In this document: one piece after another, positions 1-64,000 of the stretch
How positions within the stretch are numbered: position 1 is the first letter of the stretch
How the letters are laid out: each line of letters opens with the position of its first letter
DNA from: a virus
Strand: one strand, 5' to 3'
Length of the DNA: 64,000 nt
Virus record (IMG/VR): IMGVR_UViG_3300042879_003054
Translations under genes and position numbers: made by a program
Notes under the pieces: model-generated
Database searches by the model: none
The model's input: the letters and a program-made list of their open reading frames with translations, nothing else
What the model was told of the DNA's origin: nothing

Positions 1-8
1 TGCCATAG

Positions 9-251
9 TTAAATCGGTTTTACATTTGCACCTGGAACTTTTGAAACCTTACGGAGGACATCATTCCATCCTGGATTTCTACTAACGTGTTTACTTAATA
101 AGTCACCAACCTCTCCTGGTGAAGCACATCCTTGTGACCAATCACGGGACCAAGGTTTATTATTTTCATACCAATCCATAATATCATGGACACTCATTTC
201 AATAACTTTTTTTTCACCCGTTTCCGGATTATAAACTGGATATATTGCCAT
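9..251 (-). CDS. small conserved cyanophage hypothetical protein
   Basis: ORF track 9..266; likelier start MAIYPVY at 251, with TAATG overlap on the upstream stop. Confidence 0.7.
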   Translation of the reverse strand: MAIYPVYNPETGEKKVIEMSVHDIMDWYENNKPWSRDWSQGCASPGEVGDLLSKHVSRNPGWNDVLRKVSKVPGANVKPI

Positions 252-802
252 TAAACCAATCTCCATCCTTTATGTTGTTGTTGTCTTCCTCTACGCAAAT
301 CATATATGCAAGAGGGTTTTAAATTGTGTAGTTCACAAAATTCATTAATATTGTCACCATTATATATTTCCCCCTTTGGAGACATCAATTTAAACGATTT
401 AACATGTAAGGGAGGTTTTATTCCCATATCTTTATTTCGTTTAGAAAGACGATTTTTCGCATCTTCACTCATACCTGGACCCAATACTCTACCCTTGCAG
501 GAATTTCGTATCTTTTCTTTACTTTTTTCAGTATGTCCAGTAAAGATAGGAGGAGCATCTCCACCATTTGATTTATTGCGAAGAATTCCAGTTCCCAAAT
601 CTTTTCTACCAAAAACATTAATCATATAAATTTCATGTTTATATGCAGCATCTTCTGTAAGATTATTTTTAAGAATGAGTATTCTGTCTTTTGGTGGAGG
701 AGAAAAGAAATCATGTTTTTGATATGCTCTTCTACCTTTACCTTTACCAATATACCATGGAGTTTTATCTTCTCGTAAATAAGCGTAAGTATAATACTCC
801 AT
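251..802 (-). mobile_element. free-standing GIY-YIG-like homing endonuclease with NUMOD3-like segment
   Basis: YTYAYLREDKTPWYIGKG...E..MI..FGR..N...GG; HTEKSKEKIR; sits directly downstream of thyX. Confidence 0.8.
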
Positions 803-829
803 AAAATTACAAAATCAACACAAAAATAT

Positions 830-1582
830 TTAGGGACTCAGACGTGCTCTATGCAGTCTCTTCTCTTCATAGTAGTTCCAAACATTTGGTGCCCATAGTT
901 TCAGTTCGGGAGCAATTGCATCACAAAGTGCTTGAATTTCAAGTTGAGCATCAAGTTTTGAACGAAGATCCATAAAGTGAAGAACAGACCTTAGATTGAA
1001 AGAAACCACAAAGTTCTGACGAATTGCCTGAGGAAGATAATCCCGAATATGCTCTTCACACATACCCTGCTCATAGTAATCAACATACTCCTCACACTCA
1101 CTCAAAATGCGATCTAACTTGCGTTGTCGGTGCTCTTCGGTCCATTCATACTTCTTACCCTTACGATTGGTGTAGAATCCCACAGGGCGCACATAGAAGA
1201 CCTCTTCAACATCAAGTTCCTTTTTAGCAACCTTAACTACACGCTTTCCAGTATAACGCTGAGATTGAACATCCCAACTAGTTCCGATACGATGAGTTCT
1301 TGCCTGAACGATAACATTATGAACAAATCCAGCACAAGAAAAAGTAATGCCAGGGTGCTCAATTGGACCCCAATGCCCTCTCTCATTAGCAAGCAATTGT
1401 TCAACAATCCACTGACCACATTCGTGATGGTTAGGAACTGGAACGTTATGAATCGGAACTTCAGAATAATCGCCCTTTCCTGCTTGCCAAATAACTTGTT
1501 CTGGGATTGGATAACCCTGAAGTTTTACAACTTCAAGTCTTTTATCCAGTTCAAGAAGGTCTTTTGCTTTAATAGGTTTCAT
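830..1582 (-). CDS. thyX: FAD-dependent thymidylate synthase
   Basis: QARTHR...SQRY signature, NLRS..HF..LR, AQLEI. Confidence 0.95.
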   Translation of the reverse strand: MKPIKAKDLLELDKRLEVVKLQGYPIPEQVIWQAGKGDYSEVPIHNVPVPNHHECGQWIVEQLLANERGHWGPIEHPGITFSCAGFVHNVIVQARTHRIGTSWDVQSQRYTGKRVVKVAKKELDVEEVFYVRPVGFYTNRKGKKYEWTEEHRQRKLDRILSECEEYVDYYEQGMCEEHIRDYLPQAIRQNFVVSFNLRSVLHFMDLRSKLDAQLEIQALCDAIAPELKLWAPNVWNYYEEKRLHRARLSP

Positions 1583-1746
1583 TTCTTTCCAAATCCTTTT
1601 GTTGTTTTTGCTTCAAGTTCTGCAAGTTCTTGTTTTACTACTCGCAGTTGTTTTTTCATATCAATCAGTTGCTCAGAAGAATATAGGTGTTCTTGTTTTG
1701 TCAATCTTTCAAGCAACTTTACTAGTTCTCGTGCTCTATTAGTCAT
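1579..1746 (-). CDS. 55-aa hypothetical protein (not in ORF track)
   Basis: read manually: MTNRARELVKLLERL...KGFGKK; ATGA overlap with thyX start. Confidence 0.75.
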   Translation of the reverse strand: MTNRARELVKLLERLTKQEHLYSSEQLIDMKKQLRVVKQELAELEAKTTKGFGKK

Positions 1747-1921
1747 TATCATCCTCAAAGATTTCGTCGTAATCTAAAATTGGTCTTTTTCCCATCGGTT
1801 TCATAGGAGTGTAAGCAGAAGTATCAGAATAAATTTCTGCCTTTAGAGAATCAACTAAGAGTTCAAGATTACGAACAATAAGTTTTAGTTTTTCTTTGTC
1901 CATAGAATGTTTTCTTCTCAC
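1739..1921 (-). CDS. hypothetical protein
   Basis: ORF in gene-dense run; probable start MDKEKLKL. Confidence 0.7.
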   Translation of the reverse strand: MRRKHSMDKEKLKLIVRNLELLVDSLKAEIYSDTSAYTPMKPMGKRPILDYDEIFEDDND

Positions 1922-1968
1922 TTTATGTTAACACAAAAAAAGGGAGAAGACAATCCCCCCCCTTTATC

Positions 1969-2226
1969 TTATTTTTTTGTTTTTTTATCTTTAACTTGAT
2001 AGTTATATGATTTTGGATTTACAGTTCCTTCTGTCCATTTAATCTTTAAGATATTGCCTTTACCATATTGGTCGTAGTAATTATCAAATACTTCTACAAA
2101 CGAACCTGCTTGAACAATATCATATTTTGTTTGATCATCTTCAAGATATGTAATTAAATAAGAGTTCCTGGGTAAACTTTTATTATTTGATACAGAAGGA
2201 TCACAATTTTTATGTATTATTAGCAT
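1969..2226 (-). CDS. hypothetical protein
   Basis: ORF track; tightly packed with neighbours. Confidence 0.7.
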   Translation of the reverse strand: MLIIHKNCDPSVSNNKSLPRNSYLITYLEDDQTKYDIVQAGSFVEVFDNYYDQYGKGNILKIKWTEGTVNPKSYNYQVKDKKTKK

Positions 2227-2228
2227 AA

Positions 2229-2819
2229 TTAACTTCTATTTCCCCAAGTAATATCTGGGTATGCTTCAGAAACTATTTCTTTAGTAATTTTATATCTTGT
2301 TTGTAATTTTTTATCTTTACACAAACAAAGAATCTCTGCTTCTAATGGATGTAAACCTTCCAACAGATTTACAAAAATATTTTCTCTACGAATACCATTT
2401 AAAGAATCATTACCACCCTTTACAAAGTTATAAAATTTATCATATTCCTTACGTATTGTAGAATACTTTTGGTCAATTGCTCCGATTGAAGAATCACTCA
2501 ATTGTTTAACTGCTTCTTCAATTCTTTCAGACATTGTTGTCGTCTTCATCGTATTATCCCCAAAAAAGGGAACATCACCTTCTGGTAAAACGGATATTAC
2601 CGATTCATCAAAATTCCATATAAAAATTGCTTTTAATGAATCGTGCTCATATTTTTTAAGCACTTCGACTTTTTTTACATTAGTTCTTTGTGAACTAGCA
2701 AGATTTAAAACTTCAAAAGCAAAAGGATTTGCAGGAAGATCTATATTTTCATTTACAACTTCTTTTGCTTTTGAAGTGGTTCTTTTAGTCGTTGTTTTTT
2801 CTTTTACTGTCATTGTCAT
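2229..2819 (-). CDS. conserved T4-like phage hypothetical protein
   Basis: RRE.IF.NLLEGLHP.EAE motif. Confidence 0.8.
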   Translation of the reverse strand: MTMTVKEKTTTKRTTSKAKEVVNENIDLPANPFAFEVLNLASSQRTNVKKVEVLKKYEHDSLKAIFIWNFDESVISVLPEGDVPFFGDNTMKTTTMSERIEEAVKQLSDSSIGAIDQKYSTIRKEYDKFYNFVKGGNDSLNGIRRENIFVNLLEGLHPLEAEILCLCKDKKLQTRYKITKEIVSEAYPDITWGNRS

Positions 2820-2856
2820 AAAATTAATGCAGAATTAAATTAATTAAATTTATTTA

Positions 2857-3093
2857 TCAATCATTATCACTATCATCTTCATCAATAAAATAATCAGGAT
2901 CAAATCTTACTGAAACAATTTCTTGATCAATTAACTCACCATTTTTATTGTAAAACTCTGGATGATAAGCAATTTGTTTTGGTCCTTCTTGATAGTTCAT
3001 CATATATTCTCTGGCACTCCATCCGATAAAAAGTCCCACCATAAAAAATAAAACAATTAAAAAAGAACCAAACACTAAATATGTTGCTGTCAT
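2857..3093 (-). CDS. membrane protein with N-terminal TM helix
   Basis: hydrophobic residues ~5-25; HPE..D/N..G motif. Confidence 0.7.
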   Translation of the reverse strand: MTATYLVFGSFLIVLFFMVGLFIGWSAREYMMNYQEGPKQIAYHPEFYNKNGELIDQEIVSVRFDPDYFIDEDDSDND

Positions 3094-3110
3094 TGATCTT
3101 CTCCGAGAGA

Positions 3111-3296
3111 CTACTTTTTTTTCATTATATCTAATTCAATTTTGAGGTATATCTCTCTTTTGAGTAGAGAAAATACTTTTTCAAAATTGAAAGTTTTTGG
3201 TATCAATTTTGTTTCTTTTTCCTCTCCTCCTTTTTTTCTAAGCATTAACTCAAAACCACGATTAATGCTATAATTTTCAGAATTATTTATGGACAC
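3111..3296 (-). CDS. hypothetical protein
   Basis: ORF track; packed with neighbours. Confidence 0.6.
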   Translation of the reverse strand: MSINNSENYSINRGFELMLRKKGGEEKETKLIPKTFNFEKVFSLLKREIYLKIELDIMKKK

Positions 3297-3298
3297 GA

Positions 3299-3547
3299 TC
3301 AGAGCATATTATTTTCTTGTAAGTATGTGATTGTATCAGTACATCCACCAATATGTTTATCGTTTAGAATAACTTGAGGAAAAGTTGAACCTTCTCCAAA
3401 TTCTGCATAAAATTGTTCTCTATTGAAATCAGTATTAAGTTCATAAGAAATAACATTGTATTTCTTTGTTTCACTCAAAAGAGTTAAAACCATTTTAACC
3501 TTATCACAATAGGGGCAACCTTGCTTTGAATAAATTGTAAAATTCAT
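3299..3547 (-). CDS. nrdC: glutaredoxin
   Basis: CPYC active site, TFPQV, IGG. Confidence 0.92.
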   Translation of the reverse strand: MNFTIYSKQGCPYCDKVKMVLTLLSETKKYNVISYELNTDFNREQFYAEFGEGSTFPQVILNDKHIGGCTDTITYLQENNML

Positions 3548-3554
3548 AATACTT

Positions 3555-3935
3555 TTAAACTTTATTTTGTCTTTGTGGATATTTATAGAGCACTTGCTCC
3601 TTCTTATTGTGCATCCATTTTAGTATAGCACGTCTTTTTTCTTCTGTAAAAAAATCTTGTTCGGAAAACCAATCTTCCCAAGGAGTATGTTTCTTGTCTT
3701 GATTGCAGGAATGGCAGCAACAGACAACATTGTTTGTGAAATCCGTTCCACCTTTTGATCTTGGAACTATATGATCAATGGTCAGGTTTTCTTCAGAATC
3801 ACAATAAGCACATTTATGATTCCAATGTTCTTTAATATGTTGCCTCCATATTCGTTTTGCTTCTCCAGAACTTGTTGTATAAAGATTAAACAAGTATTCT
3901 TTGGACGAATGAAGAGGAGTCATAAGTTTTTGCAA
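3555..3935 (-). CDS. HNH endonuclease
   Basis: CAYC...TIDHIVPRSKGG...N...CC.SCN. Confidence 0.92.
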   Translation of the reverse strand: MQKLMTPLHSSKEYLFNLYTTSSGEAKRIWRQHIKEHWNHKCAYCDSEENLTIDHIVPRSKGGTDFTNNVVCCCHSCNQDKKHTPWEDWFSEQDFFTEEKRRAILKWMHNKKEQVLYKYPQRQNKV

Positions 3936-3946
3936 CTTATGAATAT

Positions 3947-5542
3947 TTAGATTCCAAATTTACGTCTAAATGCTTCAAAGTTTATTTGGATTTCTTCATT
4001 TGTCAATTCACGATTATAAATCATCACGTTGTTCCATAAGCAACTATAGTTATTTGTTCCTGTTCCAAAGATTTTATCAAGATTAATTTGATCAGAATTA
4101 TTCCAATCGTTAGAAGAACCTAAAGTTTTGGCATTTCCATTTGTAGAAATAAAGGTATAGTAATTCGTCGTAACACCAAAAACAACAAAAGTCCAATCAG
4201 AAAAAGATGCTGATTGACTTGATGGTATAGGGTTTGATGTGTTAGTACTCGGATAAGATCTACCGGCACCCCAAACAATTCTTACTGCACCTTGCCCACC
4301 ATCTCCACCATCCCTCACATATCTATAAGTTGATGTAGAAGTTCTTGAACCACCTCCACCACCATAAAGTCCTCCTACCGATCTACTCGTTTGAGACGTA
4401 GAATTTCCAGATGAAGATGTTCCTCTACTTCCATCAGATCCAGGTGACCCAGAATTTACGGTTAGAGATGTTGATCCACCTGTTCCTCCAAATCCATTAG
4501 ATCCAGATGCATATATTCCAACTCCACCACCAGGATTAACTACTTCCTCAGTTATAGAAGTAGAACTATTTCCACCTCCACCTCCGCCTCCACCAGAACC
4601 ATTAGACCCATTTGCGCTAAGCGTACCGCCATTTGCACCGGCACCACCATTTCCAGTATATCCGCCAGCACCTCCTCCTCCACCACCACGACTACTACTT
4701 CCATTACCACCATTACCACCAGAACCACCATTAGTCCTCATGGTTCCACTGGAAGATCCTCCACTACCACCACTTGCATCAGTAAAGATTCCATATGCCC
4801 CACCACCTCCTCCTCCACCTTCAAGAAGAGAAGTGCCAGAATGTGATACTGTTTTTATATAACTAGATTCACCAGAATTTCCAGTAGTTCCTGCAGAACC
4901 AGCATTATTATAATTGTAGGAACGACCACCAGTTCCACCGGCACCAACTCTAATATAAAGAGTATCTCCAGGAGTTACAGAAGTGGAACCATAAGCAAGT
5001 CCTCCTCCTCCACCTCCAGCACCCTCATGATTACTATCACCACCACCGGCACCTCCACCACCACCAATACAAACAGCAGTGATAGAAGTTACCCCAACAG
5101 GAACAGACCAGGTTGTAGTGCCAACTGAAGTGAATACTTTTTGTCCTTCTATTTTTATATTATCTTTTATTTCCCACCCATTAGAAGTTCCATATCTTCC
5201 AAATTCAATTGCTTTAGTTCCAGATTGTTGCTGAAACCAATAATTCCATTCACTATTTGTTAAAGTCTGTGGTTTAATCATCATACAAATAGTAAAACCA
5301 CTACCTGTTGAAGCAGATACAGAAACATTTGTATTGCTTATATAAGATGTTGAACCTGTTGATATAAAATGACTTGTGGTCCCTGAAGATACAAATGTTT
5401 GATTGAATGAAGTATTAGTTGCACCATATCCAACTAGATTCTTGATTGCTGTTCCGACACCAGAATATGATTTTGGATTTCCGGCATCATTCAGATAAAT
5501 CAACCCATCAGTAACGATTCTAGTTTTAATGTATCTTCCCAT
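3947..5542 (-). CDS. LamG/ConA-like virion protein with inserted glycine-rich domain
   Basis: DGLIYLNDAGNPKSY N-term and IYNRELT.EEI.INFEA.R.KFG C-term typical of phage LamG proteins; central Gly-rich block. Confidence 0.75.
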   Translation of the reverse strand: MGRYIKTRIVTDGLIYLNDAGNPKSYSGVGTAIKNLVGYGATNTSFNQTFVSSGTTSHFISTGSTSYISNTNVSVSASTGSGFTICMMIKPQTLTNSEWNYWFQQQSGTKAIEFGRYGTSNGWEIKDNIKIEGQKVFTSVGTTTWSVPVGVTSITAVCIGGGGGAGGGDSNHEGAGGGGGGLAYGSTSVTPGDTLYIRVGAGGTGGRSYNYNNAGSAGTTGNSGESSYIKTVSHSGTSLLEGGGGGGGAYGIFTDASGGSGGSSSGTMRTNGGSGGNGGNGSSSRGGGGGGAGGYTGNGGAGANGGTLSANGSNGSGGGGGGGGNSSTSITEEVVNPGGGVGIYASGSNGFGGTGGSTSLTVNSGSPGSDGSRGTSSSGNSTSQTSRSVGGLYGGGGGSRTSTSTYRYVRDGGDGGQGAVRIVWGAGRSYPSTNTSNPIPSSQSASFSDWTFVVFGVTTNYYTFISTNGNAKTLGSSNDWNNSDQINLDKIFGTGTNNYSCLWNNVMIYNRELTNEEIQINFEAFRRKFGI

Positions 5543-5746
5543 TTAATTATCAACTTTTTTCTTGTATTTATGAGCACAAGCGCTCCTTGCCCAAGCACGA
5601 CTTGGACTATTTACATAAGAACAAGACTTTTGCTTTTCCTTACAGTGAGGTCATTTTGCATCTGGGGGATCAGCAATATATCCATCAGGAGTGTACATCC
5701 TCTTCTTTTTAAGATTCTCAGATTGTTTTCTTTTACGATGATTCAT
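5543..5746 (-). pseudogene. 67-codon ORF with an in-frame TGA at codon 32 (pseudogene, readthrough or selenocysteine)
   Basis: MNHRKRK...DPPDAK*PHCKEKQKSC...C..KKKVDN*; fills the gap between both neighbours exactly. Confidence 0.6.
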
Positions 5747-6054
5747 ACCATAAAAGGTTCTGCTTGCCTATCAGGAAGTTTGATTTGTGGTAATTGATTA
5801 ATTTTCTCAACCATCCACTCATCTTGATGCTCTTGATAAGGTTTGGTATTGATAGCAATTTCATTCGTTGGCAGTGCCTTTGGTATCTCAACATCAATCA
5901 CCTGACCCATCAGAAACTTATTGCGAGTATAAGTGCGGTTTTGGGGATCAAAAGAAACCATCGCAAGAGCATCTTCCTCCAAACCACAATCCATAAGTTT
6001 TTTTCCAGTGTTTCTATTAATTACCGAAAAATATTCTTCATTATACTTTTTCAT
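5743..6054 (-). CDS. hypothetical protein
   Basis: ORF track; AGGA RBS upstream. Confidence 0.7.
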   Translation of the reverse strand: MKKYNEEYFSVINRNTGKKLMDCGLEEDALAMVSFDPQNRTYTRNKFLMGQVIDVEIPKALPTNEIAINTKPYQEHQDEWMVEKINQLPQIKLPDRQAEPFMV

Positions 6055-6159
6055 TTTTAGTTTCCTTTTCTTTATTATACCCCCTGTTCATGGGTCTGTA
6101 AAGTTGTGGCCAAGTATCACGAATGATCTCATCCAATTTATAAGGTGTTTCTGAACTAA

Positions 6160-7182
6160 TCATCTAACGTGATGTCCCCCAAACATAAACCTCATTCCGT
6201 TCAAGATTTTTGCTCCAAATGATCCAAGATTGCGTGAGTTAAATCTTTCAAATAGCGCAGTAGTAATGACAGGAGCGGGAACCCCCAGATCCACAGCGGC
6301 AGAAACAGTCCAACGACCCTCACCGCTGTCGGATACGCCTCCAGAGAACTGTTTAAGGCTACCATCCCTGCGTAGCACATCAGCAGTAAGGTCAAGTAAC
6401 CAAGACCCAACCACGCTACCACGACGCCATAACTCAGCAACCTCAGCAACATCAATATCATAGCAATAGGATTCCGGGTCTGCCATTGGGGCAACCTCTG
6501 CATCTCCTTCTCTGACATACTGAGCACCTGCATTTGCATTCTTGATAATGTTGAATCCTTCTGCGTATGCCTGCATAATACCATACTCAATACCATTATG
6601 CACCATCTTTACAAAGTGCCCTGCACCTGGTCCACCACAATGCAACCACCCATATTCAGCAGAAGTTATGTCTGAGTCAAATTGAGTCCTGGGGGCAGCG
6701 TCAATTCCTGGGGAGAGTGCATTAAAAATGCGCGAACAAGTGGAGACTGCAGTATCTCCACCTCCAACCATAAGACAGTATCCACGATCCAAACCGTAAA
6801 CACCACCACTAGTCCCGCAATCAATATACTGGATACCCTGCTTTGCAAGTCGTTCTGCTCTCTTCCGACTGTCCTTAAAATTGCTATTGCCATGATCAAT
6901 AATAATATCTCCTTCACCACAATATCGTAGTAACTCATTAATCGTCTCCTCTACTGTTTCTACAGGAACTACCATCTGAAAAATTCCTGGTTTATTTTGT
7001 CCCTTGACTACTTGAACAAGGCTTTGTATAGAAGTTGTAACACCATTAACATATCCGTTTTTGTATGCTTCTTGTGCTTTTTCATAATTTCTACGATACC
7101 CCCAAACTTCTATTCCTGCCTTCATCATACGACGAGACATTCCTTCACCCATTCTACCTAATCCAATTAATCCTACTTTCAT
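6160..7182 (-). CDS. gnd: 6-phosphogluconate dehydrogenase
   Basis: GLIGLGRMG, IDHGN, DCGTSGG, GAGHFVKMVHNGIEYG, FGGH; start probably MKVG at 7182. Confidence 0.96.
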   Translation of the reverse strand: MKVGLIGLGRMGEGMSRRMMKAGIEVWGYRRNYEKAQEAYKNGYVNGVTTSIQSLVQVVKGQNKPGIFQMVVPVETVEETINELLRYCGEGDIIIDHGNSNFKDSRKRAERLAKQGIQYIDCGTSGGVYGLDRGYCLMVGGGDTAVSTCSRIFNALSPGIDAAPRTQFDSDITSAEYGWLHCGGPGAGHFVKMVHNGIEYGIMQAYAEGFNIIKNANAGAQYVREGDAEVAPMADPESYCYDIDVAEVAELWRRGSVVGSWLLDLTADVLRRDGSLKQFSGGVSDSGEGRWTVSAAVDLGVPAPVITTALFERFNSRNLGSFGAKILNGMRFMFGGHHVR

Positions 7183-7385
7183 TTTTTCCAATCCTCATAA
7201 ACTTTTCTAAAATACATATCCACTTTATTCAAACTATCTAAATGAATATCGCAAACATAATTATGATCATCACACCATTGTAAAGCAATGGTGTGAAATT
7301 TTTCTTCACTCATAACTCTCTTGACACCGTACAATCTAGAAAATGATGACATCACAAAATGCCAGCACTGATGTTCCGATTTCAT
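7179..7385 (-). CDS. hypothetical protein
   Basis: ATGA overlaps with talC and gnd. Confidence 0.75.
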   Translation of the reverse strand: MKSEHQCWHFVMSSFSRLYGVKRVMSEEKFHTIALQWCDDHNYVCDIHLDSLNKVDMYFRKVYEDWKK

Positions 7386-8041
7386 TTTTGATTTTTAATA
7401 ACCTCTTCCCAATCTTTCTGAAAGAGTTCTAAACCCTTATCAGTCATAATGTTTTTATACATTGCCCAGAATACAATCGGAGGAATTGTAACCACATCAG
7501 CACCCGCAATAATAGATTGTTCTACTTGCCGAACATCACGAAGCGATGCTGCAAGAATCTCTGTTTGTGAAAATGAATGATCATATACTTTACGAATATT
7601 TTTAATCAACTCAATACCATCAATTGAATTGTCCATCCAACGACCAACGAAAGGTGAGATAAATGTTGCTCCTGCTTTAGATGCAAGAATTGCCTGTGCT
7701 ACTGAGAACACAAGAGTTACATTTGTTTTAATTCCTTTATCAGAAAGTGTTTTACAAGCCTTAAGTCCTTCTACAGTACAAGGAACTTTAATGGTAACCG
7801 CAGGAGCGATTGTGTAATATTGTTGTGCTTGTGAAATCATTTCTTCGGCAGTATCTGCAACTACCTCTGCTGAAATGCTTTCTAAATTTGGAAATATATC
7901 TGAAATTTCATTAATAACTTCTTGGAGTTGTCTACCACTCTTAAGAATTAAAGTGGGATTTGTAGTAACTCCATCTAATAGTCCAGTATCATATGCTGAA
8001 CTAATCATTGAAACATCTGCCGTATCTAAAAAGATCTTCAT
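7382..8041 (-). CDS. talC: transaldolase (TalC family)
   Basis: FLDTAD, GVTTNP, IKVP, NVTLVFS, SPFVGR, AASLR. Confidence 0.96.
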   Translation of the reverse strand: MKIFLDTADVSMISSAYDTGLLDGVTTNPTLILKSGRQLQEVINEISDIFPNLESISAEVVADTAEEMISQAQQYYTIAPAVTIKVPCTVEGLKACKTLSDKGIKTNVTLVFSVAQAILASKAGATFISPFVGRWMDNSIDGIELIKNIRKVYDHSFSQTEILAASLRDVRQVEQSIIAGADVVTIPPIVFWAMYKNIMTDKGLELFQKDWEEVIKNQK

Positions 8042-8119
8042 AAAAGAAAAAGAACTCCTTAGTAATTATAAGAAGTTCTTTTTAGGTGTCTATGAATTGT
8101 TGGGATTTGAAGATATTAT

Positions 8120-8824
8120 TCAATATTTTTCAAGAGCATAAATTCCATTTTTCTCTACAATAGCAGAACAAGTATCACACCAATCACCACAGCACATATA
8201 CAAAAGTTTATTAAAGTATCTGATGTTGCCGTGATGAATATGTCCGCAGATTATACCATCATATTTCTTATCTCTCTGAACACAAAATGATGCAATATCA
8301 GTCTCATATTGATTGATATAGTTCTTACCCCGAACACTATTCTTCAGTGCATAAACCAAAGAGAATCTGAAGAATCTTTCCAGGAACAAACTGATCGGTG
8401 TAATCAATTCATATCCTTTATTAAACATTAATTGTTTCCAGGAACCGGATGAATACTCGGAATACTTATCTCCATGAACACAAAGAAACTTATTACCTTT
8501 TGAATCTTTATGAGTATATTCATCTACCATTCGGAAGTTCTTATGTTCAAAGTTCGTATAACGACGAATCTCTGCTTCGTGATTTCCAAGAATATAAATG
8601 ACTTCGGTTCCTTTCTTTGCTAGGTTTAGAATCTGATGAACACATTTTGTATGTTCTTTTGTCCAACGAGTATTATATTTTTCCATACAGTAGATGTCTA
8701 TAATATCACCTACCATTACTAACTTTTTAGTTTTTAAGTTTTTAAGAAAATTATAAAATTTTTCAGTATCACATCTTGGAGTGCCCAAATGAACATCAGA
8801 TAGAAAAACTGTATCGTAAGTCAT
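8120..8824 (-). CDS. metallophosphoesterase (LpxH-like)
   Basis: SDVHLG, GDIID, GNH, HGD, GHIH. Confidence 0.9.
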   Translation of the reverse strand: MTYDTVFLSDVHLGTPRCDTEKFYNFLKNLKTKKLVMVGDIIDIYCMEKYNTRWTKEHTKCVHQILNLAKKGTEVIYILGNHEAEIRRYTNFEHKNFRMVDEYTHKDSKGNKFLCVHGDKYSEYSSGSWKQLMFNKGYELITPISLFLERFFRFSLVYALKNSVRGKNYINQYETDIASFCVQRDKKYDGIICGHIHHGNIRYFNKLLYMCCGDWCDTCSAIVEKNGIYALEKY

Positions 8825-8826
8825 AA

Positions 8827-9066
8827 TCAGAATCTTGATGGAGTATATTCAATATCTTCAAGAATATCATTTAATATTTCACCATATTCTTTGAATCGTT
8901 TATCTCCTGCAATAAAACGACGTTGACGCATCCATACAGCATCTGCCAGAAGTTTGATTTGGTCTTCTGTGAAGGTTATAGTTTTCATAGTTAAAAGGTA
9001 ACTGTTGTATGTATTAGAAATCTTGTGCGACTGATAATATGAACATAATAACACCGAAAAGTTCAA
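8827..9066 (-). CDS. hypothetical protein
   Basis: ORF track; real start probably the internal MKTITF. Confidence 0.6.
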   Translation of the reverse strand: MNFSVLLCSYYQSHKISNTYNSYLLTMKTITFTEDQIKLLADAVWMRQRRFIAGDKRFKEYGEILNDILEDIEYTPSRF

Positions 9067-9094
9067 AGAGAAAGAGTATTAGAAGAAATGCCAT

Positions 9095-9121
9095 AAAAAA
9101 GGAGTTCTTGTAGAACTCCCT
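9095..9121 (-). terminator. intrinsic terminator after psbD
   Basis: GGAGTTCT hairpin followed by T-run on - strand. Confidence 0.7.
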
Positions 9122-9129
9122 TATTTATT

Positions 9130-10206
9130 TTAGAGTGCGTTGCCCCTCGGGAGAACTTCCTCTGGAAATACGAACCGTTCCCCTGGTTGGTCTACTGGTG
9201 CCATCCATGCCCTTAACCCCTCATTAAGAAGTATATTTTTTGTGTAAAATGTCTCAAATTCCGGGTCTTCTGCGGCACGAATCTCCTGACTTACAAAATC
9301 ATAAGCACGAAGATTGAGAGCCAAACCAATAATACCAATAGAACTAGTCCAGAGACCCATAACGGGAACAAAAAGCATGAAAAAATGTAACCAACGCTTA
9401 TTGGAAAAAGCAATTCCAAAAATCTGCGACCAGAATCGATTTGCAGTAACCATTGAATAAGTCTCTTCCTCTTGCGTAGGTTCAAATGCTTTGAACGTGT
9501 TTGCTTGATTTCCATCTTCAAATAGAGTGTTTTCTACAGTTGCTCCGTGAATTGCACAGAGCAGTGCTCCTCCCAGTATACCAGCAACTCCCATCATATG
9601 AAAGGGGTTGAGCGTCCAGTTATGGAAACCTTGTAAGAATAGGAGGAACCTAAAAATCGCAGCAACACCAAACGACGGCGCAAAGAACCAACTGGATTGA
9701 CCCAGTGGATACATTAGGAATACAGAAACGAATACTGCAATGGGACCAGAGAATGCGATTGCATTATAAGGACGAATACCGACCAGACGAGCAATCTCAA
9801 ACTGACGAAGCATAAATCCAATCAGAGCGAAAGACCCGTGGAGTGCCACAAAAGGCCAGAGTCCCCCAAGTTGGACCCAGCGGACGAAATCCCCCTGAGA
9901 CTCAGGACCCCAAAGTAGAAGAAGAGAATGACCCATAGCATCAGCAGGCGTTGACACAGCTGCCGTGAGGAAATTAGCACCCTCAAGGTAAGAAGACGCC
10001 AACCCGTGGGTGTACCAACTTGTAGCAAACGTTGTGCCAGTAAGCCAGCCACCAATGGCCAAATAAGCAGTGGGAAAAAGAAGTAATCCAGACCAACCCA
10101 CAAAGACAAAGCGATCTCGTTTAAGCCAGTCATCCAGGACATCGAACCACCCCCTTTGTGAAATAGGTTGTGAAAGTGTAGAAGAAACCATAGTCTCCAT
10201 TGTCAT
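9130..10206 (-). CDS. psbD: photosystem II D2 protein
   Basis: [22 protein letters not shown]...[10 protein letters not shown]. Confidence 0.99.
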
Positions 10207-10217
10207 TTCTCATATTT

Positions 10218-10246
10218 AGTTTACAATACTTTACAAAAGAGGTCAA
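10218..10246 (-). promoter_or_regulatory. sigma70-type psbD promoter overlapped by an HLR1 (RpaB) site
   Basis: TTGACC-17-TAAACT; + strand TTTACAAT-AC-TTTACAAA at 10220-10237. Confidence 0.7.
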
Positions 10247-10380
10247 TGAGTGTTTCTACTCATTCATAAATCATCCCAACAGTCAGTAAGACAAAGCAAA
10301 GTATTGTGAATATCATAAGTCCTATGCCTGCCCAGATTATCCAGTTAGGCATAGGTTCGTTTTGGGTATTATGACTCATA

Positions 10381-11073
10381 TTATTCTGCTCCTGGAATCT
10401 CATACCACTTGATTGTTGTTCTTACAAAGTCGTTCTTCCCATCTTCAGAGTCTTTCCAGATTTTAGTGAAATAACTCTTTTCGTAGTAATCTTTAGTTGA
10501 AGTGATAATAACTTTTGCCAACTTACCTGCGACAATTGTAGGAAATACGCAATCAAAGAAATCTTTCACTTTAGTATAAGAACTACTTCCAATCTCATCT
10601 AACAATATAAGACTAAACGCTTGTCCCCTAGCAGTAGATGATGAAATAGATGCTGCAATAACTCTAGAACCATTTTCCAATTCAAATGTGGTTCTATTGT
10701 TTGTTATAACACCCTGTTGCATCCATTTTGGTAAGTTTTCATATGAAACTTTAAGTCGGTCTAAAAGGTGTATTGAAGGCTTTCGATGATGTGAAAATAT
10801 TCCAACATTTCCATAATCTTGAAATATAATTTGATGAAGTATATAATAAATTGCAGTTGAAGATTTCCCTGCTATCTGTCTGGGTGCCTTCAGAATATTA
10901 AAGCGGTTGGTGTGATACTTATTGATGAGTTTCTCTTGTGGTTCATATAATTTAATACCAGTCAATCCATCTTTAAAATGATCAAATTTCACATAATTGT
11001 TGATAAAATATACTGGGTCTTCCTTACACTTTTGTAGTTCCGTGATGTGTTCTTGTGTAAATTGTGTAAACAT
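10381..11073 (-). CDS. terminase large subunit (gp17)-like protein, ATPase domain only
   Basis: KCKEDPVYFINNY, PRQIAGKSS (Walker A-like), ILLDE (Walker B), ITST; ends at W..IPG. Confidence 0.8.
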   Translation of the reverse strand: MFTQFTQEHITELQKCKEDPVYFINNYVKFDHFKDGLTGIKLYEPQEKLINKYHTNRFNILKAPRQIAGKSSTAIYYILHQIIFQDYGNVGIFSHHRKPSIHLLDRLKVSYENLPKWMQQGVITNNRTTFELENGSRVIAASISSSTARGQAFSLILLDEIGSSSYTKVKDFFDCVFPTIVAGKLAKVIITSTKDYYEKSYFTKIWKDSEDGKNDFVRTTIKWYEIPGAE

Positions 11074-11120
11074 AATATCTTATTGTTTATGACTATCTTA
11101 ACAGAGTTGGGAGTCTTATG

Positions 11121-11270
11121 TCAATAAAAAGCATCTTTATTTAATTTATAAGTCTTTCCATTTACTGTAATTTTACCATCACCTTCTCCTGTCAATGCTT
11201 TTCGTAATTGTTTACTTGCAACAGGGTCTCTGAGTATCTCTTCTAGTTTTTTACTTATAGGTAATTTCAT
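11121..11270 (-). CDS. hypothetical protein
   Basis: C-terminal part of ORF 11121..11396, starting MKLPISKK. Confidence 0.55.
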   Translation of the reverse strand: MKLPISKKLEEILRDPVASKQLRKALTGEGDGKITVNGKTYKLNKDAFY

Positions 11271-11274
11271 AGTC

Positions 11275-11445
11275 TTATTGGTGCTTTTGTAAATAGTGCT
11301 TTTGTAAATATGCAACCAAATCTTTAAGGTAGTCAGATGCCTTATCCCAATCCCCATTAAACCTATCATTAAGTTCTTGATAGATTTTTTCTGCATTTTC
11401 AGGTGCTAGATTGGTTGCTTGAATAAATCCTTCTTTGGTAATCAT
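11275..11445 (-). CDS. 56-aa hypothetical protein with YLQKH duplication
   Basis: read manually; 15-bp direct repeat at 11281-11310. Confidence 0.55.
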   Translation of the reverse strand: MITKEGFIQATNLAPENAEKIYQELNDRFNGDWDKASDYLKDLVAYLQKHYLQKHQ

Positions 11446-11454
11446 AATTTTTTG

Positions 11455-11817
11455 TTAGTTGTCCAGGTATTGTAACATATTTTGTAGGGTTTGTCTATTG
11501 TCTCTTATGAGACCCAGAGCAGTATTGCAATTATTACAGAGAACACCTCGTATTTTATTTGTGGAGTGGCAATGGTCAATACATTTTTTTCCCATTTTTT
11601 CTCTACAGGTTTTGCAATTTTCATTACTCATCAGGTCATTATATTGGTCCTCTGTAAGTTTAAATCTGCGCCTGGCGTATTCGTGGGTCTTATAATATTG
11701 CCTACGAACCTCCCTTTCACAATCCTTACACTTTGATTGAACTCCAGAAGGTCTACCACTTCTTTTAGAGAAACTATCAAGTTCTTTTGTTTCTCCGCAT
11801 CTGCTACAAGTTTTCAT
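11455..11817 (-). mobile_element. endonuclease VII-family free-standing homing endonuclease (F-CphI-like)
   Basis: C..C...C..C N-term, IDHCH....RGVLCNNCN..LG; directly downstream of psbA; TATAAATA at 11844-11851. Confidence 0.85.
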
Positions 11818-11861
11818 TATGGTATGGAAGTTTGGTGTGGAACTATTTATACATTATAGCA

Positions 11862-11889
11862 TAAAAAAAGAGACCCGAAGGTCTCTTTC
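11862..11889 (-). terminator. UUCG-loop terminator after psbA
   Basis: AAAGAGACC-TTCG-GGTCTCTTTTTTT. Confidence 0.85.
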
Positions 11890-11913
11890 GTGAAGAATTC
11901 TGTTTTAAGAAAC

Positions 11914-12993
11914 TCAACCGATGGTTGGAGCAGTCAAGGCCACAGGTGTGTTCTCAACAGCAGCAAGGTCCAAAGGAAAATTATGTGCATTTCTTTCGTG
12001 CATCACTTCGAGTCCGAGTCCAGCACGATTCAGAACATCAGCCCAGGTATTAACTACACGGTTCTGACTATCAACGATTGACTGGTTGAAATTAAAGCCA
12101 TTCAAATTGAAAGCCATCGTAGAAACACCAAGAGCAGTGAACCAGATGCCTACAACGGGCCAGCTAGCAAGGAAGAAGTGCAGTGAACGTGAGTTATTAA
12201 AGGAAGCATATTGGAAAATAAGGCGTCCAAAATAACCGTGAGCAGCAACGATGTTATAAGTCTCTTCTTCTTGACCGAACTTGTAACCATAGTTCTGCGA
12301 TTCAGTTTCAGTTGTTTCACGAACCAGTGAAGAAGTCACAAGAGAACCGTGCATTGCGGAGAAAAGACTTCCTCCGAAGACACCAGCAACTCCAAGCATA
12401 TGGAATGGGTGCATCAGGATGTTGTGCTCTGCCTGGAACACAAGCATGTAGTTGAACGTACCAGAGATACCAAGAGGCATACCATCAGAGAAAGAACCTT
12501 GACCGAAAGGATAGACCAAGAATACGGCAGTCGCAGCAGCAACAGGAGCACTGTAAGCAACCATAATCCAAGGACGCATACCAAGACGGTAAGAAAGTTC
12601 CCACTCACGACCCATATAGCAGAAGACACCAATGAGGAAGTGGAAGACTACCAACTGGTAAGGACCACCATTATAGAGCCATTCATCAAGACTTGCTGCT
12701 TCCCAGATAGGATAGAAGTGAAGTCCGATTGCGTTGCTTGAAGGAACAACAGCACCAGAAATGATGTTGTTTCCGTACATGAGTGAACCAGCAACAGGTT
12801 CACGAATACCATCAATGTCCACCGGAGGTGCGGCAATGAAGGCGACGATGAAACATACAGTAGCAGCAAGCAGTGTAGGAATCATCAGAGTTCCGAACCA
12901 ACCAACATAAAGGCGGTTGTTCGTTGAAGTAACCCACTGGCAAAATTGTTCCCAGGAGTTAGTAGATTGTCTTTGTGCAATTGTAGCAGTCAT
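11914..12993 (-). CDS. psbA: photosystem II D1 protein (no intron)
   Basis: NRLYVGWFG...[13 protein letters not shown]; continuous ORF. Confidence 0.99.
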
Positions 12994-13011
12994 TTTACTT
13001 TAAAAAGAAAT

Positions 13012-13121
13012 AAGTATGAGTATAGGGATTACTCGTTTACTGATTTCCTTCACTACCCTCAAGTGAAGGTAAGATGAGAGACGTTTTTATACACCCCATA
13101 GGTCCCGGTTAATGGGTGTTT
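13012..13121 (-). ncRNA. PhotoRC-II-like cis-regulatory RNA in psbA leader
   Basis: stems ACACCCAU/AUGGGGUGU and CCUUCACU/AGUGAAGG; loop GGGAC can pair with GUCUC; position upstream of psbA. Confidence 0.75.
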
Positions 13122-13169
13122 AACAATGTTAAGAATTATGAGGAATTCGTAACATTTGTTTACCTATTT

Positions 13170-13198
13170 ATCATACTACGGTCTGCTTCTGGTGTCAA
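13170..13198 (-). promoter_or_regulatory. sigma70-type psbA promoter
   Basis: TTGACA-17-TATGAT, just downstream of GGTCCCC-GAAA-GGGGACT terminator. Confidence 0.75.
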
Positions 13199-13230
13199 GC
13201 ATAAAAAAGTCCCCTTTCGGGGACCGTAAA

Positions 13231-13440
13231 TTATTCTGCTTCTGGGAGTGGAATTTCTTCTGGTTGTGGTTCTGGTTGTGGAAGAGTCACACCTATTTGT
13301 GTAAGATACTCAATCGCACCTTGAACCTTCAAAAAAAGTTCTCTTTTTGTTGTGGCCTTAGTTTGAAGTCCTTCCAATTCAAGGGATAGGTCTTGTGCTT
13401 GCTTTACAAGATTCGCAAGATGTTCCTGTTGTTCAGTCAT
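13231..13440 (-). CDS. coiled-coil hypothetical protein
   Basis: probable start MTEQQEHL; LKVQGAIEYL motif. Confidence 0.7.
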   Translation of the reverse strand: MTEQQEHLANLVKQAQDLSLELEGLQTKATTKRELFLKVQGAIEYLTQIGVTLPQPEPQPEEIPLPEAE

Positions 13441-13535
13441 AAAATTAAATAAACTCAATTTATTTATAGTATAATACATAAAGACAAATAACAAAATAAC
13501 ATCAATAAATAGTTACAAACATTACTTTTAGAAAA

Positions 13536-13997
13536 ATGAAAAGATTAGCACTTATCTTTTCGTTATTCTTCACTACTCCTGCTTTTGCTGGTGAAATCAC
13601 ATCAAAAATCACTGACTCAATTCAATTAAATGTTCAGGGTGCTGCGGTACAATCAGAAAGAGTCGGTGCCTCATATGCAGTTTCAGGCACCAATATTAAT
13701 GTAACAACTCTTGGAGGAGTTGGTGGAGCAGGTTCTTATGGTATCAATACAAACGGACAAGCATTTAGTTTCTCTGAAACATCAATTACTGCAGATGTTG
13801 ATGTTACCTCTCAGTCGGCAGCTTCTGGAACAATTGCTTCTCCCAACCTTTATAGCAACTCTACTACTCAATTAGGTGGAGATAAGGGTTCTCTTGCTGG
13901 TACTTTAAGCGGAACTGGTGTTCCAACAATTACTGCGGGTGGTTCAGGAACAACTGGAACAGCACAACGTAGCGTTGAATTGAGCGTATTTAAGTGA
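13536..13997 (+). CDS. exported beta-rich protein A
   Basis: signal peptide ending PAFA; S/T/G-rich; AATAAATA late-promoter-like sequence upstream. Confidence 0.8.
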   Translation: MKRLALIFSLFFTTPAFAGEITSKITDSIQLNVQGAAVQSERVGASYAVSGTNINVTTLGGVGGAGSYGINTNGQAFSFSETSITADVDVTSQSAASGTIASPNLYSNSTTQLGGDKGSLAGTLSGTGVPTITAGGSGTTGTAQRSVELSVFK

Positions 13998-14356
13998 GAC
14001 ATATAACTCTCGGACTGGTTACAGTTCTGGGAGTTATAAGTCCTTCATACGCTGGACCCGTAACTCCCAACTTCACCAGTGGGACTATTACATCTGAGAC
14101 TAAAACACGCACTGAAGTTATTGAGACTATCAGGCAAATAGAATATACTACTGGAACATCTTATACAGTCACTGGCACCAACATTAATATACCAGGAACT
14201 CCTGCTCCTGGTATGAATTACACAATTCAAACTCAAGGTGCTCCATTCCAATTTAGTGAGACTTATTTGACTCCTGGAGTGGCAAAGGAAACATGGATAG
14301 ACAGAAAAACTACGGAAGATTCTATAACAAATACTATATCAGTCTTCACTCAATAA
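13994..14356 (+). CDS. exported beta-rich protein B (paralog of A)
   Basis: signal peptide ending PSYA; shares SY.V.GTNIN and F.FSET with A; GTG start overlapping A stop. Confidence 0.8.
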   Translation: MRHITLGLVTVLGVISPSYAGPVTPNFTSGTITSETKTRTEVIETIRQIEYTTGTSYTVTGTNINIPGTPAPGMNYTIQTQGAPFQFSETYLTPGVAKETWIDRKTTEDSITNTISVFTQ

Positions 14357-14997
14357 TTTTTATGCCCCCTACCTTTTGGCATTTTAGTTTTATTTCTCCC
14401 ATTAATAAACCCAATTGGACACTCAAAATGAGTTAATATTTCTTCTCCAGTTAATGGGTTGTGATACCACTTTCTTCCAACATTATGAGAACCCCATAAT
14501 TTTTTTCTTTCATTTAAATTAAAATGACTTTTTTGAGTTTTCTGTGAGTGAATATCCCTATTCTCTTGATTCGAAAATCTTTCTTTTTGAGATTTAGACA
14601 TAAGTTCTTTAGACTTTTCCATTCCCTCTTTATGTGATTTTTTATATTCTTCATTTTCCCACATTTTTTTAGAGGCAATAGAATGTGACTCTCTTGATTT
14701 CTCCCTATTGTTTTCAGTCAAAGTATTACCTCCGTCCCCCCCATCAGCAAAGTTACACAACAAACCACCTTCAACTTTTTTACCATATATTTTTATCATT
14801 CTTCTCTCTTCATCCATACATTCATTTCTCGTTCCTTCAAATATTATTTCATATTGAAATGAATTTTCATCTTCTGCTTTTTGCCAAGTATTTAAATGGA
14901 AATTATTTCTTCTTTTTTTAGAAATACATCTATCACCTTGCCCCATTCCAACATAAAAGGGAATTCCCCCCCGTTTATGGATATAAACATAAGTCAT
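14350..14997 (-). mobile_element. GIY-YIG-like homing endonuclease, antisense within the + strand operon
   Basis: YVYIH....PFYVGMG...R...E...N.ADGGDGG; C-terminal KWYHN...F..GR; TATAAATA at 15026-15033. Confidence 0.8.
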
Positions 14998-15552
14998 AGT
15001 ATTTCTGCTTGGTTAGTAACATTATTATTTATAATACCACAAGGTTATGTAAGAGCACAACAAGCACCAAGTAATACGAATATTGCAGGTCCAAGTGCTT
15101 CAGCAACAGGTAGTGTTGTGAATCAGGCAGTTCAGGTGCTTCAAGGTCCTTATGCCTTGAATACATTTGGTAATGGAGTTTCATGTCAGGGTCCTACAAT
15201 GAGTGTTGCTCCATTTGCTTTGGGAAGTTTCAATGGAAATCAAGACCCAACATCATACCAATCTCATAGTGGAAACTTTGGAGTAAGTTTGGGTTTTAAT
15301 TTTCCTCTAGATGGTTCATTACAAGAACTTTGTAAGGCAAGAGCTCGTGTAGAAATTTCAAGACAACAAGCAGAATCGGATAAGGCAAGACTTGACTTTG
15401 AACTTGTGAGACTTTTGAAGTGTGGTGAAGCATTAAAGAATGGAATTTCATTTCATCCACAAAGTCCCTATGCAAAAATTTGTGCTGATATTATTGTGAA
15501 GTATCCAAGAGTACAGGATGTAGCAAATGGAAATAAAACCAATAAAAATTAA
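14977..15552 (+). CDS. exported protein C with amphipathic beta-hairpin, coiled coil and 4 Cys
   Basis: probable ATG at 14977 gives a signal peptide ending YVRA; NFGVSLGFNFPLD then helical segment. Confidence 0.7.
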   Translation: MDINISHSISAWLVTLLFIIPQGYVRAQQAPSNTNIAGPSASATGSVVNQAVQVLQGPYALNTFGNGVSCQGPTMSVAPFALGSFNGNQDPTSYQSHSGNFGVSLGFNFPLDGSLQELCKARARVEISRQQAESDKARLDFELVRLLKCGEALKNGISFHPQSPYAKICADIIVKYPRVQDVANGNKTNKN

Positions 15553-16219
15553 TTCTTCTAGGATTGATGCTCCATCAATTATTCCAACAATAGAACCTCC
15601 CGTAATTAGGAAAGCAGAACGATCTGTGATACCAAGTGTTGATATGCCAATTATTAATATGCCAGATACCACTATAAAGTATCCAGTGATCGATGTTCCA
15701 ACTCAAGAAGAGTTTGATGCTGCCGTAAGAGCAGAGCAAAAAAAGAAAGAAGAAGAAAAAGAAGAAAAATCCAGAGGACTTCCAGATACTACCCCTACCC
15801 CTCAACTGCCCCCAGTTGTTCAAACCCCCCCAGATGATCGGAATATTTCCGATCAACCAATACAAACTAGTAATTTAGGAGTACCCGTCATTGAAGTACC
15901 AATCATCGGGGAAGTTCCAGTTCCTCCGAAAGAACAGGTTATGCTTGCTGGCACCACTGCTACTGCTTCTGTTGCTGCGGCTATTGTTGGCAAATCTTTG
16001 GTGGAATGGATGGTAGGTAAAATGAAACCTATTGTTCAGCAGATATTCATAAGGGGTAAGAAACTTTTGAATAGAGATCTTACTCCTTATGAACTTCAGG
16101 TTTATTTTGCTTTTGAAAAAACTTCTTCTATGAAAAAAGTCAATAAGTTACTCAAAAAAGAAGGGAAGAACGAAAAGAAAGAACAATATAAGAAGTTTCA
16201 CTCAAAGCAATTATTTTGA
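15527..16219 (+). CDS. Pro-rich protein D with hydrophobic segment and basic tail
   Basis: ORF track; overlaps end of gene C. Confidence 0.75.
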   Translation: MEIKPIKINSSRIDAPSIIPTIEPPVIRKAERSVIPSVDMPIINMPDTTIKYPVIDVPTQEEFDAAVRAEQKKKEEEKEEKSRGLPDTTPTPQLPPVVQTPPDDRNISDQPIQTSNLGVPVIEVPIIGEVPVPPKEQVMLAGTTATASVAAAIVGKSLVEWMVGKMKPIVQQIFIRGKKLLNRDLTPYELQVYFAFEKTSSMKKVNKLLKKEGKNEKKEQYKKFHSKQLF

Positions 16220-16414
16220 TTTATTCTTTATTTTAAATGCAACATCACCAAGAAAAGAACCAACAGCAAGTATAAGAACTTTAGAATAAGAATCTCTACT
16301 AGCATTATCAAGTTCTACTTGTCCTTCTGTACGAATCGCAACAGATTCTACAGCAGAAATCATTAAAGCACTCCAAATGATTAAGAATAGTCTTACAATA
16401 TTAAAGTAAATCAC
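16211..16414 (-). CDS. small membrane protein (2 TM)
   Basis: two hydrophobic stretches. Confidence 0.65.
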   Translation of the reverse strand: MIYFNIVRLFLIIWSALMISAVESVAIRTEGQVELDNASRDSYSKVLILAVGSFLGDVAFKIKNKSK

Positions 16415-16815
16415 TTCTTACGCTTTGCGTCAAGTTCAGCAAAATCCTTTTTCTTTGTTCCTCCTGAGTATTCCCAAGCATATCCTTCAGAGATCATACG
16501 ATCATTAAGACATACATCATCAACATATAACCTTCCAAGAATTCTTCCATACTTTTCAGTTGAGTCTGGAAGTTCCGTTTTAATGAGAATATTTTTTTTA
16601 CCATCAAGATTTTTTTTCAACCATTCTTTGACTTCTAATCCAAGTGCTTTTTCTTTGAGATCGGTTGTACGACTTTCCGGAGTATCAACACCACTAAGGC
16701 GTACTCGCTTAGTAAGAGAAATATCGAAGCCAAGATCAATATCCGCATCGATTGTGTCACCATCAACTACTCTCAATACTTGTTTTACTCTGTAGATATA
16801 TGGGTCTTTATCCAT
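16411..16815 (-). CDS. thermonuclease (SNase family)
   Basis: RVVDGDT, RVRLSGVDTPE, KYGRILG. Confidence 0.92.
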   Translation of the reverse strand: MDKDPYIYRVKQVLRVVDGDTIDADIDLGFDISLTKRVRLSGVDTPESRTTDLKEKALGLEVKEWLKKNLDGKKNILIKTELPDSTEKYGRILGRLYVDDVCLNDRMISEGYAWEYSGGTKKKDFAELDAKRKK

Positions 16816-17027
16816 TAGAATGGTAATTTAAACTTCTCAGTATTTAGTTTAGGAATAGGTAATTTTTCAAATGCTTTTGATACCTGTTTCTCTACAACAG
16901 CACCAACAAATGCTTCCGGATTATCTAGAATCTTCTGTGCTTTTTGATAAGTAATGTATGCTCCTACGCAAAGAGCACCACTAATGCTTAGACTTGTGAT
17001 TGATAGAATTAGACTCAGATGTTTCAT
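16815..17027 (-). CDS. small membrane protein
   Basis: N-terminal hydrophobic helix. Confidence 0.65.
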   Translation of the reverse strand: MKHLSLILSITSLSISGALCVGAYITYQKAQKILDNPEAFVGAVVEKQVSKAFEKLPIPKLNTEKFKLPF

Positions 17028-17125
17028 CTTTCATCTCCTCGGATGCTAACTTTAATATGTAGTAAATTACATAAGCAGTAAATACCAAACCAGAACAAAG
17101 AATTATAACTACACCCCAAGGAAAT

Positions 17126-17326
17126 TCATTCATCCCAAACACCTTCTTGCTTATGAATCCATATCTTTAAATCTTTTACATATTTTCTTAATATTTGTGC
17201 TTGTTCTTCATGCCAAAAATCACCCGTCTCCATATGAAGGCGGGTGTGATTATCTATTGCTTTAAGAATTTGGTGAATTGGGGCGTTCCAACATTGACGC
17301 TTGGGAGTATTCCACTCTCTTGGCAT
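17126..17326 (-). CDS. hypothetical protein
   Basis: ORF track. Confidence 0.7.
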   Translation of the reverse strand: MPREWNTPKRQCWNAPIHQILKAIDNHTRLHMETGDFWHEEQAQILRKYVKDLKIWIHKQEGVWDE

Positions 17327-17448
17327 AAAACCTCATTATTTTTTCTTACCACCGTTCTTTGCTTTCTTTGCAGTAGCATTACCTTGATTCTGCTTAGAAT
17401 TTTTACCTCCAGCAGAACCCTTCTTACCTTTGTTTGCTGATTTTGCCA

Positions 17449-17805
17449 TTATGCTCCTGTGCGTGGTTGAACGAATCCTTCACCATCTTCTACTTTAGTT
17501 TCCAGTGCTTCAACTCTTGCTTCAAGAGTTTCTGGTGGTGCTTCAGGGGCAGGTGGTTCTGGTGGAGTTTCTACAAACTCTTCTCTTTTAGGTTCTTGCT
17601 TTTTTTCATCTTCATCATCTCCACCTTTCTTCATCGTATTAATACCAAAAGTAGCAGCAGATGCTGTGAAGACTGTAGCGATAAAAGTTGGGTCCATCTT
17701 AGATAGAGTGCCCGCATAACTTGCAGTAAGAAGAGCAGCAGACCAACCCAAGATACATATACGAATTAATTGTCCCATAGCATTTTCGTTTTTCTTAGTA
17801 GTCAT
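17449..17805 (-). CDS. 2-TM membrane protein (holin candidate)
   Basis: two TM segments with charged tail; directly after the lysozyme gene. Confidence 0.55.
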   Translation of the reverse strand: MTTKKNENAMGQLIRICILGWSAALLTASYAGTLSKMDPTFIATVFTASAATFGINTMKKGGDDEDEKKQEPKREEFVETPPEPPAPEAPPETLEARVEALETKVEDGEGFVQPRTGA

Positions 17806-17823
17806 TTTCCTTTGTGAATAGGG

Positions 17824-18495
17824 TTAACCTTTTTTCCAAGATTCACCTTCTGCTTTTCTTCTACGAGCAAGACCTGCTTCTACATTTGAACCAGGATTTC
17901 TGTAGAGATATAAAGCATCTGGAACTAAGTCCCATTCTTTATTCTTCAGTCTCTTAGTGATAGTATTAAAATCACCAGAACCATAAAAACCAGCACCGAG
18001 ATTATAAGCAAAAGAAAGTAGGGCACCTCTTTTGCCGTCAGACATTTCATTCCAGTGTGGAATTTTACGAAGTGAAGGAAGAAACTCTCTCTTACATTGT
18101 TCAATCAAAAGTTCATCTGCTTCTGTTTGTGTGAGAGTATCACCCATATGGAATGCAGATCCATCTTTCTTACGAGTTGAACCCCAACCAATTGTGATTG
18201 GAAGTCCACCAGATAGAGGATCGGGATATGCCTTTAGATGACATCCTTCAAACTCTTTGATTAATTTAAGGCCTATCATAGGCATATCGTCACCACCAAC
18301 TACAGGAGCGGCAGCAGTTGGTGCTGATGCTGGTGCCGCATTACCCTTTTTTCCTCTGTAGATCTCCGCCCAATCTACGTTATCTTCCAGATACTTGACT
18401 GGTAGGTTATCTTCTAACCATTGAACTGCTTTCACATGATTAGGGTTCTTCTCGTCATAGAACTTGAAGAAGTTATGTAAATCGATTCTTGCCAT
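17824..18495 (-). CDS. GH24 lysozyme (endolysin) with N-terminal accessory domain
   Basis: IKEFEG..LKAYPD...TIGWG, SFAYNLG, GLARRRKAE; start probably MARID. Confidence 0.92.
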   Translation of the reverse strand: MARIDLHNFFKFYDEKNPNHVKAVQWLEDNLPVKYLEDNVDWAEIYRGKKGNAAPASAPTAAAPVVGGDDMPMIGLKLIKEFEGCHLKAYPDPLSGGLPITIGWGSTRKKDGSAFHMGDTLTQTEADELLIEQCKREFLPSLRKIPHWNEMSDGKRGALLSFAYNLGAGFYGSGDFNTITKRLKNKEWDLVPDALYLYRNPGSNVEAGLARRRKAEGESWKKG

Positions 18496-18625
18496 TGTCG
18501 TCTCCAAAGTATTTGTTGAAAAGTTTGGAAGCTTCTAAGTGCTTTCCGTGATTTGTAAGATCTTTAATTCTTTGTAAGATCTTTCTCTTGAAATTAATCG
18601 AGGAGTTTTCATTCTCCATAAGTAT

Positions 18626-18997
18626 TTAACCAATAATACTCTCTCTCCAATCTTCACTCATATTCACCATAATTGCTTCTGCTGCTTCTGGAGTTTCAGC
18701 ATATCCTTCATCAAGTAAGTGTGAGAGGATGATGTCGTAATAGTCATAACTATCAGATACAGCAATACGACTATCCTTTACTTCTTTACCTGCTCTTCTT
18801 CTTGCTTTATTACCAGAACCAACATCTTCTGGTTTTTGTCTTTTACGAGCACTAAGTTTTCTAAGAGTTTCAACATCTCTTAGTTTTCTATTAAGTAAAT
18901 CAGATGCTTTTTGTTTGCGAGCACCAGTAAGTTCTTCATCAACCTGATAAACTTGATTATAAGCTTCTTGAAGGGCACGAAGTTCTTGTGCGTCCAT
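18626..18997 (-). CDS. small modular Glu-rich protein (internal-protein-like)
   Basis: N-term MDAQELRALQEAYNQVY and C-term ILSHLLDEGYAET.EAAE.IM.NMSEDW modules, shared with 43069 and 44701 proteins. Confidence 0.75.
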   Translation of the reverse strand: MDAQELRALQEAYNQVYQVDEELTGARKQKASDLLNRKLRDVETLRKLSARKRQKPEDVGSGNKARRRAGKEVKDSRIAVSDSYDYYDIILSHLLDEGYAETPEAAEAIMVNMSEDWRESIIG

Positions 18998-19019
18998 TTT
19001 ACAAATACTTTTTAGTTAT

Positions 19020-19655
19020 TTATATTTTAAAAGCAGTCCAACCTTTCTCTTGTTTCCTTTTACCAGAAACCACATCATAAAGATGTTTTAAATTATTTTG
19101 TCTTTGGAATTCTTTTAAATTATTGGTATTATATTTAACCCCATCTGGTGATATTATGACATAAGTATTTTTACAGACAGATTGAGTTCTTTTATCTACC
19201 AACTCTTTTGATAATTTTCTTCCTTTTAGAGTATTACTTATTTTTCTTTTTGTTTCCTCACTTTTTGGGGAATATATCCTACTCAAAGAACTTTGTCTTA
19301 TTTTTTCTATTGCTTCTGGTGTGTGTTTCCACCCACTACATTTCTCTTTAAGAATTACTCTGGTGGAATCTTTGACTACTCTACCAGAAGCACCTTCACC
19401 ACCAAAAGTTTTATTCAAAAGAATTCCACCATCAATCTTTCTGCCGAACACACTTATCATATAAGTTTCGTGTTTAAATGCTTCCTCTTCTATAAGATTT
19501 TGTTTGAGAAAGATTATTCTATTTTTATCTTTTGGAACAGGACAAGGTTTTCCACTACCTTCAAATAATCTATATCTTACTCCCTTACCTATGTAATAAG
19601 GAGTTCTATCCTCACGTAAATAGGCATAGGTATAAAACCTGTTAGGATTTACCAT
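19020..19655 (-). mobile_element. GIY-YIG-like/NUMOD3 homing endonuclease, paralog of 251..802
   Basis: YTYAYLREDRTPYYIGKG; HTPEAIEKIR, SEETKRKIS; start probably MVNP at 19655. Confidence 0.82.
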
Positions 19656-19666
19656 TTCTACTCTTA

Positions 19667-19743
19667 AATTGGTTCGCAATAGTATTTATACAAGAAAAGG
19701 AGCATTTCTGCTCCCCCCTCTACCTTAAAGATGCGAACCAATT
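19667..19743 (-). promoter_or_regulatory. inverted repeat enclosing a terminator and a late promoter of the endonuclease
   Basis: AATTGGTTCGCA / TGCGAACCAATT arms; GGAGCA-GAAA-TGCTCC-TTTT; TATAAATA at 19683-19690. Confidence 0.75.
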
Positions 19744-19759
19744 AAGGCATTATTATTTA

Positions 19760-20431
19760 TCAATCAAAGATACGACCCCATCCGTCCCCTCCGGTAGGTG
19801 CCCAACGGTGCTTAAGAACTGCTTTGGTATAAATGGTCTTCTTACCATTTGTAACTGGACCAGTATAGTTATCGTTTAGAGAACCATAAGGATCATTTAC
19901 ATAGTATCCTTTACCATCAGGTGTCTTACCGATGACTACGCACATGTGTCCACCAGTAGGGGAAGTTAGAGAACCACGATGAAGAATTCCAATGACAACT
20001 GGTTTTCCCCTATCAAGGCTCTTATCAATGTCAGCAAAAGAAAGATTATAACTAAAGTGAGACTTAATACCATAACCTGCGAGAACCTTTGTCTGAACCG
20101 CATGGTCTGTCGTGTCACCAATCGCAAATACTTTCTTAACATATTCATCATCACCTTTAATGCTTCCTGGTTTGAGGAAAGCAAGACACATAGCACATGA
20201 TGAACTGTTACAAGTTCTATGTGCATCTCTATAATTATCTACTTGATTAAAATATGGAACATCAAGAACTGCTGGTGTAGGTGGTTTAGTTCTAAAGATT
20301 CCAATCCATTCTGTTTCTGAGTCATCCATGAATTCAGCAGGAAGGTTATCCTCTAACCATTGCACTGCTGCCACATGATTCGAATTTCCATCATCATAAT
20401 ACTTAAAAAAGTTATGAAGATCTAATGTCAT
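19760..20431 (-). CDS. peptidase C39-like protein (putative cell-wall hydrolase)
   Basis: LDVPYFNQ..N, C....AM, GH..V..G, VNDP. Confidence 0.85.
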   Translation of the reverse strand: MTLDLHNFFKYYDDGNSNHVAAVQWLEDNLPAEFMDDSETEWIGIFRTKPPTPAVLDVPYFNQVDNYRDAHRTCNSSSCAMCLAFLKPGSIKGDDEYVKKVFAIGDTTDHAVQTKVLAGYGIKSHFSYNLSFADIDKSLDRGKPVVIGILHRGSLTSPTGGHMCVVIGKTPDGKGYYVNDPYGSLNDNYTGPVTNGKKTIYTKAVLKHRWAPTGGDGWGRIFD

Positions 20432-20691
20432 TTTTTTATATTTACAGACACTGAAGGTATTTATTTATTTTAATACCTATACTCTTCTATTTTATCAAGA
20501 ACTTTATTTAGGTATTGATGTGCTAACCATTTTGGGTCATATCCAGATTTATCCATCCACTCTTTATCCAGGTTTGATTTTATTTTAAGAACTTCACACT
20601 TGATAATATCTTTAGTCAGTTGTCCTCGTGGCATAATACAAAAAAACTCTGCTGCTTATTTAGCAACAGAGTAAAAAAATATTAAGTATTA

Positions 20692-20811
20692 TCAAAAAAT
20701 TCCAGGAATAATTTGTCCGGTAGTGAGATAAGTGCCTACAGCAACAACAAATCCTAGCATTGCCAATCTTCCATTTAGCAATTCTGCTTGTTCAGTCCAT
20801 CCGAATTTCAT
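20692..20811 (-). CDS. hli: high-light-inducible protein (39 aa, not in ORF track)
   Basis: MKFGWTEQAELLNGRLAMLGF...TGQIIPGIF. Confidence 0.92.
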   Translation of the reverse strand: MKFGWTEQAELLNGRLAMLGFVVAVGTYLTTGQIIPGIF

Positions 20812-20972
20812 TTTGTTTCTCCTCTTTTAGTAGTGTTTTGAATTACAATAAATTTGTCTTTTGGTAGAGTACCTGCGATACAGACTTTAAGTTTGTCATT
20901 ATTATTCCAGGCACCAGATTCAACCAGTTCTTGAAGAGCAACAGAAAGTTGCCCAAGCATATTAGCACTCAT
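20808..20972 (-). CDS. hypothetical protein
   Basis: part of ORF 20808..21008; probable start MSANML. Confidence 0.6.
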   Translation of the reverse strand: MSANMLGQLSVALQELVESGAWNNNDKLKVCIAGTLPKDKFIVIQNTTKRGETK

Positions 20973-21057
20973 TAATAAGTTTCCACAACTTTCTCTATAG
21001 AATAACACAGAAGCACAAGAAAGGCAACTGAGGTAATGGTGAAAATTAATTCAGTCA

Positions 21058-21267
21058 TCAGAAGATACCGAAGAAGAGTTTACCAGTGCCAACATAAGAA
21101 ATGATAGCAGCAATAAAACCGACCATTGCCCAGCGTCCATTTATTTTCTCCGCCTTTTCGGCATAAGGTTCAATACCATAACGCTCAAGATCTTCCTTAG
21201 TCATATACATAGAAGGTTCTTTTGCCCACATATTCATTTGCCCAAATTCATTTTTGGTTACAGTCAT
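21058..21267 (-). CDS. hli: high-light-inducible protein
   Basis: AEKINGRWAMVGF; start MTVTKNEFG at 21267. Confidence 0.92.
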   Translation of the reverse strand: MTVTKNEFGQMNMWAKEPSMYMTKEDLERYGIEPYAEKAEKINGRWAMVGFIAAIISYVGTGKLFFGIF

Positions 21268-21294
21268 ATAAGTTTTGTTAAGAAACATTACAGA

Positions 21295-21330
21295 ATTATA
21301 TAGCAAAAATAAAGAGGGGTCAAGCCCCTC
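21295..21330 (-). promoter_or_regulatory. hli promoter with -35 inside a terminator hairpin
   Basis: TTGACC-17-TATAAT; GAGGGG-CTTGA-CCCCTC-TTT. Confidence 0.75.
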
Positions 21331-21376
21331 TAGTAGTAATTTATACCTAATTGTGTTAGGATTTGCTAAATTATAT

Positions 21377-22177
21377 TCACCAATCAATATTTTTTCTAAT
21401 CTTAATGTTATAATTCCAAATCTCAGAAAATATAGAACTATTCAAATCGTTATCATTAAAAGTTTCATTAAGAGCATTTAAATCTTTCGGAAAACAAGTT
21501 CCACCAAATCCCCTGTCTCCATCAATGCCTGGAACCAAACTATGAGATTCACCAATCCTTTTATCCAAACAAACACCACTTCTAACTTTCTCAAAATCAA
21601 TTCCAAGTTTGTCACATAAATCAAACATTAAATTAAAATAAGTGACTTTCATTGAAAGATATGTGTTAGAAAAGTATTTTATTGATTCAGATTCTTCAAA
21701 AGAAACTAAAATATTTTTGATATGAGGAAAATAGTTTAAATAAAAATTTTCTAATTTTTGAGATGATTCTTTTTCTCCACCAATAATATTTCTATCAGCA
21801 TTATTAAAATCTTCTACAGAATTTCTGGCAGTTAAGAATTCTGGATTATGAATTATTTTTAAATCTAATCTTTTTTCACTTAATGCTTTGGTAGTTCCAA
21901 TAGGAACAGTAGATTTTATAACAAAAATCCCAGATAGATTTTTAGGAAGATCTTCAAAAAATGATTCAATATAAGATAAATTGCATCCTCCACCCATTTT
22001 ATTTTTCATTGGTGTTGGAAGACAAACAAAAACAATATCTGAATTTATAGTTTCATCATAAGAATTTAAAGATCTTTTTTCATCAACATCAAAAACAAAT
22101 AAATTTTGAATCTTATTTTTTAGATTTTGGTATATAGCATTACCAACAAATCCATTTCCAATTATTCCAATTTTCAT
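21377..22177 (-). CDS. UDP-glucose/GDP-mannose dehydrogenase family (short form)
   Basis: GNGFVG, VCLPTP, IKSTVP, NPEFL, GFGGTCFPKD. Confidence 0.9.
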   Translation of the reverse strand: MKIGIIGNGFVGNAIYQNLKNKIQNLFVFDVDEKRSLNSYDETINSDIVFVCLPTPMKNKMGGGCNLSYIESFFEDLPKNLSGIFVIKSTVPIGTTKALSEKRLDLKIIHNPEFLTARNSVEDFNNADRNIIGGEKESSQKLENFYLNYFPHIKNILVSFEESESIKYFSNTYLSMKVTYFNLMFDLCDKLGIDFEKVRSGVCLDKRIGESHSLVPGIDGDRGFGGTCFPKDLNALNETFNDNDLNSSIFSEIWNYNIKIRKNIDW

Positions 22178-22881
22178 TATAAATTTTCCTTCTGTATAAT
22201 ATATGCTCTTCCTTGTTCATCAAAACCATCAATTTCAATAAGTTGTGTCTCTGTATTAATATCATTATTTGGCACTAAGCAAGTATATGGACCAGGAATT
22301 CTATCATCATTATTATAATTTCTATGTCCAGAAATATGATAGTGAGCACATACTATTTGTTTTCCTGGATTTTTTAATGTATATCCTTGTTCTGCCATCA
22401 ATTTAGCAATTTTATTATCACATCCAGGTTTTCCTAATGTAAAATTCATTTCTTCAGTTGTTTTAATTGGTGTAGTAAACACCCAAACATCTTGGGAAGA
22501 AGAATTATCAAATGGAGCAATACACCACTCACCATTTTGGCAAAATACTTCCCATCGTGTTAAAGCAACAAAAATATTATCTAAATTAGTTTCTTTAACT
22601 GCAGATAAAGTTTCATCAAGAATAATATCAGCATTTGCAATAATACAAATTTGATCTTTTAGATTTTCATTACAAAATTCAAAAAGGTCCTTATATGTTG
22701 GCCTTTCTTCTCTTTGAACAATTTCTATTTTATCAGATTGAAAATTTAACTTTGCATCATCTGATATAAAAATATAAACTTTATCAATGTACTCATTTTC
22801 CAAATTCTCGTGAATACAAGTAAGATATTCACTATGCCTCTGATAATCAGGGGATCTAAAATATTCTATTAATAAATTCAT
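22177..22881 (-). CDS. hypothetical protein, GT-A-like
   Basis: ANADI motif, SQDVW, G..GCDN; inside glycan island. Confidence 0.55.
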   Translation of the reverse strand: MNLLIEYFRSPDYQRHSEYLTCIHENLENEYIDKVYIFISDDAKLNFQSDKIEIVQREERPTYKDLFEFCNENLKDQICIIANADIILDETLSAVKETNLDNIFVALTRWEVFCQNGEWCIAPFDNSSSQDVWVFTTPIKTTEEMNFTLGKPGCDNKIAKLMAEQGYTLKNPGKQIVCAHYHISGHRNYNNDDRIPGPYTCLVPNNDINTETQLIEIDGFDEQGRAYIIQKENL

Positions 22882-23771
22882 TGAGTTTTAATCCAATCCA
22901 TTAAATTTACTTGAGGTCTCCATCCAAAAATGGTTCTCAATTTTCCATTATTTGCAAGAGTAATTCGTGATTCTCCAATTCTTGCTGGAATATTTATTTG
23001 ATTATCAGATATAACATTTGCAATTTCATTAATTGAGTAATTCACACCATTACCTACATTATAAAGTTCACCATAATATTCATCATCAATATCTTTTGTT
23101 GCTGCAAGAATATTTGCTTGAACTACATCAGATACGTGTGTAAAGTCTCTACGTTGTTCCCCATCCCCAACAATAGTAAGAGGTTCACCATCCTTTCGTT
23201 GACGTAAGAAAATACCAATAACTGGAGCATATTGTCCTTTTAAAGGTTGCCTTTCACCATAAACATTAAAATACCTAAAGGAAATTGTTTTAAGACCAAA
23301 TAAGTCATTATACATTTTGCAGAGTTTTTCTCCAGCAACTTTAGATACCGAATATGGATTTAAACAATCATCTCGTTGATTTTCGTGATTTGGTTTTTCA
23401 TTAAATCCATAACCAGAAGATGTAGAAGAATAAATCACTTTCTTTACTCCTGCTTCTCTAGCACACTGAAGGACTGTAACAGTACCTACACAATTAATAC
23501 TAACTGCTTCAATAGGACTTAAAATTGCTGGTTGAATCCTTGCCTCAGCAGCAAGATGAAATACACAATCTACACCTTCATACAAAGGTCGCGTATTTTC
23601 ATAATCCCGAATATCATACTTATAATTTTTTGCTTTTGTATTCCAATAAAATTGATCATGAACATCGGAAAATTCATTATCAATTACGATAACTTCATGA
23701 CCAAGTTCAATCAATTCATCAACAAGATTTGATCCAATAAATCCTGCTCCACCTGTTACTAAACTTTTCAT
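22878..23771 (-). CDS. NAD-dependent nucleotide-sugar epimerase/dehydratase
   Basis: TGGAGFIG, YSVSK, RYFNVYG, RDFTHV. Confidence 0.93.
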   Translation of the reverse strand: MKSLVTGGAGFIGSNLVDELIELGHEVIVIDNEFSDVHDQFYWNTKAKNYKYDIRDYENTRPLYEGVDCVFHLAAEARIQPAILSPIEAVSINCVGTVTVLQCAREAGVKKVIYSSTSSGYGFNEKPNHENQRDDCLNPYSVSKVAGEKLCKMYNDLFGLKTISFRYFNVYGERQPLKGQYAPVIGIFLRQRKDGEPLTIVGDGEQRRDFTHVSDVVQANILAATKDIDDEYYGELYNVGNGVNYSINEIANVISDNQINIPARIGESRITLANNGKLRTIFGWRPQVNLMDWIKTQ

Positions 23772-24871
23772 AATACACTCCTATAAAGATCAATTATTTG
23801 TGTTTTTACTTTTTTATATTCATATTTTTCCATATATTTATTTTTTGTCTTTTCTGACATTTCTTGATAATATTCAATATTTTTTTCCATTTTATTCAAT
23901 TGATTTGCATAATCTTCTACAGTGTAAGCCATATAACCACATCCTTCAATCTGTTCACTATGTCCCATAGAAACTGTTCCAGGATGTGTAACTATTGGTT
24001 TTCCATGATACATTGCTTCAATCATTGCAACAGAACAAACTTCACCATCAATTCTTGAATGTGCAAAAACATCAATAGAAGATAAAAATCCATGAATGTC
24101 CTCTTGTTTGGAGGAAAAATCTAAAAAGTGAATATTTGTCAATTTTAACTCTTTTGCTGCCAATCTGTGATAATCACTACCTCCAAGAATTATAAAATGA
24201 TTATTTTTATTTGATATCAAACTATAAGCCTGCAAAGAATATGGTGCAAATAGTGCTGGATCATTTCTTTGATGAAATCCATAAACAAATGCATCTTCTG
24301 GTATTCCAAGATTTTTTCTAAGATTTGATTTTTTCTTTTTTGGTACAGAAACCAGATTTGGAATTATTTCTGCTTTTTTAATGTTGCCCCCATTTGCTGC
24401 CCATTTTTCTGCTTGCCATTTTGAGATCAAAATTGCTTTAACAATATTTTCTTTATCCTCACCTTTATCACTATGTATTCCATCAATAATTTTTGTTTTA
24501 TTAATTAAATTAAATGGATATTCCGGATAACCACCTCTAGCAGTCTGAATAATATCATATTCATTCTCATTAAAAAGTTCCCAAAAATTAGTATTGTTCC
24601 AAATAAAAGGTTCTGCATTACCAATTTTTGATTCCACATAAACAGGAATTGTACTAACACCAAAAGACTCAATCCATTTTTTTCTATTTTCATCATTATC
24701 TGGATGAATAAAATTAGATCCTATAAATGGAGCAGCATTAGTATAAAAATAATCTACTTTAAAATCATTTTCAGCAAGAACCATTGCAATATTTTGCAGT
24801 GCCTTTTCTGTTCCACCAGAGGCAAGACCAGCAAATTTAATACAAGCTACTTTAGTCATAATCAATACCAA
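23768..24871 (-). CDS. glycosyltransferase, GT4-like
   Basis: GGTEK near N-term; E......IEAM..GKPIV. Confidence 0.85.
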   Translation of the reverse strand: MVLIMTKVACIKFAGLASGGTEKALQNIAMVLAENDFKVDYFYTNAAPFIGSNFIHPDNDENRKKWIESFGVSTIPVYVESKIGNAEPFIWNNTNFWELFNENEYDIIQTARGGYPEYPFNLINKTKIIDGIHSDKGEDKENIVKAILISKWQAEKWAANGGNIKKAEIIPNLVSVPKKKKSNLRKNLGIPEDAFVYGFHQRNDPALFAPYSLQAYSLISNKNNHFIILGGSDYHRLAAKELKLTNIHFLDFSSKQEDIHGFLSSIDVFAHSRIDGEVCSVAMIEAMYHGKPIVTHPGTVSMGHSEQIEGCGYMAYTVEDYANQLNKMEKNIEYYQEMSEKTKNKYMEKYEYKKVKTQIIDLYRSVL

Positions 24872-25437
24872 TTATGCAATTTTACTCCTAATTCACCTAT
24901 AATTTTTTTTAAATCCACTTCACTCTGAGGAGTTTCAGTTGATAATAGTGGTGTATGCCATTCAACATACAATTCATTAATTTTATTAATTACATTATCT
25001 TTTATCATTTTCCTAAGAATAGTAAATTCAGATCCCTCAACATCCAGTTTAACGACTATAAAATCATCATCATTATATTGATTAAGTATATCGGTCACAT
25101 CTACGCAATCAACTTCAATAAATTTACCAACTTTATTATTTTTTAAATAAAAATCGTGATTTGGATCAGTGAAATATCCAGAATCTAAAAGACAGTTTAC
25201 TGAAGATGCTTGACTATCCAATAAAAATTGATGAAATTTAATTTTTCCATTTTTATCAAAGACAGCTTTTTTATGAATTTTAACAAATGGAATATCAGAA
25301 ATATGTTTTTCCAATTCACAAGAAGGATCTGGCTCAAAAGATTCAACTATCCAATCTGAGTCAATACTATACATTTGTATAAATTGCCTCAATCCTTGTC
25401 CTTTATTTGCCCCAAAATCAAGAAAGACTTTTTTCAT
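24862..25437 (-). CDS. FkbM-family methyltransferase
   Basis: DFGANKG, FEP, KLDVEGSE, VEWH. Confidence 0.88.
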   Translation of the reverse strand: MKKVFLDFGANKGQGLRQFIQMYSIDSDWIVESFEPDPSCELEKHISDIPFVKIHKKAVFDKNGKIKFHQFLLDSQASSVNCLLDSGYFTDPNHDFYLKNNKVGKFIEVDCVDVTDILNQYNDDDFIVVKLDVEGSEFTILRKMIKDNVINKINELYVEWHTPLLSTETPQSEVDLKKIIGELGVKLHNWY

Positions 25438-25441
25438 TTAT

Positions 25442-26155
25442 TTACCTCAAAGTAGAACTATATTGACCATTTTTTGAACCTTGGCAAAATATAGAAGGAA
25501 TTGACCAATATACATTCATATTTAACTTACAAAATTGATATGCCAATTCCCAATCACTAACAAGTTGAAATGGAATAATTGAATCATAAATTTTTTTAGC
25601 GGAGTCTTTTTTAATTAAATATGCTTCTGCACAATTTGTAGATGGTGGTGGAACTTTAAATAAATTTTCACTTATTCTTTCTGTTTTATTCAATTTAGAA
25701 CGAATAAAATCATTTCCACATCCTTCACCCAGAAATATACTATCCCAGTTTTTTGGTGATTGTTGGATTATTAATTCAATTTTATCAAAAGTATCTTCAA
25801 AAATTGGTATTATATCATCCTCAACAATTAAACAAAAATCATCTTCTTGTTCTGAAACTTTTTTCAAAGCAATAATATGTTTAATTGTACAAGAAATTTC
25901 AGCAGTATTCAAAACCCTAAACCAATTTTCCTTTAAATCCCAAGCAGGAGGGTTAAACGCAGTTTCAATTTTATGTTCAAATAATTCTCTATCTGCTTTA
26001 TAGAATTTAGAAACAATATCATCAGTAAAATCATCTTTATCGTAATCTTCAATAAATTCATATTGAAGATTACTATTTTTAAAAATTTCTAATACTTTAC
26101 TTTTTCTTTCTATTAGTTTTGTATAATGAATTATAAAAGATTTTTTTAATTTCAT
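25442..26155 (-). CDS. glycosyltransferase, GT25-like
   Basis: EISC..KH, LIVEDD, AYLI. Confidence 0.8.
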   Translation of the reverse strand: MKLKKSFIIHYTKLIERKSKVLEIFKNSNLQYEFIEDYDKDDFTDDIVSKFYKADRELFEHKIETAFNPPAWDLKENWFRVLNTAEISCTIKHIIALKKVSEQEDDFCLIVEDDIIPIFEDTFDKIELIIQQSPKNWDSIFLGEGCGNDFIRSKLNKTERISENLFKVPPPSTNCAEAYLIKKDSAKKIYDSIIPFQLVSDWELAYQFCKLNMNVYWSIPSIFCQGSKNGQYSSTLR

Positions 26156-26156
26156 T

Positions 26157-26798
26157 TTATTTTATTTTAAATAGGTAATCATTTCCAGATAATTGCTCAA
26201 TAACTTCATAATTTTTATTATCCATGTATTCAAAAATAAATTTCTTTCTATCTTCAAAAGTTGTTGTTTCAATTAACATATAAGTTGGTAAGTATTTTTC
26301 AATGTCAAAACCATTAAGAACAGATATCTCATAACCTTCAACATCTAAAGAAAAGAAATCAATTTTTTTAATATTATGTTTTTCTATTAATTTATTAATA
26401 GAAATTGCAGGAACTTTAATTATATTAAAATTTTCCTTTTTTGTTTTTTTACAATCTCTTAAGATATCATCACACCAATCCCCTTCATCCAAAACCATTG
26501 ACATTAGACTATCGGCATATCCTTCATGAGAAAAATCTCCATCAATATAATCACTTTGATAATTATTACTTACTAACGCATAATTTTCAACAATAGAATT
26601 TGGTCTATTATTTTTACATTGAAAACATTTTGATGGATTTGGTTCAATTAACAATCCACTCCAACCAAATTCTTTTTCATACAAAAACGTATTTGATTGA
26701 CTAATCCCATCATTTGCTCCTGCTTCTATAAAAAAACCATTGTTAAAATTCAAATATTTTAACATTTTTTCATCCAATTCATGCAAGGCATATACCAT
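26157..26798 (-). CDS. FkbM-family methyltransferase
   Basis: FIEAGANDG..SN, LIEP, SLDVEGYE. Confidence 0.9.
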   Translation of the reverse strand: MVYALHELDEKMLKYLNFNNGFFIEAGANDGISQSNTFLYEKEFGWSGLLIEPNPSKCFQCKNNRPNSIVENYALVSNNYQSDYIDGDFSHEGYADSLMSMVLDEGDWCDDILRDCKKTKKENFNIIKVPAISINKLIEKHNIKKIDFFSLDVEGYEISVLNGFDIEKYLPTYMLIETTTFEDRKKFIFEYMDNKNYEVIEQLSGNDYLFKIK

Positions 26799-26799
26799 T

Positions 26800-27888
26800 T
26801 TATTTCTCCAAAGTTTTAAATTTATTGACTGCTGATTCGATAACTACATGCATATCCATATACTTGTACTCAGACAATCTACCACCAAATATAAAATTAG
26901 TCATTTGTTTAGTTTTTTCTTGATATTTTTTATAAGTGTTTTGATTTTTATCATTATTAATTGGATAATAAGGAACTAATCCTTTTTTATATTCTTGAGA
27001 ATATTCTTTTGTAATTACAGTTTTTTCTGTTGATATAGTTTCAAAATGTTTATGTTCAATAATTCTAGTATAAGGATGATCCATATCAGTATAATTAATC
27101 TGAGCACATCCTTGATAATTTTCAATATCTAAAATTTCTTGTTTGAATTCTAAAGATCTATATTCAAGTTCCCCAAATTCATAATCAAAAAATTCATCAA
27201 TACATCCAGTATATACAACTTTTTTTGCAAGTGAATTGAAATATTCTTTATTGGAAAAATAATCAATATTTAATTTAACTTCAATGCCATCAAGAATTTT
27301 TTCAAACATTTTAGTATATCCACCAATTGGAATTCCTTGATACTTGTCATTAAAATAATTATTATCAAAAGTGTATCTCAAAGGAAGTCTTTTAATAATA
27401 AATGATGGAAGTTCTTTCGGATTTCTTCCCCATTGTTTCGTCGTATAACCTTCAATCAGAGTTTGGTAAATATCTTTACCAACTAATGATAATGCTTGTT
27501 CCTCCAGATTACTTGGTGTTCCTTGAAATTTTTGTCTTTCTATAATAATTTTTGCATGTTTTGGAACACAAGTCCCCCACATTTCATAAAATGTATTCAT
27601 ATTGAATGGCAATGAATACATTTTACCACCAAACATTGCTTTAGGTGATAATATAAAATTATTAAATTTTGCAAACTTATTTACAAAATCCCAAACAAAT
27701 TGATTACTAGTATGAAATATATGAGGTCCATACTTGTGGATATTAATACCTTCAATATTTTCAGTAAAACAATTACCAGCTATATGTGATCTTTTATCAA
27801 TAATAAGACAAGACTTGCCATAATCAGTGGCAAGTCTTGCAAAAGTAGATCCAAATAGTCCAGCACCAACAATTAGATAATCATACAT
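26800..27888 (-). CDS. glf: UDP-galactopyranose mutase
   Basis: GAGLFG, HKYGPHIFHT, RIIEHKHF, PYYP, GRL.EYKY.DM. Confidence 0.95.
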   Translation of the reverse strand: MYDYLIVGAGLFGSTFARLATDYGKSCLIIDKRSHIAGNCFTENIEGINIHKYGPHIFHTSNQFVWDFVNKFAKFNNFILSPKAMFGGKMYSLPFNMNTFYEMWGTCVPKHAKIIIERQKFQGTPSNLEEQALSLVGKDIYQTLIEGYTTKQWGRNPKELPSFIIKRLPLRYTFDNNYFNDKYQGIPIGGYTKMFEKILDGIEVKLNIDYFSNKEYFNSLAKKVVYTGCIDEFFDYEFGELEYRSLEFKQEILDIENYQGCAQINYTDMDHPYTRIIEHKHFETISTEKTVITKEYSQEYKKGLVPYYPINNDKNQNTYKKYQEKTKQMTNFIFGGRLSEYKYMDMHVVIESAVNKFKTLEK

Positions 27889-27894
27889 AATTAA

Positions 27895-28536
27895 TTAATA
27901 ATTCCAATTATTTTCAGTAAAAATATAAGCCCACATTCTTTCTAAGAAATGTGCCTCTTCTGGATTATGATGATTAGGAAAAGACTCCAAAAGTCTTTGA
28001 TAAAAATCTTTTGTTCTAGATAAAATAAAATCCTTTCTAACCCCAAAGCATCCACACCAACAAACAGGAGTTATTTGTGGTATTTTATTAAAATGATTTT
28101 GCACATAATCTTTAAATTTGATTTCACTTAATTTCAAAAATCCACTTTCAACCTGAGATTTATATCTTGGATCGGAAAGAAAGTCAATATCATTCCATAA
28201 AGTTTCATTAAAAAATCCAATATTACTAGCAGAAAATCCATTATTTTCAATTTCAACAACATATTGCATTAAGTTTTTAAAAACATTAATACCAATATCT
28301 TTTATATCACCTTGAAGAAATATTGTTCCATCATATAAAGAATCATAATTTTCTACAATATGATGAAGATATGTTTGAGATTCTCTCCCATAATTTGGCA
28401 ATTCAACTACTGTATAGTTATTATTATCTATTTTTTCTCCTTTATTATAGACAATAATGTCAAACTCATCTTTCCATTTCATTAACCAATCTAAATTTTC
28501 ACCATATCTTGATATGACTAATTGATTTTTATTCAT
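27895..28536 (-). CDS. DUF3431-like protein
   Basis: VISRY.E..W, N.GRE..TYL.HI..NYD, FLQG, LER.W. Confidence 0.8.
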   Translation of the reverse strand: MNKNQLVISRYGENLDWLMKWKDEFDIIVYNKGEKIDNNNYTVVELPNYGRESQTYLHHIVENYDSLYDGTIFLQGDIKDIGINVFKNLMQYVVEIENNGFSASNIGFFNETLWNDIDFLSDPRYKSQVESGFLKLSEIKFKDYVQNHFNKIPQITPVCWCGCFGVRKDFILSRTKDFYQRLLESFPNHHNPEEAHFLERMWAYIFTENNWNY

Positions 28537-28540
28537 TTAA

Positions 28541-29062
28541 TTATAATTTAACCAAATGAGTAGAACAATAAGATTCAATATATTCAATTGATCCTGTTTT
28601 TTTAGTATCATTAATTAGTTTTTCAATTTCTGCACAAAAACTCTTATCCCCCATATAATGATTCATATCATCTATCATAATTACACTGTCATTAAATTTT
28701 TCCGAATATTTTTTTATAGCAGTAATTTCTTTAGGCAGATAAACATTCATCAATTCACCAATATAATCTCCCCCAGACCAATGAGCATCTAACCACAAAA
28801 CAAATGGATCATTAATATTTTCTAATACTTTTGGCAGTTCTTCTTCTGAACTGCCGCAAATTAAATGCACATTTTTTTTGTCTTTAAATCTTTCTTTACA
28901 TTTTTCAAAAAGATTAGGGTTCAATTCAATGCTATAAATTTCTTCAAACCCAGCATTTACAGCACATTCAACCCCATCCCCATCTGCTGTTCCCGTTTCA
29001 ATAAAAATTTTTCTATCTCCTCTACGTGCAATAAGTTCAGAGGCATTTGGATTTAATGGCAT
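28541..29062 (-). CDS. SAM-dependent methyltransferase-like protein
   Basis: FIETGT..G, SIE, WLDAH, IDD. Confidence 0.7.
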   Translation of the reverse strand: MPLNPNASELIARRGDRKIFIETGTADGDGVECAVNAGFEEIYSIELNPNLFEKCKERFKDKKNVHLICGSSEEELPKVLENINDPFVLWLDAHWSGGDYIGELMNVYLPKEITAIKKYSEKFNDSVIMIDDMNHYMGDKSFCAEIEKLINDTKKTGSIEYIESYCSTHLVKL

Positions 29063-29069
29063 TTTTCTC

Positions 29070-29990
29070 CTACTTTAAAATTTTTTCTTTAATAAAATTA
29101 ATAACATTTTTTGGTTTTGCAAACTCTGGTATTTTATTGTCTTTAAACCAAGGTTCACTAATCATTTTAGCATACAAATCATAATTTGCATCTATTTCCA
29201 TGATTTTATCTATAACAAGTTCATCATCTTCATATTGATGCCAATTTATAAAAGATTCTTCATTAAAATCACCAACAACAGCATTTGAACCCCAATAAAT
29301 TGGAATACAATTTGCAAACATAGAATGAATAATTTTTTCACTAACGTACCCATAATCTGGGCAATTTTCCATACTAATATTAAATTTAAAATTTTTTAAA
29401 TAATCAATTTTCCATCTTTGGTCTCCACGTCCAATTATATTTCCATTAGTATTATTATACATTCTACCAGCACAATGAACAAATTGTTTAAGATGTAATT
29501 TTGGAACAAACTCAACTCTTTTACCAAAAGGTTGTGTATTAACGAAAGAACAAAATGCTTGTTTCTGTAATAAAATTTTTTCTGGATCTTTTGGTGCTAA
29601 AAATTCATCCAATGAATGAAGATATGATTGGTCCCTATTATCATTATGGGGGACATTAAACCAATTTAAATGCAAAACCCAAAGTGGCAATCTATAATTT
29701 CTCTCATCCCCAGTATCTTCATATCCAAAAGAAAAATGAGTTTGATTATAATTGGGCCTATGAATGTGAGGTGGTTCTGCTGTAAAATAAACTTTTTTCG
29801 TTATGCCATTATCATAACGAAGATGCCCTTTTTGATTATGGTAATCTACACTATGAAATAAAATATCTGGTTCATTTTTTTCAATTGTAACTTCATATTC
29901 TTGACTCAATAGATGATAAAAATAATTGTCAGTTTTGATAAAGTTTGGCCAAAAGTCTACAAAATCTATTGTTAATTTTTCTTTTTTCAT
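29070..29990 (-). CDS. alpha-1,3-fucosyltransferase-like (GT10)
   Basis: FKFNISMEN..DYGYVSEKI....CIPIYWG. Confidence 0.88.
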   Translation of the reverse strand: MKKEKLTIDFVDFWPNFIKTDNYFYHLLSQEYEVTIEKNEPDILFHSVDYHNQKGHLRYDNGITKKVYFTAEPPHIHRPNYNQTHFSFGYEDTGDERNYRLPLWVLHLNWFNVPHNDNRDQSYLHSLDEFLAPKDPEKILLQKQAFCSFVNTQPFGKRVEFVPKLHLKQFVHCAGRMYNNTNGNIIGRGDQRWKIDYLKNFKFNISMENCPDYGYVSEKIIHSMFANCIPIYWGSNAVVGDFNEESFINWHQYEDDELVIDKIMEIDANYDLYAKMISEPWFKDNKIPEFAKPKNVINFIKEKILK

Positions 29991-29993
29991 AAT

Positions 29994-30374
29994 TTATTTT
30001 CCATAAAGAAATTGTGTGATTGAATCTTTTGTAATATTCAAAGAATTTAATACTTTATCATCAATGAGAACATCATAATGTATTTTGCCCATTACAAGTT
30101 GATGATATTTTAAACCCCATTCATCTAAATTATTGAGAGTTTTGGTATATAACTGACCATAAATTTCAATTACATTTCCATTGAACTGTGTCATTCCTCT
30201 TGCTGTATATATAACAATTTTATGACCGTCATCATAGAGAGAATTGACTAATTCAATCATCTTTTTATTTGGAATACAGTAACTGTACTTTAATGGTCCT
30301 AAGTTTTCAAATTGATTTGAACGATGACAAAGAACATCATCCAAATCAAATGCAATAATCTTTTGTTTGCTCAT
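29994..30374 (-). CDS. HAD-family (capsule biosynthesis-type) phosphatase
   Basis: FDLDDVL, YTARG, MGK, IDDK. Confidence 0.85.
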   Translation of the reverse strand: MSKQKIIAFDLDDVLCHRSNQFENLGPLKYSYCIPNKKMIELVNSLYDDGHKIVIYTARGMTQFNGNVIEIYGQLYTKTLNNLDEWGLKYHQLVMGKIHYDVLIDDKVLNSLNITKDSITQFLYGK

Positions 30375-31344
30375 TTAATAATTTCAATTTAGATGTAATT
30401 CTTTTTTGGATGAGTTTGTCGGCATTTGGAAAATGAGATTTTATATTATTAATAAAACTCTTATCTGATAGTATATAATGACAGCAAGTCATTATAATTT
30501 GACTTTTGGATACACGAGATATATTAGGAATCCATTTTTTCCATTTACCTGAAATATAGCATATTTCATATAATTTTTCAAATAGATAACTATCTTCTTT
30601 GCACATTTCAAGATAAAACTCTGATTCAATTTGCCCATATTCTGGAGCAATATTAATGGCATCAAGACCATCAGCAAATCTCACTTCAACATCAAAAGAA
30701 TCCGTAAGATAATCCCCATTATGTTCTTTACTCATCAAATTAAAACTTTTAACCACTTCAATAAAATTTTCAAGTCTATTATTATTGAAATTTCCAATAT
30801 TTGTTCTTGTTGCTAAATCTAATTTTGTCCCAGACTGGACAACAGCATATTTAATTTGATTAAATTGTTCAACCCTCAATCTAATTTTTAAATATCCAAG
30901 CATCCAATTTAAATCTTCTGGTTCATATTTAAAAATTGCCTCTTCTGTTCCAACCTCGTACATTACGTTTGAATTAATCTCAAAAAGTTCCTCAATAATA
31001 TCAGCAGTTTTTTCTGCTGCACGATAAATGGTTTGTGAAACTCTAAAAGGATCTATATGAATCAAATCAAAACATTGTGCATCAACCCCAAAAGATACTT
31101 CACCATCATCACTCATTTGTCCTTGTTCTTCTCCTCCATGATCACGACAGAGAAAAATTGATGAGTTTTTATTTTTAACATAAGAAGAAAATGTTTTAGT
31201 GTTCCAATTATTAACATATCCACCAGAAAAATCAACTTGTCTTCTAGAAGCAATCAATCCAATAGGATGTTTTTGACCATGTTTAATTACACAATCTACC
31301 ACATTTTGACTCATTGGACCTATGTAATATTTGGGGAAAATCAT
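30346..31344 (-). CDS. GatZ/KbaZ-like TIM-barrel sugar-phosphate aldolase/epimerase
   Basis: ASRRQV...GGY, RDHGG, IHID, YEVGTE, KEHNGDY, NIAPE. Confidence 0.7.
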   Translation of the reverse strand: MIFPKYYIGPMSQNVVDCVIKHGQKHPIGLIASRRQVDFSGGYVNNWNTKTFSSYVKNKNSSIFLCRDHGGEEQGQMSDDGEVSFGVDAQCFDLIHIDPFRVSQTIYRAAEKTADIIEELFEINSNVMYEVGTEEAIFKYEPEDLNWMLGYLKIRLRVEQFNQIKYAVVQSGTKLDLATRTNIGNFNNNRLENFIEVVKSFNLMSKEHNGDYLTDSFDVEVRFADGLDAINIAPEYGQIESEFYLEMCKEDSYLFEKLYEICYISGKWKKWIPNISRVSKSQIIMTCCHYILSDKSFINNIKSHFPNADKLIQKRITSKLKLLNEQTKDYCI

Positions 31345-32888
31345 CTAAGATTCAAAAATAAATTATATTTACCAAAATAGTATAAAAACATATCTAAGGG
31401 GTGCTCATGAAGGGGTGCCATATTGATCCAAATAATAGAACTCAATATTTCAATTGAACTATAATCAATTCCTTGATGTTCACAAAAATCTTTAAGCAAT
31501 TCCTTACATTCTATCATAGATTTCTTCATAAGAACATCGCACCGAATACCATCTGTAAAATCAATGGAATAAAGATTTTTAGATAAAATTTCGTGATTAA
31601 GAGTTAAATTATGATTAAGTTTAGCAATATCATAATTCATATCACCAGCATCAATACTACCATTAAAATCTTGTCTCCAATCAATTAAAGTAATTTTATC
31701 ATCGGTCATAATGATATTATCCAGAATAAAATCACCATGAAACCCTGTCGGAACCTTACCCATTATTGAATAAAAATCAACTTCTTCAAGAAGTTTTTTC
31801 ATAGGAGGAACAATACATCCATTAATGCAATCGTAATCATCAATAAGATTATATTTTTCCAAAAACTTTTCTAATCTCAAAATTGTCTTATCTTTATAAA
31901 AATAAAAAGCATTATTTTCATAGTTCAAATCTTCTTTTTGTGTCCAAAGATTATCAATGGACCAAAAGAGTAAATTAGAAAATTTTTGCAAATTTACTAC
32001 ATCAGAAAGAAGATTTCCTTTTACATATTCATACTTATAAAAGTTTTCGGTGCTTCCAAGTAAATTTGGAACTAGACCTTTGAGATTTTTTGTTCGCAAT
32101 ACTCTATCATAGCACACTTTTTTATTATAAAAAAACTTAATCACAAAGTCATCGAATATAAAAATATTTTCATCCTCTTTATCAAGAACATGAATGGTTC
32201 CTTTAATCTTTGAACGAGTTCTTCTTAGAGAATCAATGTTCCCAATATCATACCATTCATCAATTTTAATCACCAAAAAATCATTCATTTTACGAATGAC
32301 ATGACAATCACTTAAGTCACTAGTTTTTATAGTTTGGAGAATTGTTTTACAAGTATTCCAAAAAATTTCATACTGTTTAATACCAGAAACACCAACATAA
32401 ACAAAATCAAAGTTCTGTTCACCCTTTTCGTTGATCGATGCAATTTTTCCATTTAAACAGTTGATGGTTCTATAAGATTGACTATTATCACCAACTCCAC
32501 CAATAGACCAATTTGTTAAAAAATCCATATCTTCAATATAGTTTTTTGGAAGAATCGTATCACAAGCATGAAAAATAAAAGGGCATTGTAAATATTCTTC
32601 ACACAAAGACATAGAATAGAGGAGACTACTTCCTTCACCAGTATAATTATCAACCTCCACAAACTGAATTTTCCTATCAGAGTGTGTTAATGACAAATAC
32701 TGCTTTACATGAGATCCATAGTGACCCAACGTCACAACGAACTCAACATGATCAGGATAAGACTCAATGATGTGAGAGATAACTGGTTTATCACCAACTC
32801 TAACTAGACTTTTATTTGTAAACTTAGTTAGATTGCCAAGTCTAGAACCAAGACCACTAGTTGTAAGTAAAACTTTATAGTCTACCAT
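31341..32888 (-). CDS. nucleotidyltransferase fused to APH/choline-kinase-like phosphotransferase
   Basis: SGLGSRL..LT...K; C-terminal HGDF...N, IDW, YD.AKL. Confidence 0.82.
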   Translation of the reverse strand: MVDYKVLLTTSGLGSRLGNLTKFTNKSLVRVGDKPVISHIIESYPDHVEFVVTLGHYGSHVKQYLSLTHSDRKIQFVEVDNYTGEGSSLLYSMSLCEEYLQCPFIFHACDTILPKNYIEDMDFLTNWSIGGVGDNSQSYRTINCLNGKIASINEKGEQNFDFVYVGVSGIKQYEIFWNTCKTILQTIKTSDLSDCHVIRKMNDFLVIKIDEWYDIGNIDSLRRTRSKIKGTIHVLDKEDENIFIFDDFVIKFFYNKKVCYDRVLRTKNLKGLVPNLLGSTENFYKYEYVKGNLLSDVVNLQKFSNLLFWSIDNLWTQKEDLNYENNAFYFYKDKTILRLEKFLEKYNLIDDYDCINGCIVPPMKKLLEEVDFYSIMGKVPTGFHGDFILDNIIMTDDKITLIDWRQDFNGSIDAGDMNYDIAKLNHNLTLNHEILSKNLYSIDFTDGIRCDVLMKKSMIECKELLKDFCEHQGIDYSSIEILSSIIWINMAPLHEHPLDMFLYYFGKYNLFLNLR

Positions 32889-33219
32889 ATTTGTCTTCCA
32901 ATCTTACAATGTCATCTTCACCAAAGTATTCACCAAGTTGAACTTCAATAAAAATTAAGTCAGCATCACCAATATTTGTCATTTGATGTTTTGATTCTTT
33001 TGGTATAAAAACAACGTCACCTTCTCTATAATAATAAACCTCATCATCTATTTTAACCTTACCAGTTCCTTTAACTAAAACCCATATTTCACTTCTTTTA
33101 AAGTGATATTGATAACTGGGGGATTCTCCTGGATTAATGACAATTTTTTTAACTTTAGTATAATCTTCATCCATCAGGTTCTTATATGAACCCCAAGGTT
33201 TTAAAATAGTATTATTCAT
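32875..33219 (-). CDS. cupin, mannose-6-phosphate isomerase type II C-terminal-like
   Basis: PWG, S.QYH..RSE.W, H, IEVQ.G.Y.GEDDIVR. Confidence 0.9.
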   Translation of the reverse strand: MNNTILKPWGSYKNLMDEDYTKVKKIVINPGESPSYQYHFKRSEIWVLVKGTGKVKIDDEVYYYREGDVVFIPKESKHQMTNIGDADLIFIEVQLGEYFGEDDIVRLEDKYGRL

Positions 33220-33998
33220 TATCTAGGTCCATATATTTCATCCCTATCACAAGAAGTGTATTCTGTATGGGATGAATATTTAAACCCATAAAACTTTGAG
33301 TTTTCATCAAATACATCTTCAATATTATATTCCTTCCCATTATGCCCATTAGGAACAAACATAATTCTAGCAAGTCTCCATACAGGAAGATTGTATGCCC
33401 CCTCATCACCAGATTTATGAGGATACATGCCATGATATCTAATTCCTTTTTCAAGAAATCTATAAACCATATGATGAGTTATACATAAATTTTTATTTTT
33501 ATTGTATATTTCCAATGCCAAATCCAACAAATCACCACTAATTACAATAAAACAATCATCATTTCTTTGAGGAACAGAAATTGAATTTTTTGGAAGAAAT
33601 ATTTTAGAAAAATCTTCAAATATTACGATATCAAATCTAGTCAAAATAATATAATCATATTTTATATTATTTTTTTCTTGATATTTTTTAATCTGAATCA
33701 AAGAATCAATAATTATTTGTGTTACATTAGACCAATTATATTTTTTAATTTTTTCATTAAACTCAGAAATTCGGACATCAACTGGCTTTAACTTATCAAT
33801 ATATTCATTTAATTTTTTAGAGTCATAAGTATTGAAAAAAATATCTACTTCATTTCCTTCATTAAATAAAGGATTAATTAAATTTTTTTCATTATATAAA
33901 ATACAATCAGAAAAATCTACAGTATAAGGATCAATTCCTGCTTCATTAAAATAATTTTCTCTATAGCTTATTCCTCTATAGCAAATTGCGTATTTCAT
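33219..33998 (-). CDS. hypothetical protein of the glycan island
   Basis: MKYAIC..G, YDYIILTRFD. Confidence 0.6.
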   Translation of the reverse strand: MKYAICYRGISYRENYFNEAGIDPYTVDFSDCILYNEKNLINPLFNEGNEVDIFFNTYDSKKLNEYIDKLKPVDVRISEFNEKIKKYNWSNVTQIIIDSLIQIKKYQEKNNIKYDYIILTRFDIVIFEDFSKIFLPKNSISVPQRNDDCFIVISGDLLDLALEIYNKNKNLCITHHMVYRFLEKGIRYHGMYPHKSGDEGAYNLPVWRLARIMFVPNGHNGKEYNIEDVFDENSKFYGFKYSSHTEYTSCDRDEIYGPR

Positions 33999-34687
33999 AG
34001 TACCAAATCATCATCTTCATAGATCTCAAAAATTCTATTTGAACCATATCTATTGTCTAACATTTGATCCGGAAAAACAAATTCATAATTAAAATCATTT
34101 TCCCACATAAAAGCAATTTCAGTATGAATTGCATCACCCCAATTGACATTATCCATATCAATATAATCAAAAAAGTTCATTTTTGGATATCCAATTAAAA
34201 TATTATTTTTTATTGAGTATATCCATCTATGGTGATGGTATCCCTTATATGATATTCCTTCCTTTCCCTCAAATCTAGTTTGTTCTGCATATTTAGATGG
34301 CATACTAATAAAACCTGCTTTTCCGATTTTATTAATCATTTTACAAGCAATTAAAGGATTATTCAAATCTTCAAGAGTATGCGAACAAATAACAAAATCA
34401 AATTTTCCATTTTTTTCAACATCTTCTAAAATTTCGTTCCACTCCAAAGAATCCTCAATATTTACACGAAAAACTTTTATATCTTTTTCATTAAACTTTT
34501 CAATATATTTTGGGTCTGTAAAAATATCTGCAATATGTGTTAACCAATCAATTGCCCAAGGACTTGCTGCTGCACCAACATCAAGTATTCTATAATTCCT
34601 TTCTTCTTTGTTGAAATTTTTTTCAAAATATTCAAATGCCCATTCATAATGAGCGTTCATTTTACCAATTCCTTTTTTAATCATCAT
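33995..34687 (-). CDS. class I SAM-dependent methyltransferase
   Basis: ILDVGA, FDFVICSHTLED. Confidence 0.85.
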   Translation of the reverse strand: MMIKKGIGKMNAHYEWAFEYFEKNFNKEERNYRILDVGAAASPWAIDWLTHIADIFTDPKYIEKFNEKDIKVFRVNIEDSLEWNEILEDVEKNGKFDFVICSHTLEDLNNPLIACKMINKIGKAGFISMPSKYAEQTRFEGKEGISYKGYHHHRWIYSIKNNILIGYPKMNFFDYIDMDNVNWGDAIHTEIAFMWENDFNYEFVFPDQMLDNRYGSNRIFEIYEDDDLVL

Positions 34688-34708
34688 AGTTTTTTCCGAT
34701 AAATTTAT

Positions 34709-35461
34709 TCAATTAAACCACTCCTTTCTCCATTGCTGACCACCAGCAAAATGACGAATAATGACATCCTCTTTATTCACCTTATTTATTAGAAACTCAC
34801 AGGATGATTCTCCCTCCATTTCTGTCACGTTCCAATCAGTTGGCAGTATTTCCACATTTTCATACAGTTCATCTAAAGAGTAAACAGTCCATTCTGTTTT
34901 ATCTGAATGCCAACCACAATCAGATAAATCCCAAAACGGTGTATCAGAATGTCTTTTAATTCCCGCAAGAGAATACCAAGATGCTTGTTCACGAAACTCA
35001 TGCCAAAAACTATTAATATATCCAAATCTTTCGTGACGACTCACCGCATCATTTAATGCCTTATATCTTTCCTCGGATAAAATATTTGCTACCAATTGAC
35101 GAGACCAATCATTAACTTTAATGGAATATGATCCCATACAATGAGTATTCCCAGAGTCTATTGCATAGGAAAATGATTTAGTAGTTTCATAAGGAATATC
35201 TGTTTTCACAACGCACATATCGGCATCAATATGTGTTACAATGTCTCCATCTTTAATATATTCCTCTTCAAGCATTTGCTCAAGAACAGTAAATTTTAAC
35301 CAAGTATAATTTCCACGATACTTGTATAAATTTTCTTTTAATTCAAGATACTCAAATCCATGTTTATCTGCATATTCTTGATTTCTTGGAGACATATAAG
35401 TGTCAAAAAATTGTTGCCTCTGATCTTTATAATCTGCAAACACTAATAAAATTTTTTTCAT
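34709..35461 (-). CDS. GT34-like glycosyltransferase
   Basis: YA.KHG.EY, W.K, DAD, EQ, HFAG. Confidence 0.65.
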   Translation of the reverse strand: MKKILLVFADYKDQRQQFFDTYMSPRNQEYADKHGFEYLELKENLYKYRGNYTWLKFTVLEQMLEEEYIKDGDIVTHIDADMCVVKTDIPYETTKSFSYAIDSGNTHCMGSYSIKVNDWSRQLVANILSEERYKALNDAVSRHERFGYINSFWHEFREQASWYSLAGIKRHSDTPFWDLSDCGWHSDKTEWTVYSLDELYENVEILPTDWNVTEMEGESSCEFLINKVNKEDVIIRHFAGGQQWRKEWFN

Positions 35462-36324
35462 TTGATTCTTTTTATAATATTATTAAACATACCTTCAAGT
35501 GAAAAATATTCATCATAAACTTTTTTACCATTTTCCAATAAGTCATTATATTCTACATCAGAAATGGATTTTAGTATAGCATCAATATCTTCAATCTCAT
35601 CTTCATTTACTGGAACACAAAAATCATTCCAATCTAGTTCATCTATCCAAGGAAGATAATGAACATCTGAAATATAAACTGGAACAGTTCCCAGTTGAAG
35701 AATTTCATACATTCTAAAACTACTCTTCCCATAACCTCTTGGAGCAAGTCCAAATTTGCTGGAGCAGGTTATGTCCAGAAACTTCTTAAAGTTGTCCATA
35801 GGGACTGTCGTAGACCAGTTTCCAGCAGAAATCTCATACCCTTCCTTTCCAGATAAATGATTACACATATCCATACGAATAGGATGAGTATTTCTAGAAC
35901 CAACAAAAGAAGCAAGAATAGTTTTTTCTTTATTTGGAATTAATTCTTTTGGAATAGAACCACAAATCAAAGGAATAGGAATAATATTATCACCTTCACG
36001 ATTACCACCAGCAGAAAAAATTAAAGTATCCTCTGGAAATTTTTCAAAAGGTCCATCATCAAATTGAGATACTGTAAAATATTTTCCATCTTTATTCAAA
36101 ACAGAATCCAATTCTTCTTGAATATTATGATATTGCTGCCCTGCAAACATTGAATTGCAAAAATTATTCGTCCAGAAGACATCAATATATTCTCTATCCG
36201 ATTGAATATTTTCCTCATTCCATCTTTTAAAGAAATATTCCTCAAGATATTCTCCAGTATGATAAGGGGGATATGTGGGTGATATTGATGCTGGTCTTAA
36301 TGCATCATTATTCATAAGAACCAT
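35458..36324 (-). CDS. exostosin-family glycosyltransferase (GT47-like)
   Basis: SKFGLAPRG...SFR.YE....G.VPV.ISD...LP. Confidence 0.85.
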   Translation of the reverse strand: MVLMNNDALRPASISPTYPPYHTGEYLEEYFFKRWNEENIQSDREYIDVFWTNNFCNSMFAGQQYHNIQEELDSVLNKDGKYFTVSQFDDGPFEKFPEDTLIFSAGGNREGDNIIPIPLICGSIPKELIPNKEKTILASFVGSRNTHPIRMDMCNHLSGKEGYEISAGNWSTTVPMDNFKKFLDITCSSKFGLAPRGYGKSSFRMYEILQLGTVPVYISDVHYLPWIDELDWNDFCVPVNEDEIEDIDAILKSISDVEYNDLLENGKKVYDEYFSLEGMFNNIIKRIK

Positions 36325-36977
36325 AATTTTTCCTCCTTAAACTTTTCAATTTTAGTGCCTACACCAACCATCCAATTATTATGAACAATAAAAGCATTTT
36401 TCTTTTTTCCTTCAGTATAATATGCATACCCATTTGGAAACAAGTCACGATTTAGGATAGCAATATTTTCTGGATATTTGTTAATTGCTACATCATTAAT
36501 AATTAGTTGATCGTCCTGCCCCTCAGAAGAAGCACAATCGTTTATCATCTGTTCACATTCTTTACTTTCATTGAAAACCATAAATCCAGAACACAAAGTA
36601 GATCCAGGAGAATCTCCCTGAAAAAGAACTTCTTCGTGTCCTGAGATATATTCAGTCGGATTTTCAACAAATACAATATCAGTATCAACCCAACATAAGT
36701 TTTTGTGTTCTTGATAAATTTTTTGAATGATGCTCCATTTATTTTTTACAATATTTCTAAAACCACTATTTTCATCAAAAGTCCAATTTTGATATTCAAC
36801 TACTGGTTGATCAGCATAAAGAAAAGCATTTTTATATTCATTTAGATTTTCATATGCATTACTATCTAAACAAGCAATATAAAAATCATTTACATCAATT
36901 CCTACTCTTTCTGCAGAAATTAACATATTTTTGCAAATGTCTATGCATCCACTATTCAAGAATGTTAAAAATTTCAT
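36312..36977 (-). CDS. nucleotide-diphospho-sugar transferase (GT77-like)
   Basis: DTDIV, C.GF, DDQ..IN, FPNG, H.N. Confidence 0.8.
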   Translation of the reverse strand: MKFLTFLNSGCIDICKNMLISAERVGIDVNDFYIACLDSNAYENLNEYKNAFLYADQPVVEYQNWTFDENSGFRNIVKNKWSIIQKIYQEHKNLCWVDTDIVFVENPTEYISGHEEVLFQGDSPGSTLCSGFMVFNESKECEQMINDCASSEGQDDQLIINDVAINKYPENIAILNRDLFPNGYAYYTEGKKKNAFIVHNNWMVGVGTKIEKFKEEKLWFL

Positions 36978-37789
36978 TTATTTAATATTTCATTCAAAGA
37001 TAAGTTTTTTCCCACATCTTTCCACCAATTTAAAACTTTATGATAAGATTCAATATGATGACCTTTATGTGTTTCTTTATATAGTCCAGTATCTTCTCCC
37101 CAATATTTTGATTTTCTATCAAAAAACGTAGTAGTAAATTTTATTTCTTCTACGAATAAAGGAAGAACATAAACATTATATTCTAAATTTTGACTATCTA
37201 CAACACTTTTTGGTGAATAATAAATCAAATGTTCTGCCAAAGGAACCCAACCATTATTATTCGGAAACTCCAAAAGAAATTTATCTTCTTTTATAAAAGT
37301 ATCAATTAAAACTTTTGCAAACCTTCTTGTGACAATATAAGCACCAACAGAAAAATCATCCCAAGTTCTTCTTCTCAATCTAATATCATCAGAATTTTCA
37401 CTTGCACACATTAATTGAATACAATCCCAATCTTTTGGTAGATTTTCAATAAATTCTTCCCAAGTAAAATTCCAATATTGAATAGTTTCTAAACTCAGAT
37501 CATCTTCACAAAAGAAACCATAAGGTTCATTAGTATTATTATACCAATAATTTATCATTCTAAGATGTGAAGTTATTGCTCCCTTTGTTCCATCATCAAG
37601 ATAAAATACTTTAGAACCTTCAATTATATCATTTGTATTTTCAAATCTATCTGATAAAAGAAATTGAAATGATTGAATATTATTTTCTAAAAATTGTCTT
37701 TTGATATTTTCTTGACGGTCTTTGCTTTCTTTTAAACTTGCACAATAAATGTTTGGAAAATTACTGTCCATGAATACACATATCCTCAA
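36974..37789 (-). CDS. glycosyltransferase, GT25-like
   Basis: SL....DR, SHL, CEDD, LP.DWDCIQL. Confidence 0.8.
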
Positions 37790-38762
37790 CTAATTGCTCA
37801 AAAGAAATTTTAGGTTCCCAACCTAATTTTTCCTTTGCTTTTGTAGCATCACCCAATAAAGTCTCTACTTCAGTCGGTCTAAAATATTTAGAATCAACAC
37901 GAATGATTGGTTTTCCACTAAACTTTTCAACTCCAACTTCATCCAATCCTTCACCTTTCCATTCAATATGAAGACCAAAATAAGGACCGGCAGCATTTAC
38001 AAATTCTTTAACTGAATATTGTTTCCCTGTTGCAATTACATAATCATCAGGGTTATCTTGCTGAAGCATTAACCACATTGCTTCCACAAAATCTTTTGCA
38101 TGTCCCCAATCTCTTTTAGCATTTAAATTACCAAGATATAAACAATCTTGAAGTCCGACAGAAATTTTAGATAATGCTTTTACAATTTTTCTTGTAACAA
38201 ATGTCTCACCCCTGCGAGGAGATTCATGATTAAAAAGAATCCCCGTGCAAGCATACATTCCATATGCTTCACGATAATTTTTAGTAATCCAATACCCATA
38301 AACCTTAGCACATCCATAAGGAGAACGAGGATAGAATGGTGTGGTTTCTTTCTGTGGAATCTCTTGAACCATCCCAAACATCTCTGAGGTGGATGCTTGA
38401 TAGATACGAACATTACCTTCCATTCCAAGCAAACGAACTGCTTCAAGAACACGGAGTGTTCCCAATGCATCTGTTTGTCCTGTATACTCAGGCATCTCAA
38501 AAGAAACCTTTACATGACTCTGAGCACCAAGATTGTAAATTTCATCAGGTTGAACCTGCTGAATAACTCTTACTAAGTTAGTAGAGTCGGTGAGGTCTCC
38601 GTAATGTAGTTTAATGCTGTTGTAAATATGATCAATTCTATGAGTATTAATAAGAGAAGACCTCCTAATAATGCCATGAACTTCATATCCTTTTCCTAAA
38701 AGTAATTCAGCAAGATAAGAACCATCCTGCCCAGTAATGCCAGTGATTAATGCTATTTTCAT
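37761..38762 (-). CDS. gmd: GDP-mannose 4,6-dehydratase
   Basis: [35 protein letters not shown]. Confidence 0.97.
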
Positions 38763-38800
38763 GAAAAAAATATTACTTTTTAGGTGATCTATGAATTATC

Positions 38801-38829
38801 ATTATACCAATAATCGGAGCAATAGTCAA
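38801..38829 (-). promoter_or_regulatory. sigma70-type promoter heading the glycan island
   Basis: TTGACT-17-TATAAT. Confidence 0.7.
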
Positions 38830-39005
38830 ACCTGCTCCACAAAGTCCTAACCATATTGGACTTGCAGCAAGTGCTTCTATGATATGAAAAATCATTGTGG
38901 ATATGCGTGATTGAGTGCCCAAACAATGAATAGTCCGATTATACCAAAAATAATCATTGCTGAAAATATTGTGCTACTCATATTTTCCTTTTCCATATAA
39001 AAAGA

Positions 39006-39209
39006 TTAGTTTAGAGTAATTTTAAGAAATGGAAGTAATGGTGGAATAACACCAATCAACCTTAAAAGTCCCTCAGCAAATAGAGCAAGAACCACCCAAC
39101 CGACGCACATACTAATGATAGAAGCATTACGGTTGTGTCTTCGTATAGAAGCATCGATCATCTCCTGAACTTCTGTGCGTGTAATAAACTCTTCTTGCTC
39201 ATACATCAT
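39006..39209 (-). CDS. small membrane protein
   Basis: HNRNASIISM followed by a TM helix. Confidence 0.7.
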   Translation of the reverse strand: MMYEQEEFITRTEVQEMIDASIRRHNRNASIISMCVGWVVLALFAEGLLRLIGVIPPLLPFLKITLN

Positions 39210-39355
39210 TTTTCATCACCAAGAAACTTTGCCAGAGGATCTCTTCTGGTCTTTACAATTTCAACTGCCCTCTTGTAGAACATATTGTCAGTATTGCCAG
39301 AAGATTCAAAAGTTTCCTTAATCTTCACCCAATTATCATAGGTGTGCTGATCCAT
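39206..39355 (-). CDS. 49-aa hypothetical protein (not in ORF track)
   Basis: MDQHTYDNWVKIK...FYKRA...; ATGA overlap. Confidence 0.65.
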   Translation of the reverse strand: MDQHTYDNWVKIKETFESSGNTDNMFYKRAVEIVKTRRDPLAKFLGDEK

Positions 39356-39469
39356 AGGGTTTTAAGTTGAATATTATTAGTTATAATAATCAGCACATTA
39401 TGGTTGTCAAGTTTGTGTTGATTACCAAACAGACATTAAAAAAATGTAAAGTATTTTACAAAACTTATA

Positions 39470-39727
39470 TCAACGAACTTCAAAATCCAATCGTCCTACT
39501 TTCCTTTGACGACGTGCTTCTTGCCAAGCAATGTCTTCATTTGTCAATACATTATTTTTTTCTTTGGTGTGAAAAAAATTCAGCATTACTATATTAGATA
39601 AATCTAATGCTGTAATGACTCCACCACGAATAGTTGCCATATTTGGACAACCACAAGTTATAGTTTTTATTGGATGCCCTTCCAATTCTTTTCCACAAGA
39701 ACGACATCTAATTTTTATATTTTCCAT
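39470..39727 (-). CDS. Zn-ribbon hypothetical protein
   Basis: C..C...CGC.N. Confidence 0.75.
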   Translation of the reverse strand: MENIKIRCRSCGKELEGHPIKTITCGCPNMATIRGGVITALDLSNIVMLNFFHTKEKNNVLTNEDIAWQEARRQRKVGRLDFEVR

Positions 39728-39778
39728 ATTCCAATCCTATAAATAAATTTCAAAATATTTTACTTATTTATACTAGTT

Positions 39779-39808
39779 AAAAAAAACCACCCCAGAAAGG
39801 GGTGGTTC
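39779..39808 (-). terminator. intrinsic terminator after the porin gene
   Basis: AACCACCCC hairpin plus T-run. Confidence 0.75.
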
Positions 39809-39829
39809 CAATCATCTTATGAGTACTTA

Positions 39830-41332
39830 TCAAAACCTAAAAGTCGTCTGAATCACACCACCATAGTTATCTGAAGCATTCTTGAGTCCTTGATTGTTGG
39901 AAACATAAAACACAGCAGGAGTGATGCTAATGTTATCGCTGACTTTGTAACGATAGAAAGCTTCCCACATCAGAGCCTTCTGACTATCAGTAAGTGAAGC
40001 AGCATTACCAGGAGCACCGATGGCAAAACCAGCAGCATTTCCCTTAGCAAACACATCACTCCACTGAAGACCAGCAAACCAGGTCTGGGAGTTGGTAGCA
40101 CCAGTAGGAGTTGTCTTACCAAGAGAATTCAGGCTAACATCATTCCAACCATAAGCACCTGAGATTGAAGGTACAATACCAGACTTCTTAGGTTGCCAGT
40201 AAGCATTGATAGCATAGCTGTTGGAAGATTGACCAGAAGCAAGAGCACCAGAACCACCGTTAATAGCATTGAAGGTACGAACACGAGTGCCTTCGGTTCC
40301 ATAACGATAACCAAATGCAATACCATACTGAGGAGCACGATAACCAATCTGAGCAAGAGTGTTCAGAGCACCAGATTCATCAAATTCACCTTTGCTAGAA
40401 TCAGAACCGTTCTGGGCAACATAGTTTACACCAGCAACAAAACCACCCTTACCTTTCTTGGTAGGTTGTGCCCACTGAGCACCGAAACCAGAACCAGTTG
40501 CCTTGTTGTAGACACCTGGAGCACCAGCAACAGCAAAGAAGTCCAGAATGTCAGACTTATAAGCAGTAGGAATCCAAGACATCTCAGTGTTACGAACCAG
40601 AGCACCAGCAGTCAGAGTCACACCTTTAGCAAGTGCAGGGAACTGATAGTACAGACGGTCAAGTTGTACTTGGTTAGAAGTACTTTCTGCCTTATCCAGT
40701 TTGAACAGAGACGAGGAAGAACTAAAGGGTTGACTGGAGAAATTACCAGAACGCAGACGAGTCTTCAGCAAATCCTTACCCGTGAAGGAAGTATCGAAGT
40801 TCAGACGAACATCATAGTTGAATGCTGTGTTGCCAACGTTAGAATTATTAGCAAGACGAGCACCTTCTACACCACCAAGAACGAAGGTTGCTTCACCACG
40901 CAGTTTAGATGTAGTGGAGAACTGAGTTGCTTGAAGTTGACCAACTTGTGCTTCCAGTTTATCAACACGACCACGAATAACTAGAAGTTCTTCAGAAAAC
41001 TCTTTTGAAAGACGTTGGAGTTCATCAGTTACTTCGGTTACACGGTCAAGGCAAGCATTCAGAAGTGCTGCTGCCTCATAACGAGTCATTGCCTTACCAC
41101 CACCATAAGTTCCGTTAGGATAACCAGCAACACAACCATAACGTTCTACGAGATTGCTGAGTGCCTGATATGCCCAATCGGAAGGTTGAACATCAGAGAA
41201 TTGAGTGACGCTTGTTGCCTGCTCAGAGGAGTATTGATTGACTGCTGCAATATTAAGGTCTGCGGCATTCGCAACAGCAGGAGCAATCATACCAAGAGCA
41301 ACAGGTGCAAGCATCAGTTGTTTGATTTTCAT
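39830..41332 (-). CDS. cyanobacterial SLH-domain porin (Som/OprB type)
   Basis: signal peptide; FSDVQPSDWAYQAL SLH; TRYEAAA; FSTTSKL; C-terminal TTFRF. Confidence 0.93.
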   Translation of the reverse strand: MKIKQLMLAPVALGMIAPAVANAADLNIAAVNQYSSEQATSVTQFSDVQPSDWAYQALSNLVERYGCVAGYPNGTYGGGKAMTRYEAAALLNACLDRVTEVTDELQRLSKEFSEELLVIRGRVDKLEAQVGQLQATQFSTTSKLRGEATFVLGGVEGARLANNSNVGNTAFNYDVRLNFDTSFTGKDLLKTRLRSGNFSSQPFSSSSSLFKLDKAESTSNQVQLDRLYYQFPALAKGVTLTAGALVRNTEMSWIPTAYKSDILDFFAVAGAPGVYNKATGSGFGAQWAQPTKKGKGGFVAGVNYVAQNGSDSSKGEFDESGALNTLAQIGYRAPQYGIAFGYRYGTEGTRVRTFNAINGGSGALASGQSSNSYAINAYWQPKKSGIVPSISGAYGWNDVSLNSLGKTTPTGATNSQTWFAGLQWSDVFAKGNAAGFAIGAPGNAASLTDSQKALMWEAFYRYKVSDNISITPAVFYVSNNQGLKNASDNYGGVIQTTFRF

Positions 41333-41401
41333 AAAAATGTTTTTTGTGTACTAAACGACATTGTGAAGATTTACAACAAAGCAAATCTTCGTTATTTATG
41401 C

Positions 41402-41474
41402 GTCTTAAGCAAATCTTAAGATGACCAACATCATAAATCAACTTTGGTATTATGTCAATTAAAATTTGTTTAAG
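41402..41474 (-). promoter_or_regulatory. porin promoter with Pho-box-like repeats
   Basis: TTGACA-17-TATGAT (41430-41458); YTTAA repeats spaced 11 bp. Confidence 0.55.
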
Positions 41475-41517
41475 AGGGGGAGATTTACATTGACTCCCCC
41501 CATATTATTCTATTGTG

Positions 41518-42165
41518 TCAAACTTCTACCGTGATCAGTCGGTTAGCATATTCATGAGCATAAGATGTGCGAGCACCATGAATGCCCCAACCAATCCAAC
41601 TATACGCATAGTCCATGTAACGATTGATAGATTTTCCAGGAGTTTTCATCCTGTCAGCAATTCGTTTCCATTGAACCTCAGTCGTTAGATAACCAAGTTG
41701 CGTTTGAAAAGATGATGGATTTCCACCAAATCTCTTAGCAAAATCACCCAATCCATAATAACGATCGGCAGATGTCCATTGGATCAAACCATAACCACGA
41801 CCGCAGTGATGGTACTGAGTCCTACTACCACCTTCACAAATATTAGGCACGAACATAGATTCTTGCTTAATATTGCCCAGGATAGTAGCAAGGGCGTTTC
41901 TGTCTTTAATTCCTTGCTCTTGGAAATAATCCACAGCAAGTTTTTCATGTTCTGAACACCCTTTACAAATTAACCTTTTCTCTTTTGGTTTTTCGGGAGC
42001 AACCTCTCGGATTGCTGTCTTCTTTTCATCTACAAGATTCAATTTGGTTAGTTCTTCCAATGGCGGAGGAGGACCTTGCATCTTGTATTTGACGAATGGC
42101 AGTGATGCCGTGCTGGTTGTAACCGTTGCCAAAAGGGGCAAGGCTACTGTAAAGATTGATTGCAT
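41518..42165 (-). CDS. phage-tail-type lysozyme-like protein with signal peptide
   Basis: A.ILGNIKQES, GYGLIQWT..R, Q..YL. Confidence 0.8.
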   Translation of the reverse strand: MQSIFTVALPLLATVTTSTASLPFVKYKMQGPPPPLEELTKLNLVDEKKTAIREVAPEKPKEKRLICKGCSEHEKLAVDYFQEQGIKDRNALATILGNIKQESMFVPNICEGGSRTQYHHCGRGYGLIQWTSADRYYGLGDFAKRFGGNPSSFQTQLGYLTTEVQWKRIADRMKTPGKSINRYMDYAYSWIGWGIHGARTSYAHEYANRLITVEV

Positions 42166-42174
42166 TTAAAATAA

Positions 42175-42242
42175 TTGAACTCTACATCCGTATAGAAGGG
42201 GGGTATACCAACCCTCTCGGGAGGCACCTTCCACGGCTCTAA
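42175..42242 (-). ncRNA. candidate structured leader RNA
   Basis: GC-rich nested stems CCGUGGAAGG/CCUUCUAUACGG, UGCC/GGUA, CCC-GAGA-GGG. Confidence 0.55.
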
Positions 42243-42329
42243 TTGTCACGATCAAAAACTCATAATATTAAAACCTACTCATAATAGGAATCCTTAAGGA
42301 TTTTTTCATTATATCAGATTATTTAGATT

Positions 42330-42527
42330 TTATTCAAAATCTACAAAATAACCACTGATATATTCCAAAGATAATACTTCAAGATTTTCTTTTTGAATTA
42401 CCCAATCACGAATTTCACTATAAACACTTTCGGCATCTTTAATTCTTTTTTCATCACATAAAGAATGCATACGGTCAATATGATTATTAATCACATCATT
42501 GCACATTTTCTTGACGTGAAGTTTCAT
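42330..42527 (-). CDS. hypothetical protein
   Basis: part of ORF 42330..42596; probable start MKLHVKK. Confidence 0.6.
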   Translation of the reverse strand: MKLHVKKMCNDVINNHIDRMHSLCDEKRIKDAESVYSEIRDWVIQKENLEVLSLEYISGYFVDFE

Positions 42528-42945
42528 TGAAGTAATCCTTCCTAAAGTATCTTGAAAGTATATTCGAATTATAATACTTAGGAGTTCCATTGTCAAGAGA
42601 CTCAGTTAAGACATTGTTTAAGAACAATTGCCTTGTTTCTTCGTAGTTAGTTTTACCAACAGTTTTATGAAGTGATAAAATAGTTCTTTGAAACTTATCT
42701 TTTCCTATCTTTTTTATATCTTCTTTTAACTCAGGACAAGAACCATAATATTTTTTCCAATCTGATTCTTGTTTGACTTTTCTTTTCTTTCCTTTTGGTG
42801 TTCTAAAAGACCAAAAGTATTTCCTTCCCAAATATTTCCTTTGAGTTTCTTCGCAATTTATCAAATAAACAAATCCAAAATTCTCTTGAATATCTTCTGT
42901 CTCAAAAACTTTTCCTTGGTATAACCAAGGGTTTTCATAACTCAT
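42496..42945 (-). CDS. GIY-YIG-like domain protein
   Basis: GFVY.I......KYLGRK, ESDWKKYYGS, E, YN; TATAAATA upstream. Confidence 0.75.
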   Translation of the reverse strand: MSYENPWLYQGKVFETEDIQENFGFVYLINCEETQRKYLGRKYFWSFRTPKGKKRKVKQESDWKKYYGSCPELKEDIKKIGKDKFQRTILSLHKTVGKTNYEETRQLFLNNVLTESLDNGTPKYYNSNILSRYFRKDYFNETSRQENVQ

Positions 42946-43008
42946 CTGGGTCCCTAATAATATTCAAGTTATTTATAGATATAACTTATCTTCAACCCTA
43001 ACAGAGTG

Positions 43009-43046
43009 ATTATAGTCATAAAAAAAGCACCTGTCAAGAGGTGCTT
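43009..43046 (-). promoter_or_regulatory. consensus promoter with -35 in a terminator loop
   Basis: AAGCACCT-CTTGAC-AGGTGCTTTTTT; TTGACA-17-TATAAT. Confidence 0.75.
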
Positions 43047-43068
43047 GGTGTATTATAATAAAAGTGTT

Positions 43069-44673
43069 TTATCCTTCTATAATTTGGTTGAACCAACCTT
43101 CACTCATATTATTGATAATTACATTTGCGTTTTCAACTGTTGAAGCAAAGTTGTTTTCAAGAAGATATGATGCTACAAATTCGTATGCTTCATATGCCTC
43201 TCTATTGAGTTGCTTTTTCTCTCTAGGAGTCAGAGCACCTCTTTGTGCTCCTCTTGCTGCCTGCTTTGCTTTTACGGCAGGGTCATCAGACTTGTGAGCA
43301 TATCCACGAAGACCATAATCAGAAGAAGTTGTCTTACGAAAATCACCTCTTTGCTTTCTGGCAAGATTTTGTCTTGCTGTTGGATTTACACCTCTTCGAC
43401 CATAAGTTGGTCTGTTTTCTAATTCAGTTGCTCTATCTGCTGCCTCTCCACCACCTGTTGATTTTGCAATTCTATTACGGATTGCTGTCTCATCGTGGCC
43501 TCTCTTAGCCATTGCAGTTGCTTCATCAAGTTCAAACTCTTCATTATATGGTTTTCCTTTAACCTTTGCGATTGCAACTTCTTTGGGAACACCAGAAGCA
43601 ATCATTCTTGCGATTCTTACATCAGCAAAGTCATTATCACCATCTTGGTCCTGGTCTACTTTTTTCTTTGCTTCGTAAATTGATGAATAAGCATCTGCAA
43701 TATCTTTAATTGTTTTAGCAGAAGGCCATTCGTAAGATGATTTTTGCGTCATTGGTTTTAGTGCTCCTGTTCCTGGAGTTGGAGTTTTAGTGGGTTTTGT
43801 ATTATTTATACCAGTTGCTGGTTTTAGTGGGTATTTAGACATATCCCTTGGAGTGAATTTCTGCAAATCTGCTGCTGCACTTTTCACATCAGGAACAGCA
43901 GGAGTAGGACCAGTCGTAGGAAGATTGGTTTTTTGTGCTGCTTGAAGTGCCTTTTCTGGTGATGCACCAGATGCTCTTGCTCCTTGTGCTGCTCTTAATT
44001 CTGCAGATGTTGGTGTTCTTCTTTCAAATGAAGTATTTCCCAACTTACCGATTGCTGGTTTTGGTGCCGACGCAGCAGGAGTTGGTGAAGATGGTTTTGG
44101 TGTTCCACTTGAAGCAGAACTTCTTGCAGCATTTTGTGCGGCAACACTTGAATAACGAGACTTCTCTGCACCACTAAAAGCACCAGCAGTAAACTTACCA
44201 GTTGCTTTATCTAATTTTCCTTCAACTCCTTTTTGTTTTGCAAGGACGGTTGAAGATGCTGCTGGTCTTGGTGGAGGTGTTGAACCTGACCCTGCTGGTC
44301 TTGGTGGAGGTGTTGAACCTGAACCTGCTGCTGGTCTTGGGGTAGGTTTATTTCTCCCTTCTTCTTTATTTAATCTATCTGCCAGAGATAGTGCTTCTGG
44401 AGTTTTAGTGTAAATTGTTTTATATTTACCATCTCTCAGCACTACACCCATATCTCTTCTTTGGTTTGTTGCATCAATCGTTCTTTGTGCTTCTTTTTCT
44501 TTTCTCACTCTATCCCGCATTGCTTTCATAGAAGAAGATGAACCAGGAAAAGATTGTGGCAATCCAAGTGAATCCACAATACCCTCATCAAGTTGCTCCA
44601 CATCTTGAGAATAATAAACTTCCTCATATAAGTTTGCTAAAGCACCCAAGTCCTGCTTATTCATTTTTAGCAA
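43069..44673 (-). CDS. large low-complexity modular protein (internal-protein-like)
   Basis: Y.EVY...LDE N-module, Pro/Ala/Ser linker, DQDQDGDNDFAD, C-terminal helical module. Confidence 0.8.
   Translation of the reverse strand: MLKMNKQDLGALANLYEEVYYSQDVEQLDEGIVDSLGLPQSFPGSSSSMKAMRDRVRKEKEAQRTIDATNQRRDMGVVLRDGKYKTIYTKTPEALSLADRLNKEEGRNKPTPRPAAGSGSTPPPRPAGSGSTPPPRPAASSTVLAKQKGVEGKLDKATGKFTAGAFSGAEKSRYSSVAAQNAARSSASSGTPKPSSPTPAASAPKPAIGKLGNTSFERRTPTSAELRAAQGARASGASPEKALQAAQKTNLPTTGPTPAVPDVKSAAADLQKFTPRDMSKYPLKPATGINNTKPTKTPTPGTGALKPMTQKSSYEWPSAKTIKDIADAYSSIYEAKKKVDQDQDGDNDFADVRIARMIASGVPKEVAIAKVKGKPYNEEFELDEATAMAKRGHDETAIRNRIAKSTGGGEAADRATELENRPTYGRRGVNPTARQNLARKQRGDFRKTTSSDYGLRGYAHKSDDPAVKAKQAARGAQRGALTPREKKQLNREAYEAYEFVASYLLENNFASTVENANVIINNMSEGWFNQIIEG
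44259..44340. repeat. 33-bp tandem repeat (PPPRPAGSGST), about 2.5 copies
   Basis: ctggtcttggtggaggtgttgaacctga repeated. Confidence 0.85.
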
Positions 44674-44700
44674 TAAAAAGTATTTTTATATACTTATTTA

Positions 44701-46086
44701 TTATTTGATAAATTGCTTCCAATACTCATAGGAAGTCATTTCTTCGTTCTTAGTTGCTTGATAAGAACGAACTCTTGATTCACCATTTTTATCTGGTGCA
44801 ACCATATGAGTTTTTATTTTCTTTGATGTTGGTGCTTCTTTCTTCTCTTTCTCAAATGCTTTATGAACTTTTGCGGCATCATCATACATATGAATACTCT
44901 TAGCACCACTTTGCTTTGCTACTGCATTCGCAACATCAACTTTCTTCTTACCAATATCACCACCTTTCATCCCACCAGTATAGTGAATCTTTGACTTATC
45001 TACATCAACACCGTACTTTTTCAAATGTCCTTGAAATTCACTTGGTTTATCAAACTTAGAACGAGCAGTAATAAGATGAACATTTTGTCCTCTTGCCTGT
45101 TTTCTCTTAATGTCCTTAATTACTTTCTTATTTGGACTTGAAGTTTCCTTGAACTTCTTAGCACTTTGAAACTCACTGAAATCATATGAGTGTCCTTTTT
45201 CCAACTTATGAGTATTGAACTCTTGGTTGCTTAAACTCTTAACTCTCTTTCCAGATTCATCTTTGACGTGAACCTGAACATTTGGTTTGCCCTTCTTTCC
45301 GTGCCCAAATAGGGTCTCATCCACATCATATGCGTGAACTGTTCTTTTTGGTCTAGTTCCTCTTGCCTTCTCTTCAATATACTCTTCAAGAATTGCCGCA
45401 GTAAACTCTTCACTGATATGCTCAAACATCACTTCTGCTGCTTCATAACTTTCTGCAAAATCAGCATCAACTAAAGTTTCAATTACATAATTATAAATGT
45501 TTTCTGTTTCTTCTCTTTGTGCTGCATAATAAGCACCAAGTGCTCTCTTAATTCTTTGCTTCTTACTATCACCTTTGAAGGTTTTGCTCTTTGAATGAAC
45601 GAAATCACTAATTGTTTTACTGACATCAGCACCTACGTCAATTTTTTCATTTACATATTCCTCTTTGTAACCTTTTGCTGCAGAACTCCAATAGTCACCC
45701 CAAGATGCTTTATTTGCTTTTGCTTCTTCTGGTGATGATGGTTTAAATGTTCCACTAGTTTTACGAATAGAACCTTGTGGTTTTCTTACTTTTTTCTTAG
45801 TTCTTGCTTTTGCTGCCAAAGATTCAATTTCTTCCTTTGATGGTGGTTTATCCTGAATTTTTTTTGTTACTGGATTCCAGTGTGCTTCATTTACTTCAAC
45901 TTCTTCTTTCTTTACTGACGCAACAAAACCAGGAAGTTGTGGTCCTGCTTTCTTTGCTCTTGCTGCTCTTCTACGAGCAATTTCAGCATCTGCCTTATTT
46001 GCAAATTCTTTTTGTCCCGCAATATCTGGATGTTCTGCTGCAACACCTTCAGTATAAAAACTTTTATATGAATTTCTTAAAGACAT
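44701..46086 (-). CDS. modular protein with C-terminal HAD-like domain
   Basis: YDVDETL, ITAR, K, YDD; Glu-terminated modules; TATAAATA upstream. Confidence 0.8.
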   Translation of the reverse strand: MSLRNSYKSFYTEGVAAEHPDIAGQKEFANKADAEIARRRAARAKKAGPQLPGFVASVKKEEVEVNEAHWNPVTKKIQDKPPSKEEIESLAAKARTKKKVRKPQGSIRKTSGTFKPSSPEEAKANKASWGDYWSSAAKGYKEEYVNEKIDVGADVSKTISDFVHSKSKTFKGDSKKQRIKRALGAYYAAQREETENIYNYVIETLVDADFAESYEAAEVMFEHISEEFTAAILEEYIEEKARGTRPKRTVHAYDVDETLFGHGKKGKPNVQVHVKDESGKRVKSLSNQEFNTHKLEKGHSYDFSEFQSAKKFKETSSPNKKVIKDIKRKQARGQNVHLITARSKFDKPSEFQGHLKKYGVDVDKSKIHYTGGMKGGDIGKKKVDVANAVAKQSGAKSIHMYDDAAKVHKAFEKEKKEAPTSKKIKTHMVAPDKNGESRVRSYQATKNEEMTSYEYWKQFIK

Positions 46087-46148
46087 CTTTTTAGACTGTT
46101 TTTAGTTATTTATAAAAAAATAGGAGGGGCAATGCCCCTCCTATCAAT

Positions 46149-46241
46149 TTACTTTTTAATCATCACTATTTTAGCTTGGTGACGACGATTTTCTTTTTGT
46201 TTTTGTTCTTTAATAAGTTGAAGGACATTAATTTTTTTCAT
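46149..46241 (-). CDS. 30-aa basic peptide
   Basis: MKKINVLQLIKEQKQKENRRHQAK...; ATGA overlap. Confidence 0.5.
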   Translation of the reverse strand: MKKINVLQLIKEQKQKENRRHQAKIVMIKK

Positions 46242-46402
46242 TTGATTGTTTCCCCCGACTTCTGCATAGAAAGTTTGTTTCCATTTTCATCAACATAAAA
46301 CATAGTACCACGATAAATTTCTACTCTTGGTTCACATTTAAATGTTTGATTGGGACGGTTTGTAGTGTCATATTCAACACCACGGTATACAACTTTTGAC
46401 AT
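46238..46402 (-). CDS. DUF4278-like small protein (54 aa)
   Basis: VVYRGVEY and IYRGT motifs; AAGGAG RBS. Confidence 0.75.
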   Translation of the reverse strand: MSKVVYRGVEYDTTNRPNQTFKCEPRVEIYRGTMFYVDENGNKLSMQKSGETIK

Positions 46403-46431
46403 TAGGTTTCTCCTTAGTTTTTAGGTTAAAG

Positions 46432-46663
46432 AGCGTTCCTTCAGTCGGCTTTTGCGTCTATTTTACACGTCTTTGGTGAGATTTGTTTAATCTCCCAAAT
46501 TAAATCATTCTTTGCTTGTTTAGGAATGTCTTGTTTATGAACTCTTCCTACAATCAATTGTGCTTGTAAGCAAGATAGAATGAGTGCTTCCATAGATGAA
46601 CGTTCCGTTCCGAGTCGGCTTACTTCCGTCTACATTCGCAATTCGCAAATAGCAGATGAACGT
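46432..46663 (-). ncRNA. tandem glutamine riboswitch (glnA RNA-like) aptamers
   Basis: CGUUCAUCU...AGACGGAAGUAAGCCGACUCGGAACGGAACG and CGUUCAUCUAU...AUAGACGCAAAAGCCGACUGAAGGAACG; upstream of a YRG gene; TTGACT-18-TATAAT promoter. Confidence 0.7.
46441..46593 (-). CDS. 50-aa ORF nested within the second aptamer
   Basis: MEALILSCLQAQ...PKTCKIDAKAD*. Confidence 0.6.
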   Translation of the reverse strand: MEALILSCLQAQLIVGRVHKQDIPKQAKNDLIWEIKQISPKTCKIDAKAD

Positions 46664-46728
46664 TAGGGACTTATTATATTCCCTTGTACGTTATATAGTC
46701 AATTTTTTTTGTTATTTTTGTTACAATT

Positions 46729-47907
46729 TTAGAGTTTAAATCCACTAAAAGAATCTTTTGTAATATCCTGCTTAATGCCACCAACCACATAAGATTCTAC
46801 TTCCGTTTCCTGTGGAGCAACTTGAAGTCCCTTAGAGGAAATCCAATGTTCAGTCCAAGGAAGTGGATTATTCTTTGCAGAAATATCATAGAGTGGTTTG
46901 AGTCCAATTGCCTTCATTCTACGGTTTGCAATCCATTCAACATAACTCCAAAGAAGTTTGTCGTTTAGACCAATCATAGAACCATCTTTGAACAGATACT
47001 CTGCCCACCTCTTTTCCTCATTTACACAATTCTCAAAGGCACCTCTTACCCATTCCTCTTCTTCTTTAGCAATTTGTTGCATTTCTGAATCATCCCCTTC
47101 ACGCCACTTATTGAGGATGTTTTGAGTAATAACAAGGTGCTGATTTTCGTCTCTTGCGATGAGAGAGATAATTTTAGCGGATCCTTCCATAAGTTTGAGT
47201 TCACCAAACGCAAAACTGCAAGCGAACGAGACATAAAACCTGATACCTTCGAGAATGTTGACATTGGCAATTGCCCTATAAAGTTTTCTCTTTAATTCAA
47301 TTCTACTTTCTTTTGCATATCCAGCACCCTCTTGTGCAAAAATCCAATCATTAGATGTTCCATATTGTTGTGCAGAATTAATAAAATCATCATAAGCTCC
47401 TGTGACTGAGGATGCTCTTTCTAAAATTTTATCATTATTCAAGATGGAATCAAATACTTCAGAGGGGTCTGGATAAACATTCTTAATGATGTAAGTATAA
47501 GAACGACTATGAATCATTTCCATAAATTCCCACACAGTCATACAAGCTTCCAATTCAGGAAGAGAGCAATAAGGAATAAATGCCATTCCAGGACCACGAC
47601 CCTGAACTGAATCTAAAAGAATTTGATATTTTAAATTAGAAGTAAAGATGTGCTTTTGTTCTGGACGAAGAGTTTGATAATCAGCACGATCCTTCTGTAA
47701 AGAAACTTCTTCTGGTCTCCAGAAATATCCCAACTGTTGTTGAGTTAATTTATCAAAGACTGGATACTTATATGAATCGTACCTTTGAACTCCAAGTGGA
47801 GATCCAAAAAACATTGGTTGTTTTTTGGAGTCTACGTAAGAAGTATTAAATACTGTCATTCCCTGTATTTCTTTTTTTGAATTAACTCTAAATTTTACAA
47901 CTGTCAC
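46729..47907 (-). CDS. nrdB: ribonucleotide reductase class Ia beta subunit
   Basis: FWRPEEV, LLDSVQ, E.IHSRSY, LEGIRFY.SF, RDE..H, VAPQE. Confidence 0.97.
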   Translation of the reverse strand: MTVVKFRVNSKKEIQGMTVFNTSYVDSKKQPMFFGSPLGVQRYDSYKYPVFDKLTQQQLGYFWRPEEVSLQKDRADYQTLRPEQKHIFTSNLKYQILLDSVQGRGPGMAFIPYCSLPELEACMTVWEFMEMIHSRSYTYIIKNVYPDPSEVFDSILNNDKILERASSVTGAYDDFINSAQQYGTSNDWIFAQEGAGYAKESRIELKRKLYRAIANVNILEGIRFYVSFACSFAFGELKLMEGSAKIISLIARDENQHLVITQNILNKWREGDDSEMQQIAKEEEEWVRGAFENCVNEEKRWAEYLFKDGSMIGLNDKLLWSYVEWIANRRMKAIGLKPLYDISAKNNPLPWTEHWISSKGLQVAPQETEVESYVVGGIKQDITKDSFSGFKL

Positions 47908-48985
47908 AATCTTCTTCTCCTTTTAAACTTAAAATTTCCTCAATTAAATCATTAACACCTTTAGATGATTCTTTAATTTCATCAGTCTTATTATCATATG
48001 TATTTTGATAATAAGATGTTTTCCAACCATACTTATATGTATTAAGAAGGTCTTGTGCCATCACTGACACAGGAACTTCATTATTTTCATAATTCTCTGG
48101 ATTATAGGACCAGTTTCCAGAAATTGCTTGATCAAAGAATTTCTGCATAACTGCAACAATATTAATATACCCAATATTGTTAGGCATATCCCACAAAAGC
48201 GTATAGTTATTTTTAAGAGTTCCATACTGGGGAACAATTTGTTTAAGTGGTCCCTTTTTACTTTTTTTAACTGACAAGAATCCCCTGGGTGGTTCAATTC
48301 CATTTGTTGCATTTGACACAACGGAACTGCTCTCCGATGGCATTTGTGCGGACAATGTTGAATGTCGTAAACCATATGCCTGAATGTTGGCACGTAAAGT
48401 TTCCCAATCATGTTGATATGGAATGGAGGAAAGTTCGTCTACATCTTTCTTGTAGGTGTCAATTGGAAGAATTCCCTGTGAATATTTAGTTTTGTTAAAA
48501 TATTTACATGCCCCTTTCTCTTTAGCAATTTGGTTAGATGACTTCAAAAGAAAATATTGGAATGATTCAGAAAGACCATGAACAGCATCCCATGCCTCCT
48601 GTGAGTCATACTTATACCCAAGTTTAGCAAGATAGTGTGCAAGACCAATAAAACCTATTCCAAGAGACCTACGTGCCTTGGTTGAGATCTCTGCTGCTTC
48701 AACTGGATAGTTTTGATAATCAATCAGTTCCTCCAGTCCTCTAACTGAAAGATCACAAAGTTCTTCAAACTCTTCATCAGATTTTACTTTACCTACATTA
48801 ATTGCAGAAAGAATACACAAAGCAATTTCACCTTCAGGATCATCAATGTGTTGCAGAGGAGCAGTAGGAAGTGTAATTTCCTGACAATTATGGACCAGAA
48901 TATCATTTGCGAAGAAGTTATGTGTTCCTTCTACAGTAATATCATAGACTGGGATTTCTTCTTCAAGATATTCAATCTTTAGCAT
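47888..48985 (-). CDS. nrdA: IntC of split intein plus C-terminal half of RNR alpha subunit
   Basis: MLKIEYLEEEIPVYDITVEGTHNFFANDILVHN|CQEITLP; KTSYY; C-terminal CDSC. Confidence 0.93.
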   Translation of the reverse strand: MLKIEYLEEEIPVYDITVEGTHNFFANDILVHNCQEITLPTAPLQHIDDPEGEIALCILSAINVGKVKSDEEFEELCDLSVRGLEELIDYQNYPVEAAEISTKARRSLGIGFIGLAHYLAKLGYKYDSQEAWDAVHGLSESFQYFLLKSSNQIAKEKGACKYFNKTKYSQGILPIDTYKKDVDELSSIPYQHDWETLRANIQAYGLRHSTLSAQMPSESSSVVSNATNGIEPPRGFLSVKKSKKGPLKQIVPQYGTLKNNYTLLWDMPNNIGYINIVAVMQKFFDQAISGNWSYNPENYENNEVPVSVMAQDLLNTYKYGWKTSYYQNTYDNKTDEIKESSKGVNDLIEEILSLKGEEDCDSCKI

Positions 48986-49650
48986 TTTTTTCTCCTGTTT
49001 TGTTCTAAAAGTTGTTTAGCAAGTGTTCTTTGAGTTTCGTCTCTATAATAAGGATTATACACCAATCCAGTTTGTTCTTCAATAGATTTATAAAAGTTTT
49101 TATGTTTCCCACCAAATCTATTTTTAGAAAAATGTTTTGGAAACTTAATATTCAATTCATTAATAGCAAACTCAACTATTCTTTGTCTTCCACCAATAAA
49201 TCCATATTTTTTAGCAAACTTTACACCTACTTCTATAAGTTCCTCATCAGTGTATCCAGAATAGTTTGGATTATTATAACCAGTAGTTCTTATGGAAATA
49301 CCATTTCTCCACTCTTCCTGAACCTCCTGTGAGCATCTTGGAAGCATCCATCCACCAGTTCCTCCTGAAGTGGCATTATAACCTTTAGTATCACTTTCAA
49401 AGAGTTTAATGAAGTGAGTTTCCTTTTCATTAATAAAGTTTTCATCTTCAGTTTGGTAAGTTTCAATCACAGATAAGTCCCAACAATTTTCCCCATATTT
49501 TCTAATAGAAGAATGAAATCTAAATTTAGAACCATTTCTTGCTGATGATAAATGACGATTCCAACGATGTTCTAATGAGTATTCAGTTTTTCCTATGTAA
49601 GATTTTCCGTTATTTTTATTGGTAATTTTATAAACAATATATGTTTTCAT
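48979..49650 (-). mobile_element. GIY-YIG homing endonuclease between the split nrdA halves
   Basis: YIVYKITN..NGKSYIGKT...R...H, E, GYN..GG. Confidence 0.9.
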
Positions 49651-49651
49651 T

Positions 49652-49705
49652 ATAGGAAGTGTAATCTCATAACTATTTATAAGATATGGAAATTACACTT
49701 CCTAT
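49652..49705 (-). promoter_or_regulatory. late promoter inside a 14-bp inverted repeat
   Basis: ATAGGAAGTGTAAT...TATAAATA...ATTACACTTCCTAT. Confidence 0.85.
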
Positions 49706-49709
49706 CATA

Positions 49710-51425
49710 TTAGTTGATTACCAATTCATCAGTTTCGGTTAGGTCTTTTGCCATCACATACCCACGATTTTTTGTGAATACTTTATGTTCTGGTGTAACT
49801 ACGATACTCTTACCACTTTCTTCATCAGTAATTTTCATTACCTTTGCTTTTGGTGATGTTTCGGCAAATGCTGTAATAGGTGCCCATTCTTGTTGATTAG
49901 TTTCTGTATTATAAGAAAGAACTTCTATTTGAGGAACATCCTCACAAGGATCATTATCACTTACTTTATAAGACATAACTCCAATTTCTCTGGAACTAAT
50001 ATATTCATCCAGATCTCCAATCTCAATTTCTTCTTCATAAACTTTCCAATCATAAATCTCTCCAATATCATCATATATTGCTTTTGGGTATTTGATTTTA
50101 ATCTTTGTATCACCAGCAACACAAAGATTACTCATCTCAACCTTATCCATGAAGGAAGAGTGAGAATTACAATGATCGATATTCATAATGTAAATACGAC
50201 CAGTTTCTGCACGTTCCTTCAGGAGGTCCAGAAAGAGTTCTTGAGCACCGATAGTTTTTCTTGGAATAGACTCATCTCGTTCATAACGAACATATAACTC
50301 GTCAAATCTATCAGTGCCAAAAGCATCATACAAACCAGGAACAGAGTGCGGAGAGAAGAGTGAGATCTCTTCGTTGCGGATGAATCGTTCATAGAACAGT
50401 TTGCTAATTTGGATACTGTAGTCTAACTTGCGAACACGATTATCTTCGGTTCCTTTGTTATTTTTTAATACAAGAATATCCTCTATTTCTTGATGCCAGA
50501 TAGGAAAGTGGACTGTAGCAGAACCACCTCTGATGCCGTTTTGTGTACAGCATCGCACAGTTGCTTCAAACTTTTTAAGGAAGGGGACCACACCTGTGTG
50601 TTGTACCTCTCCACCTCTAATTTTACTGTTGATGCCACGGATTCGACCTGCGTTGATGCCGATTCCCGCCCTTTGTGCAACATATCTGCCGATAGCCATA
50701 TCAGAACTAAAGATGCTATCGAGGGTGTCATCAACATCAACAAGCACACAGCTAGCAAATTGTCGAAGTGGAGTTCGCACTCCCGCCATGATAGGTGTGG
50801 GAATGTTGATTTTATGTTTGGAGATTGCGTTGTAGTATCTTTTGACATATTCCAATCTAATTTCTTTTGGGTACTCTGCAAAAATAGTCAAAGCAATCAT
50901 AATGTACATAAATTGAGGAGTTTCATAAACTTTTCCAGAACTCCTATCTTGCACCAAATATTTATCAATCACTTGCCTGAGACCTGCATAAGTAAAAAGC
51001 ATATCTCTTTCGTGATCAATAAAATGATTTACTTTATCAATTTCTTCTTTAGAATACTTTGTTAGTATTTGACTATCATAGATGTCTTTACTTGTACAAG
51101 TGATAATGTGATCATATAGATCAGAAGTACAACTAATACCACCATATAAACTTTTTCTTAGAGAAAACAAAAGCAATCTTGCTGCAACATATTGATAATT
51201 TGGATGTTCCAAATCAATCAAATCAGATGCACTACGAATAAGAATCTCTTGAATTTCTGCAGTTGTAATTCCATCATAGAACTGAATTCCAGATTGCATT
51301 TCAACTTGAGATGCAGAAACCCCTGCAAGATTTTTACAAGATTCTTCTACCATTAAATGCATTTTATCAAGATCAAGTGACTCAATAGAACCATTTCTTT
51401 TTTTAACTTTTAATCCGTTGCTCAT
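49710..51425 (-). CDS. nrdA: N-terminal half of RNR alpha subunit plus IntN of split intein
   Basis: ATP cone VKKRNG, PTP.MAG, FASCV, QNGIRGG, SNL|CVAGDT...TPEH; start probably MSNG. Confidence 0.95.
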   Translation of the reverse strand: MSNGLKVKKRNGSIESLDLDKMHLMVEESCKNLAGVSASQVEMQSGIQFYDGITTAEIQEILIRSASDLIDLEHPNYQYVAARLLLFSLRKSLYGGISCTSDLYDHIITCTSKDIYDSQILTKYSKEEIDKVNHFIDHERDMLFTYAGLRQVIDKYLVQDRSSGKVYETPQFMYIMIALTIFAEYPKEIRLEYVKRYYNAISKHKINIPTPIMAGVRTPLRQFASCVLVDVDDTLDSIFSSDMAIGRYVAQRAGIGINAGRIRGINSKIRGGEVQHTGVVPFLKKFEATVRCCTQNGIRGGSATVHFPIWHQEIEDILVLKNNKGTEDNRVRKLDYSIQISKLFYERFIRNEEISLFSPHSVPGLYDAFGTDRFDELYVRYERDESIPRKTIGAQELFLDLLKERAETGRIYIMNIDHCNSHSSFMDKVEMSNLCVAGDTKIKIKYPKAIYDDIGEIYDWKVYEEEIEIGDLDEYISSREIGVMSYKVSDNDPCEDVPQIEVLSYNTETNQQEWAPITAFAETSPKAKVMKITDEESGKSIVVTPEHKVFTKNRGYVMAKDLTETDELVIN

Positions 51426-52426
51426 ACTCGTTTCCAACTAATAAGTTTTGCTTTTGCTTCTAAACCAGAATATCTGTTTGATTTTAACATACTATTAACG
51501 TCAAGTCCAGAGAGAACCATATCATTAATATCCTTTTCATTGACATTTGATGGCCATATCACAATAGATAATTTGAGGTCTATTGCTTTTTCCATTCTTT
51601 CCACAATTTGTTTATTTCTCTTTTCATTATCATAAACAATTACAAAATCAACATTAAAATTACTTATTAAAAACATCTTATCAATATCAGCACCAACCAT
51701 AGCAATAGCATTATCAATAAACATACTATCAATTGGACCCTCTGTGATATAAACAGTTTTGTTCCAATCTACATTATCAAGACCATAAATCTTTGGTTGA
51801 TTTTCATCTAAAATAATTGTAATGTATTTAATTTTAGAATTTTTATTTAAACTACGACCTTGAAACCCTATGATTTCCCTATTGTTTATGAGAGGAATGA
51901 TGATTCTTGGTTCATCTTGATCTATAGATTCAAAAGTATATTTTTGCTCATTTGTCCATTTCTTAAAATTCTCACAATAATATAATTGATTTAAGAATTT
52001 ATCTGGAATTTTTCTATCCTGTAAATAGACTTTTGCTGGATGCTCAGTATTTAGTTCTGCTATAGTTGGTAGATTTATCTTATGTTTTTTTTCAAAAACA
52101 GTTTTTTCAAATTGAAAATTTGGATTTGGAGTGTTGGAATTTTTGCCCGTAATACCACTCTTATACCTTTCCATCACATACTGATCGTATAAGACAACAT
52201 CAAAATCTTTTAAAAAATTTGTGAATGTTCTTGAAATCCCACAATTATGACACTTATAATTATGGTCATTTTTTAATTTATAAATGTATCCTCTTGCTTT
52301 ACTTTTGTGTCGTTGAGAATCTCCGCAATAAGGACATCTAAAATTATAAAGACCAGTTTTTACTTGTTTAAATTTTTGCAATCTGGAAGAAACAAGTCCA
52401 ACATATTTGGAATCAATTAAACTCAT
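51422..52426 (-). CDS. DNA primase (gp61)
   Basis: FRCPYCGDS...CHNC, GFQGR, EGPIDS, DNE, KDINDM. Confidence 0.95.
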   Translation of the reverse strand: MSLIDSKYVGLVSSRLQKFKQVKTGLYNFRCPYCGDSQRHKSKARGYIYKLKNDHNYKCHNCGISRTFTNFLKDFDVVLYDQYVMERYKSGITGKNSNTPNPNFQFEKTVFEKKHKINLPTIAELNTEHPAKVYLQDRKIPDKFLNQLYYCENFKKWTNEQKYTFESIDQDEPRIIIPLINNREIIGFQGRSLNKNSKIKYITIILDENQPKIYGLDNVDWNKTVYITEGPIDSMFIDNAIAMVGADIDKMFLISNFNVDFVIVYDNEKRNKQIVERMEKAIDLKLSIVIWPSNVNEKDINDMVLSGLDVNSMLKSNRYSGLEAKAKLISWKRV

Positions 52427-52439
52427 TACAAAAAGAATA

Positions 52440-52862
52440 TTACTTCATTCTCTCTATTCTACTTGGTTCTTGTTGTGGTGTCAAGAAGGAAAGAACTGGT
52501 GGAGCAAATTTGATAATGATTGCAACAACTGCCAAACCACCCAGTATTTGCCATCTAAATTTTGAAATTCCTTCTACCTTTTCTTCTACTTTTTCTATTC
52601 TTTCCCCAAGTTCTCTACTAATTGCTTCGTGTTGTTGTTTTGAAGATTCTTTAATATCCTCAATCATTTTAACAATAATATTGTCTGTTCTATTGCACTG
52701 CTCAATCTTTTCATTATGGACAGCTAACATTTGACTAATATTTTGACTTGTCTCACCAATCTTTTGAATTGCGGTATCAATTCGTTCCATCATCTGTTCA
52801 TAAACATTAATACGCTCTTCGAGTAAAGCTATTTTTGTTTCTGTTGATGATGGGTTAAACAT
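52440..52862 (-). CDS. coiled-coil protein with C-terminal TM helix
   Basis: MLAVHNEK, RW followed by TM. Confidence 0.75.
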   Translation of the reverse strand: MFNPSSTETKIALLEERINVYEQMMERIDTAIQKIGETSQNISQMLAVHNEKIEQCNRTDNIIVKMIEDIKESSKQQHEAISRELGERIEKVEEKVEGISKFRWQILGGLAVVAIIIKFAPPVLSFLTPQQEPSRIERMK

Positions 52863-52870
52863 TGTCCTAA

Positions 52871-53092
52871 TTATTGTAGAGGTTTTCTTCTTTGCATTTT
52901 CGCAAGATCTTTAAAGAATGGATTCCAATATCTTTTTCTGCCCTTTCTTAAATCAACAGGAGGTTGGTCTGGGGGAAGTCCCGCAATATTAACAGGTCCA
53001 TTTGGGTTATTTGTAGAATTAGCAATCACAGGAGATGCTCCTTCCTCTTTAAGATTACGAACAATATTAATTAATCTATCTACTTTATCCAT
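52871..53092 (-). CDS. hypothetical protein
   Basis: LKEE...IAGLPPDQPPV. Confidence 0.7.
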   Translation of the reverse strand: MDKVDRLINIVRNLKEEGASPVIANSTNNPNGPVNIAGLPPDQPPVDLRKGRKRYWNPFFKDLAKMQRRKPLQ

Positions 53093-53463
53093 TAGACCAC
53101 ATTTAATTGCTTTAGGAAATCTATATCTATTGGTATATTATGAACTTCAGTTTTTGGATATTCCGGAAGTCTTCCCAAGTAAATAATAAATGTTTTAATG
53201 ATGCTCCAAAATTGACTATCAATTTTATAAAATAATAATGGTGTTGTAGCATCACCAAAAACATTATAAAGAATTATAAAATGATTAATTAATAAATGAA
53301 TATTCAATGACCCAGATGATTTATATTTTTTCAACAATCTATTAATCCAATTAAATCTTTTCAAATCCTCATAAAAATCATCTTGGGTCAGTGATTGTGG
53401 ATTATCATAATGTTTAATAGCAAACATTAAATAATTGTCTTCATTCAACTCATCAAATCTCAT
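53092..53463 (-). CDS. conserved T4-like phage protein
   Basis: FAIKHYDNP...F.EDLKRF...LINH.IILYNVF. Confidence 0.8.
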   Translation of the reverse strand: MRFDELNEDNYLMFAIKHYDNPQSLTQDDFYEDLKRFNWINRLLKKYKSSGSLNIHLLINHFIILYNVFGDATTPLLFYKIDSQFWSIIKTFIIYLGRLPEYPKTEVHNIPIDIDFLKQLNVV

Positions 53464-53470
53464 ATATCAA

Positions 53471-54358
53471 TTACGCATAAGTAAGTCTTGCTGTATCAGA
53501 TGTCTTCGCAGCACCAGCAGCAGTAGTAATGTTAACTCTATAGTAGTAACCATTAGGTCTGTTGGCAGTTGTAGTTGTTGCCGCAATACCAAGAGTTGCT
53601 GTAGTTGGGTTGGTGTAAATAAGACCACCAAGCAATCCAGTAGTAACATTGGTAAATGCTGCTCCAACAGCAGTTGAGAACTGCCACTGATAAGAAAGTG
53701 CTGCAGAATCATTTGCTGCTGCAGTAACTGCGAATGTAGTTGCAACAGTTGTAGCAATTCCAACACTATTTGATGGTTGAGCACTAATCGTAATGTAATT
53801 GTCTGCATATACTGCATCATCATCAGCATCACCAGTTGCTGTGTATGTTCCTAATGCAGAAGTGCTAATTCCAGACATCGCAACGAGAACTTCACTCTTA
53901 ACTCTAAGATTTCCGTGAGTATCAATGTATGTATGAACTCCTACCCAACCTGCGTGTGCAGCAGCATACTGTGACCCACTTTGAGTAGCAGCAGTTTGCT
54001 CAAACTCATCAACACCATATACTCTATTAGTTGATGCAGAATTGCCAGTTCCAGTTATAGTAGCAAAGTTTGTATCTTCTAATGTATAAACTGGTTTTTG
54101 AGATATTGAATATGCAATTCCAGCAATAGCAGCACCACTTAAATACTGAGTTGTTGCAATTGAAATTTGAGTCTCCGAAGTAATTCCAGAAATTACCGCA
54201 TTTCCAAAAGTTCCTCCGGCACCAATGGTAATTACTGCACCAGTAGTGACACCCACTGCTCTAAATGATGTTCCAGTACCAGTAATTGTTTTATTTGTAT
54301 AATTGACAGTAACTGTTCCTGGTGAAAATACACCGTCTGCCTTACCCCAAAGTGCCAT
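53471..54358 (-). CDS. virion structural protein with C-terminal Ig-like domain
   Basis: MALWG, HAGWV, RVKSEVLVAM, SYQWQ...YYYRV. Confidence 0.75.
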   Translation of the reverse strand: MALWGKADGVFSPGTVTVNYTNKTITGTGTSFRAVGVTTGAVITIGAGGTFGNAVISGITSETQISIATTQYLSGAAIAGIAYSISQKPVYTLEDTNFATITGTGNSASTNRVYGVDEFEQTAATQSGSQYAAAHAGWVGVHTYIDTHGNLRVKSEVLVAMSGISTSALGTYTATGDADDDAVYADNYITISAQPSNSVGIATTVATTFAVTAAANDSAALSYQWQFSTAVGAAFTNVTTGLLGGLIYTNPTTATLGIAATTTTANRPNGYYYRVNITTAAGAAKTSDTARLTYA

Positions 54359-54795
54359 GTCTTTTTTTCCGTAAGTTTCTTTATAATGATATTTATAAAA
54401 AAAGAAGACCTTTATTTTTTGTCTTCTTTGCGTAAAATTATTTTTAAAAAGTTAGTAGTTAAATCTAGTAATCCATTTTCTTCAAATTTTTTTGTTTTTG
54501 CTAACCACTCAGATGCAGTCAACAATAAACCTAAAATAATAGTTACTCCCCAATTTGTTATAAAACAAGTTATCATTTTTGTGGAGTAAAGAGTTTTTCT
54601 TTAACTAACACAACAACCATATCATCAATTGTGTTATCGGTTGTTTTTACATATTTCTCAAGAAGTTCAATTACAAGTTTCTTAACTTCTGGATGTGTAG
54701 CAATTTGAAGAATGAGTGGTTTTACCAATGCAACTACTACTCCCATAATCCCCTCTTATTAGGTTCAATTTTATTTATCTCAAACTAGTCATCAA

Positions 54796-56208
54796 TCACC
54801 ACTTAACTTTATTTGCCCAATAAGCAGCAGACATTTTTCCTTTAGAAATATTCTTTGCGTGTCCTGTTTGGAATCTATGACGACGACTTGCATATGCCTC
54901 AGACTCACCTTCTTTTTTTGGAGAACCTTTTACACCAAGTTGCCCAAAACGAATAATTTTTTCTGTTCCACCTTCACAAGCCTTTACAATATGTGACTTT
55001 CCAGTTTCACCAGACCCGTGTGCTTGTGATTTTGGTTTGTTGCACTTCATTGCATCTTTATCAACAGATTCAGAAAGACCTTCATCACTTTGGAGATATT
55101 CGGAAGCAGTATCAATATAATCTGCTGCTCTAGTAATTTTTGATTGAACCCAAGCAGGCATTTGCATATCTGCTTTTTTTATCTTTTTGCGAAGTGCTTT
55201 GATTGCTCTTTCCATTTGGTCCAATTCAACATTTGCCATATAACCTTCATCATCTTTTTTCTTACCACTGGCAATTTCCTTATGGTCCTCAGAAATATTT
55301 GGATTAATCTCAATAAATTTTGAGTTAGTGCCCTTCATCACATCAATCTTATCTTTTTTGTTTTTTGTCTTTGCAGTTTTTTCATTCTTTAATTCATCAA
55401 CTTCAAACAAGAATTCTTCTCTCCAATTTGAATATTCTTCATTTCTTTGGGCAATAAGTCCTGCTTTGATTTTTGGATTTTGTCTTGCCCTCTGCCCCAA
55501 AGTCATTGCTTTTGGACCTCTTGACCCCTCAGGAACACCACCAGATGATGGAAGTCTCTTGGTAGCAGGAACAAGTCTCTTAGTTGCAGGAACAAGTCTC
55601 TTAGTTGCAGGAACAGGTCTTTTTTGTTCTGGACTTGATGAAGATTGTTGAGTTGATAATGAAACTGGAGGTCTTTTTGGTCTTCCTGGTTTTTTTCTTT
55701 CTCTTGCTTTTTCTGGTTGATTTGAGGTGACTTTAGTTTCCTTTGCTTTTTTATATTCTCCTTTTGCTTTTAAATAACCAGGAGTATGAATTGCTGCTTT
55801 TGCCAATCCACCTGCAAGAGAACCTAAATTGCCAAGTGCTTTCATTGTGGCAGTTGCCCCACCTTCTTTGGAACCAATCGTATCAGTTTTTACACCACCA
55901 ATTGCTGACTTGATTCTTTCTTTTGATTTTTCAAGATTTTTTTCTTTTATTCTCATTAATTTTTGCTTTTTCTTTTCTTCTTCCTGTCCTCTTTGCTTTT
56001 CAATTTCTTGTTCTCTTGTTGCTTGACGACGCTCAAGATAATCCAAATATCTAGAATCTTTTTTATCTTCCTTTTTTCCAGTTTTCCCTTTATCCAAAAG
56101 AGCAGAACCCTTCAATGCAGTCTTAGCAATTTTAAGTCTTCTTTGCCTTTCTGCTTTTTCTTTATTTTTATCTTTTGCTTCAGAAATAATCTCTGCCCAA
56201 TCTTTCAT
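54796..56208 (-). CDS. large Lys/Glu-rich modular protein (internal-protein-like)
   Basis: MKDWAEIISE leader; AWVQSKIT.A.DY module; SAAYWANKVKW tail. Confidence 0.8.
   Translation of the reverse strand: MKDWAEIISEAKDKNKEKAERQRRLKIAKTALKGSALLDKGKTGKKEDKKDSRYLDYLERRQATREQEIEKQRGQEEEKKKQKLMRIKEKNLEKSKERIKSAIGGVKTDTIGSKEGGATATMKALGNLGSLAGGLAKAAIHTPGYLKAKGEYKKAKETKVTSNQPEKARERKKPGRPKRPPVSLSTQQSSSSPEQKRPVPATKRLVPATKRLVPATKRLPSSGGVPEGSRGPKAMTLGQRARQNPKIKAGLIAQRNEEYSNWREEFLFEVDELKNEKTAKTKNKKDKIDVMKGTNSKFIEINPNISEDHKEIASGKKKDDEGYMANVELDQMERAIKALRKKIKKADMQMPAWVQSKITRAADYIDTASEYLQSDEGLSESVDKDAMKCNKPKSQAHGSGETGKSHIVKACEGGTEKIIRFGQLGVKGSPKKEGESEAYASRRHRFQTGHAKNISKGKMSAAYWANKVKW
55553..55620. repeat. 21-bp tandem repeat (VPATKRL) x3
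   Basis: gcaggaacaagtctcttagtt repeated. Confidence 0.85.
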
Positions 56209-57404
56209 CTTTTTGTAGATAATTTTTTCCTATTGATATTTATCGTTTTCTTTGGCATAGTTTCTTTAACTTCAACATCAGTAAAAGAAACCACAGGTTC
56301 TTTAGGTGTCATTTCCTGTGTGTGCTTTCTGTAATTACAAGTTCCAACTTCATAAACTTCACGAACATCTTTCAACCAATTTTTAAACATCTTTCCATCT
56401 TCAGTTACACAAATCAAGTAATTAGAACCTCTGCGGAATATTTTTCCAATAAGACCACTACTCAAACTTTCCACAAATGTACCAACTTCAAAAAGTCCAT
56501 TGTTCTTATAATTCCACCTCAATCCATCATAATCAAGTTCAGGAACAATTCTCCAAACTTCTGTGTCTTCAGTTACATTCATAGATTTTGAAACCATATT
56601 AAATATTTTTTCTTTGTCTGCCTGACTTATTCCAGAAGGAATTCCCTGAACAAATCCAGCATAATCTCCTACTGCTGCAGATGTTCTCATTTTTGCAGAA
56701 GAACCAGGGTCTTCAATTTCACCATCAGGGTCTTTAATTCCAGCAGATATAACTTGAATATTATTAAACTGATAGTCTTGACCCTCTCCCTTATGAACTA
56801 AACTTTGAAATTCTCCCAATCTGTCTTGCCCAACCACAATAGTAACATCAGTATATCCATCATTATAAATTGAGACTAAAGAATCAAAAACAGTTCTAGT
56901 TTCTTCACTATCAACAATATATTCAGAATATTTTTTAAACATCATTCTCATAAGAGAAATTTTTGTTTTTGGACTTAATGGATTTGATTGACCATCTTGG
57001 ATTCTACTTGGATATATTCTATACTCATATCCCATTCTTTTTGCATTATTAAATCCTGCTTTTAATAATTGTTCGTGATTTTTGGATGGGGGGTTAAATC
57101 TCCCTAAAACTACTACAATTCCATTTGCAGTTTGTTCTGCTGGTAGTTTTTCTGTTGTAGATGGTTGTGGTGCTGCTTGAGTTGCACTACTTTGTTTTTT
57201 TGTTTCTTCTCCGGGTATTCCGTCTTGAGATGTAGTATCACCTTGACCAAAAAACTTTAATTTTCCGTTTACTGTTTTCGCAACAAAATTTCCTTGCTTA
57301 TCATACCAATCACCGTGTCCGTTTCCAACAAGACCACGATTTTTTGCTTCGGTAGATGCAAGGGTTTCTACTGCTTCTCTTACAAATTGAGTAAAACTCT
57401 TCAT
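56205..57404 (-). CDS. cytidylyltransferase-like protein
   Basis: GRFNPP...H, NPL...K, VVG.DR, SAG, S..KMR. Confidence 0.85.
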   Translation of the reverse strand: MKSFTQFVREAVETLASTEAKNRGLVGNGHGDWYDKQGNFVAKTVNGKLKFFGQGDTTSQDGIPGEETKKQSSATQAAPQPSTTEKLPAEQTANGIVVVLGRFNPPSKNHEQLLKAGFNNAKRMGYEYRIYPSRIQDGQSNPLSPKTKISLMRMMFKKYSEYIVDSEETRTVFDSLVSIYNDGYTDVTIVVGQDRLGEFQSLVHKGEGQDYQFNNIQVISAGIKDPDGEIEDPGSSAKMRTSAAVGDYAGFVQGIPSGISQADKEKIFNMVSKSMNVTEDTEVWRIVPELDYDGLRWNYKNNGLFEVGTFVESLSSGLIGKIFRRGSNYLICVTEDGKMFKNWLKDVREVYEVGTCNYRKHTQEMTPKEPVVSFTDVEVKETMPKKTININRKKLSTKR

Positions 57405-57431
57405 TATTACTTGTTTTTTAAATATTTATAA

Positions 57432-58574
57432 TTACAATCTTCCTAACGAAATATTAGCAAGTGATGGTTCATAATAACCCTTTGATGCTCCTTTAGTGGC
57501 AAATTGTATTCTAAAACCAGGATAATTTGGCATCAAGGCAGAAGAATTGCTAGAACTAGGAACAATTGTCAAATAAACATTATCTCTCATTCTTATTATG
57601 TCATTTGAAGTCTCTTTATATATTATTGAAGAATTTAGTTCCAACTTATAATCTTGACCACCTCCAACTTTTCTAATATCCCTGAAATCTCCAACATTAA
57701 ATGATTGTATTAAAATATAATCAACTTTATTCATACCTTCACCAAAACAATATTTTTTAATTTCTCCAATTGTTGCTTTTAATCTAATGCCAATTAATGG
57801 TTTTCCAGTAGAAATATCAGTCAAAACCCCCCTTCCGGAAGAATTTGACACTGAAATCAAATTAGATTTTATCAGATAATCCAAAATATCATTTGCTGCA
57901 GAATATTGACTCGCACTTCCCCAAAAAGAAAAATTTTCCTTTTTTAAAGAAATTTTAATTTTTTTATTATTTTTAGTTTTAATTGAAACATCCTCTTTCC
58001 CTAAAAGTTGTCCAACCCTCTCAATTGATTTTATTCCATTTATTGTATATTTTTGCTGATTATTTTCATATAAAACTAAATTCAAATTCGGGTCAAATAA
58101 ATTTGGCAAAGCAATCGTATTTTTTGCCTCATTAATTTTTTTTACCTGATCATTAATTTTTGAAACAAAATATTCTTCATTCAAAATACCTGGCCTTAAT
58201 AATTCTGGAACTTTTGGTTTTATTGATTTTTGACTTTTAAAAAATATTTCAAATTTAGAGGTTGCTCTTTGTAAAGTTAATATAAAATCTACACCCAAAA
58301 CATTGGATTGTCTTCCAGTAACAAAAATACTTTTTCCATTTAATAAAACGTCAGTAGAAAATAATTTAGTTATATCATCATATATTCTTTCCAAATTAGA
58401 AGAATACTGAGACTTCACAGTTAATAAAATTTTACTATCACTTGTTCTCTTTAAATCATAAAATCTAGACCTTACATGAGGATAATTTTGATTTTGAACC
58501 GCACTAGATTTTAAAATATTAATTACTGTTGTGGCATTTAGTAATTTGTATCCACTACTATTAATAATTGCCAT
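57432..58574 (-). CDS. AT-rich hypothetical protein, possible PD-(D/E)xK nuclease
   Basis: NE...GKEDV..(x)..ISLK spacing. Confidence 0.5.
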   Translation of the reverse strand: MAIINSSGYKLLNATTVINILKSSAVQNQNYPHVRSRFYDLKRTSDSKILLTVKSQYSSNLERIYDDITKLFSTDVLLNGKSIFVTGRQSNVLGVDFILTLQRATSKFEIFFKSQKSIKPKVPELLRPGILNEEYFVSKINDQVKKINEAKNTIALPNLFDPNLNLVLYENNQQKYTINGIKSIERVGQLLGKEDVSIKTKNNKKIKISLKKENFSFWGSASQYSAANDILDYLIKSNLISVSNSSGRGVLTDISTGKPLIGIRLKATIGEIKKYCFGEGMNKVDYILIQSFNVGDFRDIRKVGGGQDYKLELNSSIIYKETSNDIIRMRDNVYLTIVPSSSNSSALMPNYPGFRIQFATKGASKGYYEPSLANISLGRL

Positions 58575-58625
58575 TAAAAAATCCCTAGTTTCTTTTATTT
58601 AGAAATTAGGGATTTATAATATAGT

Positions 58626-58811
58626 TCAGGTTTCTAATACTTGGGTGATTGCATCGTCAAAATCTGCAATAACTTCACGAATTTCAAAAATACGTGGAGG
58701 GACATTGTTTATGTCTGTCGTGTATCCTTTTTGTGCTTCATATAAAATTTGACGAACTGCAGCAGCAGCACGAACATTCATTTTAACTGTTACTTGTTTT
58801 TCTTTAGTCAT
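58626..58811 (-). CDS. hypothetical protein
   Basis: ATGA overlap with mazG. Confidence 0.7.
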   Translation of the reverse strand: MTKEKQVTVKMNVRAAAAVRQILYEAQKGYTTDINNVPPRIFEIREVIADFDDAITQVLET

Positions 58812-59224
58812 CGGTCGTCAGCAGCACGGTTTTCAGAGAAATAAACATCAAAAGCACCTTCAGGATAACGCTTGAGAAGTTTTTGAACGTTACGAGCAAC
58901 TACGTCATCAATACTGACACCAAGTGACATACAAGCTTGAGCAACATACCACATAATGTCTCCAAGTTCAATAATCAGATGTTCTCGGTTATCTTCATTG
59001 AAAGGTTTTCCTTGGAAAATCATTTTTTTAATGATTTCAAGAAACTCCCCACCCTCGGCATTAATACCAACACCAGCAGTCAGGAGTCGTTCAATATTTG
59101 CACCCTTTTCATCCAGTGCAACAAGCCTATCAGACAAAGAAAGAAAGTCTTTAGATGCATCAGAAGTTACAGCATCCACAAACTCAGCATACTTATCAAA
59201 ATCTACGTGTTTAGCAGTTTCCAT
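58808..59224 (-). CDS. mazG: MazG nucleotide pyrophosphohydrolase
   Basis: AEGGE..E..KK, ELGD.MWY, N..KL..RYP. Confidence 0.93.
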   Translation of the reverse strand: METAKHVDFDKYAEFVDAVTSDASKDFLSLSDRLVALDEKGANIERLLTAGVGINAEGGEFLEIIKKMIFQGKPFNEDNREHLIIELGDIMWYVAQACMSLGVSIDDVVARNVQKLLKRYPEGAFDVYFSENRAADDR

Positions 59225-60600
59225 TAAAATTTAAATCCTTCAAACGACTTTTTAGGTTTCTTTTCTTCATAATTATACTCTTCCTCTTGTCCAGAGTCAA
59301 GTATATCCTTTTGAGCACTTTGTTCCACATCATAAAGACGCATTTTTGCTCTATCAATTCCAACTACAAATCTTTTATTCATTGTTGGGTCATTATATCT
59401 ATTCTTCAATTGTTTTACCATAATCTGCCCAAGTTGTTCCAACTCTTCTGTGCTAATAAGGGCAAACATAAGGTCAGCAGTAGCAGGAAGACCAAAGGAT
59501 TCACTAGTATCAGTAAGATCAGGATCGGAGCTAGAAAATCCACTACGAGTAGTTTGGGTAGCGGAAACAATTGGAACATTTGCCTCAACTGCAAGACCAC
59601 GAAGTTCTTCCGCAATTGCTTTAACATAAGAGTAAGAATTGACTGAAAAATTACTCTTATATCTTGAGGACCCACAAATATTAAGGTAGTCAATGAAAAT
59701 AATATCAGGCTTAAATGATTTCTTAAGAGAGAGTTCATTAAGAAGTGCTCTAAAATGACCTGCGTGTGCCGAAGCAGTTGGATACTCTTTGATAATCAGA
59801 GTTCCTTGTGTTTTCTTCGCAATATTATTTACTTTCGTATCAAACATTACTTTTGGCAATGTTTCAATATCTTTGATATTAACATTTAAGAGATTTGCGT
59901 CAATTCGTTCAGCAATTTTCTCCTCTGCCATTTCAAGCGTAATGTACAATACGTTCCGTCCTTGGAGCAACACGGAGCTAGCCACATGGCACATGAATAG
60001 AGATTTCCCGACACCTGTACCAGCAAGTGCGATATTAAGAGTTTTGTTAGGGATGCCCCCTTTGGTAATTTTGTTAAAATATTCCAAATCAAATGGAATT
60101 TTGTCTTCTTTCCTGTGATAAGAGTCATATCGTTCTTGGTAATCTTTTAGGTAATCGTGTCCAATGTGGCTATCAAATCCAATAGCAAGTGCTTCTTGTA
60201 AAATTGTTGGAATGGAATCTCTAGATTTCTTTTCATCTTGCCCGTCAGCAATTTTAATACTTTCCATAAGAGCAAGATAAATTGCTCGGTCTTTACACCA
60301 CTTTTCAGTAGTATCTACCAACCATTGTTTATCTGCTGGAGCATCATCAAGTTTAGAAATATAATCACAAATAATTTTGTAAGTATCTTCTGTAATATCA
60401 GTTCTTTTTTCTGTTTCAATCAAAAGAACTTCTTTTGTTGCTAGTTGTTCGTAAGCAACAATAAATTTACAAATCTCCTCAAAAACTACTTTCTCGTGAA
60501 GATTCTCAAAGTATTCATTTTTTATAAAAGGTAATACCTTTCTACAATAATCATTATTAAATAAGAGATTTCTAAGAATCGTAGTTTCAACTTTTTCCAT
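59224..60600 (-). CDS. replicative DNA helicase (gp41)
   Basis: AGTGVGKS, ITLEM, IDYLN, SATQ, SESFG, KQLKNRY. Confidence 0.96.
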   Translation of the reverse strand: MEKVETTILRNLLFNNDYCRKVLPFIKNEYFENLHEKVVFEEICKFIVAYEQLATKEVLLIETEKRTDITEDTYKIICDYISKLDDAPADKQWLVDTTEKWCKDRAIYLALMESIKIADGQDEKKSRDSIPTILQEALAIGFDSHIGHDYLKDYQERYDSYHRKEDKIPFDLEYFNKITKGGIPNKTLNIALAGTGVGKSLFMCHVASSVLLQGRNVLYITLEMAEEKIAERIDANLLNVNIKDIETLPKVMFDTKVNNIAKKTQGTLIIKEYPTASAHAGHFRALLNELSLKKSFKPDIIFIDYLNICGSSRYKSNFSVNSYSYVKAIAEELRGLAVEANVPIVSATQTTRSGFSSSDPDLTDTSESFGLPATADLMFALISTEELEQLGQIMVKQLKNRYNDPTMNKRFVVGIDRAKMRLYDVEQSAQKDILDSGQEEEYNYEEKKPKKSFEGFKF

Positions 60601-60611
60601 TTCTCCTCTAA

Positions 60612-61166
60612 CTATGGATTTTTTTTATGATGAGGCACATCAAATACAAAAGTAATTCTAACTTCATCACCAATATTTTCAGCACTATGGGGAAGTTTAT
60701 TATTGAACCAAAAGAAAGTTCCAGGTTCAACAATCATAGTTTCATCACCTACACTATACCTGTATTTTCCCTGAATGGAAAGGTGATATCTATCTTTCGT
60801 AAGATAATAAGTTCCTTCATCAATATGAGAACCTACTATTTCACCAATAGGCAAAGAAAGAAAAGCACAACGACGTATTTTCTTAAAATATGTCTTTAAG
60901 AATTTAAGAATTTCTGTGTGTTTTTCGTATGCTGGTGTTTGAATGCAAATTTCAGTATCACCAACATACTGACCTTCCTTTTCTATTCCTCCCATTATTA
61001 ATTGAAGAACGTCTACTGTAACAGTATATTTTGTTGGGTCAAGTTGTTTTATTTTTTTATCTTTAATATTTTTTTGTGAACCCCAATCTTCTGGATATTG
61101 TTTTATTTGTTCTAAAATTTTAGATACATCAATTCCAGTTTTTATGACCCGAATGTTTCTCATCAC
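60612..61166 (-). CDS. 2OG-Fe(II) oxygenase (Asp/Asn beta-hydroxylase-like)
   Basis: HID...RYH...WFNN...H...N...R. Confidence 0.85.
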
Positions 61167-62167
61167 CCATAAGAAAATTCTTTTTTTGCTGCTTCATCTA
61201 ATGCCTGCATTATTTCTGGCGTGAAGTACTTCTCTGGATTTTCATTAATAGTTTTTCCAAATTGAGTTGTACCATCTCCAATATCATAACGAGTTCCCAC
61301 CTTCTTAAAGATTTCATACTTTTCAGCAAGATCAAGAAGACCATAATACTTATCAAGACCACGTTCATCATAATACAAACGCACCTCCACTTCTTTATTT
61401 TCTTTACTCAAACGAGACTTTTGTGTCTTACATTTGATGATATTACCAACAACTTCTGTTCCATCCTTTTCTTTTTTCTTAGAAAGATAGATAATAGAAG
61501 ATGCTGCATATTTAAGACCAGAACCACCACTCATTTCTTTTGTAGGAACATATGATCCTACAACGTCATATGTATGATTGGTAACAATCATAGGAATCTT
61601 TGCTTGTCCTAATTTAAGAGTAAGCATTCTAAATGCACCCTTTACAAGTTGAGATTTAGTCATATCCCTAACTTGTTTATCATTTAGTGCATCTTCAATT
61701 TCTTTCTCAGTAGAAAGCATTCCCAAAGAATCAAGAACAAACATACAAGGTTTACGTTCACCTTCTTTTTTCTTTAGATATAAATCTACTGCCTTAAGTG
61801 CTTTACTTCTAAACTCTTCAATAGTAACAACATTAACTACAACAATTCTATTGATATCAAGACCACGACTTTGGAGTAATGATTTACTTACAGCAGCCTC
61901 AGTATCAAAGTAGAGACAATAACCATCGGGATTATTATTAAGAAAATTCTTAACCACAGCGAGAGAGAAGAAAGTCTTTCCAGTAGAAGACTCTCCAGCA
62001 ATAGCAGTAATCTTATTCCCAGATACACCACCAAATATGCTACCTGAAACCAGTGCATTAAAGATGTAAGAACCCGTGTCAACATAAGTCTCAGTCTCAT
62101 CAATATCAGAAGCAAGTTGTGTATACTCTCCTCCGATTTCTTTTACGATGTCTTTTAAAAAGTCCAT
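61163..62167 (-). CDS. uvsX: RecA-like recombinase
   Basis: [27 protein letters not shown]. Confidence 0.95.
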
Positions 62168-62285
62168 AATTATTTTTTCCTATTAAAATTAAATGTCCAT
62201 AATTTATTATACAACTGCTTTTCATCAGTTCTTTTAAGTAATTCTAAAATTTTTTTAAATTCACGTTCAGTAATCGGCAAATCCA

Positions 62286-64000
62286 TTAAGCAAAAAATGA
62301 TTCTAAAGTTAAAGTTTTTTCTATTCTCCAACCAATTGCGTCAAGAATAACTCTCATCGGTTCCAAAAATGCTTTATTAAATTGTAACTCATAATCAATA
62401 TATTTGTCCAATCCCAATTCTCTGGGAAATTCTTGAACATAAGATATTACATTCTCACGAATTGGATTAGGAAGTTTAAGATAACAAAATTTTATTTTTT
62501 CACCATTTTGGATTGTTGCATATTTTTTATCTAGTTTTTTCTCCTTAATTATATGGTTGTAAAGAAGAGCACCTCTAACGTGAATTGGTGTTCCTTTTCC
62601 ATAGATGGTATTAACTGCTTTATGTTTTACGACATCGTTTACAGTTCTTGGAAAAGAAATCTCTTCCACCGAAAGACTATTAAATTTTTTTCTTGATTGA
62701 TCAATATAATCAATCAAATCGTCTTCAGTCTTTGTCATAATAAGTTTAAGACCATCCTTAATCATTTGACGACAAGGTGCTGGTGTTGATGATTTGACTG
62801 CCTCAAGTCCCATAATCTTAAGTTTTGGTTGCTCATATCTAACTCCTTCAGAATCCCAAACATTAAGAATATATCTTTTCTTTGCAGTCCAGATTCCACG
62901 ATCAGCAATATTCTCTCGTTTCATTTGCATTTTTTGGTCGTAAGCATTTACATACTCTGCCAATTCTTGGTAAGAACTTTCAATATAAGGTTCAAGTTCC
63001 ATTTTGCAGATCTTATCAAGGAACCCAACAACTTTTTCACGAGTCGTCTCTCTTCCCTTGTATACATTTTCAACCAAAGGACCCATATTAAGATAAATGG
63101 AGTCGGTATCAGAAGCAATAACATAATCAATGTCTTTGGATTTTAATATCCTATTTAGATATTGATTCATTTTACTTTCAATCCAACGAATTGATACTTG
63201 TCCAGACAAAGTGATTGCCTCAGCATTTGCTAGTTTATAATAACGGAAATACTGATTACCGATAGCACCATAAGCAGAGTTCAAAGAAATCTTCTTTGCC
63301 ATCTGAATGTTGTTGCAACGAGCAATTTCTTTTTCCAATTCTTTAGTAGGAGTTTTTTCGTACTGCTGTTTAGCAGTAAGCATTTTCTTTTTAAAAACTA
63401 CTCTGTCATTATACATTTTCTCCATTAATTCAGGTAGAAACCCCCGAATATCTTTTCGGTATTGTGCCCCATTTGCACAAACACAAAAATCACCATTAAT
63501 ACTTATTTGCTTTCCAAGTATTCTCTCAACTGAAGCTGATGAGTGTCTGGTCTCAACGAGTGTTTCTGGAGAAATATTGTATTGCATAATAAGATGGGGA
63601 TAAAGGCTATTAAGGTCAAAACTGACCACCCAATTATAAATCCCAGGAATCGGTTCTTTGACATATGCTCCAGCAAATTTATCATCTTTTGATGATTTAT
63701 CTTTTGGGGGAATAACAATGTTACGTTTCTTAAGATAGTTGTAAATAATAGCATCCCAAGTTCTTACTTGATAAAACACATCATTATAATTAACTTTGGC
63801 ATCATATGCCATAGTCAAACACAATTCAATAAGTTTCATCTTATCTTCTAACTGGTCAACAAGCTCAACGTCCTTAATGTTATAATCAACAAACTTTTGC
63901 CAATCTTTTGTATAAAATTCTCGGAAAGTATCAAATTCTGAGTGGTCAAGTTTCTTTTGCCCCAATTCAACAAAAGCAATATGGTCAAGACGATATGATT
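62286..64000 (-). CDS. family B DNA polymerase (gp43), 5' part outside the window
   Basis: SFDLNSLYP, K..LNSAYG, SDTDS, KKRY. Confidence 0.97.
   Translation of the reverse strand, partial: SYRLDHIAFVELGQKKLDHSEFDTFREFYTKDWQKFVDYNIKDVELVDQLEDKMKLIELCLTMAYDAKVNYNDVFYQVRTWDAIIYNYLKKRNIVIPPKDKSSKDDKFAGAYVKEPIPGIYNWVVSFDLNSLYPHLIMQYNISPETLVETRHSSASVERILGKQISINGDFCVCANGAQYRKDIRGFLPELMEKMYNDRVVFKKKMLTAKQQYEKTPTKELEKEIARCNNIQMAKKISLNSAYGAIGNQYFRYYKLANAEAITLSGQVSIRWIESKMNQYLNRILKSKDIDYVIASDTDSIYLNMGPLVENVYKGRETTREKVVGFLDKICKMELEPYIESSYQELAEYVNAYDQKMQMKRENIADRGIWTAKKRYILNVWDSEGVRYEQPKLKIMGLEAVKSSTPAPCRQMIKDGLKLIMTKTEDDLIDYIDQSRKKFNSLSVEEISFPRTVNDVVKHKAVNTIYGKGTPIHVRGALLYNHIIKEKKLDKKYATIQNGEKIKFCYLKLPNPIRENVISYVQEFPRELGLDKYIDYELQFNKAFLEPMRVILDAIGWRIEKTLTLESFFA

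What the first reader, a model, noticed from the sequence alone, without database searches (positions are those of the whole stretch)
13536..16219. Only + strand operon: candidate phage-encoded surface fibre or pore assembly system
Seen: four genes transcribed against the rest of the window behind an AATAAATA late-like promoter. A and B both have signal peptides and are paralogs (SYAVSGTNIN/SYTVTGTNIN; YGINTNGQAFSFSET/YTIQTQGAPFQFSET; both end ..SVF). C has a probable signal peptide, an amphipathic strand NFGVSLGFNFPLD followed by a helical run (QELCKARARVE...) and four Cys. D is Pro-rich with a hydrophobic segment and basic tail. Inference: C resembles the strand-to-helix transition of TolC-type channels, so the set looks like major subunit, minor subunit, outer-membrane pore and anchor. 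It could remodel the infected cell surface (superinfection exclusion, grazing avoidance, aggregation) or act on the outer membrane during lysis; lysis-type genes converge on it. I recognise no described function.
Basis: partly seen in the sequence, partly recalled or inferred. Interest (0 to 1): 0.75.

Follow-up and report, generated by a model that had tools for sequence, protein, structure and literature searches.

The report
Cyanophage exported envelope module, probable lysis
Three secreted proteins and a membrane-anchored one, made late by this cyanophage, belong to a gene module shared by hundreds of T4-like and T7-like cyanophages and linked to a holin-like gene and a lysozyme, so it is an untested candidate for how these 'spanin-less' phages breach the host envelope.

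Summary
A (13536-13997), B (13994-14356), C (14977-15552) and D (15527-16219) are the only credible plus-strand genes, behind a late promoter (AATAAATA, 13504). A and B are paralogs (E 5e-10; DUF6322). A, B and C carry Sec-type signal peptides, and C has four invariant Cys.

B, C and D travel with a 2-TM holin-like protein X (DUF6450; here 17449-17805 minus, 18 nt after a T4-type lysozyme). The order is A-B-C-D/X in freshwater myoviruses, A-B-C/D-X in marine myoviruses and D-X-B-C in T7-like podoviruses, at T7's lysis-gene position and in P-SSP7's late class. S-PM2 lacks the A/B, C and X families together. No cellular homologs were found, and virion proteomes do not list the module.

The TolC idea is not supported: OEP is sub-threshold and TolC-family Z is at most 2.4. 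B is a long polar beta-ribbon with no known fold.

Best reading (about 0.45): the periplasmic/outer-membrane arm of the lysis system, replacing spanins. The cassette was reported as 'five hypothetical proteins' by Sullivan et al. 2010, and this scan has met it before on other genomes. Its function remains untested.

The parts
13504..13511 (+). T4-type late promoter motif AATAAATA, 24 nt upstream of gene A
   Evidence: the motif is positionally conserved in 55/107 unique upstream regions of relatives against a 0.9% background
13536..13997 (+). Gene A: 153-aa exported Thr/Ser/Gly-rich protein, myovirus-only paralog of B (phrog_564; labelled 'OMP1 protein' in some GenBank records; T4-GC 237; Syn9 gp167)
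13994..14356 (+). Gene B: 120-aa exported protein, Pfam DUF6322 / phrog_650 (Syn9 gp166, P-SSP7 044); the model is an elongated polar beta-ribbon with 24-25-residue strands
14293..14436 (+). Stub of the original 5' end of gene C (MDRQKNYGRFYNKYYISL...), cut off by the endonuclease insertion
   Evidence: endonuclease-free relatives start C with MDRQKNYRRF... inside the 3' end of B
14350..14997 (-). Inserted GIY-YIG-like homing endonuclease gene (215 aa) with its own late promoter TATAAATA at 15033-15026 (minus); not part of the module
   Evidence: phrog_7168 homing endonuclease, E 4.8e-4; clear in 2 of 80 loci, plus one weak match
14977..15552 (+). Gene C: 191-aa exported protein with four invariant Cys, an amphipathic beta-hairpin and a 42-residue helix (phrog_848/1755; T4-GC 235; Syn9 gp165; P-SSP7 045). 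Here its signal peptide is supplied by the inserted element
15527..16219 (+). Gene D: 230-aa Pro-rich protein with an Ala/Thr-rich hydrophobic segment and a basic amphipathic tail (phrog_9426; T4-GC 234; Syn9 gp164; P-SSP7 042)
17449..17805 (-). Gene X: 118-aa protein with two hydrophobic segments and charged ends, Pfam DUF6450 / phrog_721 (T4-GC 218; Syn9 gp161; P-SSP7 043); holin candidate and the linked fifth member of the module
17824..18507 (-). T4-type lysozyme (Phage_lysozyme, E 1.7e-21) with no signal or TM segment, 18 nt upstream of X
   Evidence: lysozyme-X gap of 16-20 nt in 19/19 related loci that capture both

Best explanation
A, B and C are Sec-exported late proteins and D is a membrane-associated Pro-rich protein. 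Together with the holin-like 2-TM protein X (17449-17805, minus) they form a conserved cyanophage cell-envelope module. I propose that this is the periplasmic/outer-membrane arm of the lysis apparatus. The proteins would accumulate in the periplasm and outer membrane during late infection. X would permeabilise the inner membrane and release the cytoplasmic lysozyme. Once the wall is cut, the pre-positioned elongated proteins (B and A beta-ribbons, the disulfide-bonded C, and D at the inner membrane) would destabilise or breach the outer membrane. That is the job done by spanins, which picocyanophages lack. Shown: export signals, late promoter, paralogy, gene linkage across two phage families, co-absence in S-PM2, absence from cellular genomes and from the virion proteome table. 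Inferred: X is a holin, D's topology, any physical complex, and the outer-membrane-breaching activity itself.
For: Linkage: HMM mapping of 240 IMG/VR loci gives A+B+C+D+ X-(LYS-) in the window's freshwater clade, A+B+C+ D- X- in 51/80 marine myovirus loci, and D+X+B+C+ in 53/80 marine podovirus loci (5 more with a lysozyme 1.2-2.4 kb downstream); most of the rest are cut by contig ends. Median C-X distance is 248-2330 nt. D matches P-SSP7 042 (BLASTP 3e-6, both phrog_9426) and X matches P-SSP7 043 (1e-11, both phrog_721/DUF6450). In P-SSP7 the run 042-045 lies between the tail fibres and TerS, where T7 has holin 17.5. Sullivan 2005 noted that P-SSP7 lacks T7 lysis genes 3.5/17.5/18.5 and that ORFs at those positions may replace them. 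P-SSP7 genes 29-51 are the late class (citing Lindell 2007). The late promoter is conserved before A. Lysozyme-X gap is 16-20 nt in 19/19 loci. The lysozyme has no export signal, so it needs a holin. Signal peptides are present in A, B and C and C has 4 invariant Cys. Phyletic pattern: S-PM2 lacks DUF6322, phrog_848 and DUF6450 together while Syn9 has all three, and none rings in 14 cellular control genomes. Picocyanophages are listed as spanin-less, with a C-terminal-TMD membrane protein plus an OMP suggested as a possible substitute (Kongari 2018). None of T4-GC 218/219/234-237 appears in the rows of the S-SM1/Syn9/S-PM2 virion proteome table that I read.
Against: There is no experimental evidence for any member. 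X belongs to no recognised holin family (DUF6450; PHROG 'unknown'). None of A, B or C has a lipobox and D lacks an N-terminal TMD, so no spanin-defining feature is met. D has no signal peptide, its hydrophobic segment is weak (KD < 1.6 in the window copy), and its topology is unknown. S-PM2 lyses Synechococcus WH7803 without the module, so it is not indispensable. In S-TIM5/S-TIM61 X lies far from A-B-C. In marine myoviruses no lysozyme lies within 8 kb. The folds are uninformative: best Z 3.9 for C and 3.1 for B. Linkage with a small 2-TM protein plus secreted proteins would also fit an Imm/Sp-type superinfection-exclusion set.
Confidence: 0.45

Rival explanations
1. Superinfection exclusion or receptor masking. 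The exported proteins and the small 2-TM protein would alter the periplasm or outer membrane so that further phages cannot inject DNA, or so that progeny are not lost on debris. This is analogous in logic to T4 Imm (2-TM) plus Sp (periplasmic) or T5 Llp.
For: The module is restricted to cyanophages, envelope-targeted and host-envelope-specific, and is shared by two phage families that infect the same hosts. C has a hypervariable insertion at the hairpin tip and variable Ser/Pro tails, as expected for a surface under diversifying pressure. X has the size and 2-TM layout of T4 Imm (established knowledge, not tested here).
Against: Known exclusion genes act early, whereas here the promoter is the late type and the P-SSP7 genes lie in the late class. 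The tight lysozyme-X pairing and the T7 lysis-position synteny are not explained. There is no similarity to Imm, Sp or Llp in Pfam, PHROGs or NCBIfam.
Confidence: 0.17
2. Lysis-timing control rather than membrane breaching. A, B and C would be periplasmic regulators of the holin X or the lysozyme (antiholin- or RI-like, or inhibitors that hold lysis back until assembly is complete).
For: The same linkage to X and the lysozyme. T4 r genes are missing from cyanomyoviruses (review PMC2984593), so any lysis-timing control must use other proteins. Exported soluble proteins without membrane anchors resemble T4 RI in location (established knowledge).
Against: Three to four conserved, abundant-looking structural-type proteins (long beta-ribbons, a disulfide-bonded domain) are more than known antiholins need. 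The module is kept even in 45-kb podoviruses with very few accessory genes.
Confidence: 0.15
3. One reading: a phage-built surface fibre or pore system, with A as major subunit, B as minor subunit, C as an oligomeric TolC-like outer-membrane pore and D as anchor. It would remodel the infected cell surface or import/export solutes.
For: C has a conserved amphipathic strand leading into a helix through an invariant Pro. OEP is the most recurrent, though sub-threshold, Pfam family (4/52, best E 4.4e-4), and TolC/OprM rows head the non-significant Foldseek list. B's only structural look-alikes are long-hairpin stems of oligomeric beta-barrel pores (Z 2.3-3.1). A is labelled 'OMP1' in some records.
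Against: All these matches are below significance. TolC-family Z is 2.0-2.4 at rmsd about 14 A, and C has one hairpin and one long helix in 191 aa against two repeats in about 430-500 aa for TolC. B's long strands are Thr/charged on both faces, not membrane-like (read from the sequence with the strand limits). A is absent from podoviruses, which keep B, C, D and X, so a 'major subunit' is dispensable. No usher, chaperone or secretion ATPase is present.
Confidence: 0.1
4. Ordinary virion components (for example tail-fibre accessories), since in podoviruses the genes follow the tail-fibre genes.
For: Late expression, and the position just after the tail-fibre genes in P-SSP7.
Against: A, B and C have cleavable Sec signal peptides, so they leave the cytoplasm where virions assemble. 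The module is shared by T4-like and T7-like phages, which share no such virion parts. T4-GC 218/219/234-237 are not among the rows of the S-SM1, Syn9 and S-PM2 virion proteome table that I read.
Confidence: 0.03

Closest known systems
Cyanomyovirus cassette of 'five hypothetical proteins' T4-GC 218, 219, 234, 235, 237 with a plasmid-stability gene (Sullivan et al. 2010, Environ Microbiol, PMC3037559)
   Same: It is this module. The supplement coordinates map onto Syn9 gp161 (X), gp163, gp164 (D), gp165 (C) and gp167 (A), with T4-GC 236 = gp166 (B). It is present in 15 of 16 cyanomyoviruses and absent from S-PM2, as I also found.
   Different: The paper gives no function, export prediction, podovirus counterpart or link to lysis. 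The window's clade lacks the gp163 and plasmid-stability genes between X and D. It has D on the A-B-C strand and a lysozyme next to X.
Two-component spanins (lambda Rz/Rz1, T7 gp18.5/18.7) with their holin and endolysin
   Same: Proposed role and logic: late proteins pre-positioned in the envelope, encoded beside a holin-like gene and a lysozyme, at the T7 lysis-gene position in podoviruses. Also periplasmic Cys and a long helix (C), and one membrane-associated partner (D).
   Different: There is no sequence or fold similarity. There is no lipoprotein signal on A, B or C, and D's hydrophobic segment is C-terminal, not an N-terminal type II anchor. There are three to four components instead of two. 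Function is untested.
TolC / outer membrane factor family (Pfam OEP, PF02321)
   Same: An amphipathic beta-strand passes through an invariant Pro into a long helix, and weak sub-threshold OEP hits recur in the family.
   Different: C has one hairpin and one long helix in 191 aa, four Cys, and a sheet packed on the helix in the model. It is below the Pfam cut-off, with Foldseek E >= 0.58 and VIA Z <= 2.4.
Class II holins / pinholins (e.g. phage 21 S68)
   Same: X is small (about 95-120 aa), with two weakly hydrophobic Ala/Thr/Gly-rich segments and a charged C-terminus, and it sits 16-20 nt from an endolysin gene.
   Different: It has no membership in any annotated holin family (DUF6450, PHROG unknown), and hole formation is untested.
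Disruptin (phage phiKT gp28), the other known spanin substitute
   Same: It fills the outer-membrane step in a spanin-less phage (bioRxiv 10.1101/515445, abstract as listed).
   Different: Disruptin is a single small cationic peptide released from the cytoplasm. Here there are several Sec-exported folded proteins.

Membership tests
TolC / OEP outer membrane factor (PF02321) | Match to the OEP profile above Pfam's gathering score | tested here: not met
   13.3-13.8 bits against a cut-off of 22 for the window protein. Only 4 of 52 family members reach E<1, best 4.4e-4. The OEP profile finds nothing in the Syn9 genome.
TolC / OEP outer membrane factor (PF02321) | Two tandem repeats, each with two barrel strands and long helices, in a protomer of about 430-500 aa | tested here: not met
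   C is 191 aa with one long hairpin (13-residue strands) and a single 42-residue helix.
TolC / OEP outer membrane factor (PF02321) | Three-dimensional similarity to solved TolC-family protomers | tested here: inconclusive
   Foldseek: TolC/OprM rows head the list but with E 0.58-2.2 and probability <= 0.38. VIA-align: TolC-family Z 2.0-2.4 at rmsd about 14 A. Only a monomer model was available.
TolC / OEP outer membrane factor (PF02321) | Oligomeric beta-barrel in the outer membrane | not testable with these tools
   No multimer prediction is available.
Two-component spanin (Rz/Rz1 type) | o-spanin: outer-membrane lipoprotein with a lipobox and Cys at +1 | tested here: not met
   The predicted cleavage sites are SPase I type: AFA/GE (A), SYA/GP (B), VRA/QQ (C). 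A has no Cys at all and B mostly none.
Two-component spanin (Rz/Rz1 type) | i-spanin: N-terminal TMD (type II) with a periplasmic coiled-coil domain | tested here: not met
   D's only hydrophobic segment is near the C-terminus and its N-terminal part is Pro-rich, not coiled coil.
Two-component spanin (Rz/Rz1 type) | Encoded in or beside the holin-endolysin cassette and expressed late | tested here: met
   Linkage to X and the lysozyme, the late promoter, and the P-SSP7 late class.
Two-component spanin (Rz/Rz1 type) | Required for outer-membrane disruption at lysis | not testable with these tools
   This needs phage genetics.
Holin, class II (for X, 17449-17805 minus) | Small protein with two TMDs and a charged C-terminal tail | tested here: met
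   The alignment of 22 diverse X proteins shows two conserved hydrophobic segments and charged ends. The crude KD scan finds one segment in P-SSP7 043, whose GenBank note predicts two TM regions.
Holin, class II (for X, 17449-17805 minus) | Adjacent to the endolysin gene | tested here: met
   The gap is 16-20 nt in 19/19 freshwater-clade loci that capture both. This is not so in marine myoviruses.
Holin, class II (for X, 17449-17805 minus) | Membership of a described holin family | tested here: not met
   Only Pfam DUF6450 and PHROGs of unknown function match, with nothing in NCBIfam.
DUF6322 (PF19847) | Profile match above the gathering score | tested here: met
   B scores 52.4 bits against a cut-off of 30.6, E 8.3e-14. 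A does not reach the Pfam profile but is a paralog of B, and its Atlas clusters carry DUF6322 in 96-100% of members.
Beta-barrel pore-forming toxin stems (aerolysin / anthrax PA type), considered for B | Long amphipathic hairpin that forms a membrane-spanning oligomeric barrel | tested here: inconclusive
   The only structural look-alikes are such stems, but at Foldseek E >= 0.028 and VIA Z 2.3-3.1. B's long strands are Thr/charged on both faces (sequence read with the strand limits).
GIY-YIG homing endonuclease (for the inserted gene 14350-14997) | N-terminal GIY...YIG catalytic motif and a sporadic, insertion-like distribution | tested here: inconclusive
   A motif-like YVYIHKRGGIPFYVGMG lies at the N-terminus. 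phrog_7168 'homing endonuclease' matches at E 4.8e-4, with no Pfam or NCBIfam hit. The gene is clearly present in only 2 of 80 related loci.

The most novel reading that the evidence does not exclude
A, B, C and D, triggered by the holin-like X, form a previously unrecognised multi-protein machine, unrelated to spanins or disruptin, that breaches the outer membrane (or its wall tethers) of marine and freshwater picocyanobacteria at the end of infection. It would be the missing last step of lysis for most T4-like and T7-like cyanophages, and so a controlling step in the release of carbon and nutrients from some of the most abundant phototrophs on Earth.
Probability: 0.35. Interest if true: 0.85.

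Novelty: new variant of a known kind. Interest (0 to 1): 0.66.

Why it matters
Lysis of Prochlorococcus and Synechococcus by phages is a major route of carbon and nutrient release in the ocean. Yet no holin, and no outer-membrane-disrupting protein, has been identified for these phages; they make up 20 of the 91 'spanin-less' phages in the Kongari 2018 survey. This module is conserved across two unrelated phage families, is exported, is late, and is tied to a holin-like gene and a lysozyme. That gives four or five named, testable candidates for the missing steps. If confirmed, it would add a new class of lysis proteins, assign a function to two Pfam DUFs (6322 and 6450) and two families without any Pfam entry, and improve annotation of hundreds of cyanophage genomes. 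If it is instead an exclusion or surface-remodelling system, it would still be the most widespread envelope-directed function of cyanophages.

Tried and rejected
(1) TolC membership of C. I tried the Pfam OEP scan of the window protein and of all 52 alignment members, the OEP profile on Syn9, a PDB sequence-profile search, Foldseek, and VIA-align wide and second-look searches. All were sub-threshold. The best VIA rows were LptE-type lipoproteins at Z 3.8-3.9, which I treat as noise.
(2) Known fold for B. Foldseek and VIA-align returned only long-hairpin pore stems and phage tail chains, at E >= 0.028 and Z <= 3.1.
(3) Viral structure library for C. It returned only uncharacterised cyanophage homologs.
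(4) ESM Atlas. A falls into DUF6322/'OMP1' viral clusters, and C has no named look-alike.
(5) NCBIfam found nothing for any member.
(6) Host homologs. The genome-contig scan gave 5 loci. Four are in MAGs and carry A, B and C plus D and/or X, so they are most likely binned phage contigs; the fifth is a 423-bp fragment. The three families ring in none of 14 control genomes.
(7) Fusions. Longer C homologs are mis-called starts, hairpin-tip insertions and Ser/Pro tails, not domain fusions.
(8) The suspicion that S-PM2_163/165 'structural' proteins were A and C was rejected, because S-PM2 lacks the A/B, C and X families.
(9) Literature. DUF6322 and DUF6450 give zero papers, and searches on cyanophage holin, spanin and endolysin gave no functional study. 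The Syn9 transcriptome paper is not held, so myovirus expression timing rests on the promoter motif only.
(10) X contexts in S-H68 and S-TIM5 were uninformative.
(11) A profile-based search for related loci failed for lack of a conserved block, so single proteins were used instead.
Full report
WHAT THE WINDOW IS. The window carries psbA (11914-12993, minus), and its nearest named relatives are the Kyanoviridae phages Synechococcus phage DSL-LC02 and DSL-LC03 from a freshwater lake. Sixty-six minus-strand ORFs of at least 110 aa cover 82% of the window. The four genes of the finding are the only plus-strand ORFs of that size not shadowed by a longer minus-strand ORF.

CHECK OF THE OBSERVATION. 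A (13536-13997, 153 aa), B (13994-14356, 120 aa), C and D (15527-16219, 230 aa) are present as described.
- Paralogy: A and B align at 32% identity over 93 residues, E 5e-10, and share the SY.V.GTNIN and F.FSET motifs and the terminal S-V-F strand.
- Promoter: AATAAATA lies at 13504-13511, 24 nt before A's ATG. The NATAAATA late-promoter motif of cyanomyoviruses (review PMC2984593) is found 20-27 nt before A in 55 of 107 unique upstream regions of relatives, against 0.9% of background 80-nt windows.
- Signal peptides: a crude test is positive in 112/116 unique A, 185/197 B and 170/189 C homologs, but only 32/184 D.

A 215-aa minus-strand ORF (14350-14997) lies between B and C. It has a GIY-YIG-like N-terminus, a weak PHROG hit to homing endonucleases (E 4.8e-4) and its own TATAAATA at 15033. 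It is clearly present in only 2 of 80 related loci (plus a weak 27% match elsewhere in a third); in the others B overlaps C. In endonuclease-free relatives C begins MDRQKNYRRF... inside the end of B. In the window that start survives as a dead stub (ORF 14293-14436), and C now begins at ATG 14977 with a different signal peptide encoded by the insert.

FAMILIES AND DISTRIBUTION. None of the families has a described function.
- A is phrog_564 and B is phrog_650 / Pfam DUF6322. C is phrog_848/1755 with no Pfam entry. D is phrog_9426.
- tblastn finds C in 461 phage records, B in 304 and A in 266, all of them phages of Synechococcus or Prochlorococcus or uncultured marine viruses. Some records label A 'OMP1 protein'.
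- C has 1365 homologs in the 5.8-billion-protein set, all unnamed or 'hypothetical', and 309 clusters at 50% identity.
- C and B also occur in T7-like cyanopodoviruses: P-SSP2, P-SCSP1 and P-SSP7.

THE KEY CONTEXT RESULT. In P-SSP7 the run PSSP7_042-045 consists of four linked genes:
- 042 is a D homolog (BLASTP 3e-6 to window D; both phrog_9426).
- 043 is a small protein annotated with two TM regions, which I call X.
- 044 is B and 045 is C.
X is homologous to the window's minus-strand ORF 17449-17805 (BLASTP 1e-11; both phrog_721 and Pfam DUF6450). That ORF begins 18 nt after the window's T4-type lysozyme gene (17824-18507).

I built HMMs for A, B, C, D, X and the lysozyme and mapped them on 240 IMG/VR loci:
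- Freshwater myovirus clade: A+ B+ C+ D+ X- (LYS-).
- Marine myoviruses: A+ B+ C+ D- X- in 51 of 80 loci.
- Marine podoviruses: D+ X+ B+ C+ in 53 of 80 loci, and five more with a lysozyme 1.2-2.4 kb downstream.
Most remaining loci are truncated by contig ends. The lysozyme-X gap is 16-20 nt in all 19 freshwater loci that capture both. So B, C, D and X stay together in two unrelated phage families while their order and strand change. A is a myovirus-only paralog of B.

The families are also absent together. S-PM2 has none of DUF6322, phrog_848 or DUF6450, while Syn9 has all three (gp166/167, gp165, gp161). None rings in 14 cellular control genomes. The 'host' hits in genome contigs are MAG contigs that carry A, B and C plus D and/or X, so they are most likely binned phage DNA.

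PRIOR LITERATURE. Sullivan et al. [quoted passage not shown] Their supplement coordinates, shifted by 661 nt, are exactly Syn9 gp161 (X), gp163, gp164 (D), gp165 (C) and gp167 (A), with T4-GC 236 = gp166 (B). The cassette itself is therefore already on record, but not its export, its podovirus counterpart or any function.

None of these T4-GCs is among the rows of the S-SM1/S-PM2/Syn9 virion proteome table that I read; '218' never occurs in that file, and '235' occurs only as Syn9's ORF count. Three other published points bear on the reading:
- Kongari et al. 2018 list P-SSP7, Syn9, P-SSM2 and others (20 picocyanophages among 91 phages) as spanin-less. [quoted passage not shown]
- Sullivan et al. 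2005 noted that P-SSP7 lacks T7 lysis genes 3.5, 17.5 and 18.5, and that ORFs at the homologous positions might replace them.
- P-SSP7 genes 29-51 form the late expression class (citing Lindell 2007).

STRUCTURES.
C (AlphaFold2 on 52 diverse sequences, mean pLDDT 76.5, above 80 for residues 50-170). The model has two short strands, a hairpin of two 13-residue strands, an invariant Pro-Leu-Asp turn, a 42-residue helix, and an ordered Cys-containing tail. The second hairpin strand has a conserved dyad pattern of hydrophobic and small/polar residues. Four Cys are invariant. Marine forms carry insertions of up to about 100 aa at the hairpin tip and Ser/Pro-rich tails.

Tests of TolC similarity for C:
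- Pfam OEP scores 13.3-13.8 bits against a cut-off of 22, and only 4 of 52 members reach E<1.
- Foldseek TolC/OprM rows have E of at least 0.58.
- VIA-align wide matches only the helix, at Z up to 4.3.
- The VIA second look gives TolC-family chains Z 2.0-2.4 and LptE-type lipoproteins Z 3.8-3.9, all within noise.
- The PDB profile search is empty.
I therefore do not file C under TolC. A remote relation to one hairpin-helix unit cannot be excluded.

B (94 sequences, pLDDT 80, pTM 0.34). The model is an elongated sheet with strands of 24 and 25 residues and a small distal end that carries the conserved motifs. Only four PDB representatives reach Z of at least 2, all long-hairpin stems of oligomeric pores or a phage tail (Z 2.3-3.1). 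The long strands are Thr-rich and charged on both faces, so B looks like a soluble, elongated periplasmic protein rather than a membrane strand.

D's conserved core is the Ala/Thr-rich hydrophobic segment followed by a basic amphipathic stretch. Its Pro-rich N-terminal part is variable and gains four conserved Cys in marine myoviruses. X has two conserved, weakly hydrophobic segments and charged termini.

INTERPRETATION. Cleavable Sec signals take A, B and C out of the cytoplasm, which, together with the proteome table and the sharing between T4-like and T7-like phages, argues against virion parts. Several things point to lysis:
- late timing;
- the tight lysozyme-X pair;
- a lysozyme without any export signal, which needs a holin;
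- the position of the podovirus run where T7 keeps its holin;
- the documented lack of spanins.
In this reading X is the holin, and A, B, C and D are the envelope arm that deals with the outer membrane once the wall is cut. I put this at about 0.45.

Virion parts are unlikely (0.03). Several points weigh against over-reading:
- no member has been tested;
- X is in no known holin family;
- no spanin-defining feature is met;
- S-PM2 does without the module;
- X is unlinked in S-TIM5-like phages;
- D's topology is unknown.

EARLIER NOTES OF THIS SCAN. The same module was noted on other genomes, and three follow-up reports reached a similar reading. I treat these as leads only. One gave me the T4-GC numbers, which I then verified in the paper.

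VERDICT. The gene cluster is known in the literature as hypothetical. The functional proposal is new and directly testable.

Noticed in passing
window 14293-15060: The homing-endonuclease cassette (14350-14997, minus; late promoter TATAAATA at 15033) inserted inside the signal-peptide coding region of gene C. The old 5' end of C (MDRQKNYGRFYNKYYISL...) remains as a dead stub at 14293-14436. The insert itself supplies a new start and hydrophobic core (MDINISHSISAWLVTLLFIIPQGYVRA/QQ), read antisense to the endonuclease's 5' end. The same arrangement occurs in L010 and L011. A mobile element appears to carry a replacement N-terminus for the gene it splits.
   Followed up: partly
window 16411-16815 (minus): A staphylococcal-nuclease-type thermonuclease (SNase, E 3.3e-15; phrog_452) sits between D and X. 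It is conserved there in 54 of 80 related freshwater-clade loci but is not part of the marine or podovirus module.
   Followed up: partly
window 16211-16414, 16815-17027, 16981-17142 (all minus): Three small ORFs (67, 70 and 53 aa), each with one strongly hydrophobic N-terminal segment, lie between D and X, flanking the nuclease. They could be further membrane components of the lysis region (antiholin or anchor candidates). The 53-aa one hits phrog_25130/814 (unknown function).
   Followed up: no
L168-L247 (marine myovirus loci); L004:5096-5908; Syn9 gp164: D of marine myoviruses has four conserved Cys in its N-terminal Pro-rich part (68 of 70 unique sequences), whereas D of freshwater myoviruses and nearly all podoviruses has none. 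If these form disulfides, the N-terminal part would be periplasmic (N-out, C-in).
   Followed up: no
L255:2591-3492 (Syn9 gp162, gp163); L004:6076-6887: In marine myoviruses a 'plasmid stability' gene and a roughly 190-210-aa hypothetical gene (T4-GC 219) lie between X and D. Both are absent from the window's clade and from podoviruses, and neither has a Pfam match.
   Followed up: partly
L004:4285-5196 (ACG-2014e gp182); L255:4211-5095 (Syn9 gp165): Public annotations call C with a start far upstream, giving about 300-aa products whose N-terminal third overlaps gene B in another frame. B is not annotated at all in ACG-2014e. Many database 'long' C proteins carry this spurious extension.
   Followed up: partly
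L248-L252 (genome contigs): Contigs binned into MAGs named Synechococcus, Cyanobacteriota, Synechococcaceae and Sphingobacteriales carry A, B and C plus D and/or X, and a 423-bp Pseudoalteromonas contig holds a C fragment. These are most likely cyanophage DNA in cellular assemblies.
   Followed up: partly
window 13441-13511: A divergent late-promoter region: TATAAATA on the minus strand (13468-13461) about 20 nt before the probable ATG (about 13441-13443) of the 13231-13443 gene (phrog_20934), and AATAAATA on the plus strand (13504-13511) before gene A.
   Followed up: no
P0137, P0140, P0142 and alignment A1, columns 230-300: The tip of C's beta-hairpin tolerates insertions from 0 to about 100 residues, and the C-terminus carries variable Ser/Pro-rich tails. 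This is a pattern typical of exposed loops and linkers.
   Followed up: no

Follow-up and report, generated by a model that had tools for sequence, protein, structure and literature searches.

A conserved small-protein gene nested inside an aptamer of a putative tandem glutamine riboswitch in cyanophages

How can a ligand-binding RNA fold and a protein-coding gene occupy the same nucleotides, and what would such an arrangement imply for the expression of both? The question is raised by a short locus in a viral DNA stretch of 64,000 nucleotides (IMG/VR record IMGVR_UViG_3300042879_003054), hereafter the window. An earlier note, made from the letters alone, had described a phage promoter followed by two glnA-RNA-like aptamers, the second of which encloses, within its P2 stem, a 50-codon open reading frame (ORF) that starts in the 5' arm of the stem and stops in the conserved core, with a DUF4278-like gene and a 30-aa basic peptide further downstream. 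Each of these elements was recovered in the present analysis, at the coordinates given below, and the phage origin is likewise supported; the proposed sharing of nucleotides between the two aptamers did not hold up.

The source of the window is a freshwater, T4-like cyanophage of Kyanoviridae-like affiliation, given that it carries a PhotoRC-II RNA (13033-13131, minus strand, 67.9 bits in an Rfam scan), that the nearest database records for the locus are the Kyanoviridae cyanomyoviruses DSL-LC02, DSL-LC03 and S-SRM01 from lakes and reservoirs (77-84% identity), and that the locus DNA is found exactly in many lake-water metagenomes. All features of the operon lie on the minus strand, as does the ribonucleotide reductase beta gene (46729-47907) whose end is situated just upstream. 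A sigma-70-type promoter, TTGACT-18-TATAAT (46702-46673), matches at 11 of 12 positions and has its predicted transcription start a few nucleotides before aptamer 1, while a strong intrinsic terminator with a 12-bp stem and a T-run occupies 46119-46145; bounded by a promoter at one end and a strong terminator at the other, the stretch of ~550 nt between them is a self-contained small operon. Of 62 related loci, 58 have a perfect GTA-N8-TAC box just upstream of the -35 element, where shuffles give an expectation of 0.025 per locus. In the window itself this NtcA-type box is degenerate, reading GTA-N8-AAC (46711-46724), with one mismatch and a distance of 8 nt to the -35 hexamer. Judged by its sequence, the operon opens with a tandem glutamine riboswitch of type 1 (glnA-type) as its leader, behind which come an IF17-like DUF4278 gene and, coupled to it, a basic peptide.

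Aptamer 1 (46606-46662) is uninterrupted and consists of a P1 helix CGUUC/GAACG, a P2 hairpin and the core GACGGAAGUAAGCCGACUCGGAACG. It aligns with the whole Rfam Glutamine model RF01739 at 46664-46602 with 31.3 bits (E 1.1e-4), the gathering score being 35, and a scan of the window at gathering thresholds accordingly returned no riboswitch match at the locus. In the covariance-model check proposed in the earlier note, aptamer 1 was matched below the gathering score and aptamer 2 was left unreported. Both P1 and P2 of aptamer 1 are reproduced by the MFE fold of the isolated unit; its core departs from the consensus in having CUCGGAACG in place of GAAGGAACG, with the junction ACGGAAGUA kept. 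A linker of three nucleotides, GAA (46603-46605), separates the two aptamers; it measures 3-4 nt in relatives, and among 107 of them, taken from the matches listed, it reads GAU in 50 and GAA in 7, with GGUU, GAAU and others also occurring. The Rfam alignment places the 3' P1 strand of aptamer 1 at the first GGAACG (46611-46606), followed by GAA and then by CGUUC. The earlier claim that the P1 strands of the two units share nucleotides, so that both could not fold fully at once, therefore fails as a general feature, the required register being possible only with the GAA linker of 7/107 relatives; what is general instead is that the 3' strand of aptamer 1 and the 5' strand of aptamer 2 are mutually complementary and, in the MFE fold, can form a small competing hairpin.

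Aptamer 2 is split around a gene. Its 5' half (46592-46602) comprises the P1 strand CGUUC (46602-46598), a single A and the P2 arm UCUAU (46596-46592), all of which are also present in the uninterrupted aptamer 2 of cyanophage S-CREM1, and its 3' half (46434-46461) comprises the P2 arm AUAGA (46461-46457) and the core CGCAAAAGCCGACUGAAGGAACG (46456-46434), which ends with the P1 3' strand (46438-46434). The two P2 arms are separated by 130 nt, and the loop between them encodes the 50-codon gene (46593-46441). This gene directly follows the P1 5' strand: its AUG covers P2 positions 4-6, with the A and the U as members of P2 pairs 4 and 5. At the other end of the gene, the last codons run through the P2 3' arm into the core, where the UGA stop (46443-46441) lies within GACUGAAGG. 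RF01739 reported no match to aptamer 2, because the 130-nt insert is larger than the model allows. The core has ACGCAAAAG where the consensus has ACGGAAGUA, with the E-loop GAAGGAACG kept, and these deviations, like those of aptamer 1, recur in short-form relatives that score near the RF01739 cut-off. Both strands of the CGUUC/GAACG helix P1 are present in both units; since these strands are invariant, covariation of P1 in aptamer 2 cannot be scored. Thermodynamic modeling gives the long-range P2 helix a pair probability of ~0.9 and, as in the MFE fold, does not predict P1 of aptamer 2, preferring the hairpin between the 3' strand of aptamer 1 and the 5' strand of aptamer 2. The predicted accessibility of the AUG shows no clear difference between nascent and full-length RNA.

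Relatives of the locus provide the means of judging whether this layout is meaningful. Scanning IMG/VR for the 24-nt core of aptamer 2 yielded at least 119 loci, and among the matches listed 66 have an ORF-bearing P2 and 41 a short P2, and 12 loci are truncated or odd. A nested ORF in the same register thus occurs in 66/107 classifiable loci among these matches, a recurrence that places the layout far beyond chance. In all 66 long forms listed, the first in-frame AUG lies 8-10 nt past the G of GUUCA, and the frame closes at the UGA of the core; the ORFs have 49-66 codons and encode 61 distinct proteins, so that the nested frame, whose lack of conservation had been named in advance as grounds for abandoning the idea, is kept throughout. 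A core variant, GACGCAAAUGACUAAAGGAACG, provides a UAA stop at the same place and gives the protein the tail WDAND. The P2 helix itself covaries: counted on junction-anchored arms (a MAFFT alignment anchors the ATG and places gaps in the 5' arm), of 40 distinct arm pairs from long forms, 38-40 have pairs 1-5 formed, with C-G/U-A exchanges at position 3 and A-U, C-G, U-A and U-G at positions 4 and 5, and a helix of at least 5 bp forms in 38/40 arm pairs, compared with ~13/40 when partners are shuffled.

Individual phage genomes show the same range of forms. In S-CREM1 the tandem recurs, with a P2 of ordinary, short length in aptamer 2, whose 3' half is one base off that of the window; this uninterrupted aptamer scores 33.5 bits on RF01739, and the tandem was annotated as a glnA riboswitch, at 44 bits, by its authors (PMC9964418). 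The layout of the window is present in DSL-LC02, DSL-LC03 and S-SRM01, where the nested ORF is annotated as a hypothetical protein; aptamer 1 of DSL-LC02 scores 35.6 bits and DSL-LC03 34.2 on the same model. In P-SSM4 each of the two aptamers encloses an ORF (PSSM4_169.2 and 169.3), and the P2 arms differ yet remain complementary. The core motif is essentially restricted to phages, in view of its near absence from ~185,000 prokaryote species genomes, where a DNA-pattern scan returned 4 matches, three in MAG contigs and one in a 189-kb contig of a Prochlorococcus single-cell assembly.

Four RNA libraries of metatranscriptome type, from four studies, contain contigs of 85-99% relatives that run continuously from the core of aptamer 1 through the nested ORF to the DUF4278 start. 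These contigs are compatible with transcription of the whole leader, weakly so, as DNA carry-over is possible and they cannot prove it. Some contigs show joints that skip 46458-46595, a 7-9-nt loop replacing the ORF; RNA processing was considered as their source and rejected, the contigs being short-form relatives, and both short and long forms thus exist in nature. Contig cover is confined to 46169-46651, limits that were likewise rejected as transcript ends, as the relatives diverge there.

The 50-aa product of the nested gene (46441-46593) has two cysteines, C8 and C43, both invariant in the family, and belongs to PHROG 504, a family of small cyanophage proteins (E 0.0039 for the window protein, E 1.6e-9 for a relative, L028). 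Across interior codons of the window's 50-aa clade, dN/dS is 0.12 in frame and 0.88 and 2.65 in the other frames, third codon positions are the most variable, and length differences amount to whole codons; this pattern, which confirms the coding nature suspected earlier, argues that the ORF is a real protein gene under purifying selection. AlphaFold2 with the family alignment predicts a two-helix hairpin (pLDDT 84.7), while Foldseek against the PDB gave nothing for the protein below E 2.8 and a Pfam search found no domain in it. Profile searching collected 257 representative clusters at 50% identity and 1076 at 90%, none of them credibly named. The JGI name 'indole-3-glycerol phosphate synthase' attached to 50-aa homologues looks like annotation noise. 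At least two homologues, L135 and L140, are free of any aptamer, and these free-standing genes indicate that the protein family exists independently of the RNA. The DAKAD tail of the protein is dictated by the RNA core, and the nested gene has no Shine-Dalgarno (SD) sequence of its own, its initiation region being made only of the 3' strand of aptamer 1, the linker, and the P1 5' strand and P2 arm of aptamer 2.

Nested genes are found in aptamer 1 as well, in 35 loci among the matches listed, with an AUG 9-11 nt past the G of GUUCA and a stop between 13 nt before the core and 10 nt into it, the stops including a UAA within GCAAGUAAG. The A3 family of aptamer-1 proteins (PHROG 6471) is homologous to the family of the window (hhalign 95.8%, E 7.7e-9); the A2 family has a signal-peptide-like N-terminus, and no homology between it and other nested families was established by hhalign (probabilities 10% and 8%). 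Across the ~100 nested ORFs of both aptamers, there is no spacer between stem and start, and the distance from stop to core never exceeds 13 nt on the upstream side. In locus L040 aptamer 1 is long and aptamer 2 short, the reverse of the window, and the DUF4278 proteins of the two are near-identical; phages so similar in this gene that differ in which aptamer is occupied show that the modules are exchanged.

Downstream of aptamer 2, the putative expression platform (46410-46433) is a hairpin, seen in MFE folds, in which an anti-SD segment CUCUUUA (46433-46427) pairs with the SD sequence UAAGGAG (46416-46410). The anti-SD adjoins P1 of aptamer 2, many relatives of either form share this hairpin, and the platform and its 31-36-nt spacing are alike in both forms. 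The IF17-like gene that follows (46238-46402) encodes 54 aa with two YRG motifs and matches DUF4278 (PF14105, the N-terminal region of IF17) at E 1.6e-4 over profile positions 2-46 of 57, with 22.4 bits against a cut-off of 25.3; against PHROG 5049 its E-value is 2.8e-7, and a two-YRG protein lies downstream in 101/107 loci among the matches listed. The 30-aa basic peptide gene (46149-46241; PHROG 545, E 0.0014) overlaps the DUF4278 stop in an AUGA and is, on this arrangement, predicted to be translationally coupled to it. Peptides of the MKKLN.LQLIKEQKQKE..RRH type overlapping the DUF4278 stop are kept in many relatives, and most loci listed have in this third place a small coupled ORF that belongs to one of a few recurring types. 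The link between glutamine riboswitches and DUF4278/IF17-like genes, which the earlier note had stated for cyanobacteria, is supported by published work (Klahn et al. 2018, PMC6212724); in the model for gifB of Synechocystis, nucleotides adjoining P1 mask the ribosome-binding site and glutamine binding melts the helix (Klahn et al. 2018, PMC6212724).

Taken in this frame, folding of aptamer 2 and translation of the nested gene would be mutually exclusive on one RNA, because the start and end regions of the ORF are made of aptamer nucleotides and a ribosome on it would exclude the folded aptamer. Transcription reaches the 3' half ~135 nt after the 5' half, and early ribosomes could load onto the nested AUG before the aptamer closes; once the 3' half is made and the ORF is free of ribosomes, P1 and P2, stabilized by glutamine, would hide the AUG and the region just upstream. 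Binding of glutamine would also loosen the helix adjoining P1 (CUCUUUA/UAAGGAG) and thereby turn on the IF17-like gene, as proposed for gifB. A single sensor would then have opposite outputs, with low glutamine favoring the nested protein and high glutamine the IF17-like protein. The UGA lies 7 nt before the anti-SD, and a ribosome that terminates there may in addition open the SD hairpin and so provide a translation-coupled route to the DUF4278 gene, an effect that would work against a clean reciprocal switch.

Several other accounts of the locus have to be weighed against this one. That the insert is a non-coding structured RNA extending P2, with a merely coincidental ORF, could draw on the extensive internal pairing of the MFE fold, but the in-frame dN/dS of 0.12 against 0.88 and 2.65, the greatest variability at third positions, 61 distinct open frames of 49-66 codons with whole-codon indels, the invariance of both cysteines, the PHROG membership and the homologues outside any aptamer leave this reading effectively refuted and scarcely credible. 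Somewhat better placed, though still improbable, is the idea that aptamer 2, once split, has ceased to be a single aptamer: its 5' half would serve as the platform of aptamer 1 through the GAACG-linker-CGUUC hairpin and control the nested gene, while the 3' half would act alone on the DUF4278 SD. The MFE fold, which pairs the 3' strand of aptamer 1 with the 5' strand of aptamer 2 and omits P1 of aptamer 2, agrees with such a division, as does the strong conservation of the 3-4-nt linker; covariation of P2 across 130-190 nt, however, is not expected if the halves act separately, the same two halves constitute an ordinary aptamer in short-form relatives, and for the genes nested in aptamer 1 there is no aptamer further upstream that could exert control.

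A more serious competitor, which we nonetheless regard as unlikely, treats the nested ORF as a passenger in a length-tolerant aptamer loop, translated whenever the mRNA is present, with ribosomes melting P2, the aptamer refolding afterwards and no selected coupling between the two. It is indeed the P2 loop that varies within the family, close relatives and single samples contain short as well as long forms, homologues such as L135 and L140 live without any aptamer, and the expression platform does not differ between the forms. What a passenger does not readily account for is that all of the ~100 nested ORFs start within the stem and stop no further than 13 nt ahead of the core; as no nested ORF is clear of stem and core, every translation event must unwind P2 on both sides. 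Nor does it account for a gene that dispenses with its own SD and initiates on aptamer strands only. The fixed register of start and stop could, on the other hand, reflect shared ancestry and phage genome compaction and not selection for coupling. On balance the locus is probably best explained as a gene-bearing tandem riboswitch operon in which folding and translation exclude each other and the nested and IF17-like genes have opposite outputs. A stronger version, held only tentatively, is that the ligand-binding fold must assemble around a translated gene, that this yields two opposite outputs, and that the nested proteins are low-nitrogen phage effectors acting on host nitrogen or redox control.

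Placed against the literature, the locus combines a riboswitch class that is known with a gene-bearing architecture for which no earlier description was found. Tandem glutamine riboswitches and the link to DUF4278/IF17-like genes were already known (PMC2864571, PMC6212724, PMC9481103), and glutamine aptamers of cyanophages have received only brief mention (PMC5473149, PMC9964418), a 2017 survey having counted only two among cyanophage genomes and judged riboswitch use by phages to be rare (PMC5473149). The accessible part of Weinberg et al. (2010, PMC2864571) mentions tandem copies and does not mention nested ORFs. In the literature on glutamine riboswitches and cyanophages, a gene inside an aptamer was not found, although a remark on long P2 inserts in Ames & Breaker 2011 is possible.

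The implications extend from the census of these RNAs to their design. Aptamers are usually viewed as compact domains that do not code for protein and that precede the genes under their control, and here a conserved gene lies inside one, an arrangement that would tie the sensing of a metabolite to the kinetics of RNA folding and to translation, in a manner undescribed for any riboswitch class found; if the proposed mechanism is true, loci with both aptamers occupied would toggle two nested genes against the downstream operon. One 24-nt core motif matches at least 119 viral contigs, and because of the insert most of the aptamers it detects are invisible to the Rfam model, which changes the count. 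The operon also joins a homologue of an IF17-like glutamine synthetase inactivator to large families of small proteins (1076 clusters at 90% identity for the family nested here) and makes the reading and rewiring of host nitrogen status by cyanophages directly testable. RNA switches with two outputs could also be modeled on this natural architecture.

Known systems in which a reading frame and a structured RNA are intertwined offer partial parallels. In the Mg2+-sensing mgtA leader of Salmonella, mgtL encodes a leader peptide for which the act of translation matters and not the product. The phage locus resembles it in having an ORF within a ligand-sensing leader, where translation would set which helices form; it differs in that the product belongs to a 50-aa family under purifying selection, with free-standing homologues, and in that the ORF fills the aptamer hairpin. 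A regulatory leader peptide of the attenuation or mgtL type was considered for the nested ORF and rejected on the dN/dS of 0.12, the confident AlphaFold2 fold and the homologues without any leader. Group I introns carry homing endonuclease ORFs in their peripheral loops, and the phage arrangement likewise puts a gene in a length-tolerant loop of an RNA that folds around it by long-range pairing, whereas its host RNA is a putative metabolite sensor and the ends of the ORF are embedded in the closing helix and the core. An intron-loop homing endonuclease gene was also rejected, there being no nuclease or maturase domain, no Pfam domain and no PDB fold match.

The closest comparisons are with the glutamine-sensing RNAs themselves. 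With glnA RNA (RF01739), known from the gifB/IF17 leader (PMC6212724), the phage units share the P1 helix CGUUC/GAACG, a P2 hairpin and most junction and E-loop nucleotides, and their tandem arrangement is that of the tandem type-1 glutamine riboswitches (Sherlock et al. 2022, PMC9481103). As in the gifB leader (PMC6212724), they lie 5' of a DUF4278/IF17-like gene and have an SD-pairing segment adjoining P1, with an NtcA-type box at the promoter in relatives. Unlike glnA RNA, they are phage-borne and both cores are off the consensus; the Rfam model scores aptamer 1 below its cut-off and misses aptamer 2, and the phage P2 closes over a 130-nt loop occupied by a conserved protein gene whose start lies in the stem and whose stop lies in the core. 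The Yfr6/Downstream-peptide RNA (RF01704) of marine picocyanobacteria, a type-2 glutamine riboswitch (Weinberg et al. 2010, PMC2864571) that was once thought to be non-coding, similarly has both a glutamine aptamer and a short ORF of the YRG type; that ORF lies downstream of the aptamer, whereas the phage ORF lies inside it.

Upstream of aptamer 1, the first of the two glutamine riboswitch units leading the operon, the NtcA-box consensus GTA-N8-TAC is present at 58 of the 62 related loci (within L006-L124), 7-9 nt 5' of the -35 hexamer, against an expectation of 0.025 per locus. The window itself carries a degenerate NtcA-box-like element, GTA-N8-AAC (46711-46724, minus strand), with one mismatch to that consensus. 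The box is centred at about -51, one helical turn 5' of -41.5, the classical activator position.

At the other end of the operon, the conserved gene for the 30-aa basic peptide (46149-46241, minus strand; PHROG 545, E 0.0014) follows the DUF4278-type YRG gene and, in the window as in its relatives, is translationally coupled through an AUGA or UAAUG overlap. Several types of coupled peptide recur: MKKLN.LQLIKEQKQKE..RRH.AQL, MNTYFVRYLKKKAKKE...AQLNMAKQPQVA and a hydrophobic one from marine phages, MLVTAEILAAS..FL.IIYAE. In L058 and L072 the basic peptide motif is fused to the YRG protein as its N-terminus.

The proteins encoded within aptamer 1 at freshwater loci (alignment A2; within L018-L122) begin with MTKALLLLAWVPLLS, which resembles a Sec signal peptide, and continue with a C-x35-C segment; together, these sequence features suggest an exported, disulfide-bonded peptide. 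At a minority of loci (L118, L121), the nested ORF reads the aptamer core in another frame and stops after P1, yielding the tail ...ETQKPTEGT... (proteins P0128, P0146, P0148). Such ORFs may reflect either natural variation or frameshifts introduced during assembly.

In some marine loci (L015, L027, L080, L093, L104), the expression platform that links P1 of aptamer 2 to the SD of the YRG gene is doubled in length by an additional conserved hairpin, GGAACACGGAUCAC...GUUAAAGGUG, so that aptamer 2 and that gene are about 60 nt apart.

Directly 3' of the operon terminator lies a same-strand lysine-rich ORF of 461 aa (44701-46086, minus strand). Other structured RNAs occur in these phages: in P-SSM4 (L004), the tandem glutamine riboswitch lies about 100 nt downstream of a manA RNA (RF01745; 115-300, 184 bits), so that two structured leaders adjoin, and the window contains a PhotoRC-II RNA (RF01717; 13033-13131, minus strand, 67.9 bits), the psbA-associated motif of cyanophages.

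Follow-up and report, generated by a model that had tools for sequence, protein, structure and literature searches.

The nrdA locus of this T4-like cyanophage is fractured: in the window (the 64-kb stretch of viral DNA analysed here) the N-extein joined to the N-terminal part of a split intein (IntN), a GIY-YIG homing endonuclease gene (HEG), and the C-terminal intein part (IntC) joined to the C-extein follow one another on the minus strand. Directly before the HEG lies a hairpin with a T4-type late-promoter motif in its loop, and we consider it probable that this element serves as a T4-style temporal lock on the HEG, an RNA lock of the I-TevI and mobE type. The predicted promoter-in-loop design persists over 24 leader types while the sequence of the arms changes, with compensatory changes in the stem. 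Placing a late promoter in a hairpin loop is an ordinary device, already published; on a long cyanophage contig the locus supplies one more well-preserved case, together with comparative evidence that the design outlives the arm sequence. The new element is the likeness of the arms, in the commonest lineage, to the reductase codons beside the intein, which they copy, a detail that is real but of uncertain meaning.

A fractured nrdA gene with a split intein

The open reading frames and their Pfam matches (Table 1) bear out the gene identities proposed in an earlier note on this DNA, namely a GIY-YIG endonuclease and a split intein that interrupts nrdA immediately ahead of the catalytic Cys. Across the junction the sequence is ...SNL / C...HN / CQEI, and both nrdA ORFs have Pfam RNR and intein matches. 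The intein begins with the Cys codon that starts at 50123; in the minus-strand frame on the other side, the +1 Cys occupies 48886-48884 and is followed by Gln (48883-48881), EITLP (48880-48866) and Thr (48865-48863). In 76 of the 80 nearest relatives the sequence ...SNL-CQEITLP... runs uninterrupted. The HEG opens with a start codon at 49650-49648 on the minus strand, and its end, with the stop codon at 48981-48979, overlaps the IntC start codon at 48985-48983, the two ORFs sharing 7 nt. The C-terminal 123 aa of its product have no Pfam match and belong to no recognised DNA-binding family; among full-length relatives they are conserved at 36-50% identity. Rfam gave 0 matches over 47800-51500.

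Among cultured phages, a tblastn search with the endonuclease found no close relative, the best match reaching 35-46% identity over part of the protein, and a nucleotide search found nrdA without the insert in cultured cyanophages. Close relatives of the endonuclease are present on more than 90 viral contigs (94 confirmed), and the NrdA-type split intein with its endonuclease is widespread. Two pattern scans returned no endonuclease-free or contiguous version of the intein, the patterns being narrow enough that absence is not implied.

Table 1. Features of the fractured nrdA locus, in coordinates of the window
Feature	Coordinates	Strand	Evidence or remark
nrdA N-extein (ATP-cone, all-alpha domain, first barrel part; ends ...EMSNL)	50124..51437	-	ORF 49710-51437; Pfam PF03477, PF00317, PF02867
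IntN, 137 aa, CVAGDTK...ELVIN	49710..50123	-	Pfam Intein_splicing, residues 504-573; stop codon 49712-49710
Hairpin 5' arm	49689..49708	-	perfect core 49692-49705; would be transcribed only on read-through RNA from upstream
TATAAATA, T4-type late-promoter motif	49674..49681	- (coding)	inside the 20-nt hairpin loop
Hairpin 3' arm	49649..49668	-	perfect core 49652-49665; repeats the C-extein flank in direct orientation, reading EITLP
Free-standing GIY-YIG homing endonuclease gene (HEG), 223 aa	48979..49650	-	Pfam PF01541, E = 9e-13, residues 4-92; PHROG homing-endonuclease families
AGGAG, Shine-Dalgarno-like, serving the IntC/nrdA-C frame	48992..48996	-	inside the 3' end of the HEG
IntC, 33 aa, MLKIEYLEEE...ILVHN	48887..48985	-	Pfam Intein_splicing, residues 3-33
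nrdA C-extein, first residue the catalytic Cys (CQEITLPT...)	47888..48886	-	Pfam PF02867, residues 33-326
C-extein flank copied in both arms	48865..48881	-	last base of the Gln codon to first base of the Thr codon

The hairpin and the late-promoter motif in its loop

The inverted arms had been described as perfectly complementary over 14 bp (49652-49665 and 49692-49705) with TATAAATA between them at 49674-49681, and we find exactly this. A repeat search extends the arms to 20 nt at 90% identity, which yields an RNA stem of ~20 bp with one mismatch and one G-U pair. The stem takes in the 18 nt upstream of the HEG start codon as well as the first two bases, A and U, of that codon, and the promoter motif stands 5 nt from the 3' arm. 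Minus-strand RNA from 49630-49725 folds at -29.2 kcal/mol (z = -6.3), a stability that none of 200 shuffles reached. For the leader that begins at the predicted late start, the folding energy is only -2.1 kcal/mol, and no Shine-Dalgarno sequence precedes the HEG in it. With the spacing between promoter and start that applies in T4, that start would presumably fall at ~49668-49667, where the 3' arm begins.

Thirteen of the 14 copies of the promoter motif in the window lie on the minus strand, most of them a short distance upstream of start codons, and the copy in the loop is invariant across 41 aligned leaders. Published accounts of cyanomyoviruses list g55, g33 and g45 as present and give the late promoter as NATAAATA. 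The minus strand holds no terminator-like site that we could find between 47800 and 51600. Contigs from four metatranscriptomes run over the HEG and the hairpin, although neither strand nor the starts and ends of transcripts can be read from them, and DNA may be their source; an RNA-library contig identical to the window, which may likewise derive from DNA, spans 49655-49805.

How might such an element work? We infer read-through, a late transcription start and a translational block. The nrdA locus would be transcribed as one message comprising N-extein/IntN, HEG and IntC/C-extein. On this read-through RNA the arms would pair, burying the start of the HEG in the stem, so that the endonuclease would not be translated, and the IntC/nrdA-C frame downstream could still initiate from its own AGGAG. 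The late machinery of the phage would initiate at the promoter in the loop, producing a transcript whose 5' end would lie near the beginning of the 3' arm and from which the 5' arm would be missing; with its leader predicted to be unstructured, the HEG could then be made. The IntN stop codon in relatives always lies a few bases upstream of the stem, and because IntN translation ends so close to it, terminating ribosomes may partly open the stem.

Comparison among relatives supports such a lock. The element is present in all 77 related viral loci in which the HEG start is covered, one of them (L024) being cut within it. Across the 41 distinct leaders, 93% of stem cells are paired, one stem position occurs as A-U, G-C and U-A, and the covariation score is 0.060 against 0.053 +/- 0.002 after shuffling, a value reached by 2 of 500 shuffles. 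One leader, L201, forms a perfect 17-bp stem in which five pairs depart from the window type on both sides. The 38 window-type leaders taken alone show no two-sided covariation, their score equalling that of the shuffles, and the conservation of the arms inside this group says little because the whole mobile element is ~90% identical there. Another leader, L058, was considered as a compensated case and ruled out, having one G-U and one A-C.

Over the leader types, ATAAATA is found in 21 of 24 and is enclosed by a stem of at least 9 pairs in 15; the three types without it still fold at -16.6 to -33 kcal/mol. Other lineages build their stems from unrelated arm sequences. Leaders were collected by scanning all loci for a pattern that takes in the start of the endonuclease and the end of IntC, leaving out loci without 75 nt upstream or without extein; L201 was missed by the scan and added by hand. 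The initial comparison of divergent lineages used 44 of 80 metagenome loci, picked by eye as non-duplicates of viral contigs. What is observed of the proposed lock is its anatomy, its predicted stability and a design that is conserved even as the arms change, and the earlier reading of the element as a translation-blocking hairpin with a late promoter inside is supported by the anatomy, the fold and the 24 leader types with their compensatory changes. That reading is probably right, but the arrangement had already been published for such loci.

Published relatives of the arrangement

The closest published counterparts are the fractured loci of Dassa et al. 2009 (PMC2677866), which include NrdA-1 to NrdA-7 and have upstream hairpins in 15 of 16 and TATAAATA in 10. 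As in our locus, the nrdA genes described there are of cyanophage type and are interrupted by a split intein immediately ahead of the catalytic Cys; between the halves lies a GIY-YIG gene, likewise free-standing, whose end overlaps the IntC start, and the endonuclease start is preceded by a hairpin, often with TATAAATA, whose stem is formed by conserved motifs. Those loci come from a short read assembly, whereas this window is a long T4-like cyanophage contig. As far as consulted, that paper describes no copying of the extein flank by the stem motifs, and the terms 'target site' and 'homing site' occur in its text 0 times. More broadly, the main texts of the literature that we searched contained no mention of a likeness between arms and extein.

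The hairpin with a late promoter has precedents, in the accounts consulted, in I-TevI, I-TevII, I-TevIII, segB and mobE, and e and soc are counted to the same type. I-TevI, encoded in the T4 td intron, is likewise a GIY-YIG enzyme; a hairpin hides its start region on early and middle transcripts, the position of the late promoter leaves late transcripts unable to fold this hairpin, and at the promoter there is a sequence similar to the homing site (PMC2988022). Unlike the present HEG, which sits in a split intein and has a leader lacking a Shine-Dalgarno site, I-TevI is carried by an intron and has such a site (PMC2988022). The mobE gene of Aeromonas phage Aeh1 is also a free-standing endonuclease gene that splits nrdA into two genes within one operon, and it is regulated by a late promoter together with a hairpin in which its ribosome binding site is sequestered (PMC2988022, PMC2677866). 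It belongs, however, to the HNH family, involves no intein, and leaves NrdA pieces that assemble without splicing; what these two sources relate of mobE includes no likeness between stem and target (PMC2988022, PMC2677866).

Arms that copy the extein flank

Why should the leader of an endonuclease gene carry reductase codons? Positions 49688-49704 are, as originally reported, the exact reverse complement of 48865-48881, the 17 nt of the (Q)EITLP(T) codons, from which they are 806 nt apart. When up to one mismatch is allowed, the 17-mer occurs at just these two sites in the 64 kb, against 0.00 expected from 100 shuffles, by which a chance origin is rejected. The promoter-proximal arm was said to read GAG ATT ACA CTT CCT right before the ATG: the EITLP reading (49668-49654) is correct, but ATA intervenes, and the arm ends three bases short of the start codon. 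As a direct copy, the likeness covers 25 nt at 84% (21/25; 48865-48889 against 49653-49677), its upstream extension into the promoter being too short and AT-rich to tell whether the intein-containing junction was the source.

One way to read this is that the endonuclease binds the EITLP-coding part of its homing site, and hence the arms, thereby repressing its own late promoter, a role that may coexist with that of the hairpin. An enzyme that recognised this part of the site would also bind the inverted copies at the promoter. In the window, 15 of 16 positions of the 3' arm agree with the resident extein flank, and natural intein-less alleles agree with this arm at 10-16 of 17 (16/17 in L199). 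Chance falls far short of accounting for the 17-mer, the in-frame reading of the arm is EITLP, and neither arm is more than about 40 bp away from the promoter motif. The precedent is the I-TevI operator, described as a single site with proven binding that overlaps the late promoter, shares 15 of 20 nt with the homing site and lacks a well-placed cleavage motif (PMC2988022); here two inverted copies make up the stem and would be a candidate operator.

If the arms were maintained as binding sites for the homing enzyme, one might look for agreement between arms and target, and the earlier note had put forward co-variation of the arms with the nrdA codons. This did not hold. The arms stay constant against EITLP, EITEP, EICEP and EVTLP exteins, and over the 24 leader types a permutation comparison showed leaders to match their own extein no better than those of other lineages (sum 352 vs 354 +/- 15, p = 0.56), the best match falling at the own junction in only 2 of 24. 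By eye, the L277, L329, L334 and L348 types had seemed to copy their own extein, an impression rejected by the same permutation and position tests. Most changes in arm variants fall on the first or second base of a codon in the EITLP reading, the compensated variants reading EITHP or EITPP, and exteins change at synonymous sites without a matching change in the arm. The arms are also conserved no better than the neighbouring HEG coding sequence, and the C-terminal half of the enzyme, as noted, falls in no recognised DNA-binding family.

On the strength of these comparisons, the cassette arms are not kept in step with the nrdA gene that now hosts the cassette. The EITLP-reading arms are probably a trait carried by the mobile cassette and inherited from an origin beside the site. 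We therefore regard self-repression through the arms as unlikely, and likewise see a doubtful case for its fuller form, in which the arms would be palindromic homing-site mimics and one 16-nt module would act both as a DNA double operator and as a translation-blocking RNA stem, pointing to the recognition sequence of the enzyme. Should the likeness nevertheless reflect endonuclease binding, it would predict the recognition site and extend I-TevI-style autorepression from introns to split inteins; if instead it is a fossil, it would record the entry of the endonuclease cassette into the intein.

The arms could also be a palindrome that matters at the level of DNA, either as a recombination joint through which cassettes are exchanged between inteins or as a leftover of fold-back repair without present function. 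Endonucleases reportedly invade at target-like sites, in a model attributed to Loizos and Belfort. Conservation begins exactly at the 5' arm, with the IntN tails just upstream differing; L201 retains a related stem and a similar IntN block around an HEG that is only ~42% identical; and the copied sequence adjoins the insertion site. However, the two narrow scans offered no endonuclease-free allele for comparison, and stems that enclose the promoter are retained in lineages where their sequence is quite different, which argues for selection on pairing rather than for a fossil. We hold a DNA-level role or origin of this kind to be very unlikely as the explanation of the element.

A third proposal, that the 5' arm forms a 17-bp long-range duplex with the C-extein codons 806 nt downstream, looping out the HEG and IntC to join the nrdA halves or free the 3' arm, is competitive thermodynamically in this window, at a predicted -26.9 against -24.6 kcal/mol for arm-arm pairing, and is chosen over the 3' arm by the minimum-energy fold of 48850-49720 (871 nt), but it is exceedingly improbable: the duplex is not conserved, since at least 16 of 17 complementary nt are kept in only 2 of 53 distinct loci (17 in the window, 16 in L004), the longest perfect run is at most 7 nt in 28 of the 53, synonymous variation in the extein goes unmatched in the arm, the local hairpin would form first during transcription, and the extein partner would lie in translated sequence.

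A fractured nrdA and the hairpin before its endonuclease gene

The window comes from a T4-like cyanomyovirus whose nrdA locus comprises three overlapping or adjoining minus-strand reading frames. A split intein, with N- and C-terminal halves IntN and IntC around a GIY-YIG homing endonuclease gene (HEG), lies between ...EMSNL and CQEITLP, immediately N-terminal of the Cys. At the corresponding Cys, SNL-CQEITLP is uninterrupted in 76 of the 80 nearest relatives, and the 1.25-kb insert is absent from all 353 cyanophage records matching the window's nrdA region in a nucleotide search. The layout is the "fractured gene" type of Dassa et al. (2009), who report seven cyanophage-like NrdA loci split at the same point, some with GIY-YIG genes (PMC2677866), and the short overlap of HEG and IntC is of the type described for fractured genes.

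Features of the nrdA locus and other sites in the window
Feature	Position	Strand	Content
N-terminal frame	49710-51437	minus	ATP-cone, all-alpha domain, first part of ribonucleotide reductase barrel; IntN at end
HEG	48979-49650	minus	GIY-YIG protein, 223 aa
C-terminal frame	47888-48985	minus	33-aa IntC first, then remainder of reductase barrel
HEG/IntC overlap	48979-48996		HEG stop codon and IntC start codon, overlap 7 nt
5' arm	49692-49705 (stem 49689..49708)	minus	
3' arm	49652-49665 (stem 49649..49668)	minus	
Long-range complement	49688-49704 and 48865-48881		806 nt apart
Predicted late RNA start	about 49668	minus	first base of 3' arm
Short frame	49709-49674	minus	11 codons, MIGSVISISYK
IntN stop and onset of conservation	49712-49690	minus	
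Mid-IntN mosaic	about 49930-50050	minus	
Other TATAAATA copies, among others	46107-46114, 54390-54397, 39765-39772	minus	

The arms before the HEG pair perfectly across 14 bp, and a sequence check verified every arm, promoter and copy position in the earlier note. As RNA, the stem is 20 pairs long, counting one mismatch and one G-U; it includes the A and U of the HEG start codon and closes a 20-nt loop containing TATAAATA; the fold, at -29.2 kcal/mol, is far more stable than shuffles (z = -6.3). Within the window, 13 of 14 copies of TATAAATA are on the coding strand, mostly shortly before start codons. Several other minus-strand copies follow G+C-rich terminator-like hairpins and stand 25-45 nt before start codons, which is typical late-gene spacing; no hairpin loop like that of the HEG leader was found around them. 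The short frame, which starts 1 nt past the IntN stop codon, crosses the 5' arm and reaches the promoter motif, recurs in versions among relatives and is probably incidental.

A probable lock on endonuclease translation

Published descriptions exist of both the regulatory device and this type of locus. In the T4 literature, long early transcripts of I-TevI, I-TevII, I-TevIII, segB and Aeh1 mobE carry a hairpin that masks the start region, and the late promoter is sited so that late transcripts are unable to form it (PMC2988022); the window's hairpin, with a late promoter in its loop, is exactly the design of I-TevI, mobE and segB. In the fractured loci examined by Dassa et al., 15 of 16 endonuclease genes are preceded by hairpins, of which ten contain TATAAATA; the stems are made of conserved motifs (PMC2677866). 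A literature search that took in parts of the text of Dassa et al. turned up no mention of the stem as a copy of the extein flank. Cyanomyoviruses are described as having g55, g33 and g45 and using NATAAATA.

The minus strand has no terminator-like site across the locus (47800-51600), and RNA-library contigs, which cannot show transcript ends, span the hairpin and HEG. Read-through RNA would carry both arms, and its hairpin would block HEG translation. Late transcription from the loop promoter, at what we take to be the T4 promoter-to-start spacing, would begin at the 3' arm; the leader from this predicted start folds at only -2.1 kcal/mol. Since the IntC frame is served by a separate AGGAG site, within the HEG 3' end, the C-terminal half of the reductase could be translated from it while the HEG is locked.

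Persistence of the design under arm turnover

With the endonuclease as query, viral contigs yielded 94 relatives, 80 of which, at 72-100% identity, were retained. All 77 with a fetched start have this stem, loop and promoter before the HEG (L024, one related locus, is cut within the element), and a pattern search with the hairpin matched only this endonuclease family, always in a reductase. In this group arm constancy carries little weight, because arm conservation (0.91-0.92) is not above that of the adjoining coding sequence; accordingly, a first covariation count over 38 window-type leaders gave no signal. The identity profile of 48 distinct 1.4-kb segments has one recently spread block at ~90% nucleotide identity, which spans the last block of IntN, the hairpin, the HEG and IntC; beyond it the exteins drop to 0.7 and then 0.3-0.5.

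Among 1.8 billion proteins, a profile search recovered full-length endonuclease relatives at 36-53% identity, and scanning viral and metagenome contigs with their alignment yielded divergent lineages. All those with readable flanks lie in a reductase split intein, with an HN end and then C-x-E-I, and the family seems tied to one insertion point in ribonucleotide reductase. Host exteins across these loci (L201-L358) read EITLP, EIDLP, EIALP, EIYLA, EIILP, EICLT or EIFLF at a constant insertion site. Among window-like leaders, one stem position is A-U, G-C (L278) or U-A (L242), with uncompensated intermediates, and the covariation score is 0.060 vs 0.053 +/- 0.002 in shuffles, a value reached by 2 of 500. 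Two additional paired changes occur in L325, and the perfect 17-bp stem of L201 has five two-sided differences from the window's. ATAAATA is present in 21 of 24 leader types, in 15 of the 24 it is enclosed by a stem with 9 or more pairs and no gap, and the three types without it still form hairpins. So the design, a stem that covers the start region and has a late promoter in its loop, outlasts turnover of the arm sequence, which is a prediction of selection on RNA pairing. The earlier note's hairpin over the HEG start is supported by its fold and its conservation over changing arms. In two divergent lineages (L334/L339 and L329/L330), the HEG start codon is the last 3'-arm triplet and the whole AUG is paired.

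Likeness of the arms to the extein, and variation in IntN

Why should the stem resemble the gene it interrupts? The 5' arm region is an exact 17-nt complement of C-extein codons, the 3' arm repeats them directly as GAG ATT ACA CTT CCT, and nrdA alleles that lack the intein share as many as 16 of 17 bases with the arm. The commonest lineage shows this likeness most strongly; it can still be seen in a few others (L349, L329, L334) and has disappeared from several. Such a pattern looks more like erosion after one origin than like maintenance, and we therefore treat the likeness as an inherited trait of the endonuclease cassette.

A minority possibility is that the arms are putative operators, EITLP-coding copies through which the endonuclease would repress its own late promoter in the manner of I-TevI. 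The arm/extein match is beyond chance, but the computable prediction of this reading, that arms track the extein, fails: across 24 lineages, leaders match their own extein with a sum of 352 vs 354 +/- 15 for other lineages' exteins (p = 0.56), the best match falling at the own junction in only 2. Nor do arms follow the extein in close relatives, contrary to the co-variation with nrdA codons that the earlier note had put forward as a test; they are constant among window-type loci as the resident C-extein changes, both synonymously and, for some hosts, in its protein sequence (EITEP, EICEP, EITIP, EVTLP). Arm variants fall mostly at non-synonymous positions of the EITLP reading.

The proposed 17-bp long-range mRNA duplex is favoured by predicted energy in the window, where its stability slightly exceeds that of the local stem and the minimum-energy fold of 871 nt adopts it, but not by conservation. 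Among 53 distinct loci the complement is kept only in the window (17/17) and one relative, L004 (16/17), and in 28 the longest perfect run is at most 7 nt, so the duplex is not a conserved device. Chance as the source of the match is rejected, as the 17-mer (at most one mismatch) has no further occurrence in the window and appears in 0 of 100 shuffles.

IntN is variable in two places. Past ...TDEL its C-terminal tail differs widely among the 80 relatives (L001-L080; VIN, MVLGI, NII, a 26-aa extension and others); in every case its stop codon falls a few bases short of the stem, and conservation of the nucleotide sequence begins at the 5' arm. Ribosomes terminating at this stop would extend into the outer stem. 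In mid-IntN, the 48 aligned segments include at least three unrelated alternatives (for example ...VLSYNTETNQQEW, ...SRDIDTGNQEIDYH and ...HSFDENFFSMQ), with nucleotide identity of ~0.3 between adjoining blocks at ~0.9.
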